In this document: positions 1-64,000 of the stretch, one piece after another | How positions within the stretch are numbered: the first letter of the stretch is position 1 | Layout of the letters: the number at the start of each line of letters is the position of its first letter | Assembly: GCA_016906335.1 (NCBI GenBank) | Contig: JADEYG010000001.1 | Location: forward strand, 62,001 to 126,000 | DNA: 64,000 nt | Direction: 5' to 3' | Source of the DNA: Novakomyces olei | Taxonomy: Eukaryota | The notes under the pieces: model-generated | Told to the model about the DNA's origin: nothing | The model's input: only the letters and a program-made list of their open reading frames with translations | The model's database searches: none | Position numbers and translations under genes: made by a program

Positions 1-16206: not shown

Positions 16207-19200
16207 TCAGACGGCAATGGCCCAGCTTGTATCAGAGGCGGCAGCGAGATCAGACGCTGCTGCCTCTCCCTCCGCAGCCGTAGGCAAAAAGATCCTTGAT
16301 AAATCGGATAATTCTCCCTCTATAGCAAGCCCAGGCTGTGCATCGAGATCGAGATTGGCTTCCGTCTTGGCCACTGACGGGGTTGTAGATGCCTCCAAAG
16401 GCAGAATATCAGCATCGTCATTCAAAACAGACCTCAGTGCCTTGACAGACAGGGGCGGAGTGAGCAGGATATTGTCAGAACTGCCGCCAGAATCTCCACT
16501 GCCCATGTCGAGGGGAATAGGAGAGTCCAAAACGGCAGAGACCCGATCGGAAAAGTACTTTAAGGGATCAGCCAGAGCCACTGACCGGGCAGATTCCAAC
16601 TCTGCCGTTCTCACAGCAATATCGTCCACCTTGACATCCCTCACGGGACCCGTGTGCGGAGTAGAGATCATTGATAGTGGCGACATTTGACCGGCAGACG
16701 ATACGGGCACTGAGGCAGCAGCAGAAGAACTTGCGCCATAAAAGCCGTCTCCCGAGTGCTGCCGTTTTACTGGTGGCGTGTTTGCGTCCTCGGGAGTAAG
16801 GCCGTGTTTAAAGTTGAAGATTTGCATATCAGCGGCTCCTTCACGTTTTTCTTTTGTTTCTCCTTTAGCTCTTTGAGCAGCAGCAGCTGTAGCTGCTGCT
16901 GCTGCTGTTGCTGCTGCTTTGCTCTGTTTAGCTCCTTTTCCTGTTCCTGTTCCTGTTGCTCCTCCTCCTCCTGCCGCTGCCTGTTTCTGGTTGCGTCTTT
17001 GAGGCTTTGCCTTTGCCTGAGCTGTGGGCAGATTACCATTAGCCGCAGCTGACTGATTCGTATAAAAACTGCTCGTTCCAGTTGCACTTTGATTAGCCAT
17101 TTGCGCTTTAAGCTGCTGCTGCTGCTGCAACTGCATCTGCTGAAACTGCAGTTGCGCATATTGCTGGCTCATGGCCGGCAGCATTTCGCCCATCTGCACC
17201 TGGTTAGAAGCAGCCAGATTGCCGTTGTTTATTTGGCCGTTATTAGCGGCAATTTGGTTCATTGACTGGTTCATTGTTTGGTTCATTGACTGATTCATTG
17301 ACTGATTCATTGACTGATTCATTGGCTGGTTCATACTGCGGCCCAGACCGGCACTGTTTATGGGTGTCTGGCTGACGGTAGGATTCATCTGGAAATGCCT
17401 CCGCAGCAGCTGCTGTTGGGCATAGACGGTACGTTTGACAAAGGTAAAGTAACGGGAGATACTCTGCTTTAATTTTGCCAGTACTTCTGGCCGGATAATA
17501 AACCGGCCCCGGCCCAAATCTTCCAGCTGCATTCTGTACATCAGCTTCATTTGTACGAGTCGTTTAGTAGCATCTTCGTTCCCACTCAAGCAGTAGAAAA
17601 GGGCAATCAGCTGGTCAATCCTCTGGTACATTTGATACATGCTCTTTATCTGCTCAGCGACACTGGCCTTCTCCTGAGGGCTCAGGTTCGTAATCGCGTC
17701 TACATTCATTGTCTGAGCGCCCGCCTCCTCCATCAGCTCACGCAGTCTAATAGCAAACCGTGGCTGGCCGACTCGGCCTCCCGTCTCCAGCAAACGATGC
17801 ACAATACTGCTCTCTGACCCGTCCGTTCCTTGAGCCAGAGCTGCAAAACTGCCCAGTGAAGACTGCTGCCCTGGCCCACTCTGACTCTGAACAGGCTGCT
17901 GCTGACTAGTCAGATTGATGGGACTGGAAAACATTAGAGGGCTGCTCATTGGCCCCGGCTGATTTTGAAACGGAACAGTGTTGTTGTTGTTGCTGTTTGT
18001 ATAATTATTGCCATTATTGCCATTATTGCCGTTATTGCCATTATTAATATTATTGCCATTATTGTTATTAATACTATTATTATTGTTTGCATTCATGCCA
18101 GGCGCAGCAGCTTCCAGGCCCTGAAAGGATAAAAGCTTTGGTGTCGAGTTTGCACTGTGCACGTTACTGCCGCCTGGCGAAGAGCCTGTATTGTCCATTC
18201 CCTTGGCAAACGGAGGTCCCTGAGGTCCCTGTTTCGGGTCCGGGTTCTGCTTCATTTGCGGAGTAGCAGGCTTGCCTGTCCCCATCTTTCCCGGCCGAGA
18301 TTGGCCTCCTTTTTGAACATTATTCTGTGTCTGATGAGCAAATTGCTGCTGAATTTGTTGTTGCTGTTGCTGTTGCTGTTGTTGCTGTTGCTGTTGCTGC
18401 CTTTGTGAGCCTTGAAACTGAAAGTTTTCAAAGTCTATAGGCTGAGAGCCAAACTGCGAGTACTGCATCCCTGTACTCCCACCGCCAACGGCTCCAAGAA
18501 CGGGTCTCGCAGAGGGCTGTTTAAGTATTCCTGTACCACTGGCAGACTCGGGATCAGTGCCGCTGGCACTCTGGCCAGCGCCCTGAGCCGCCTGCATCTG
18601 CATCTGCATAAACTGGCTCCTTAGCGCCTGACAGTGCTGCTGGTAGACGATTCTTATCCTGTCCATCTGCTCACTGCTCAACGCTCTCCGCCGGCCGAGC
18701 TCTACAATCTGCTGCCACGTCGTTATTCCCGCAGGCAGGTTGGGTATTGTCGCCAGCATTTCTTTACTGATAGGGTACTTTGTCGGATCAGCTGCCGATG
18801 GCACTCCAGCAGACGCAGCCGGCCTGCCCGGCCGGACGGGCATACCGCCACTCGGCCGAGCTTGCTGAGGCCGTACCGTCTGAGCCATTGAGGGCATCTG
18901 CTGCTGTTGCTGTTGCTGTTGCTGTTGTTGTTTGCCATTATTATTGGTATTATTGTTTCCCTGTCTGCCGCCTGCGTTTAAAGGCATTTGATTAGAGTTT
19001 AATCCGTCCTTGGCCATTTGCTGCTGCTGCTGTTGTTGCTGTTGTTGCTGTTGTTGCTGCTGTTGCTGTTGTTGCTGAATAGACCGAAAAATAGCAAACA
19101 GCTTTTCTGGAGGAATCTGTTGCAATTGAGCAGGAGTCATATTATTGCCATGGCGCTGCTGCCACAAATGAATATGGTGCAGCATCATATTAATCTGCTG

Positions 19201-20318
19201 CTTGGTCAAATTCATTTTCGGGCCGGCCGGCTTTGAAGAGGTTTGAGGGTTTGTAGTACTGCCTTGTGCGGATTGCATATTTGGGGTATTTGGCTGTCCC
19301 ATTGCTGTGTAGGGCGGAAGAGACTGTGGCCGCATTGGCATCGCTGAGCCCTGGAAAGAGTTTGAAAAGGAGTTTGGGCCGTTGTTGCTGCCAGCCCGAT
19401 TTCCATTCTGTTGTTGCTGTTGTTGTTGCTGTTGTTGTTGCTGTTGTTGCTGTTGTTGCTGTTGTTGCTGTTGCTGTTGTTGCTGTTGCTGTTGCTGTTG
19501 TTGCTGTCTGTAAGCATTAGCTCGTTGCTGGGCATTCATCATTTGAAACTGCGCAGGCAACTGGCCCTGGTTCAGGAGAGGCGACTGCTGTGATTGGCCC
19601 ATTCGGCCTGCTGTTCCATTAGAGCCAGACGAAGCAGTTTGAGCGCTGGCAATAGGCTGGTTCCCGTTTGCAAGCACGGGCGAGCCTCCTCCGGGTAAAG
19701 TATTGTTTTGTATGGCGTTGGCTAGACGCTGCTGCATTTGTGCAGACTGGCCATTCATTTGTGCATGGTTATGCTGATCTCTGATCTGCAGCAGTTTGCG
19801 CCCGCAGGCGGCAATGTATTCTTTCTGCAAGCGTTTAGTATAGGCAGGATCAAGTTTAAGAATGGAAAAGGAACGAAAATGGGAAATTCGGCTCGAATCA
19901 AATAGGTAAAAATAAATTAAATTAAAAAATAAATTAAAAAATAAATTAAAATAATAAAAAACAGATAAATATATCTTTGCGTGGACACAAACCTTTGAAG
20001 GCGCTTTGGCAAACGTGTGCTTTTCAAACCCACTCGCTACTTGCAAAATTTGCTGTTCGCTAATATGCGGAGGGCTTATTTTCCGTAGACAAGCCGCTCT
20101 ATTGAAAGTCAGCACCAAAGGGCTATAAAACAGGAATATGCATACACTTGCAATGTGATCTTTTGCCGTTCTTCACTCGTAATGGAACTACGCCAATCCA
20201 TATCGAAGGGGAAGCCGCCTGCATTGAACATTGAGGCGGGGTTCCCATTATTCGGAAAGACGGGTGTCTGACCGGTCCCGTCGTTGCCGATATTATTATC
20301 ACCTGGATTATTGCTCAT
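16207..20318 (-). CDS. MED15: Mediator subunit Med15/Gal11; exons 20318-20146, 20098-19993, 19824-16207
   Basis: Spliced KIX-like N-terminus (DWRSSITSEERQKITLQV..FEKHTFAKAPSKKEYIAAC), long poly-Q tracts and a Gal11-like LPAGITTWQQI segment. Confidence 0.8.
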
Positions 20319-21600
20319 CGTAGATCACTCTGACAAATTAAATAAAACCCCTAAAAAAAAAAAAGGTAAAAGCACAAGCACAACAACTAGCGAAAGAATC
20401 GCGTTTGTAGAAAAATATTCTGACAGGTTATTAAACAAGACGTGTTTGACTCGTTTAAAAGAACGTTCGCCTTATAGCGGTAAGCAAAACGCGGCCGTGA
20501 TAATCATATAACGAGACGCTTGGGCCTTTGCGGGTTCAGCAACGGCCAACGAGTAACTCGGGGGAAAAACACAGGATTAGGCGTAGGATTAGAAGAAAAA
20601 GAGACAGAGTATCTCTTTTGGTAGCAAGATTAAGAGTAAGCTGGTAAGCACCAGGTCGACGGCCTGCCAAGTCCGTTCCAATGCAAAAAGGCCAAGATTT
20701 CGAGCAGCTCAGACTTTGGTCAGCCCAAACTTTAATAAGCTCAGATTTCAAGCAGCTCAGACTTGATCAGCTCAGATTTCGAAATCCTCAGTATCCGGCA
20801 ATCCTTGCGGAGAACGAAGAGACAGATCAAATCTGGCAGGCTAAACAGGCCGGTCTGCTCAAAGAAAACTCGGGTCAGACGAGAAGGATCGTGAAACGCT
20901 CTAGCGCATTGGCTCGTGACCGCAGTGAGCTATTTTCTGTTCTGAATCAACGGCCTTGCAAATTTGCAGATTGGTAGGGTACAATGCCAGAGCCGAAACG
21001 TCTCTGCTCGCAGAGATCAGATAGAGCTTTGGCGCGATCGCACAGAACGGCGGAAAGAGTACAAAATTAAAGACCAATGCAGTTTTCAGCGCAACTGCCC
21101 CGGAGACAAGATTTGACAGAGATCTGTATAGGCAGAGCACCAGAGTGCGTAGAGTAGAGGAGAGGAAAAGGCCACAGTCTGCAGCAGTTGAGGATTAGCA
21201 GATACTTCCCGCAAAACAAGGTTAAATCTTAAACAAACTTTAGGTATCTAGCTCCTTTTTGGCGTGAACCAAACAGGCAATATCTCTCATACCTGCACGA
21301 GATGAGGACACACTACGTATAATGTACTGTACTTTTTATTACTATTCAGGGAGACGTGTGTGAAGTGTGGGCGAGATTGATTAATCAATATTTGGGCAAA
21401 ATATACACAGTATGTCGTGAATTTAGAGCCGTTTGGACGCGCAAAAGCTATGCGCACGAGTATTACCTCACTGCGCGGCTCACGTGCCGTGAGCCACGTA
21501 CAATTAATTGACGTGCGCTTCACCGACTCTTGGATCCGTACTCTTTCTTCGGACACGTTAGTGATCGCTCAAGTAATTTACATAAATCATTTAAATCCAA

Positions 21601-21716
21601 ATTGTATTTTCCGACTTGTATTTTCCAATTTTATTTTCCAATTGTGTTTTCCAATTGTGTTTTCCAATTGTGTTTTCCAATTATGTTTTCCAATTATGTT
21701 TTCCAAATTGTATTTT
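21601..21716. repeat. 13-bp tandem repeat (ATTGTGTTTTCCA)n
   Basis: About 8 imperfect copies. Confidence 0.85.
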
Positions 21717-22562
21717 ACCGGTGCCAAAGCATAATAAACCACAGACGTGTGCACGTAGCCTTACTTGAAATTAAGTAGTATTACGTAATGGCTCTGCGGT
21801 GAGGAGACTGGCGAGGGCAAATACAGTGCGACAGCGCAGACTGCGTCGCGTTTTTGTGGCAAAGCGCAGTGCAATCGTAGCGGTGTGGACACTTTTAAGC
21901 TGGACCTGTCCCATCTTCAATTGTGCCTCTATATCCATCTTTTTGTGGCGCGATGATTTATTCCCTGCACAGATTCCATGTGAGACATTCGTGTATCTGT
22001 TAGCGCGTACCTTGCGCACCACACAGGGTATAGTCCCCATTCTCCAACACTACAAACACGGCCAACTGAGAAAAGATACAATGGCACATGCGTGTCGAAA
22101 AAGTATTAGGAAATCTTGCAAGAAAAGCTCAACTTTATTCATAATCTGATCAGTTTTGGGTCTGGCCACGTTTGCAAGAAACGTACCAAGAATATATATG
22201 GCCAGCCAGCATGCTGTATATTCTCATACTGAAGCCTCCTATATATTATCATCTCCTATACATATTATCCTCATATCCTTATACTGAAGTCTCCTATATA
22301 TCTCATATATATCTCCTCAATACTATACATCCTTCTGTATTGTCCTCATACTATATCGTGCTATATATCTCCATACTATACATATCACGCTCTACTATTC
22401 GCTTCACCATTTTGATCCTCTATAATTATTATGCGAATTTCTCTGTGAGAGGTGTAATGTACTGCTCATTATATGCTCGATAATTTGCCTATTAAATAAA
22501 AAATCGAATAATCGATAAGGATTGATTCAGTGGAAGAAAGCATTTCACAAAAGCCTTCCATC

Positions 22563-22950
22563 ATGTCCTTCTTATTTGGTCGCTCGAACGAACAGGTTAA
22601 TCCCCAAAATGTGGCCATGGCAGAACAAGAGATTGAGCTTATGTCTGATATTTTCAACAAGTAAGTTACAATAATCTTCCTGTCGCCATCTAACATTTTC
22701 TTTCATCCAGGCTCGTAAATTCGTGTCACACCAAATGCATTCCCGCGAATTACACGGACGCGGATCTCAGCAAGGGCGAAAGTGTCTGCATTGACCGCTG
22801 CGTTTCAAAATTCTTCCAAGTCAATAAACGGCTTTCCGAGGTTTGCATCTCAATTTGTATGGAGTATTTTATTTTCTAATATTGTAGCACATGCAAAAGA
22901 AGGGTCAAGAAATTCAAGCCGCTGCCGGTGGAGGCCGAGGACTGTTTTAG
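22563..22950 (+). CDS. TIM10: Mitochondrial intermembrane-space chaperone Tim10; exons 22563-22660, 22711-22840, 22888-22950
   Basis: Spliced product MSFLFG..AEQEIELMSDIFNKLVNSCHTKCI..DLSKGESVCIDRCVSKFF has the twin CX3C motif. The gene is absent from the ORF track. Confidence 0.93.
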
Positions 22951-23503
22951 CCAGGTCGGATCGGATTAATAGCCTGTCTAAGGGACTGGTTACAGTATGG
23001 CGGCCAAGGAACTTGGTACCATGGAGAAATCGTATAATGGCAGTATTCAATAGCACTATATACATACTCTCTAATCACCATTCTAATGATTTTCCAATGT
23101 TACGATGCTTCCTCGACCAGGAAACTGCTGTGAATAATAAATTTGAATTTATAGGCTTCAGCAACATGTGCACGAATTTCATACTTGTTGCATTCTATTC
23201 GGATTTTATTTTTATACTCTTTATCCATTGGTTCTCATTATTTATTCGTTGCTTGCTATGAGGCTATTTCCTTCCCTCTTTGTTTTTGCAATTCTTTAGT
23301 CTTGTCAAAATGTCCACTGAGTCGAGCAGTCCGGTTGTCAAACCCACAATGAATTACTATGATTTTATCGTTATTCTCCATTAAATGATTTGCCCCTACC
23401 ACAAAATAAAAGATAAATCAAAATAATAAATAATAAATGAAGCATATGATGAATAAACTACAATGAACTACAATGCAAATTTTACTCTCCATTCAATACG
23501 CCA

Positions 23504-25612
23504 TCAAAGATGACGCGACATGAAAAGTAATCTGTCTTGCGACAGAGATCGACTGTAAACAGGTCTTTGCTGCTGCCGTTGTTGTTGCTGCTGCTGTTGC
23601 TGAGAATCAATTAAGCGGCCGTTTGTAGCGCTCAAGTCTGCCCCTGAACTACTGACAGACGCCCTTAGACTTGTCCCTTTGAACACAGAATTAGGAGCAG
23701 CAGAGCGGGGAGCAGTTCCGCTCAGATCACCGGCTGTTATGCCTGTGCCAGGTGGAGACAAAGCAGAGCCCTTTGGCCCATTAAATAATGAAGGCATTTC
23801 CCCAAAGGATCGCGATAACGAGTACGAGTCCATGAGGGGAGTAGATGCTGGGCCTGGAGCACAAACGGTCCTTCTTCGCTCCTCGTACTGATCCTCTCTA
23901 GCGGCTTTTTCACTGTGCGAGGCAGACTGCCTGTCCCTAAGCATGTTTGCCCAGTCTGATAACTGGTAAATGAGCCACATATTGGGACCTATCCAAGGCG
24001 ACTTGTCTTTGAGCCATCTGTAAGCCTCATCAACAGAGAGCCGTTTGTATGCAATAATATAGGCAATTATAAGACTGGCCGATCGAGATACTCCACATTG
24101 GCAATGAATCAGGACCCGTTTCCTTAATTCTTTGGCCTTGTAAGAAATGTACTTTGTTAGAGCAGGAAGATCACGGGCCATAACCGCATTATGTTCCCAG
24201 GGCACATGGACATATTCAATCTCTGCACCGGCAACTTCGTACTGGCTCACAGTCGAAAACTTTTCCAGTTCCGTGATAAGCGATCGGCGGCGCTGATGAT
24301 AAAGATCATTAAAGCCTGATACAAAAGACGTTTGGGCGCTATTTTTCTCCATACGATCTATACTCTCCACATCTTTTGGCTCCCGTTCCAGAGGCATTTC
24401 CGTCTCCATTGAAGGAGCCTTGTATACAAACTCTTGTGGAGGCAAAACTTCACGTGCGACATTTATGATTATATCGTACTTTTTCATAGCCACGTCCTCC
24501 AAATCCGGTTCGCGACTGAGCCATATATTTTCGTCCACTTCAACTGCCCCATCTGGGTAAGCACAGCTGTTTAGCACATCGTTATCCTGAGCCAGGACCT
24601 GAGAGGCAAACGGCCTACTGCTGACTGGCTCGTCGTTGTCATTATCTAGAGACAATGGCTCAAGGCCCTTACGCACAAGTTCGATCGGAGAAGTATTTGA
24701 CCGGTGAATCATGCGTCGAGTTCCAGAGCCGCCTGAGCTTTGTGGACTATAGTAGGCGGTTTGACCTGCCTGTGTTTTCCATTGCTGGCTTGGAATATTG
24801 AGAGCGGGTAACGCGGGCCTCAGTCTCTGATTGCAGGAAGCAGTCGCTGGATTAAGGGTTATGTCTGGCACTAACTTGGTCTGCGTACCCCTACCTTGCG
24901 CATTTCCATATTCGAGTTCACAACCAACAGAGTCGCTGGCGACTTTAGACACTTGCAAAGCATTTCCATCGGGCATTTGACCTGTATTAGCAGGGTCAAA
25001 TTGCCTTGCATTTGCTGAAGGATCAAGGCTGTAATGAAGCTTTGCACTTGAATCCTCCGCCTGTAGAAGCCTACTGCTCTTTGCCGATGTAGAATTTGGA
25101 GTAGCCGGAATTGGACACATTGCTGTACTTGACCCGTTCCGCCTTGAAGCAGGTCTTTCTGTCGGAGTTACAAGGCACAATTCGTCCCTCTCTTGTTGAA
25201 ACGCTACACTAGAGGGCAGAACGTTTAAGGCTAGACCTTTCATGTTTCTCCGCCGGCTTGGTGTTGGCACGTCGGTATTTGTAGCTGCTGGTGCAGTACT
25301 GCTCTTACCTGGCGTAACATTGGCAGCGTATCTCTTGTCCTTTTGCTCCGGCGAGGGAGAGGGCGACTTGAGCGACCTTTCGCCTTCAATTAATATATTG
25401 TTTCGGTTATTACCACCGGTAAAGGCCCTAGGGCCAATGCCGTTGCTGTTTCCAAACTCTTTGATTCCCGTCATAAATCGTAAACCATGGTGATTTATTG
25501 TATCTCGATCTCCACTAGAAATAGGCTGGCTGAATGGGAACTGGTGATTAATTGTATCTCGATCTCCACTAGAAATAGGCTGGCTGAATGGGAACCGACG
25601 CTTTGTGGCCAT
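23504..25612 (-). CDS. Dual-specificity (MAP kinase) phosphatase, Msg5/Pmp1-like
   Basis: Catalytic VLIHCQCGVSRSASLIIAY, SPWIGPNMWLIYQL, and an RNMKGLALNV docking-like motif. Start set at the first ATG. Confidence 0.88.
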   Translation of the reverse strand: MATKRRFPFSQPISSGDRDTINHQFPFSQPISSGDRDTINHHGLRFMTGIKEFGNSNGIGPRAFTGGNNRNNILIEGERSLKSPSPSPEQKDKRYAANVTPGKSSTAPAATNTDVPTPSRRRNMKGLALNVLPSSVAFQQERDELCLVTPTERPASRRNGSSTAMCPIPATPNSTSAKSSRLLQAEDSSAKLHYSLDPSANARQFDPANTGQMPDGNALQVSKVASDSVGCELEYGNAQGRGTQTKLVPDITLNPATASCNQRLRPALPALNIPSQQWKTQAGQTAYYSPQSSGGSGTRRMIHRSNTSPIELVRKGLEPLSLDNDNDEPVSSRPFASQVLAQDNDVLNSCAYPDGAVEVDENIWLSREPDLEDVAMKKYDIIINVAREVLPPQEFVYKAPSMETEMPLEREPKDVESIDRMEKNSAQTSFVSGFNDLYHQRRRSLITELEKFSTVSQYEVAGAEIEYVHVPWEHNAVMARDLPALTKYISYKAKELRKRVLIHCQCGVSRSASLIIAYIIAYKRLSVDEAYRWLKDKSPWIGPNMWLIYQLSDWANMLRDRQSASHSEKAAREDQYEERRRTVCAPGPASTPLMDSYSLSRSFGEMPSLFNGPKGSALSPPGTGITAGDLSGTAPRSAAPNSVFKGTSLRASVSSSGADLSATNGRLIDSQQQQQQQQRQQQRPVYSRSLSQDRLLFMSRHL

Positions 25613-26931
25613 GCGACAAAACACGCAAAGTAATGACAAAAAGGTGGCAATTGAGCAAAAGAGCAGCTTAGGTATAAAAGCCTTTTAGTGCAATTTGGGA
25701 CGTAAAAATTTGCTGCCGAAACTGCAATTGATCGAGACTCACGGGCTAATTGAATAATAAACAGTCGCTCAAGTATGCAAAGGCAAGATATAGCAGAGAT
25801 CTAATTGACAAGATAAATTATCCCGCACGTGCAAGATCTCGTTCGTCCTTTTATGCCAGTAATTAATTATTCTGCATTTCTCTTGCCCGTCATGCAAACC
25901 TCTAGTCCTCTTTTTTTGGCCCTCTGTCCAGTCAATAGTCAATTTGATCTTGAGCAAAGGTATGATCTGGTCAAGGCACGTTTGGTGTCTTGATTAGACA
26001 AAGCTGTACTAGGCGCAAAAAGCACTCCCAGATCCGTCAAAGCCAGGATTTACGGCGTCTTTTCAATGCCTAGTTTGAAATACAGAAAAGTACTGCTGTT
26101 TTGATGCTTTTATTTTTGGCAAACGGTCTTTTGGCGCTGCTTTCAAATTTGCCAACTTGGCCGACCGACCCACCTTGCTCCAGAATCGGTAAACCCTTCA
26201 AGATTGGTTAGTCGACGCAAATAGTCGTCTAGGGTTTTCTTCGTTTTTTATAACGGGGCTATTTATTTAGCTTCAACCAAAGTCCCTTTTAATCTGTTAA
26301 TTAATTAATAAAGAAATAAATTAATTAATTATATAAATATATTAATTGGTTATTGCTGAGTGAATTAGTGTGTTTGTAATACAGCTTATAATACAGCTTG
26401 GATATTCAGGTAAGCAATATTATTATAAAATCCCCGTTTCGTCCGCTTCTATTCTCGTTTAATTCGCCACAGATTCAAGACTGGTGCGCACAATAAGGAG
26501 CTTAATCGGGCAAAATTGGCGATCTCAATTTTGTAGCGTTTATTTTGCGAATGTCTAACGGCAATTATAAAATCAGTATCGTCTTTGCTATTTTATGCGC
26601 TTCCCTGTAGGCTTATTGTAAGCATTGGACACTCATAAGGACGGGACTACTGCATTTGCTATTTATCTTTGTATTGCACTATTTTCACTTGCTGAATTTT
26701 ATTGACTCCATTTTTTTCCTACATATGAGCAAACTAATGGAGCAGTATGCCATTATCAAACTAAACACACTGATAATCGCATACTGGCAACGACCATCAT
26801 AATTACAAGCCTATATTGATAATAATTCCTGATTGAATTAGACTAATGTTGCGCTAATGCCACCAGATGGCTGAACAAACAACAATGCTCTCCACTATAA
26901 TACAGTTTATGATTTATAATAATCATAGAAA

Positions 26932-26963
<32 letters not shown>

Positions 26964-27048
26964 AAAAACAAAAACAAAAACAAAAATAAAATACTTTTCA
27001 TAGTACGCTAATCTAGAGACCGGAAGCCAAGCAAGGCCATCTATCCTT

Positions 27049-29076
27049 TTAGTCATCGTCAGAGACAGGGTTACGCGTGAAATGTCCACCATGTCCAGAG
27101 CCCGCGCTTGCATCGTAATCCCACATGTACCCCGAAACATTTGCTTGTTCTATACGTCTTTTAGACAGTGAAGACCATCGGCCCTTTTCGTTTCTTCCAG
27201 CGCTGCTCCAGTTAGGCGCATAGTTATTCGTGTAATTGCCCATGGTGGAGGCAGAACGAGACAGAGGTGTCTGTCGCCACAATTCCTGAGGCCTGGCCGA
27301 CGTAAATCTGCGAGCCGCTGACGCTGAGCCGTTTTGCCCTGCCGCTCTGTCCGGCCCGGCAGAGCCTTGATCGGCAGGAGCAGAGATGGACGAATGAATA
27401 AAAGAAAGAGAAGGAGAATGAGACTGCCTTTCGAGGGCAGTGCTGCGAGGCGACTGAGACCGATCGTGGATTGCTGCAGGAGTTAAAGGTGACGAAGGCG
27501 AAAACTCATAGTCTTTGATTGGCCGACGAAACCTTCTTTGCGAGTGCCGCCGAGTCAAAACGGCTTCCGCTGAGCGGACTTGCAGTGGCAACGAAGCCTC
27601 GGCAGCGCTTAAACTGCCATCTCTTAAACTGCCGTCCTTTCTCTGCACAGGCGTACTATCCCGCAAGCACTGACGGTAGTCCGAGAGAGCCGATCGATGC
27701 CCTAGTTCAAGTTGGAGCTGGGGCCGCCGTTTCGGCGACTGCGACTCTACTCGTGGCCTCATCCTTATACCGTCCTCCTGTGCCATACGGCTCTGCCTCT
27801 GCTCTGAGGTTTGTGGTTCGAGTAGAAAAGTAGGGGCAGTCGAGGCGTTTAGTCCGTACAGGTTCAGCTGCGAGCAGTCGCGATCAATAGTCGAGACTCT
27901 ATTAATAGCCGCATCGTCCACTGACCTGAACGCTGAGGATTGTGCCAAAGACTCTGCCAGCCGGGCAAGTTCGTCAGTGACTGATACAACCATCGTTCGG
28001 CCTTGAGGCGACTTTTTTTCTGCATAGTCTACCAGCAGCCCTTTAATACGCGTCAGTGATGTTAAAACCGTCAACGGCAGGGAGGGACCTGCCGCTGCTA
28101 ATTGGTTCAATGCCTCGATCAACCGGCACTGGCTTTTGTCCAGCTCGGTATCAGAGTCCCGTCCAGCCTGGGCTTGAACAGCATTGCTTGTTTCTTCAGG
28201 CAGAGGCCGGTCGCTGTGCTGACTGCGCTGGGCTGTTTCTACTGTGCGCAGCCTTTCTTTCAGCTCCAGCATCTCGTTCCAAAATGCTGCTGATTCAGAT
28301 CGCGTAATAGGTGCTTGCGCCTCTGCTTGCTCGGAGCTTAGATTTTTTGGAGTTTCTTGCGCACTGTATATCTTTAAGGACTCCAGTTTTGTCAGTGTAG
28401 TTGCTGACTCTGGAGACTGAAGTTTTGAAGGCGTCTCCAGTATGGAAGCTTGGCCGCCTCCTTCTATTTCTTCTTCCTCGTCTTCTTCGTCTTCGTCTTC
28501 GTCTTCGTCTTTTGCTTTCCCATTTTGCTCAACGCTCTCCTCCATATGACGAGGTGGCTGGTCCGAGCCTCTTTCTTTTGGCTCTAAGGAGATGTGCGAG
28601 TGCACATCTGTGCCTTCATCAAGGGACACTGAATCTGTAAGGTTTTGTGTGTTTCCAGGCAGTACCCTTCCGAGCAGAAGAGAGCTGGCTCTCGGGTAGC
28701 TGGCCGAAAGCTGCTCAATTAGACGATCGAGTCTTTGAAAAAGGAGAAAGTTTTTTTTTAGAAAAAAAAGAAAAGATCAACCGAGAAAAGATCAACCAAG
28801 AAAAGATCAAAAAACGAATAAAAGGTGTAGACGAACAACAGGTGACTAGGTAGAAGCCCGAGCGGAGACTAGATTTATAGAGATGTGGACCTATAATCCC
28901 CGCTCATGCAGAATTACGAGTAGCACGGATATTTAAAAGAAAATCACCAAACAAAATGCAAGACGTACCCCGGAAGGCCTCAATGGGCTTTGGATGCCAT
29001 AGACTGTGAGCTGGCTTGGTGATAGGGTTGGAAGTTTTGTATTAAACGACGGGCTGCCGGCATTGTATGGAGCCAT
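27049..29076 (-). CDS. Low-complexity hypothetical protein with a short coiled-coil motif (possibly Mto2/Spa18-like); exons 29076-28969, 28710-27049
   Basis: A 36-codon ATG exon with GTACGT donor splices in phase 0 to a CTAAT..CAG acceptor upstream of the 526-aa ORF. Family assignment is weak. Confidence 0.65.
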
Positions 29077-29840
29077 CTGACCGCGATTTCAGGTCGATCG
29101 AACAAAGAGGCGAATCGATAGAGGGGCGAATCGAATAAAAAGGAGATTTAGAGCAATCAAGACTGTAGATTTGTGGTGAGGAGCTCAATGTCTTTAGAAA
29201 AGAATCAAAAATGTCGTCAAGGATTAAGCAGATCGAACAATAGGCGAGACTGACTCTAATCAGCAGGCAAAGTTTTGTAAAAGAAGCTTTAGTATTTCGC
29301 GGGTAACGCAGAGAAAAGAACAGTATTTCGCACCCCAATTTTGATACAAAACCCGGATATCAGGAGACGAGCGCGTCCAGCCCAATTCGTGTAGAATATT
29401 AGAAAAAGAGCCGTTTACTCAATCGCACAGCGTCACATCTCGATACACGGCAGACTCACTCATATCGTCGACAGCGTCACCCCAACACTATTTCGTAGAC
29501 CACTGAAATACACATTCTCCCGAGCAAACTTTGGCAATAGTATTTCGAGGTTAGTTGTCGCGTAAACTGATACAGTATTGAGTCACCCGGCACATGTTAT
29601 TATGTTATTTTCTCATTGTATCGTCTTTTATATTCGATGCTGTATGTACTGTATATATGTTGTCTTATATTGCCATATATTGTCTACACATTGTCTATGT
29701 ATCCCCCATCCTAAACAAGAATTCCTAACTAGCACTAGTAGACCCTAACTAACCCTAACCATAAGATTGGCCGCTATATTCACGGTTTTCGTGTAGGATG
29801 GCCGGTAAACAAAGTGTCGTAAAGAGCTAGCAGAGCGCGC

Positions 29841-30389
29841 ATGGCAGCAACTTCACGTTTAGCCGCTTTAGTGGCAGAAATCGAGTCGCTGCATACAGAA
29901 GAGTCTTTGCTCGAGCATTTAAAAAGCACGAGTGCAGGTGACGGAAACGGTACTGATTTGGATGGGGTTACAAGGGCACTGGAGTCGCGTGCACTGGAGA
30001 ACGATATATGGCGCTCCCTGAAGCTCAACGTTGTGGCCAATTCTTCAGCGAGTGAGCGTCTGGCTGCTGACTATGAGCAAAGAGACAAATTTATGCTAAT
30101 GGCATCGCGCTACGCTGCACAAATCTCAGACCTTGAGACGCAGCTGTATAACGTCCGTGCTGAGACTGCGCAGCGTATAGCCAATGTGCAACGACTTGGC
30201 GCTCACATAAGGGCGGCTAAAGCAGGCAGCCGGGATCGTAAATGCTCAGCGGCGGACCGTGAGCAGGCCGATTTCAGTAGACAGCGGCTCGTTATTGTAC
30301 GCAATATTATTCAGGCCGTTGTATTGGAGGCCGGCTTGGACTGGAGCCACGGGCCTCTGCAAAAATTAATGCTCGAGTGTGGTGAATAG
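29841..30389 (+). CDS. Kinetochore protein CENP-H (Fta3/Mcm16) family
   Basis: Coiled-coil protein ending IVRNIIQAVVLEAGLDWSHGPLQKLMLECGE, which resembles the CENP-H C-terminal motif. Confidence 0.75.
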   Translation: MAATSRLAALVAEIESLHTEESLLEHLKSTSAGDGNGTDLDGVTRALESRALENDIWRSLKLNVVANSSASERLAADYEQRDKFMLMASRYAAQISDLETQLYNVRAETAQRIANVQRLGAHIRAAKAGSRDRKCSAADREQADFSRQRLVIVRNIIQAVVLEAGLDWSHGPLQKLMLECGE

Positions 30390-31408
30390 GGCTCTGCTTG
30401 AAAGCCCGTTATATTGGAAAAAATAAGAAAAAATTGCCATCAAAACTGTGCATTGCTGTTGGTGGCTCACGAGCAGACATAAAGTGGCACAGTATTTTGG
30501 TATGGACGAGTTGTGTCCAGCGAACGGCGGCCTCACACTTACAGGGCCAAGAATAATTGCTTTACGCCTGCATAGACTCGCAGTTTTGTGTGATGAAAAG
30601 CGGATAACTCGTTTCCCGAAGGCACAAAGCGCCAAGTGTTTACTCCAAGTCGCCGTCTCTTTACGTACACAACCACAGATTTCTCTACGGCACTAGTCAA
30701 AAGTAAATTGTTCTCGATTACACAAGGCTACTTGGAGGACCGTCTGGCTCGCCGCATTTGATTACACGACAGAGGAAACGAGATCGGCGACTTAAAAAAT
30801 GGACACGCAGGGAGTCCAATATTGGATAGAGCTTGTATTCTGTTACGGGTTACTTGTAAATTGTACTTTATGGACGAGCAAATTTGTTGTAGGTAGAACA
30901 GAATCCGTTTGAACTCTCTCTCATTAAAACCTCGTTAAAGGCGTCGGACCAGAAAATGCGACCAACTTTATATAGCCATAGACCCAATAATTATATGTAC
31001 CCATACCCTCTTTGCGTTACTTTGTGATTGCTTAAATGCACGGATTACTCGTCTTGAAGCGCTGTGTCCCGCTATAATAGTTGCAACCCCCTAATCGACA
31101 CTTTTGGTATGGGTGTACTCCTTTTGGGCGTATATTTTTTAGATTTTTTATATAATATTATTTATAGTATATATATTATTTCCTATATACTCGCTTACGC
31201 ACACATGTCGGCACATTGTGCACCGGAGAATCTCGCCTGTCAGCATGATAACGCGTGTATTCGCCCTTTTCGATTAAAGTACGATATTGGATTAGTGTAC
31301 GATATTCGATTAAATACGATATTCGATTAAATTAGTAGACTGGTTTACGCAGAGCGGCGGATCAGACTATAAAAGTCGTGCAGGGAACCAATACCGGCAG
31401 GATACACA

Positions 31409-33295
<1,887 letters not shown>

Positions 33296-33783
33296 ATTTG
33301 TTGCAAAGTAGACAGCGTAGACCAGTTTTGGTGGGATTTTGATAGCCTAAATAAATTGAACTTTTACCTTACGCACTAGTGGGACTGGACAAATCGTTCG
33401 AGCTTTGCACAATATTTGTGTATTTAAATAATAAAGAATGATTGTTTATTTATTTATTTATTTAAATTGCACAATGAATGCCATTCTAATCGGCCAGCAA
33501 TTTTTTTGGAACGTGTGTGCCACCATTGGCAAAGCGTATCTGGTTCTATATCTCTTATTGGCGGCATATCCAATGCCATCTCCTTTGCCGTTTTAAACTT
33601 TACAATGCATTTTCTATTTATATATTTTTAAACTATATTCATGATCTTGCCGTTTCATAATTGCCCACCGTTTTGTCATTGCCTCCTCGTTATTGCCCAC
33701 CAATTAATCACTGCCTCCTCGTTATTACCTCCTCGTCATTGGTCCCCCAAGCCCTGTGAGGGTGGTATTAATGTAAAATATTA

Positions 33784-37522
<3,739 letters not shown>

Positions 37523-38732
37523 GCCGGGCGTTTGGTGACGCAGACACAATAGCGGCTCTGCCGCCAAGTTGCTGCACGCCAAAGTGAGGTCGGCGTGGTA
37601 GATAACGATTGATCTATTTATTTATTTCTTTATTTTTCTATTGGTGAATTACACATATTCAGCGTCTCAACCTCCTATTTTCAAGCCTCTATTGTGGCTA
37701 CGAGAAATACGATATACTAACGGGCCATATTAAATCAAACTTGAAAATTAGACATTTAATTAGACATTTAATTAGAGACAGCTTGAAAACATTTAAAGAA
37801 AATTTTAAATGGAAATATAAATCTCATCCCAGTTATGCACGGGTTACATGCGCATGAATGATATTTCTCATATTACATACGGCTCTTCCGTATAGTCATT
37901 ATACAAATCTAATATATGCAAAGTGTAGGATCCTCGTTTCAGCCGCGGTGAAACAATTTATGAGCGCAGGTTCATGTTGTTAAATGCCACATTAATTATT
38001 CTATTAATTCGTATAATAATTCAGCATAAAATTGTATCCATAAAAGTCGGTGGTTTATCGGTTGTCTCAGGTTACTATTATCCGCGTCAGCGGCAGATTT
38101 TCGGCATTACCAAGTAAGCAAAGATGTGTGTAAATTTCTTGATTAGTTGTACATATTGTGCAAAATATCAGGGTTAGGGTTATATTCTCAATATGTCACT
38201 TTTCTATTAGTACATTCGCACGAGTCATTCGTATTCAATGCGTACAATGTTCTGTATCAAATGTATCCATTAACCGTGACGAGCAGATCAGCCGCCGTTA
38301 CTTGCGACGACGATAGTAATACATGCAACGCACATCCCTAGAGTTTAGTGTTTAAACACCAGGCCACATAGGAAAGGCTGCCGTTGTTTCTAGCAAATAA
38401 TATGCATAAAATCACTGTATAATAGGCTAAATCATCGATAGGGTCCGAGAGAGTTATCACCACGAGCCGTAGTCCATAAAAGCTAGACTCGCTTGATCTC
38501 TACTTGTTGAGCATACATTTTGTGCATATGCTCAGTGAAAACTGCAGTCCCATTCATGACAAAGCATGATAAACGAAGCCTAAGCCGTTGCCGTTTATAG
38601 TCAGGCACCAATTGCTTCTCTGCCTCTCATCTTTATTAACTAACGCGTACAAAAAGGCCGCATGTAGACAGAGACAGAGCATAGTCCTCATGACTAAAAT
38701 CATACGATCCCAATGCAAGTTTTTTGCAACCC

Positions 38733-39545
38733 TCAAAACATGACAACTTTACAAGACCCATTGCGAAACCGAGTGACCATTTCAGGCTCGCACATAACAT
38801 TGACCAAATCAGCACAGACTTCAGGAATACTCCAGATTGTTCGTGACTTTGCATCTTGGAACATTGAGTCTATCAAGACAAGCTGTAATTCGTCCAATCG
38901 TAAAGAGCCTTCCTTTATTAATGCAGATATGCGCGCTGGAGTCCCCACGGCTATGTAAACTGGCGTCTTGCGCAAGTACTCAGAGTGCTGTGATAGTTTG
39001 AAATGTTTTGCAAATAGTTTCGCTACTTCTGCTTTGCCAGAAATACGTAATGGCCGGAAAGCTCGAGCTAGATCGGCGACTCTTAGAGCCGCGGCCGACA
39101 GACAAAGAACTTTCGGCGATTTCGTATTTTCTGAAGCACAATGTTCGCGTACAAATTCGACTACTCTCGGTAGCGAACGGTCCCAGGAGCTCGTATCAAC
39201 GAAAGCACTCTCTGGCAGACTTATATCGTGCAATTCCACGGAGCTTATTCCTTTCTTATGCTGTCGCGCCTTTTCCAAAATTAAGTCTGCTTGCTGCGCT
39301 GGATCAAGGACAGAAACACCAACTGTTCCCAACTCTTGCAGCTTGCGTTGCTTGCGAGCTTTGAATTTTGCACGTTTTTTAGCTTTTTTCTCTGCTGCAC
39401 TCAAAGTTTTTGAAGCAGTATCAGTATCGGCATCGGCATCTGCTTGTGGAACTAATTGTACATTCTCCGCGTCCACACTTTCCGTGTCCGATGGCACTGT
39501 ATACTCTAATCCATCATCCAAGTCGTCAGCTCCTCGTTTCGCCAT
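38733..39545 (-). CDS. CMS1: Cms1 family 90S pre-ribosome protein (helicase-like fold)
   Basis: ADDLDDGLEY N-terminus, LSAAALRVADLARAF, VAKLFAKHFKL and VGTPARI. Confidence 0.85.
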   Translation of the reverse strand: MAKRGADDLDDGLEYTVPSDTESVDAENVQLVPQADADADTDTASKTLSAAEKKAKKRAKFKARKQRKLQELGTVGVSVLDPAQQADLILEKARQHKKGISSVELHDISLPESAFVDTSSWDRSLPRVVEFVREHCASENTKSPKVLCLSAAALRVADLARAFRPLRISGKAEVAKLFAKHFKLSQHSEYLRKTPVYIAVGTPARISALIKEGSLRLDELQLVLIDSMFQDAKSRTIWSIPEVCADLVNVMCEPEMVTRFRNGSCKVVMF

Positions 39546-39614
39546 TCGCAAAGATTTAGGCCCTCGACCTTGCAGCTTCGTAGATTTTGCACTATAATAT
39601 ATATTTTCAAGAAA

Positions 39615-39646
<32 letters not shown>

Positions 39647-39800
39647 GCCATATATATAATTATTTGTATACTGTTTTTCACTATAAAAATTAGCTACAAA
39701 GCATAAATTGCATTTGACCCTGGTCAATTCTTTTTGAATATATATTTATCGAATATCCCTAGTCATTATTGTATATACACTACTCATATGAAACCTGCCG

Positions 39801-42800
39801 TTATCGCGACGCCAATACTGCTGCCCCAATGGCTCGCATTTCATCTCCCCTCGCTGATTCCAAAAACTCGATAATATGCTGCCGAGAAAGCTCCGGAAGC
39901 ACCATAGCAATCCTATCAATTTTGCCCTCTAAATCAGCTATTCCCGCCTCGTTTGAACTGTTGGTAGAAGCAGCAACTGCACTTCGTGGCGAGGCAGTGC
40001 GTGACTGTGCTGCTAGAGCAGCGGCAGAAGGCGTTCTGTACTGAGGCCAGTTCTTTGTACTCGTGAACTTGGACAGGCCCATGTCCATGTTTGTATTGAA
40101 ATAACTTTCAATCTCCGTATCACGTGCCGGCGCTTTCGGGTACGAAGGCTTCCTCTGCGACGTGGCGGATACATTCCCACTTGCAGACCGTTGCCGAGCT
40201 TCTTCAGGTGAAGGTAATTGCTGTTGCTTTGCAAAATTAAGCGAATGGCGACGATGGTCGTTACGCGTCCCGGAATCGTCTCTTAGTAATTTATTAAAAA
40301 AATTAGAAGGTCCTCTTGAACCCCGTTTGTCTGCTTTACTGCTGCCGCTGCCGGCTTCGCCCACGGGTACGGGACTGCCGATACTCGTCTTGTCAATACT
40401 GCCAACCGCACTGGACCCCGCTTCACCGCCTTTAAACCCTTTTTTAATCGACTTGTAAATGCCCAGCGCCGCTTCCTTTGACTTGTCGCCAATTCGTGAG
40501 GTTGAAAAGGACCGTAAATCCAGCCGTGAATGAGCTGAAGCTCCAGAGTGGTTATTACTCTCACCATTATTGCGACGAGAAGGCAAAATCCCGGACGAAG
40601 TATCGAGCAGTCTGTCGTAATCAATATTCAAATCACGACTGAGGCAGCCTCGACGTAAAACCGCTACTTTAAGCCATTGATCAATTTTACGCGGCTGACT
40701 TTCAATAATTTTTAGCCGCTCGTAATAAGCAGCGATCCGTTCACGACTACCACTCAGCCCGTAAATGTCTACGAAATCCAGATAGTGAGGTATTGCTTGG
40801 TTCGGCACAAGGCCGTCCAGCAGTTCAGGGACGGATGCGTCCTTTGCGAAAAAGTCGTCCTTACTCCGTCGTCGGTTCGAGTCCTGAGACGGTTCAAAAG
40901 AGTCAGTAGAAGGCTGCTCCTGCCCAAAATCTGAGCGGCTAAAAGATTCTAAGGGCGGAGCCCTTGCCTCTGCACTGGCCGAGTCATTTATGCCTTCTAT
41001 TTCATTCCCATTAGACTCAATGGACGTGGCTGTTCCAATTGACCCGGCTTCCCTAATCGCCTGCGCTTTGTCCTGATTGCGTGCCAGCCTTAAAGAGTCC
41101 CGGGCAGAGTTGGCGATCGATGCATTGTCCAGTGTCGACGCGTCGTCAATTGGCATATGAGAAGCCATATCGCTGCTTGTGACACTCGAGTCTGAATCTA
41201 CGTCCAACGCTTGCTTGAGCCGCTCCAAATCCATTGTCTCCCGGTGACGCAAGTCTATGAACCGAGGGTCCTCGTCGTAACCAGTGTCGCCAGAATTATT
41301 GTTTTCATTTCCACTTGCATTATTGCTAATACTTTTATAAATGTTATAGTCAACACCATCATTGGTATCAACGTACTCTTGAGACCTGCGCTCTGGTGTA
41401 AAAGCACCAGAGCTGAGCTTGTTCATAATCTCATCGTGCAGCTCTTCTGAAGGCAATCTATTGTGGCCAGACGCTGGTGGATAAGACGAGCCTACTGGGC
41501 TGTCTGCTTTTGTCTGTGATGATGTTACTAGCCCAAACCTTCGATTGGGATCTCGAGCCCGGCTTTTTGCTGCTGGTATGATAGCAGAGTGCTGCTCCGT
41601 ATTTTTGGGCAAATCTTTACTGGTCAAATCTATCTCATTTGCAAAGTCGTCATTGGCCCCAGGGTTTAATGTGTCGCTCGAAGCATCTGAGCTGGCAAAG
41701 TAGTCGTCCTCCATCTGATTCTTAGACCTTTGCTCGTCTTCAGGACTTTGCGCTCGGCCAACTGACTCGCGAGAGGAAGAAATTGGCCTCGATCTTTGCT
41801 CAGCAACAAATTCTCTAGACTCGTCTGCCTCACCAAAGGCCTTTTCTTTTTTATTTAGCAGAGCTTCAGGCTCATGTTCACGTTCACGTTCAGATTCTAA
41901 ATTCTTTCCAATACCCTTATCGCCCTCTCCGGTCTCAGGCCCGTACAGTCCTTCAGCTGGGACTGTTTTGTTTCCTTCTTTTATTGTTTCCGTCATTGCT
42001 TCTACTGCCTCCTCCTCCTCCGTGCCTTTACTATCAATCTCACTCTTTCCTGCTTCGCCGTTACCACTTGTATCCTGAATAAAAGCACTATGCAATTGCG
42101 GAACGCTAGGAACACTGTCATCGTCGGCATCAGCAATGTCAAAATCTGTATCCAAAAAGCCCATAGAAATTCGAGGATCAATCTTGTGACGAATCTCTGG
42201 TAGCCACGGTAGAGACTTGTCCGTCAGCCCTGAATCGTGTTTGAGCATTAGATCTGCTTTGCGCATTTTCTTTAATTCTGCAAGGGATATTTTCTCCGCT
42301 CTTCCATGTGGACGAGTCTGTTGGTGGATAACAGTATGGGGCTGAGAGACGGACAGAGACGAGTCAATACTGCTCCGCTGCTTATCTTTGGGCTCTTCAG
42401 ATTGGACTTCAACCGAGTTACGGGGGCTACCAAAGCCTACTGAGCCATCTTTCTCTAGTACAGTTGGAACTGTACTCGCAATCTCATTCTCAAGCGCAGA
42501 CTCTGTCGGCAGGGGAGGAAGATCGTGATTTATTTCTGTTAGTCTTTTTCGTTCTTCTTCTTTTCCTTCTTCCTCTTTTCCTTCTTCTTCTTCTTGTTTT
42601 TCTGCTTCCTGTTCGGCTAGCCTGGGGGGTAGAGACTCGATTGGCATAGTACTCTCAGCAACCTCTTCAATCTTGCCTGTCTTTACTTTGTCCTTTTCAG
42701 GAACAGTAGGCGGGTCCCGTTTGCCTATTGCTTCTCCCTTGTGAACAAAACCCGATTCGCTTATGCGCTTGCCAGTCTCGGTAGAAGGTTTCGTCTCTGA

Positions 42801-44087
42801 GCGGGAATCGTACTCTTGTTTCGTTTGGTCTGGTGACTGTTTCACCGGAACAAAAGGCTCTGAGGTTAGTTCTGGCTCCTCTTCCTTGGTATGTGACTGG
42901 CCTTTTGCATCGCTAATGGCCTCTGTGTCACGTTTATAGTCATGTGGCTGTGGCTGCGACTGTGACTGTAATGAACTGTTCAAATTGCTCCCCGTAGACG
43001 ACGCATTTTGCACAGGCTCAGGCCGGTCATGGACTACCTCGGCCGGCAATTGCCGAGCAAATTTGCGCGCGTCAAGAGACTGATCAGAGCCAGTTGCTTT
43101 GGCGGGGAAAGATGTACGGCCACCGGCATCCGTGCCGGCACCAAGCGCTAAATTCCTTAGTGGAGAAGACCTTCCTGACTGCATAGCTGAACCTGAGGGC
43201 GAAACGCTTGCAGAAAATGGAGACCGCCTTCCCGGAGAGGCAGCTGCACTTGGCGACGATCCTCGAGAGCCATTCGCACTAGAATTCGTATTAGAATCCG
43301 CTGCTGACGGTGTAGACTCTCCTGCTCTTAGAGCAGCATTTGCACGTTCAGCTTTCTCCTTTAAAAGCTGTGCTTTAAGCGCACGTTTGCGTTCTGCCCA
43401 TTGAGTCACAGCGAGATTCATGCTTTTTGTACGGTTTGGTGGTTCCTGATCCGCTTTTTTGCTATTATTGTCCTTTGACTCGGGCACAGGAGGAACAGGC
43501 GGCATAGTTGTAACAAAAGAAGCAGGCGGCATAGGCGGTGCTGGAGGAGGAGGAGGAGGAGACAATTTATCTTGGCTGGCTGGTTCAACTGCGCTAGCAG
43601 CAGCAGTTGTAGGAGTATACGAGCTAGCGGAATCGTAAGCAGGAGAATCATAGGCCGAGTCGTGTGGCACATAGTGTGACGCTGTATATGTCTCAAGGCT
43701 CGGAAGCAGTTTTCTGCTTTCGCCATTGCCAGTTGGTCCGTCCCTTACGGCAGATTTATGAGGCAAATCTGCACTCAGATCTCTGCCAAGCTGGATCCCT
43801 AACTGTTCCTTGCCCATATTATTCTGATCGTTTCGATCGGCCTGCTCACTTTGATTACTCGAGCCAAATAGGGGCAAAGGCGACTGCGGCCGCTTGACGA
43901 ATGCAAAAGTAGGAGTCATCGGTCGAGGCGGAGCCGGCTCGGCCAGCGGTGAAACAGGTCGGCTTGCTGAACTATGTAAACGGGGCACAAAGGGCGGAGT
44001 ACGGCTTGCCTGCGAGCCATCATCATCGTCACTCGCCCACTCGTCGCCCTCATAGTTAGGACGCGTCCAAGACTGTCGTGCGCTCAT
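39801..44087 (-). CDS. Large disordered protein, Fyv8-like, with a CUE/UBA-like C-terminus
   Basis: 1428-aa ORF. NYEGDEW N-terminal motif and DIYGLSGSRERIAAYYERL..IDQWL resemble fungal Fyv8-like proteins as I recall them. The gene is solid, the family is tentative. Confidence 0.65.
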   Translation of the reverse strand: MSARQSWTRPNYEGDEWASDDDDGSQASRTPPFVPRLHSSASRPVSPLAEPAPPRPMTPTFAFVKRPQSPLPLFGSSNQSEQADRNDQNNMGKEQLGIQLGRDLSADLPHKSAVRDGPTGNGESRKLLPSLETYTASHYVPHDSAYDSPAYDSASSYTPTTAAASAVEPASQDKLSPPPPPPAPPMPPASFVTTMPPVPPVPESKDNNSKKADQEPPNRTKSMNLAVTQWAERKRALKAQLLKEKAERANAALRAGESTPSAADSNTNSSANGSRGSSPSAAASPGRRSPFSASVSPSGSAMQSGRSSPLRNLALGAGTDAGGRTSFPAKATGSDQSLDARKFARQLPAEVVHDRPEPVQNASSTGSNLNSSLQSQSQPQPHDYKRDTEAISDAKGQSHTKEEEPELTSEPFVPVKQSPDQTKQEYDSRSETKPSTETGKRISESGFVHKGEAIGKRDPPTVPEKDKVKTGKIEEVAESTMPIESLPPRLAEQEAEKQEEEEGKEEEGKEEERKRLTEINHDLPPLPTESALENEIASTVPTVLEKDGSVGFGSPRNSVEVQSEEPKDKQRSSIDSSLSVSQPHTVIHQQTRPHGRAEKISLAELKKMRKADLMLKHDSGLTDKSLPWLPEIRHKIDPRISMGFLDTDFDIADADDDSVPSVPQLHSAFIQDTSGNGEAGKSEIDSKGTEEEEAVEAMTETIKEGNKTVPAEGLYGPETGEGDKGIGKNLESEREREHEPEALLNKKEKAFGEADESREFVAEQRSRPISSSRESVGRAQSPEDEQRSKNQMEDDYFASSDASSDTLNPGANDDFANEIDLTSKDLPKNTEQHSAIIPAAKSRARDPNRRFGLVTSSQTKADSPVGSSYPPASGHNRLPSEELHDEIMNKLSSGAFTPERRSQEYVDTNDGVDYNIYKSISNNASGNENNNSGDTGYDEDPRFIDLRHRETMDLERLKQALDVDSDSSVTSSDMASHMPIDDASTLDNASIANSARDSLRLARNQDKAQAIREAGSIGTATSIESNGNEIEGINDSASAEARAPPLESFSRSDFGQEQPSTDSFEPSQDSNRRRSKDDFFAKDASVPELLDGLVPNQAIPHYLDFVDIYGLSGSRERIAAYYERLKIIESQPRKIDQWLKVAVLRRGCLSRDLNIDYDRLLDTSSGILPSRRNNGESNNHSGASAHSRLDLRSFSTSRIGDKSKEAALGIYKSIKKGFKGGEAGSSAVGSIDKTSIGSPVPVGEAGSGSSKADKRGSRGPSNFFNKLLRDDSGTRNDHRRHSLNFAKQQQLPSPEEARQRSASGNVSATSQRKPSYPKAPARDTEIESYFNTNMDMGLSKFTSTKNWPQYRTPSAAALAAQSRTASPRSAVAASTNSSNEAGIADLEGKIDRIAMVLPELSRQHIIEFLESARGDEMRAIGAAVLASR

Positions 44088-44185
44088 TGCTAGTGGACGG
44101 GCTCTACGATATCACTCAGGGTCGGCCATGGCAGCATCGCGTGGATCGATGGTACGTGTGATTGAGTAAATATTGTAGATTTTGC

Positions 44186-44397
<212 letters not shown>

Positions 44398-44612
44398 TGT
44401 TGAATATAGAAGGTTGGAATTTGCTCTTATGGTAGATTAAATGAATTAGATACTCTAGATTGCTTCAGCTGAATCCCCCCCGAGGGTGTGAGGGTTCGCT
44501 TGAGCTATATATATGTAACTATGTATTTTTGAGTGAGTATTCTGTAAAGCTAAAAGTCAAACAACTGACACTCATGGTTGAGTTGTCTTAGCCGGTCAGT
44601 GAGTCGGCGAGT

Positions 44613-44698
<86 letters not shown>

Positions 44699-44725
44699 AG
44701 GGGATAATAGATTCATATTTCAACA
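44398..44725 (-). repeat. 3' LTR, 328 bp, containing (TAT)28 at 44614-44697
   Basis: Direct repeat of 49419-49722 with TGTTGAA..TTCAACA termini. Confidence 0.97.
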
Positions 44726-44760
44726 CTCCCCTTGAATCTTTTATTTCCTTTTTGTATTCT
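44726..44760 (-). other. Polypurine tract
   Basis: Minus strand reads ..AAAAAGGAAATAAAAAGATTCAAGGGGAG immediately before the 3' LTR. Confidence 0.85.
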
Positions 44761-44779
44761 TGTATTTATTTTTTTTTTG

Positions 44780-46426
44780 TTATTCTTCATTGTATAGCAT
44801 TTTTGTAAATTTAGTGAATTTGTTTCCAAGTAGGTTCTTGGTCAATCCATCTGCCTTCATGTTTCGTGAGGGGCATCTCTGTATGCTTATCAGTCCATTT
44901 CTCACAATATCCATCACATAGTAGCGGGTGTTACTTAGATGTTTTGAACCCTGGTAGTTTCCACCATTAGTTGCAAGTAATATGCAGGCGTTGTTATCGC
45001 AGTAGACGATTGGGATGTTATCGGGCCCTTTATTAATTTCGTCCATTAGATATTTGTAGTACAAGGCTTGATTGACTGTTAGTTTCATAGCTTCGAACTC
45101 CGCCATCATTGTACTTGGTGTTACAATTTTTTGCTTTTGCGAGTTCCAGGCTATTGGGCCGTTATTTTTTCCTAGTGAGACAACGTATCCTGATCGGGAT
45201 TTTCTGTCGCAAGTGTCTCCGGCGAAATCAGAGTCGCCCCACGAGTGTATCTGTAGATCATTTTCTCTAGTGTAGGTGATACATGTGTCCAGTGTAGCGT
45301 TTAGATATCTCATAGTGTGTTTTAAGGCCTGTATTTGTTCTTCATTTTGTCTTTTTGTATGTTTGCTTAACATACTTATTGCAAATCTGAGGTCTGGTCT
45401 TGTCCATTCGGTCAAATATATTAATTTTCCTATAATAGTTGGATAGATTTCCAGACAATCATAATTTTCATCCGCGGGATGATAGAGTGAATTGATGTTT
45501 GTGATGGGCTGACTTATGTATTTTAGGTTAGTGTCTCCGTAAGTGCGTATAATTGACTTAGCAAATTGTGACTGTGACAATTTGAGTATTCCTTTGTCGC
45601 GATCATATGTAATGTCCATACCAAGATATCTCTTTATTTTTCCAAGTGACTTGATGGAGTAAAATGTTTTCAAAAAGGATTCAAATTCAAGTCTCTTTCC
45701 TTTCTGTTTTTCGACGATCATGAGGTCATCTACGTAGACAGCAATAATTAAAGAGTCATTGTAATATATGGCAGAATCTTTGTTTGATTTTGTTAGACCG
45801 TATTTTGTCAATGTAGAATCCAGTTCACTGTTCCACGATCTTGGTGCCTGTTTGAGACCATAGAGACTTTTGTTTAATTTTAGGACAAGGCCGGGTTTAA
45901 TTTTCACTCCATCGGGTTTTTTCATGTACACTGACTCCTTTAGTGTACCATATAGGAAGGCTGTATCCACGTCGATTTGATAGATTTCATAATTTTTAAT
46001 TACGCTGTAAGCTAATAACCACCGTATGCTGTCAGGACGAGCGACTGGGGCGTATGTATCTTCATAGTCTTTTCCAAAAATCTGTGAGTACCCTTGTGCT
46101 ACTAGTCTTGCTTTTCTAATTATTTCATTCGACTGTTCTCCTTGTTTCAGTTTAAACACCCATCTGCATCCAACTGTACGTATATTTTGTGATTGGGGAA
46201 CGACTTTCCATACTTCATTTCTTTCCATTGCTTTTAGTTCTTTATTTATTGCTTCTTTCCACTGATTCCCAAATGGCCCAGTGATTGCTTCATTGTAATT
46301 TTGAGGCTCAATGTCAGGAGCTTCAATGTGATTAACGCCTCCTTTGGGTCTGTTTAATATTTTCCTTTGACCATTTTTAAGGAAAAGGGGGGAAAGGATT
46401 TTCTTCAATTTTCTTTGGAGATCCCT
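44780..46426 (-). CDS. Retrotransposon pol: reverse transcriptase and RNase H (open frame, -1 relative to integrase)
   Basis: KARLVAQGY, QIDVDTAFL, SLYGLKQAPRSW, VYVDDL, DSDFAG, CDN and ADGLTK. Confidence 0.96.
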   Translation of the reverse strand, partial: RDLQRKLKKILSPLFLKNGQRKILNRPKGGVNHIEAPDIEPQNYNEAITGPFGNQWKEAINKELKAMERNEVWKVVPQSQNIRTVGCRWVFKLKQGEQSNEIIRKARLVAQGYSQIFGKDYEDTYAPVARPDSIRWLLAYSVIKNYEIYQIDVDTAFLYGTLKESVYMKKPDGVKIKPGLVLKLNKSLYGLKQAPRSWNSELDSTLTKYGLTKSNKDSAIYYNDSLIIAVYVDDLMIVEKQKGKRLEFESFLKTFYSIKSLGKIKRYLGMDITYDRDKGILKLSQSQFAKSIIRTYGDTNLKYISQPITNINSLYHPADENYDCLEIYPTIIGKLIYLTEWTRPDLRFAISMLSKHTKRQNEEQIQALKHTMRYLNATLDTCITYTRENDLQIHSWGDSDFAGDTCDRKSRSGYVVSLGKNNGPIAWNSQKQKIVTPSTMMAEFEAMKLTVNQALYYKYLMDEINKGPDNIPIVYCDNNACILLATNGGNYQGSKHLSNTRYYVMDIVRNGLISIQRCPSRNMKADGLTKNLLGNKFTKFTKMLYNEE

Positions 46427-48369
46427 TCAAGATTTAATTTTCTTTCACCAGAAAGGATTTCCTGCAGCGGGTCTATTTTTCTGAATTTTTCGTCTCCTAG
46501 TTGCTCTGATGACGTTTTTCTTTTTCGCGCAGGTTGATTTCCTGGGCTGATAAGCTCTAGGCTTGGTTCCTCTTCTATTTCAATTATAGAATTATTTTTT
46601 GATTCAATGTTCTTTAAATTATTGTCAATTTCCATGTTTGATTGAGGGTCGTCACTTTCCTCATCGTCTGTATTTGATTTATTTCCACTTGGCTCTGTTG
46701 AGTCTTCGATCGAGTCCTTTAGGTTGTCAGATGACTGATTTTCCTCAGAATTGGCTTGCGTGGGATTTTCAGAATTTTTGTTAATATTTAACGTATCATC
46801 AGGCGGAGTTTGGGGCGTTTCGAGAGTATTTGATAGACTATTTGGCGATTTGATTTGTTCAGGTACCTTGTTTGACAGTTCACTACTTAGCTTTGGTAGA
46901 TTGTCAATTATAGTTGTGTTGATCCCTTGCGTGGGATGAGTTGTGTCGTGGTCCCTTTTATTCTCCGTATCGGCTTCAGTATTATTTTTGTATGTAAGTT
47001 CGCTGTATATTTGATTTTCATTATAATCAGTAGCAGTGGAATTATTAATCTGTTCGTTTTCAAGGAATTTGACATTTCGAGATACGACTCTTTTCCCATT
47101 TTTGAGATTGGACAGTATGTAGCCTTTCTGTGTTTCAGAGTAGCCGATAAAAATGTATTCATCTCCTCTTTGTTCCAGCTTGGTTTTGTTATTGGCGTGC
47201 TTGTCCAGTGCTATTGCCAAGCAACCAAACACTTTCAGATTGTCCAGATTCGGAGGTCTTTTGTAGATTGTTTCGTACGGAGTCTTTGGTGCTATTCTAG
47301 TTGGTAGTCGATTTTTCAGGTAGCAACTAGTGACCACAGCATCACTCCAGAATTTTATCGGGACTTTGCGTGCTAGTAGTAGGCTTCGTGCCTTCGATAA
47401 TATTGTTCGATTTGCGCGTTCCGCTACTCCATTTTGCTGTGGAGTGTAAGCGGTGCTAGTTTGGTGTATAATGCCATGTTTTTTGCACAGTTCATGCATT
47501 TCGGCATTGATGTATTCCAGACCGTTGTCTGTTCTTAATGTTTTTATCATTTTTCCAAATTGTGTTTTAACAAATGGAATTAACTCTGCGAAGATTTGGG
47601 TGACTTCATTTTTATTCTTCATCAATTTTATGAACGTGAAGCCCGACAGGTCTTCTATAAATGTAACGAAGTATTTGTAATTAAATTCAGAATTTAGATT
47701 GATAGGCCCGCACACGTCGCTGTGCACCAGGTCAAATAGACCTGTTGGTCTGCTTCTCCCCGTATTTGGGAAGGGTTCCCGAGTTATATTTGCTGTTGTA
47801 CATGTATGACATGGTTCAATATCGTTGATTTTAATTAATTGTATTTTCCCTGTGGCTTTTCCGTTTATCAGCTCTAGCAGGTACTGTTTATTTGTGTGGC
47901 CTAGCCTTTCGTGCCACAGTTTTGCCTTTTCGGCACTATCTTCAGTAACAGAATTTGAAATGTATTCGTTATGATAGATTGGTTTTGCAGTGAAATAAAA
48001 TATATTATTATTTTTCTTGAGTCGCATAATTGGTTTTGCGTTGCTCATTAACGTTAACTTAGATTCGGCAATTGTCATGGAATTTTTTCCACTGAATGCC
48101 TGTAGAATGAGCGGATTGAATAAATTTGTGCCGTACTTAGGGGCATATAAGACGTTTGATAGGATCAGCGTTGATCCCAGGTCATCCCTAACTTTTAAAA
48201 TTATTGTTCCAATTCCTGATACGGGAGAGCAATTGTCCTTCCCTGTTTGAATAGTAGATCTGATGTAATTTATTTTATTAAAGTATTTGATATCTGAGCA
48301 TATGTGACTAGTGGCCCCTGTATCGAGAATCCACTCAGTGATATCTCCAGGTGTCCCTTTGTTACCTAG
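46405..48369 (-). CDS. Retrotransposon pol: aspartic protease and integrase, in frame with gag after a single TGA
   Basis: Manual translation from 48369 is open (LGNKGTPGDITEWILDTGATSHICS...) and runs into the 557-aa ORF with WHERLGH..CHTC, VHSDVCGP, RTDNGLEY and QNGVAER. Confidence 0.95.
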   Translation of the reverse strand, partial: LGNKGTPGDITEWILDTGATSHICSDIKYFNKINYIRSTIQTGKDNCSPVSGIGTIILKVRDDLGSTLILSNVLYAPKYGTNLFNPLILQAFSGKNSMTIAESKLTLMSNAKPIMRLKKNNNIFYFTAKPIYHNEYISNSVTEDSAEKAKLWHERLGHTNKQYLLELINGKATGKIQLIKINDIEPCHTCTTANITREPFPNTGRSRPTGLFDLVHSDVCGPINLNSEFNYKYFVTFIEDLSGFTFIKLMKNKNEVTQIFAELIPFVKTQFGKMIKTLRTDNGLEYINAEMHELCKKHGIIHQTSTAYTPQQNGVAERANRTILSKARSLLLARKVPIKFWSDAVVTSCYLKNRLPTRIAPKTPYETIYKRPPNLDNLKVFGCLAIALDKHANNKTKLEQRGDEYIFIGYSETQKGYILSNLKNGKRVVSRNVKFLENEQINNSTATDYNENQIYSELTYKNNTEADTENKRDHDTTHPTQGINTTIIDNLPKLSSELSNKVPEQIKSPNSLSNTLETPQTPPDDTLNINKNSENPTQANSEENQSSDNLKDSIEDSTEPSGNKSNTDDEESDDPQSNMEIDNNLKNIESKNNSIIEIEEEPSLELISPGNQPARKRKTSSEQLGDEKFRKIDPLQEILSGERKLNLEGISKEN

Positions 48370-49326
48370 TCACAGGATAGGCTCAGTATTGTTAATCTTT
48401 ACGTTATACACCGATTGTTTTTTTGAATTTTTGTATTCATGTTTTCTGCAATCTTTTGTCAAATGTCCATATATTCTGCAATTGTTACAGTATCTTGCGT
48501 TTTTCCCATTAGGATTCTTAAAGCAGTCATTTGTTTTGTGGCCATTCTTATCGCAGTAACCGCATTTGTTAACAGACTTTTTAGACTGTCTCTCAGCCTT
48601 ATCGCTATATCCATTGTTTCCACTTTTGAAATTTTGATTTGATCTGTTGATATGATAGGTAGATTCTTCTCCTCGAACAGGAATATGGTGGGCTCCATTT
48701 CCGGAATAGGAAGTCTTATCCATTGTGTAATAAATTAGTTCATTATCGATAAGGTCAAGTAGATCAAATACGTGGGTCTCAGAATTAATAGTGGAGCTCA
48801 CGTTGTGTCGGATTGTATTTGCAATGTCGCGAGGTATTGCAGAAAGTATGCCGCAATAGGCAAAGTAGGTGAGTTCCGTGTAGCCGAGTCGAACTAAATT
48901 TACGATTTGTTTTCTGTATTCCGTAATAAAGTTTTCCGGGTCTCCATTCCATAGTTTCGACGGATTCATAAATTTTGATACAATGGATTCGGTCACTTGA
49001 TGCTTTCTTTTTTCGAATTCGGTGTCCAGTAGTTCAAATAGTTTTTGAGGGGTTTTGAGCCCTTCGATTCGGGGTCCAAGAAGATCCCCACTTATTGCTT
49101 CGACTAGTTCAGCCGTGACTATTAGTGTGCTCACATTCGACACTGTAGTTGTGTCGACAGAATTGTCTAGCAGCGATGAAAGGCCATGTAATTCAAGTCT
49201 ATTTTTGATTTTAATTCTCCACTCCAGATAGGAATGCCAATCTTTCAATTGAGGGATGACTCCAAGAATAATAGTATTATTTCTGATGCTAGATGCCTGT
49301 CCGGGGGTGACATTGACATCAGCCAT
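48370..49326 (-). CDS. Retrotransposon gag with two CCHC zinc knuckles
   Basis: First ATG after the PBS (MADVNV). Knuckles CGYCDKNGHKTNDC and CNNCRIYGHLTKDC. Confidence 0.92.
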   Translation of the reverse strand: MADVNVTPGQASSIRNNTIILGVIPQLKDWHSYLEWRIKIKNRLELHGLSSLLDNSVDTTTVSNVSTLIVTAELVEAISGDLLGPRIEGLKTPQKLFELLDTEFEKRKHQVTESIVSKFMNPSKLWNGDPENFITEYRKQIVNLVRLGYTELTYFAYCGILSAIPRDIANTIRHNVSSTINSETHVFDLLDLIDNELIYYTMDKTSYSGNGAHHIPVRGEESTYHINRSNQNFKSGNNGYSDKAERQSKKSVNKCGYCDKNGHKTNDCFKNPNGKNARYCNNCRIYGHLTKDCRKHEYKNSKKQSVYNVKINNTEPIL

Positions 49327-49407
49327 TTGAGCTTTGAATAAGAGAAATAGTTTTATTAAAAGACAGCGAGCGGTATCTTGAGTTTGAAATTCAACAATCA
49401 CCTTCCA

Positions 49408-49418
49408 GGCTCATAACC
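49408..49418 (-). other. Primer-binding site GGTTATGAGCC (internal tRNAi-Met, half-tRNA type)
   Basis: Directly follows the 5' LTR end on the minus strand and resembles the Ty5/copia-type PBS. Confidence 0.85.
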
Positions 49419-49633
49419 TGTTGAATATAGAAGGTTGGAATTTGCTCTTATGGTAGATTAAATGAATTAGATACTCTAGATTGCTTCAGCTGAATCCCCC
49501 CCGAGGGTGTGAGGGTTCGCTTGAGCTATATATATGTAACTATGTATTTTTGAGTGAGTATTCTGTAAAGCTAAAAGTCAAACAACTGACACTCATGGTT
49601 GAGTTGTCTTAGCCGGTCAGTGAGTCGGCGAGT

Positions 49634-49695
<62 letters not shown>

Positions 49696-49722
49696 AGGGG
49701 ATAATAGATTCATATTTCAACA
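49419..49722 (-). repeat. 5' LTR, 304 bp, containing (TAT)20 at 49635-49694
   Basis: Direct repeat of 44398-44725. Confidence 0.97.
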
Positions 49723-49882
<160 letters not shown>

Positions 49883-50078
49883 TCATCTTCTACTTAAAAT
49901 CTACGCTCAGCTCACCCTTGAGGCCGAAAGCGCCAACAAAATATTATTTTTGCTGTTCAGCAAAGCCGGTCAGCTCGGTCCCAGGGCGTTTTTTCATAAA
50001 TAATTGCATGCTATTATATATCTACTTTCAACGACTCGTATACTCGTCTCGTAAGCAACTTGTTCCACTAGTTACAGG

Positions 50079-51793
50079 CTATTCCGGTGGGGACGACGAA
50101 GGTTCCTGATTGGTTGCACTACCACCACCCCCATTAAACAGCATTTGATCCGGTGAGGGAGTTCGTGTTGCCGGTGAATGGTATCGCATCTGCCTCCCAG
50201 CCCTTCCGTGCAAAATACGGTAGTTCGCCGGATCTGATTGCGTATTTTGAATGAAGCGTGCCTGCACGCCTTCAAATACGCTCCATAAAAAGCTTGCTAC
50301 TCCATAGACAAAACGCGTCAATAGCCTTGGAGGTAAAAGCAGCCAACGAAGAAAAGCTGGCTGTTGCGCTGACGTGTAAGCAGTTACTATGCGTCGAGAT
50401 CCTATTGGCCGCATCACTAGGGCCGCACTGGGACACAGTCCGAGCTCTTTTACGGTGAGAGATTCATCAGAACTGTCGAGGGCCCGTCGGGGGTAAGGCT
50501 GGAGTAATGTGAAGGGATGATCGCCGTCCGTGCGATGCTGCTATTAGCGCTATACTAAGAATAAAAAGCGAGAATCAATGAGAGCGTCGAATTATTTCGG
50601 TGCAAGTCCCTTGTTGTAGGCAAATTGTGAAATAAAAAAGAGTAAAAGCAAAAGCAAATTGTAGTCAGCTTACGTCATTAATGTACTCGACTAGTTGCTG
50701 TAAACTAGTGCTAGCAGGTACTGATAATCGGATAGACTGGCCGTCTAATTGTCTCACGGTTAAAGAGCAGCTATCAGAAGCTCTTGCTGCTGTGGCCGGC
50801 ACTTGTTGTGCCAAAGATCCTACTGCTGGCCGCACATTATTCCGCTCTCGACGGTCAGCTGCAATTAATGAGCGTATACGCTGCCGCTCAGCCCTTTCAC
50901 GGGCCTGTTCAGACTCCAGTGCACGTGATCGCTCAGCCAGGGAATCAGACCGGATACTTTCCACATTGTCAGAGCCTTGCTCAGCAGCGTGTGCTGTATT
51001 AGAGGCCGGAGAAGAAGGCTCGGCTGCTTGAGAATTTAGGGAACGTAAGCGTTCATTGCCTTCATTGCCAGTCACACTAGACGGTGGCAAGTTAAGATCA
51101 GAAACAGACTCGACAGTCTCTGGCTGTTGCGAGCTGCCTTGTTCCAAATGCTCTGCACCCGTTCCCGCCGGATTGGCCGCCAGAGTCACATTTGGCGTGT
51201 TAATAGCGTTTGCTTGCCGCCTTTGTGACACGTCTGTTCCACTAGCCCCGTGGGCAGAATGGCTCAATGCCGTGTCCGACCTGTCCTGCTTCTCCTCTTC
51301 GTTTTTGTTGGCATTTGCATCCTCATTTGACCCAACCTGCTCTGCTCTATCGCTGTTGCCTTCATCCGGAAGCAGTGCATTTTGCAGCTGTGTAAAAAGC
51401 TGTTCCGCTGCTGCTGTTTCCAGCAAAGCCCGTAGTTTGCCGTCGCTAAAAAGTTAGCTGGAAAATAGTAAATTAAATATGAAAATTAAATGGCCAAGCG
51501 ACAAACCGGATAACCGAGATACTCGGGCCCACAGCCGACGGTACCACGTTTCTGAACAAGTGATAGTCGGGCGAATCGAATAAAAGACGCAGTACAACCG
51601 CTCGTTCTGCTAATTGCAGTCTCTCCGAGTTTTGTTCCAGAACAGTCTCGAGACGCGACGAGTCCGTTGCAGCGGACGAGCTCCCGTCTGATGCTTCGAC
51701 GACACAGACGACAAGAGCTTTTTGGTTTGCTACTACTGTCTGTACGGCTGCCGCCACTCCGTGCGCGAACCAAATTGTGGAGGCCGTCCCCAT
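50079..51793 (-). CDS. UBX-domain protein (UBXN4/Ubx7-like); exons approx. 51793-51507, 51445-50674, 50540-50079
   Basis: N-terminal WFAHGVAAAV thioredoxin-like region, ERQRIRSLIAADRRER, UBX fold (LTVRQLDG..PYPRR..LGLCPSAALVM) and a hydrophobic segment. Confidence 0.8.
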
Positions 51794-52348
51794 TATTTCG
51801 CTGTCTGTCCTTTATTATACTGATATTTTTATACTCCCTATCGCAAAAATATAATTAATACGCTGGGGAATAGGTTCGATTAATTGAGAGCGGTTCTTTG
51901 TATTTAAATATTATGCGTACTTTAATTTTAACAGTCCGTTGTCAAGCGCTATCCTGCATCTGCCAGCGCTACGCGCTAATTAATTTGCGACTTTTGCTTG
52001 CAATTGTAATTATTATTATTGAATGGCTTTGGAAAATCCACGACTCAACCTTATCGCCAAGCGACAATATCATGATGCCTAGAGCGAACCAGCTTGTTCA
52101 GGATTATTTTGAACGGGATTCTTATATCCAATGTTTTTAGCTAAATTTCTATCATTACGTTCAGGGTCAGGGTTATGGGACTATTTCATGATCATGAGAC
52201 AAAATTTGAATCGTGCGGCACGTCGAGTCTGGCAAATATTACTCGTAAACTAGCCGGAGAAGGCTGACAAAATTATGGATTAATTAAATAGATAGATGTT
52301 AGCATCCCAAACTCCTCTATATGTACATATAAACAATACCGAAACTAC

Positions 52349-52570
52349 CTAGCGGTCTTTCGAGCCAAGGTCTTTTTTTACCGCTGGTAGTTCGATCTCG
52401 CGGGGTAAAAATTGCCTTTCCAGACTGTAAAGCGTTTGCTTTTTGTTTACAAGCCGTTGCCTATAATTAGTACCAATATCACAACGATATGCAGAATAAG
52501 TGATATAGCTGATAACAATACAATAAATAAATAGTTCAATAAATAAAAAATAGATAAATAAATAAATAAA

Positions 52571-52601
<31 letters not shown>

Positions 52602-53934
52602 AAATAAATAAATAATAAATAAAAATAAATAAATAAACCTACCGTCGAAGCAATTGCTGTACATCTACTGCTTCGATAGTTTTCCGGCCAGCGTGTTCAG
52701 CATAAGCGGCCATATCATTTGAAATTTGTGCAAAGAATTGATTTGTTGCATGCTCTATCGGCTCAATACATTCGCCTGCCAATTTACGAGGCCCAAGAGC
52801 TCCAGAAAGCCGCTTTATGAAGGCCCGTGGTAATAATGGAACTTCTCGTCCAAGAGCAGAAACACTGTGTATTGTTAGTGTTGTATACTTAAATAACAAG
52901 ACTTGCAGTTTTTTTCGCGCAATGCGAGGTCTCCGAGGCCGTTCCTCAATTGTCGGTATGTTTGCTATGTCGTCATTATTGAAAGAAATATTAAAGTGAA
53001 CCGTTTCTTCTTCAGCTTGTCCTACAGCTTCATCCGCTAGCGTGTAATCCAAACTTCCGGGACTCAAAGGGCCCCCGTCAAGTGCTTGTACTGCCAGTGG
53101 GCCAGTGTCTCCTAGACTAAAGTCGGCCGCACTAATAGAAGAGCGCCGCCTGAATGATAATCGGTCCCGTGTTCGTATTGCTTGTTCAATAGACGCCGCT
53201 GTGCCGCCATCTTCAGCATCTTGGATCCTTGACGTAAATATTTCGGAATTTGCATCGCCAAAGTCTGTACTAATATTCATCTCATAGTCCTTATCGTCGT
53301 AATTTAAATCGTGATTTTCGTTCTTTTCACCTGTCTCGTTTGTCTGCTGATCCTCCGTGTCGCGCACGTCCATCGTTGCACGATTGCCACCGTCTAATAT
53401 TGGGCCGATTTCTTTTTCTCCTCCTTCTTTCTCTCCTTCAGTCGGTTCGTAAGCTGCTTCATTGTCGTGCTCAGCGGCTCTCACCGTTTCCTGCCTCTCC
53501 CGCTGTTCTCGTAAAAGAGCACGTGACAAGTTACGCAGCAGATCACGAGCCGGTTCATGGCCGTTTACGCGTGCAGCCGACCGGCGTCGCACGCTCATTG
53601 GTGTATTTACGCGTTGCCGTTGTTTTTCTAGTGCGCGCGCGGTATGCGGCGTTTGCCGTGCCGGTGTGGCCGTCGTGCGCGGTGTATGTGGGATTCTGAC
53701 AGCGACGCGCCGACTTTCCAGCGCTCCAGTGAGGCTTTGTAGCTATCACAACACGCGTTAACCCTAAACAACAAACTAGATTGATTTTGCATTTTATACC
53801 TCATTATGGGGGGTTCGCGGTCCCCTTGCAGATCGTGTTAAAAACGCGTCATCTGTGTCCGTACTCTGTATTCGCACGGGCGTAGAAGGCTGCGACGCGG
53901 ATTTCCGCAGAGAGATTCGTGATCCGGGGATCAT
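52349..53934 (-). CDS. Kinetochore histone-fold protein CENP-T (Cnp20/Cnn1 family); exons approx. 53934-53800, 53742-52907, 52864-52643, 52460-52349
   Basis: C-terminal histone fold FFAQISNDMAAYAEHAGRKTIEAVDVQQLLRRQR..FLPRE. The frame is open upstream of the ORF-track ATG to an acceptor at 53743 and a TP-rich first exon. Confidence 0.85.
52537..52637. repeat. Degenerate (AAAT)n in the last CENP-T intron
   Basis: Directly visible. Confidence 0.85.
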
Positions 53935-55542
53935 GTTTGTCTCATGCGACCCGTCTTTGCGATTAGATTATTATTATTATTATCATTATCATTATTATTA
54001 TTGTCGTTGATGTGGCTTCTATATCTTACATATTACAAGTAAATTTATCCATACAATATGCTTGGGCCTGAGTCAATTACTAGTCAATAGAGGATTACTT
54101 GTTGCCGGAGCCGTTATAGGCTTGCTTGATATAGAGGACGCGATGATCTCCTTACTTCTGATAATTCGTATCAATGATACTCGCGGCATTGCAGTCTCGA
54201 TCATGATTAGCATCACAGACGCAAATACGAGGTGGCAAACATTTTAGAATTGGATATAGAAATATGATGCCCGAGCTGCAAATAAATTTATTTTAGTCTT
54301 ATGATGCGGGCATGATCTAATCTAATCTAATCTAATCATAGCGTTGATTTGTCACACGTCTCTTTCGAATCAAGAGCCAAAGCATTGTATCCTTTTAGAG
54401 TGCAGCCGTCGTCCAGCCAAAATTTAATTTCTAGCAAGAGCGGCTATAGCAGGAGTAAGGCGGCTTTTCATATTAGCTTCATTTCAATCTTATTTTTAGC
54501 ACAAACGGCATCTGCGTCCTTAAAGGATTATTTTCCGGGAGGAAGCTATAGTCCTACCTCAGCCGACATTGCTCAACGAACTTTGACTGCGTTGATCAGG
54601 CTCTTTTGTATCCATGGCCATAGTCGCTAACGCTTGTAGCAAATTACAATTAGCATTTTACTGTCCGACGCTAATATAAAAAGACATAAACCTAAATTAA
54701 TAGCTCAAAGATCGACCCCTCCTTAAGGCGACACAAAGAATTTTGTCATCAGCAGCGATATCTGCGTCTTCCCCTAATCTCACACAGTTGTCTCAATTCA
54801 AAAAATGCCTCCCTGAGACAATATTTTCTCAAAATATTTTTTGCTTCGCATCCACAAGCAAAGTACTATATGTAAAGTCCGTGTCAATTTAACTTAACTT
54901 GAATTAATGGGATTTGGCCTTTTTGAGTTAAACATATACGCATTTTTTTAAGCCTACGGTAAAGAGAAAAGGTTTTCCTCAATATAGAATATATTATTCA
55001 GTCTATTGTAGAACACCGTGGCATTTGATTTAGGAAAAACGCCCTATCATTTTCAGCCTCCCTTACGGCAGCAATGCAAGCACAGCGCGCAGCTTAATCG
55101 TAGTTTATGCGCTATTCGAATGATGAATTTTAAACAGTAGAAATGGAACCGATTAGCTGTGGACCAAGATATCGTAGCTAGTCTTCTATTATATACCGTT
55201 GAGTCCAGATATCTGGGGCCCAATCCTAGTGCCGAGGACGATAAAGCGTCATTTAATTTTATTTACTCGCTCTATAGTATTAAGAATTTTTCATTACTTA
55301 TTTCGGTTTTATAATTAAATTGGACACTTCTGTCCCGGGCTTCGCGCGAAGCCCTACGTGGGCTGTTCCCGCTTTAGGGTAGGGCGACTGAAATTGCTTA
55401 TCTTGGCAAGTTTTTGCTCATATGCTTGGGTTTTGTATACGTGCAATAGATCAAGCTTGTTTGTCTACAATGTTGTATGTACGTATTTGGCATTGTATAT
55501 TATTATACATCATCGCTACTGTATTTGACATCACATTTGTAT

Positions 55543-56490
55543 TTAAATCATTTTTTTGGCAGCAAAATTTCGTTCCATAGCAGATAATATGTACTCCTCT
55601 GCTGTTATTGGCTCGTACTTTTTGAGAGGTCCCTGAACAATGCACGGCTTGTTTGCTTGATTAAAGTATGCGATAGAGTACCTCGCCTTTTGCGACTCGT
55701 CCAGACCAGGTGCTCTTACTCGGTGAAAATTACTCTTGAATCTGTCGTCAGACCATGCCATGAGCATGTCGCCAATGTTGACAACAACAGCACCAGTAGT
55801 AGCAGGCACAGGTGTCCAGTAATCGCCTCGCCCAAACGACGTATGCGCGTCACGGCCGGGGCACACTTCAAGACCAGATTCGCCAGAGCGCTGAAACAGC
55901 AATGTTAGAGTATCGAAATCAGTATGTGCGCCTGCCCTCCAATATCCTTCCGGCAATTTTGTGCCTGTGATATCGTGGTAGTGCAACAACCGCAGTGTAG
56001 TCTGAGCACTGGGTTTCTCGATTTCATGGGCCTTTGTGAAGAAATCAGCGGAGAATCCGAGAGACTCGGCAAAGCAAGACAAGACATCCATGCTCAGCTT
56101 TTGGCAATCTTTCATGAATTCCGATGTATAATCAGTAAACTCTGTGTTTCCCTTTGGCCAATTCTCTTGGCGGCGATGATATTGCAATTGAAGACTCTCC
56201 TTTTGATCCGGTGTCCCAGTAGAAGGTCTCACCTGGGACAATTTTTCCCATCCTGTATTTTCCTGTTTGACAAATTTTGAACGTGCTTTCACCTCATCTG
56301 GCTGTGCAAAAAACGCGGCACTATAGCCAAACATTTTTTCAATAGACTCCTTACTCGGTGTCTCTTGATCAACAATAATGAAGAACCCCATCGTTTCCGC
56401 CGCGTGAGTCAATTGCTCTGCTATCTCCTTGCGTCTGCTGCTGTAATCGCGCAGACTAATAACTGGCACTTTTCTTTCCATGGAAGGCAT
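55543..56490 (-). CDS. 2-oxoglutarate/Fe(II)-dependent dioxygenase (IPNS-like)
   Basis: VPVISL..GFF N-terminus, LRLLHY, HTDFDTLTLLFQ, VNIGDML, SNFHRV and RYSIAYF. Confidence 0.92.
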   Translation of the reverse strand: MPSMERKVPVISLRDYSSRRKEIAEQLTHAAETMGFFIIVDQETPSKESIEKMFGYSAAFFAQPDEVKARSKFVKQENTGWEKLSQVRPSTGTPDQKESLQLQYHRRQENWPKGNTEFTDYTSEFMKDCQKLSMDVLSCFAESLGFSADFFTKAHEIEKPSAQTTLRLLHYHDITGTKLPEGYWRAGAHTDFDTLTLLFQRSGESGLEVCPGRDAHTSFGRGDYWTPVPATTGAVVVNIGDMLMAWSDDRFKSNFHRVRAPGLDESQKARYSIAYFNQANKPCIVQGPLKKYEPITAEEYILSAMERNFAAKKMI

Positions 56491-56760
56491 GCTGCTAGTA
56501 TCTCTGTCGGCTCGAGTAAATTTCGGGCCATGTCAAAGACGCCGCTGGTTAAATAGAGAAACATTCGGGGCTCGCGCGAGGCCCGAAGTCATAAAGCGTG
56601 TACCAATCAATTAGTACCAATTAAAGTAGTGAGCAGCAGTATTTACAGACATATTAGGAAATATATAAATTATATGAAATATATAATTAATATACAATTA
56701 CAATTAATATATAATTAATGTATTATAGTTGCCAACTGTTTCGAGATTCTTATTCTCGGG

Positions 56761-58699
56761 ATGTCAACGACGGCAGTCTCAAAACAATTAGCGGCCGCCT
56801 GCCAAAGGTGTAAGAGCCGTCGGACAAAGTGCGATCGGGTATTGCCCGTATGCGGTGCCTGCGCCAAAGCGGGGACAGAATGTCTTTCTGCCGATACAGG
56901 CGGTGAGCGGGTGCTGCCAAGAAGGTACGCAGGTCTGAGGAAGGATATTTTGTTGATTATATAGTTATGTGCGCCAGCTGGAGGATCGCGTTGCTCTTTT
57001 GGAAATTTCATTAGCAAATCATGGAATTGATATAGAGCAAATAGAAACGTCTACGAAAAGCAATGTTACAAAAAGCAATGGCACAGGAATCGCTGTTAAT
57101 TCTCCGTCCAAACGAAGGCGCTATGGAGAAAGCCAATTGGCAGACTCATTAGGGCTCGCTGTTTGCACTTCATCCTTCCAGGCGCCCTTTATTGGCACAA
57201 GCTCAGGCATTTCGTTTGCCAAAGGCATCCTCGATGCTACTACGAACCAGCGTCAAATTCGGCACTCGTCAGCGAGTATGCCTACAACAGTACCTGCCGA
57301 CTATGGAGCTGTCAGCCATTCAGCACAAGCTGCCGGTTTGCCAGCGCAAGAGACGGCGCAGCACCTGGTGCAGACGTACTTTGCTCAAAGCGGCTCCCAG
57401 CACCCAGTATTTCATCGGCCTCACTTTGAGCAAATGTTCTCGACGTACCTACTGGATCCAGAGTGCGGTGGTTCCGCCCAGTTTTTTGTCTTTATGGTCT
57501 TTGCCATTGCGTCCGCGTGCCTTCAGCAGGCGGATACACCCCAAAAGTACTATCAGACAGCTGTCGGGGCACTTGATTGCGTTATGGAAGCGCCTTCAAA
57601 GCTGGAAACGCTGCAAGGGCTCGTGCTTCTCGGTGCTTTTTCCCTTATGCGTGCGGTAGCACCGGGCCCGTGGTACATTGTGGGGATCGCCTTACGCCTG
57701 TGTGTTGATCTCGGCTTGCACAGCGAGTCGGCACTGCCGGACATGAGCGCAATTGAATTGGATTTGCGGCGAAAGCTAATGTGGACCACTTATTCGTTGG
57801 ATAGACAGATTTGTGTTTACCTTGGAAGGCCTTTTGGTATCGCAGACAATGATGTTAATGCGCAGTTGCCGTCGCTCTGGGCTGATTCTGCGTTGAGTAC
57901 CGGGACGCCAGACCTTGTCATCAGTTCACAAAAACTGCTCCTTCGCCGATGGATCGAGATACGGCAGATGCAGTCCGAGATTCAGTCTGTCTTGTACGCT
58001 GCCAGGCTGCTTCCCCGCGAGTTTGCAACTTTGCAAGAGTGGCAAATCGATGTTGACGGGAAGCTAGAGGCATGGTACAAGAGCATACCAAGCGCGTCCG
58101 ACGAAGGCTGCATGGACTCGTTTAATCGAGATTATATTGACTTGAACTATAACCAGACCAAGCTGCTTTTGTACGGTCTTTCGCCAGCAATACCCACGCC
58201 ACTCACTCCGCAAGGGCACATTGAGGTCGCAAAGTCGAGCTCGGCAATCGTCCAAATATACCGTAGACTGAACCGGGAAAGCTCCGTAAATTACGTATGG
58301 TTGGCCGTGCACAATATCTTTATGGCAGGAATGTCGTTTCTTTACGCAGTCTGGCATTGCCGCGACGTACGGGACCTTTTTCCTATAGACGAAGTCGAGC
58401 TCACTTGCATGAGCTGCGCTCATGTCATCAAGTGTCTTGAGCCGTACAGCTCATCTGCGCTGAGCAGCAAAAAGTGCTTTGAAGGTCTCGCAGACGTCAC
58501 TATTAAATACTGCCAGAGCGCACGTGTGGACGAGGCGTCCATTCCTGCGTTTGGATCGCCCCATCTACACTCAAGCGTGGATGATATTACCGATCTGTCG
58601 GCCAAAGAATTTTGTAAATTAATAAACCAAGATTCCGCCGAGCAAATTTGGTACGAGTTCTTTGCCTCAAAGGATGGGCTCGTACCCGGCCAGAATTAG
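56761..58699 (+). CDS. Zn(II)2Cys6 transcription factor, UaY/Ppr1-like; exons 56761-56924, 56965-58699
   Basis: ACQRCKSRRTKCD..PVCGAC..C, spliced PRSYVRQLEDRV, LCVDLGLHSE, LDRQIC..LGRPFGI and NYVWLAVHNIFMAGMSFLYAVWH. Confidence 0.88.
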
Positions 58700-59256
58700 C
58701 TGCTGCTGAGGAGCGTTTTGCTCCATGTTGGCAGCGGAAACTTTCCGTGCTCCCTAATGTGAAAATGTAAGCGTTCTCCTGGAAGATGCCTGAAGCTGAA
58801 CGTGGGCCAATAATGCTCTTTTCTTTTCTTAATCGCAACGACGGGGACGCTTGCTTGGCTCTAGTTACCAAGCAGTTTCAGCGGGCTACTACACAGCTTA
58901 ATAAGCGCTAGACCTGTCGGGCATTGGAGGGGCCTAGCCTTATCTCATTGAACGGCAATGCTCGCGGGAGCTGCTTCGATTGGCTCATTGTCGGCTGGGA
59001 GATGTGCACGTTTGGCTCAGACTATCGTGTCATACTATGGTGCACGGCAAAGCAAAATTACATTTAATGAGCTTGCGCTACCCTTTCTGTCCCGTACAAG
59101 AAGCCAGTACAAGATGCGCTCCACGCTGAGGCTACAATGCTCAATTGCTTGTGTGCACGCACCGTATGAAGGTGCATCATTTGCTTCTAATGTACGGTAA
59201 TAACCGGCAAGCGTATACAGGAATTTCAATCGGGCACGTTGCAAGAGACGCAACGT

Positions 59257-59494
59257 TTTGCAAAGGCAATTCATTTGCAAAGGCAATTGATTTGCAAAGG
59301 CAATTCATTTGCAAAGGCAATTGATTTGCAAAGGCAATTGATTTGCAAAGGCAATTCATTTGCAAAGGCAATTCATTTGCAAAGGCAATTCATTTGCAAA
59401 GGCAATTCATTTGCAAAGGCAATTCATTTGCAAAGACAATTAATTTGTAAAGGCAATTGATTTGCAAAGGCAATTGATTTGCAAAGGCAATTAA
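59257..59494. repeat. 17-bp minisatellite (TTTGCAAAGGCAATTSA)n
   Basis: About 14 head-to-tail copies without spacers. Confidence 0.95.
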
Positions 59495-59596
59495 TTGTAG
59501 CACTGGTAAAATAACTAAAATAACTATACAGAAAGCAATTCTAAACCGCGCCAATAATACTTTATAAACTAAATGCACATGCAACTTTACCCCCAA

Positions 59597-60616
59597 TTAA
59601 TCCATTTCTGCAGAGCGCACTCGAGCAACAATCTCATTGTTCAACTCGTCCGCTGCCTCAAACGGCAGCGCATGCCCCTTGTCCGCGTACACGTGCAAAC
59701 GCACTTTCCCCTCCGCCGCATACTCTGGGTGCGCCTCTGTCATTGCATCGTAAATTTCGTGCGAGCTTGTAGCCGGCACAACGTGGTCCGCGTCCCCCGT
59801 GTATATATCCACCAGCCTGCACTCCCTCCCTATCCGCTCAAGCGCAAGTTTGCCCACGTTATGGTAAGCACAGGCGAGCAGCGAGTTCCAGGACACGAGC
59901 AGCGGGGCTGCCGGGATAAGCGCAAGCCGCTTCTGCATCTGTGCGTAGATCCGATCGTAATTGCTTTTGTATTCAGGAAACTTTTCATTGTGCGCAAACA
60001 GCCATTGCGATGGAGCACAGATTGTGGCAATGACGTCAGTCACTTGGCTATCGAGGCCCCCTTTTGGCCGCAGCATACTCCACAGCCGCGCTACACGCTG
60101 TTGCCAGGGCAACGGCTCCTGGCGGAGTCGAGCGCACGTGGAGACTAGCTGCAGTGCTCCGATCCTCGGGCCGATCAGTTTGGCCTAAATCCGTTAGCTT
60201 TGTGCCGGAGAAAAGCCGCCTACCAACTCGAGCGCGATCATTCCGCCCATAGACACGCCCACGACATGCACTCGGCCCGTGGACCAGTCGACGTGGCGCA
60301 AAAGCTCTAGAGTGTCCTGTGCAAACAGACTCGTAGAGAATCGGTGGCGGAGCGACTTGTCTGAAAGGCCGAAGCCTCTATTGTCAAAGATCAGACACTG
60401 CATTCCCTCAGCCACAAGACGCTGGACCTGAGCGCTCCACGCGTACATGCTCGCGCTCACTCCCATGATAAACAAAACGCGGGGTCGGCCACGGCCATGT
60501 ATTTCATAGTACAGGCGTGTGCCATTCACGGCGGCCAGGCCGCTCTCGACCGGGACCAGACCTATAAGCTGCGATGTAATGTACGCCTGCCGATCTGTAT
60601 CTGACGTCTCGGCCAT
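59597..60616 (-). CDS. Alpha/beta hydrolase; exons 60616-60224, 60184-59597
   Basis: FDNRGFGLSD, nucleophile elbow GVSMGG, GDADHVV and GHALP. The 39-nt intron reads GTAGGC..GCTAAC..TAG. Confidence 0.9.
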
Positions 60617-61151
60617 CTGCGCTGTGGTTAGGAAACAGGCTCTTGCTTAACAGGCCATTTTTTAATTAATTAATCAATCATCGATTATCAATTGATCAAT
60701 CAATCAATCAATTTATTAATTTATTTATTTATTAAGTGATTAATTGTTTTAATTATTGCTTATCGCGTTTAATATGATGTTTGTTTGCTCTGTCTCTGCC
60801 TCCTATTACGCACAGTATATACGATTTGGTCTATTGTTCTGACGGGATTCTTTCTGCGATTTTGCCACTTAGATATTGTGACGGCAGCACGCGATGCAAG
60901 TAATACATCTGCAGATATACATACACTTTCGTGTTTTCTACGTACAGTAGTGTCACATACAGTTTTATTACATACAGTATGGTCACAGTATTGTCGCATA
61001 CAGTATGTCACATAGATACTCGTGTCATATGTTAAAACTAAATCTTAGGGTTGGGCCCTAGTGTAGGACTGCTTATTGTGCACACAACACCAAAATCCTG
61101 TAAACACAACGATTCCAATCAGTACCATTCATCTTGTTACTGTAGGTCAAT

Positions 61152-61940
61152 ATGCCGCGAGGACCAAAGAAGCATTTGAAGCGTTTGGCGGCTCCACACG
61201 GATGGATGCTGGACAAATTGTCCGGCACCTACGCCCCAAAGCCCTCGCCTGGTCCGCACAAGGGCCGCGAGTGCCTTCCCTTGGTTATCTTTTTGCGCAA
61301 TCGTCTCAAGTACGCGCTCAACGGCCGTGAAGTCAAGCAGATCCTGATGCAGCGCCTCGTCAAGGTGGACAACAAAGTACGCACTGATACAACTTATCCT
61401 GCCGGATTCCAGGATGTCATCTCTATTCCCACGACTGGCGAGAACTTTCGCCTTGTGTACGACACAAAAGGCCGTTTCACTATTCACCGCATCACTGCTG
61501 AGGAGGCCACCTACAAGTTGCTCAAAGTGAAAAAGTGCCAACTTGGCGCTAAGGGTGTTCCTTTCTTGGTCACCCACGATGGCCGCACCTTGCGCTACCC
61601 TGATCCTTCGATCAAAGTTCACGATACAGTAAAGTTCAACTTGGAGACGGGAAAGATTGAGGACTTTGTAAAGTTCGATATCGGCAACGTCGTTATGGTC
61701 ACTGGCGGTAACTCGATTGGCCGCGTCGGTGTCATCACACACCGTGAGCGCCATGAAGGCTCATTTGATATTATCCATGTCAAAGACGCCCTTGACCGCA
61801 CTTTTGCTACCCGTATGAGCAATGTGTTTGTCATCGGCAAGGGCGCCAAGACCTGGGTCTCTCTGCCAAAGGGCAAGGGTATTGCTCTTTCTATTGGTGA
61901 AGAGCGTGATCGCCGCCGTGCTCTGCAAGAGCGTGCGTAG
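61152..61940 (+). CDS. RPS4: 40S ribosomal protein S4 (eS4)
   Basis: [23 protein letters not shown] start, full-length 262 aa. Confidence 0.99.
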
Positions 61941-62277
61941 ATTGCTTTGCTATCATAATGCATTGATATTGAAGATTGTAATTGCATGTCCTTTTGCTAT
62001 TGTAAAGTAGAATTAATAGTAGAGTCGAATGGGCCTTGAGCTGTCGCGCAAAACGTAATAAGCACGAGCATCTTGTGCTGCGCTCGTGCTCGTCGTTTCT
62101 ATCAAGTATATCGCCTCTATATTACACTGCTTTTACCCGTATTCTATTAGAGCACAAATTGATTTAGACGAAGCGCTGTATACATTAAAAGCGCGAGGGA
62201 GTCCCACACTCAAGTAATCTATACGTCCGAGGTCTATGTAACATAAAAGTCAAATATAGCAAAAAAAATTGTACACA

Positions 62278-62299
62278 GGTTTAGGTTAGGGTGTGACTG
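62278..62299 (+). promoter_or_regulatory. HomolD box (TGTGACTG) preceded by a TTAGGG/HomolE-like motif upstream of RPS22
   Basis: Sequence GGTTTAGGTTAGGGTGTGACTG. HomolD is the known core element of ribosomal protein promoters in fission yeast. Confidence 0.7.
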
Positions 62300-62386
62300 C
62301 TTTCATACAAGTCTTGTGCAGTGCTGTAAACAGACGAGTGTAAACGGCTTTTGAATCCCTAATTACCGACGTTCACAAATCTTAAG

Positions 62387-62517
62387 GTAAGGGACACTCT
62401 TATGGCCGTCAAATAGTGTTTGCTACAGCATAAACGGCGTACAGTCGATTGCTGTATAGCAGCACGAGTTTTGCGCCAATGGAACTTGCTGTATGAACAC
62501 AGACTGACCGCTCTTAG
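62387..62517 (+). other. Probable 5' UTR intron of RPS22 containing a long hairpin
   Basis: GTAAGG donor, ACTGAC branch point, and TAG acceptor 5 nt before the ATG. Confidence 0.75.
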
Positions 62518-62522
62518 TGAAA

Positions 62523-62987
62523 ATGGTGCGCCAATCAGTCTTGAACGATGCGCTCAACAACATTGTTAACGCCGAAAAACGTGGCCGCCGTCAGGTGTTG
62601 ATCCGACCATCGTCCAAGGTCATTGTCAAGTTCTTGACTGTTATGCAGCAGCACGGTAAGTCTTGACTTTTTCTTATTTCGTGGTCCAATGGACCAGTCT
62701 TTATGTTTTTCTAATACTTACAAATAGGATACATTGATGAGTTTGAGGAAGTAGACGATCACCGTTCCGGAAAGATTGTCATTCACCTTAACGGACGTTT
62801 GAACAAATGCGGTGTCATCTCACCGCGTTTCAACGTCCGCTTAAATGAGCTGGAAAAGTGGGTCTCTCAGCTCCTGCCGTCGCGTCAGTTTGGCTACGTC
62901 GTGTTGACCACGTCCGCTGGCATCATGGACCATGAGACTGCTCGCCGGAAGCATGCTGGTGGTAAAATCCTCGGATTTTTCTACTAG
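62523..62987 (+). CDS. RPS22: 40S ribosomal protein S22 (uS8); exons 62523-62655, 62728-62987
   Basis: Spliced [55 protein letters not shown]. Confidence 0.97.
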
Positions 62988-63372
62988 ATACAAAAGGCGC
63001 TGTATACCCTTGCATTAGTAATATTGTGCAGCATCTCACATTCAAAAGCACTAGATAAAAGATAACATTATTGTAAGCGACTTCAATTTGTTCATGGAGA
63101 ACGTGTATACGTATTCGTCTTTGTTACGACTATTACCAGACTAACCGTGTATACCGCGTCCGAGTATTGTTCCACTGGTGTATCGGTTCTGTCTCTTCAC
63201 AAACGTAATCTATACAAATAATAACGACTTCTGATAGCAATACATTTACAGATATGTTATTGAACAAAGAAATGTGTCAAATATCTATTACAGCTACATT
63301 TATCGACGGCATTGTTCATTTCTAACCGTATAGTCAATTAAAATGAAATAAAAAACCATAAAACAACGACCT

Positions 63373-64000
63373 CTAGTTCTTGGCATTGGTGATAGCCCAC
63401 GAAAGCTCGTAAGACTTGACCGCGTCCTCATAAGTAGACAAGATATCGCCGCGCACTGCCTTATTTTCAATGCTATCAATAAAGACCTCAATTTCGCCAA
63501 AGTAAGGATCGTCATCCGGGAAGCTATAAACTTCTTCGCGGTCAACAGCTGGAGTACGCAAGAAAAGCTGGGGCGATGTATAAGGATCGACCAAGCGGAG
63601 CTGGTAACCGTCGCAATAAACTTCCAAAGTACTATCGTATTTTGTACCCTGCAAGGTAAGAGCATGCGTCAGTGAACCGACGGCTCCAGAGGTATACTTC
63701 CAGCAGGCAGAAGTCACGCGCGGAATACGTTCATTCTCGGGAATTACGTTTTCATCAAAGGGCATAGCCGAAAGCTTGCCGGGCTTTTCGTCCCAGTTCA
63801 ATTTCACGGCGCGTACGGACGGAATATCCACGTCACCTCCAAAGTATCGGCTGAGATCGCAAAAGTGGGTTGCCTGTTCGACGATGGGTCCACCAGACTT
63901 GCTCTTTGTCCACCAGAAAGTCTTGCTGTTATGGGCGTATGAGGAAACGTAGCGGGCTACGGTTGCCATAACGGTGAGATTATTTTCCGCAATAATACTC
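63373..64000 (-). CDS. Gfo/Idh/MocA-type NAD-binding oxidoreductase, 3' part only (continues beyond the window)
   Basis: WWTKSKSGGPIVEQATHFCDLSRYFGG and ILSTYEDAVKSYELSWAI. Confidence 0.8.
   Translation of the reverse strand, partial: SIIAENNLTVMATVARYVSSYAHNSKTFWWTKSKSGGPIVEQATHFCDLSRYFGGDVDIPSVRAVKLNWDEKPGKLSAMPFDENVIPENERIPRVTSACWKYTSGAVGSLTHALTLQGTKYDSTLEVYCDGYQLRLVDPYTSPQLFLRTPAVDREEVYSFPDDDPYFGEIEVFIDSIENKAVRGDILSTYEDAVKSYELSWAITNAKN

Follow-up and report, generated by a model that had tools for sequence, protein, structure and literature searches.

The question raised by this locus, which lies in a window of 64,000 nucleotides (the whole stretch of DNA analysed here), is whether the UGA codon that separates the gag and pol genes of a retrotransposon is a selected, leaky terminator or a mutation that inactivated one copy. 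The original prediction held that programmed readthrough operates at this stop and that the stop is not a mutation; as discussed below, position and context do make a chance nonsense mutation unlikely, readthrough itself is what we infer from them, and a break of frame further downstream makes a second lesion conceivable. The element and its parts are as follows, with coordinates referring to the window.

44398-49722, minus strand: Ty1/copia LTR retrotransposon of 5,325 bp
49723..49727, minus strand, other copy at 44397-44393: flanking ATTAT, compatible with a 5-bp target duplication
49419..49722, minus strand: 5′ LTR of 304 bp, with TGTTG...CAACA ends and an internal (AAT)19 run
49405..49418, minus strand: putative primer-binding site (PBS) GGTTATGAGCCTGG, abutting the LTR directly and including the reverse complement of a CAU-anticodon loop
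48373..49326, minus strand: gag ORF of 318 codons counted from its ATG; its two CCHC zinc knuckles are at 48564-48523 and at 48489-48448
48370..48372, minus strand: gag stop codon UGA, in frame with pol
48366..48369, minus strand: CUAG directly 3′ of the UGA, i.e. the first pol codon CUA and the G of GGU
46408..48369, minus strand: pol part 1, 654 codons without a stop, with protease, GAG-pre-integrase, integrase core, SH3-like domain and a low-complexity tail
46405..46426, minus strand: frame break; the protease-integrase (PR-IN) frame stops at TGA 46407-46405 and the reverse transcriptase (RT) opens at 46426 in the -1 frame
44783..46426, minus strand: pol part 2, 548 codons, with reverse transcriptase (RVT_2) and a C-terminal RNase H-like region; stop TAA at 44782-44780
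44726..44733, minus strand: polypurine tract (PPT) AAGGGGAG, immediately before the 3′ LTR
44398..44725, minus strand: 3′ LTR of 328 bp, containing (AAT)27

Membership of Ty1/copia follows from the gene order gag - protease - integrase - reverse transcriptase/RNase H, as given by Pfam, together with direct LTRs of the TG...CA type, a PBS, a PPT and a 5-bp duplication, the last being of little weight since the ATTAT flanks lie within a host (ATT)n microsatellite and are thus uninformative. Pfam detected the CCHC motif in gag, for which an Atlas search added copia-gag-like features, and Pol_BBD, gag_pre-integrs, rve and SH3_retrovirus in pol part 1, where the protease DTGA is found at 48324-48313; the presumed RNase H has no Pfam match of its own and owes its assignment to its position in pol part 2. 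Over the stretch of pol part 1 the other two frames hold 42 and 61 stops, and in this AT-rich DNA no other stop interrupts gag (318 codons) or the two parts of pol (654 and 548 codons). The non-repeat parts of the two LTRs (30 + 217 bp) are identical at 247/247 positions, which indicates that the insertion is recent and the copy young. There is no other copy in the window, where the element matches solely itself and its own LTRs; Rfam returned two sub-threshold chance matches, both in the LTR microsatellite (CrcZ reached 19.4 bits against a gathering score of 95).

On the minus strand the junction reads ...GAG CCT ATC CTG TGA CTA GGT AAC AAA GGG ACA CCT GGA GAT ATC ACT GAG TGG ATT CTC GAT ACA GGG GCC ACT AGT CAC..., so that, just as predicted, gag ends in ..CCT ATC CTG TGA and its frame goes on as CTA GGT AAC. 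The frame of gag is thus the frame after the UGA, the stop-to-stop ORFs being 48370..49410 and 46405..48369. The protease site WILDTGATSH is also where it was said to be, except that its W comes 13 codons after the stop and not about 12. This W is conserved, being present in 111 of 120 aligned relatives, and the UGA, which lies 26 codons past the last CCHC knuckle, sits at the natural gag/pol boundary, in the variable linker between that knuckle and the protease. CUAG follows the stop immediately, and in-frame protease and integrase domains extend downstream over 654 codons.

How could the protease be made at all? After the UGA no in-frame ATG comes before 48078, i.e. 97 codons downstream and past the DTGA active site; since no in-frame ATG precedes that site, again in agreement with the earlier claim, the protease cannot come from separate initiation, and an independently initiated pol was rejected. 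Removal of the stop by splicing was rejected as well: signals of the yeast type are absent near the junction, the consensus motifs of yeast introns, GTATGT and TACTAAC, being found once in the element (at 45375) and never, respectively. Nor has UGA been reassigned in the host, in which TGA is an ordinary stop that ends 4 of 15 host ORFs. Reassignment of CTG was considered as well. A LEU1-like host gene uses CTG for 25 of its 54 Leu codons, and the eight CTG codons in its aligned stretch face V, M, a gap, F, F, L, Y and M in an archaeal homologue; on these grounds it was rejected and the codon is read as Leu, which places the host outside the CTG-Ser clade that includes Candida albicans. No tRNA gene was found in the window.

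Protein relatives were sought with several queries. Gag-X-PR-IN gave 379 matches among 7,999 scored, the best 120 being generic copia polyproteins with 26-43% identity; gag alone gave 822 candidates, none at E <= 0.001; an exhaustive HMMER search with PR-IN gave 80,590 matches, the best 150 of which were 27-39% identical; and RT, used against longer proteins, gave matches of 27-39% identity among its best 120. Among the protein matches listed there was thus no relative above about 43% identity, and no named yeast copia sequence appeared in the best 120, 150 and 120 of the three protein searches. An exact look-up found 0 of 6 window proteins in the protein collection. Relatives this distant are uninformative on the junction codon. 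A residue facing the UGA could be read off the alignments (in a 10-sequence alignment 7 of 9 relatives show F, one L and one I; in a 121-sequence alignment there is a gap in 72 of 120 and a mixture in the rest), and this reading was rejected because it depends on the alignment used.

A stem-loop after the stop had been part of the original prediction. The relevant features are the following.

48317..48351, minus strand: predicted hairpin CCUGGAGA..CAC UGA GUG..UCUC..CAGG, no more stable than chance
48366..48374, minus strand: 5′ arm UGUGACUAG of a 9-bp perfect inverted repeat, including the stop and CUAG
48303..48311, minus strand: 3′ arm CUAGUCACA of the same repeat, over the codons of T-S-H in DTGATSH

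The hairpin (48351-48317) can form, with -9.9 kcal/mol; an equally stable fold, however, is obtained with 18% of 300 dinucleotide shuffles (z -0.92), and the hairpin starts 18 nt after the stop, not about 8. Over the first 80 nt and 150 nt past the stop the z values are -0.47 and -0.13, and folds of 37-150 nt in this region range from -0.92 to -0.13 when folded without a dedicated pseudoknot program; a downstream stimulatory structure, the predicted hairpin included, was therefore rejected as no better than shuffles. A different pairing came to light in the 9-bp inverted repeat, by which the stop and CUAG pair with codons for T-S-H located 55 nt downstream. The 5,325-bp element has no second repeat of this kind, and 2.2% of synonymous recodings match this one.

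It had been claimed that no further stop occurs until the end of integrase. This is true, but RT/RNase H lies behind that stop in the -1 frame, which went unmentioned. The copy is consequently either damaged or in need of a second recoding event, and the argument for an intact copy is weakened. We read the -1 frame of RT/RNase H as a lesion of this single copy, outside the mechanism proposed below. A programmed -1 frameshift at the integrase/RT break is disfavoured, only 20 nt being open in both the PR-IN and RT frames: there is no X_XXY_YYZ heptamer in this 20-nt overlap, and the fold of 111 nt is unremarkable (z -0.03). We keep it only as a case of low probability, in which the copy is intact and two successive recodings operate on one mRNA, readthrough at the gag UGA-CUAG and then a -1 shift at the integrase stop. 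At the sequence A AAU UGA the P-site tRNA would re-pair on AAA with the stop waiting in the A site, the nested products would be Gag, Gag-PR-IN and Gag-PR-IN-RT, and the readthrough step would be tuned by the 9-bp stem, in which codons of the protease active site bury the gag stop. This combination appears very improbable to us.

Comparison with known systems helps to place the junction. The in-frame stop is listed as the hallmark of the Tca2 lineage of hemiascomycete copia elements (PMC4022208), and Tca2 (pCal) of C. albicans likewise belongs to Ty1/copia and has a single UGA between a gag and a pol that share their frame, as found here. What follows the UGA in Tca2 is the purine-rich 8-nt spacer AAAACAGG and a proposed pseudoknot, whereas in the present element it is CUAGGUAA, with no structure supported by the folds above; the Tca2 PBS matches an internal part of tRNA-Arg(UCU), whereas the present one is the complement of a CAU anticodon loop and contains ATG (the complement of CAU) and no AGA; and the hosts differ, C. 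albicans belonging to the CTG-Ser clade while the present host reads CTG as Leu. Moreover, Tca2 had been put forward as the known case of UGA readthrough, which does not agree with the sole direct test: its 300-nt junction gave 0.3% readthrough in S. cerevisiae reporters, equal to the control stop, and a non-canonical bypass was concluded.

Likenesses to Ty5-like elements (Ty5, Tca5, Tpa5 and centromere-associated families) are found in the copia gene order, the TGTTG...CAACA LTR ends, an LTR of about 300 bp and a low GC content of the element, as reported for Tpa5 LTRs, and in a PBS that directly adjoins the LTR and may be complementary to the anticodon stem-loop of tRNA-iMet, a complementarity called diagnostic of the Ty5 family (PMC12711049). 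Here GGTTATGAGCCTGG holds the reverse complement of a CAU anticodon loop, while the host tRNA-iMet gene lies outside the window. The differences are that Tca5 and Tpa5 have one uninterrupted gag-pol ORF, a trait typical though not strictly defining, whereas the present element has the UGA at 48372-48370, and that Tpa5 LTRs begin with TCTTG and measure 322 bp.

Further parallels for the stop itself come from elsewhere. In the fission-yeast elements Tj1, Tosmo1-3 and Tcry1 an in-frame TGA followed by CT(A/G) at the gag-pol junction is interpreted as programmed readthrough; GAA TGA CT is reported to be strictly conserved at these junctions, and the stop of Tj1 to be essential for transposition (PMC10085805). 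These elements differ in being Ty3/gypsy of the Tf1/sushi branch with the order PR-RT-IN, in a host of another subphylum, and in their conserved 5′ codon GAA, with AA before the stop, where the present element has CUG. The identical heptanucleotide UGA CUAG is found in alphavirus nsP3/nsP4, in mammalian OPRL1, OPRK1, AQP4, MAPK10 and MDH1 and in fungal peroxisomal isoforms, and in OPRL1, Ross River and Getah the next base G matches too (CUAGG); these are, however, cellular genes or RNA viruses, and none is a retrotransposon gag-pol junction. Murine leukaemia virus also has an in-frame gag/pol stop, whose readthrough of about 5% sets its Gag:Gag-Pol ratio, but it uses UAG with an 8-nt spacer and a pseudoknot, and no comparable structure is supported here. 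A search of the literature lying mostly outside subscription journals revealed no copia or Ty5-type element described with UGA-CUAG, and for the PBS word it gave unrelated primers only. Both components have precedents, however: an in-frame UGA occurs in the Tca2 lineage, and gypsy elements of fission yeasts are known to carry UGA-CU(A/G) junctions, which makes the novelty lower than first implied.

What, then, if the copy were dead and the UGA an ordinary nonsense mutation that inactivated it, the ancestral element having had a single gag-pol ORF like Ty5, Tca5 and Tpa5? Ty5-type elements are normally single-ORF, several sense codons are one base change away from TGA, a second ORF-breaking feature is present in the -1 frame of RT, and there is a single copy in the window, with no close relatives for comparison. 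As a null we enumerated all single-base changes that create a stop in the ORFs of the element: 2.5% of these nonsense substitutions fall in the gag-protease linker, while 4.8% give TGA-C, 1.9% TGA-CT and 0.25% TGA-CTAG. Linker and TGA-CT jointly come to about 0.05%, independence being assumed. A position and a context that are both rare under the null make a chance nonsense mutation unlikely, and neither the absence of any LTR substitution in 247 bp nor the long ORFs, otherwise open despite AT-rich DNA, is what a dead copy would suggest; we thus regard this explanation as quite improbable. As for the word TGACTAG itself, the window shows no enrichment: it has 8 matches where 5.2 are expected, and 16 of 100 shuffles have at least as many. 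That the TGA stems from a sequencing or assembly error is hardly credible. Nothing specific speaks for it beyond the location of the frame break (46426-46407), which falls in A-rich sequence of the kind often affected by indel errors, whereas a substitution error that yields TGA exactly where the domains meet is no more probable than a mutation would be, and the open frames of 15 long host ORFs (258-1,428 codons) speak for good base quality.

Another possibility is that the stop is genuine and selected, and that Pol is obtained by other means, i.e. distant cis elements, a host factor, a junction promoter, reinitiation or RNA processing, as proposed for Tca2. The authors of the Tca2 study, faced with a 300-nt junction at background level, inferred such a non-canonical bypass and found a weak junction promoter, and the 9-bp inverted repeat over the stop and CUAG could be regulatory. 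Yet the lack of an in-frame ATG ahead of the protease active site and of the yeast splice signals scanned for near the junction (GTATGT and TACTAAC, as above) speaks against it, the 3′ context is unlike that of Tca2 and matches a motif that works alone in other eukaryotes, and a stem holding the stop must be melted once the stop reaches the A site. We consider this account unlikely.

The explanation that we favour, and find likely on the whole, is that UGA-CUAG is a selected, leaky gag terminator read through into pol; it is the best one because of the linker position and the TGA-CT context, both rare among the enumerated nonsense substitutions. The UGA at 48372-48370 would be the genuine terminator of gag in a young Ty1/copia-type element of a budding-yeast-like fungus. 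Most ribosomes would terminate there and release Gag; a few per cent may decode the UGA by a near-cognate tRNA, inserting an amino acid, owing to poor termination when UGA is followed by CUAG, and would stay in frame through protease and integrase to give a Gag-Pol fusion. The low rate of readthrough would keep Gag in excess, and a downstream RNA structure would not be required.

The leakiness of UGA-CUA(G), on which the original prediction relied, is borne out by reports from a fungus and from human cells. UGA-CU(A) is described as enough for efficient readthrough in Ustilago maydis and as working in HeLa cells (PMC4207609), and for HEK-293T cells values of 1.5% for UGA-CUA alone and of about 3.5-31% for UGA-CUAG genes are given (PMC4132726). 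For S. cerevisiae, exceptionally high readthrough is reported at UGA-C, the leakiest tetranucleotide (PMC4748822). Retroelements are stated to need Gag and Pol at about 20:1 (PMC2194720). Several points weigh against readthrough here. Tca2, with its different 3′ context, showed none from its local context in S. cerevisiae, and no stimulatory structure is supported in the present element. Given the integrase/RT frame break the copy is not demonstrably intact, a second lesion being conceivable, and the 5′ context of the stop, ..AUC CUG, is without the two adenines that are reported to favour readthrough in yeast (cited in PMC10085805).

Were the stop only a lesion, nothing would follow from it. 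If it is what we propose, a stop in a leaky context probably sets the ratio of coat to enzyme in a young copia-type element, and the element would parallel the UGA-CU junctions of fission-yeast gypsy elements. This matters because the sole tested copia case of an in-frame UGA, Tca2, showed no readthrough from its local context, while here the stop lies in the minimal, portable UGA-CUAG motif, which makes the element one that can easily be tested as a model in yeast reporters. Finally, should the Ty5-type nature of the primer site also be borne out, an in-frame stop as a strategy would have arisen either outside the Tca2 lineage or ahead of the divergence between that lineage and Ty5-like elements.

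The gag-pol junction of this Ty1/copia-type element reads, on the minus strand from 5′ to 3′, ...AAC AAT ACT GAG CCT ATC CTG TGA CTA GGT AAC AAA GGG ACA CCT GGA GAT ATC ACT GAG TGG ATT CTC GAT ACA GGG GCC ACT AGT CAC..., or in translation ...NNTEPIL*LGNKGTPGDITEWILDTGATSH.... The original prediction took the UGA-CUAG for a programmed readthrough site, and its sequence facts (UGA, CUAG, a shared frame, no ATG before the protease) proved correct. The stop-to-stop ORFs 48370..49410 and 46405..48369 share one frame, the W of the protease motif lies 13 codons downstream from the stop codon that ends gag, and with an ATG start the post-stop ORF opens only at 48078, beyond the protease active site; its own ATG cannot give access to the protease. 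Scanning the element for the yeast splice consensus motifs GTATGT and TACTAAC revealed none near the junction.

Features of the element (window positions)
44398-49722, minus strand: LTR retrotransposon of 5,325 bp, from its LTR pair and ORFs
49722-49419 and 44725-44398, minus strand: LTRs, starting with TGTTG and ending with CAACA
49405-49418, minus strand: putative primer-binding site GGTTATGAGCCTGG, directly adjoining the 5′ LTR
48564-48523 and 48489-48448, minus strand: two gag CCHC motifs, from sequence
48372-48370, minus strand: gag stop UGA, read directly
48369-48366, minus strand: CUAG directly 3′ of the UGA, read directly
46407-46405, minus strand: TGA ending the protease-integrase frame, from the ORF scan
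46426-44783, minus strand: RT/RNase H ORF, in the -1 frame relative to gag-protease-integrase

The non-repeat sequence of the LTRs (30 + 217 bp) is identical between the two, without a substitution; they differ solely in the length of an internal (AAT) run, 19 units in the 5′ LTR and 27 in the 3′ LTR. Within the putative primer-binding site lies a stretch complementary to a CAU anticodon loop, and the site would be of the Ty5-type, half-tRNA priming kind; the window does not include the host tRNA gene. AAGGGGAG immediately precedes the 3′ LTR. ATTAT is present on both flanks, which says little because the insertion is within a long host (ATT)n microsatellite (44200-44397 and 49723-49880), about 310 bp upstream of where a 1,428-codon ORF (39801-44087) starts. 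The Pfam matches are a CCHC knuckle for gag, Pol_BBD (the protease barrel), gag_pre-integrs, rve and SH3_retrovirus for the post-stop ORF and RVT_2 for the last one, a succession that is the Ty1/copia gene order; no Pfam gag domain was found in the gag ORF, which adjoins copia gag clusters in the feature search. GC content is 37%, versus about 41-52% elsewhere in the 64-kb window, which holds no second copy or solo LTR. A gene for a CENP-T histone-fold kinetochore protein (52639-53598, minus strand) is merely a neighbour, some 3 kb away. Ty5-like elements gather at centromeres in some yeasts (PMC12711049); nothing around this gene or the element marks one.

Around the element the window carries long fungal host ORFs, most of them without introns; they include Med15_fungi, Fungal_trans and a LEU1-like isopropylmalate dehydratase. 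Since TGA terminates 4 of 15 of them (TAG 7, TAA 4), UGA is a normal stop in this host. CTG accounts for 25 of the 54 Leu codons of the LEU1-like gene; where this gene aligns with an archaeal homologue, the eight CTG codons of the stretch lie opposite V, M, a gap, F, F, L, Y and M. CTG is therefore read as Leu, which sets the host apart from the CTG-Ser yeasts. The glutamate dehydrogenase-like (32348-33295, plus strand) and ribosomal protein S4e (61152-61940, plus strand) ORFs start inside their first Pfam domain, an indication of 5′ introns, although the genome is otherwise poor in introns.

Could the gag stop be a chance lesion? We enumerated all single-base changes creating a stop in the element's three ORFs, transitions being weighted twice. 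Only 2.5% fall within the linker, defined as the 38 codons from the last CCHC knuckle to the protease W, and by product 25.9% give TGA, 4.8% TGA-C, 1.9% TGA-CT and 0.25% TGA-CTAG; a random nonsense mutation with both this position and this context is thus very unlikely. The ORFs (318, 654 and 548 codons) are clean, with 15-61 stops in each alternative frame. TGACTAG itself is not significantly enriched in the window (8 matches versus 5.2 expected); at 17903-17912, inside the Med15-like ORF, both strands carry it in an overlapping palindrome.

A frame break further on bears on this argument. The frame does run on to a TGA after integrase, as had been claimed, but the prediction missed that RT/RNase H lies in the -1 frame. 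At the break (46405-46426) the overlap open in both frames is only 20 nt; A AAU UGA is all it offers in place of a canonical slippery heptamer, and the surrounding 111-nt segment folds no better than shuffles (z -0.03). Long host ORFs are intact, so that indel errors throughout the assembly seem unlikely. Most simply, and probably, this copy has suffered a small indel, of a kind frequent in reverse transcription of A-rich runs; a second recoding site is improbable. The copy is thus likely to be non-autonomous, which slightly weakens the case against a mutated gag stop without overturning the argument from position and context. We consider a plain nonsense lesion improbable, and a sequencing error scarcely credible.

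The hairpin originally proposed (48351-48317) has -9.9 kcal/mol versus a shuffle mean of -7.6 (z -0.92; 18% of 300 shuffles equally stable) and starts 18 nt past the stop, beyond the 8-nt spacing described for MuLV and Tca2 (PMC2194720), so that it is not upheld. The 80 and 150 nt downstream of the stop gave z -0.47 and -0.13, and an Rfam scan no relevant family. In the minimum-energy fold, UGUGACUAG (48374-48366, stop plus CUAG) pairs with CUAGUCACA (48311-48303, the T-S-H codons of DTGATSH), both on the minus strand. The element contains no other perfect inverted repeat of at least 9 bp with a loop of up to 100 nt; the 76-nt segment spanning this 9-bp pair has z -1.96 (3.7% of 300 shuffles equally stable), and synonymous recoding of the neighbourhood reached 9 bp in 439 of 20,000 trials (2.2%). 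The repeat is suggestive, though noticed post hoc, and a stem enclosing the stop must be open while the stop is decoded.

Relatives are distant. The fused gag-protease-integrase query matched only generic copia polyproteins at 26-43% identity (best 120 of 379 matches), gag alone found no relative at E <= 0.001, and nothing exceeded 39% among the matches listed for protease-integrase (best 150 of 80,590, exhaustive search) or for RT against longer proteins (best 120). An exact look-up in the protein collection found none of 6 proteins from the window. Opposite the gag stop, a small alignment places F, L or I for all 9 relatives, whereas a large one has a gap for 72 of its 120; at such distances the column is not alignable.

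In Tca2 of C. albicans, likewise, a UGA separates gag from pol within a single frame (PMC2194720), with AAAACAGG as 3′ context and a proposed pseudoknot, whereas the present element has CUAG and no supported structure; the primer site of Tca2 matches tRNA-Arg(UCU), unlike the CAU-loop complement seen here. To cite Tca2 as the known UGA-readthrough case was an overstatement, its junction giving in S. cerevisiae 0.3% readthrough, the same as a control stop, from which its authors infer a non-canonical bypass. The in-frame stop is a novelty of the Tca2 lineage, from single-ORF Ty5-like ancestors (PMC4022208); the present element has such a stop, yet a putative primer site that would be of the kind called Ty5-diagnostic (PMC12711049), whereas Tca5 and Tpa5 have a single ORF. 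Its UGA-CU is shared with the gypsy-type Tj1, Tosmo1-3 and Tcry1, where GAA TGA CT is strictly conserved at gag-pol junctions and the gag stop of Tj1 is essential (PMC10085805). A literature search, mostly without subscription journals, found no report of a copia/Ty5-type element with UGA-CUAG.

In the literature, UGA then CU suffices for efficient readthrough in Ustilago maydis, a following A helps in HeLa cells, and UGA CUA(G) is proposed as a weak termination context (PMC4207609); UGA-CUAG is common to several alphaviruses and present in all four genes efficiently read through in HEK-293T cells, where readthrough is 1.5% for UGA-CUA by itself, about 3.5% for MDH1 and about 31% for OPRL1 (PMC4132726); and in S. 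cerevisiae readthrough of all three stops is exceptionally high when C follows, Cys-tRNA being favoured at UGA-C (PMC4748822). A few per cent at the junction would fit the Gag:Pol requirement of roughly 20:1 (PMC2194720). Immediately 5′ of the stop stand U and G rather than the A-A reported as favourable in yeast (cited in PMC10085805), which counts against high efficiency. That the stop is genuine and bypassed non-canonically, as in Tca2, is an unlikely reading, though less so than a nonsense lesion. We think it reasonably probable that, in this young copia element with its putative Ty5-type primer site, UGA-CUAG is a genuine terminator of gag that leaks and is probably under selection. Its junction is a simple test case for the question left open by Tca2.
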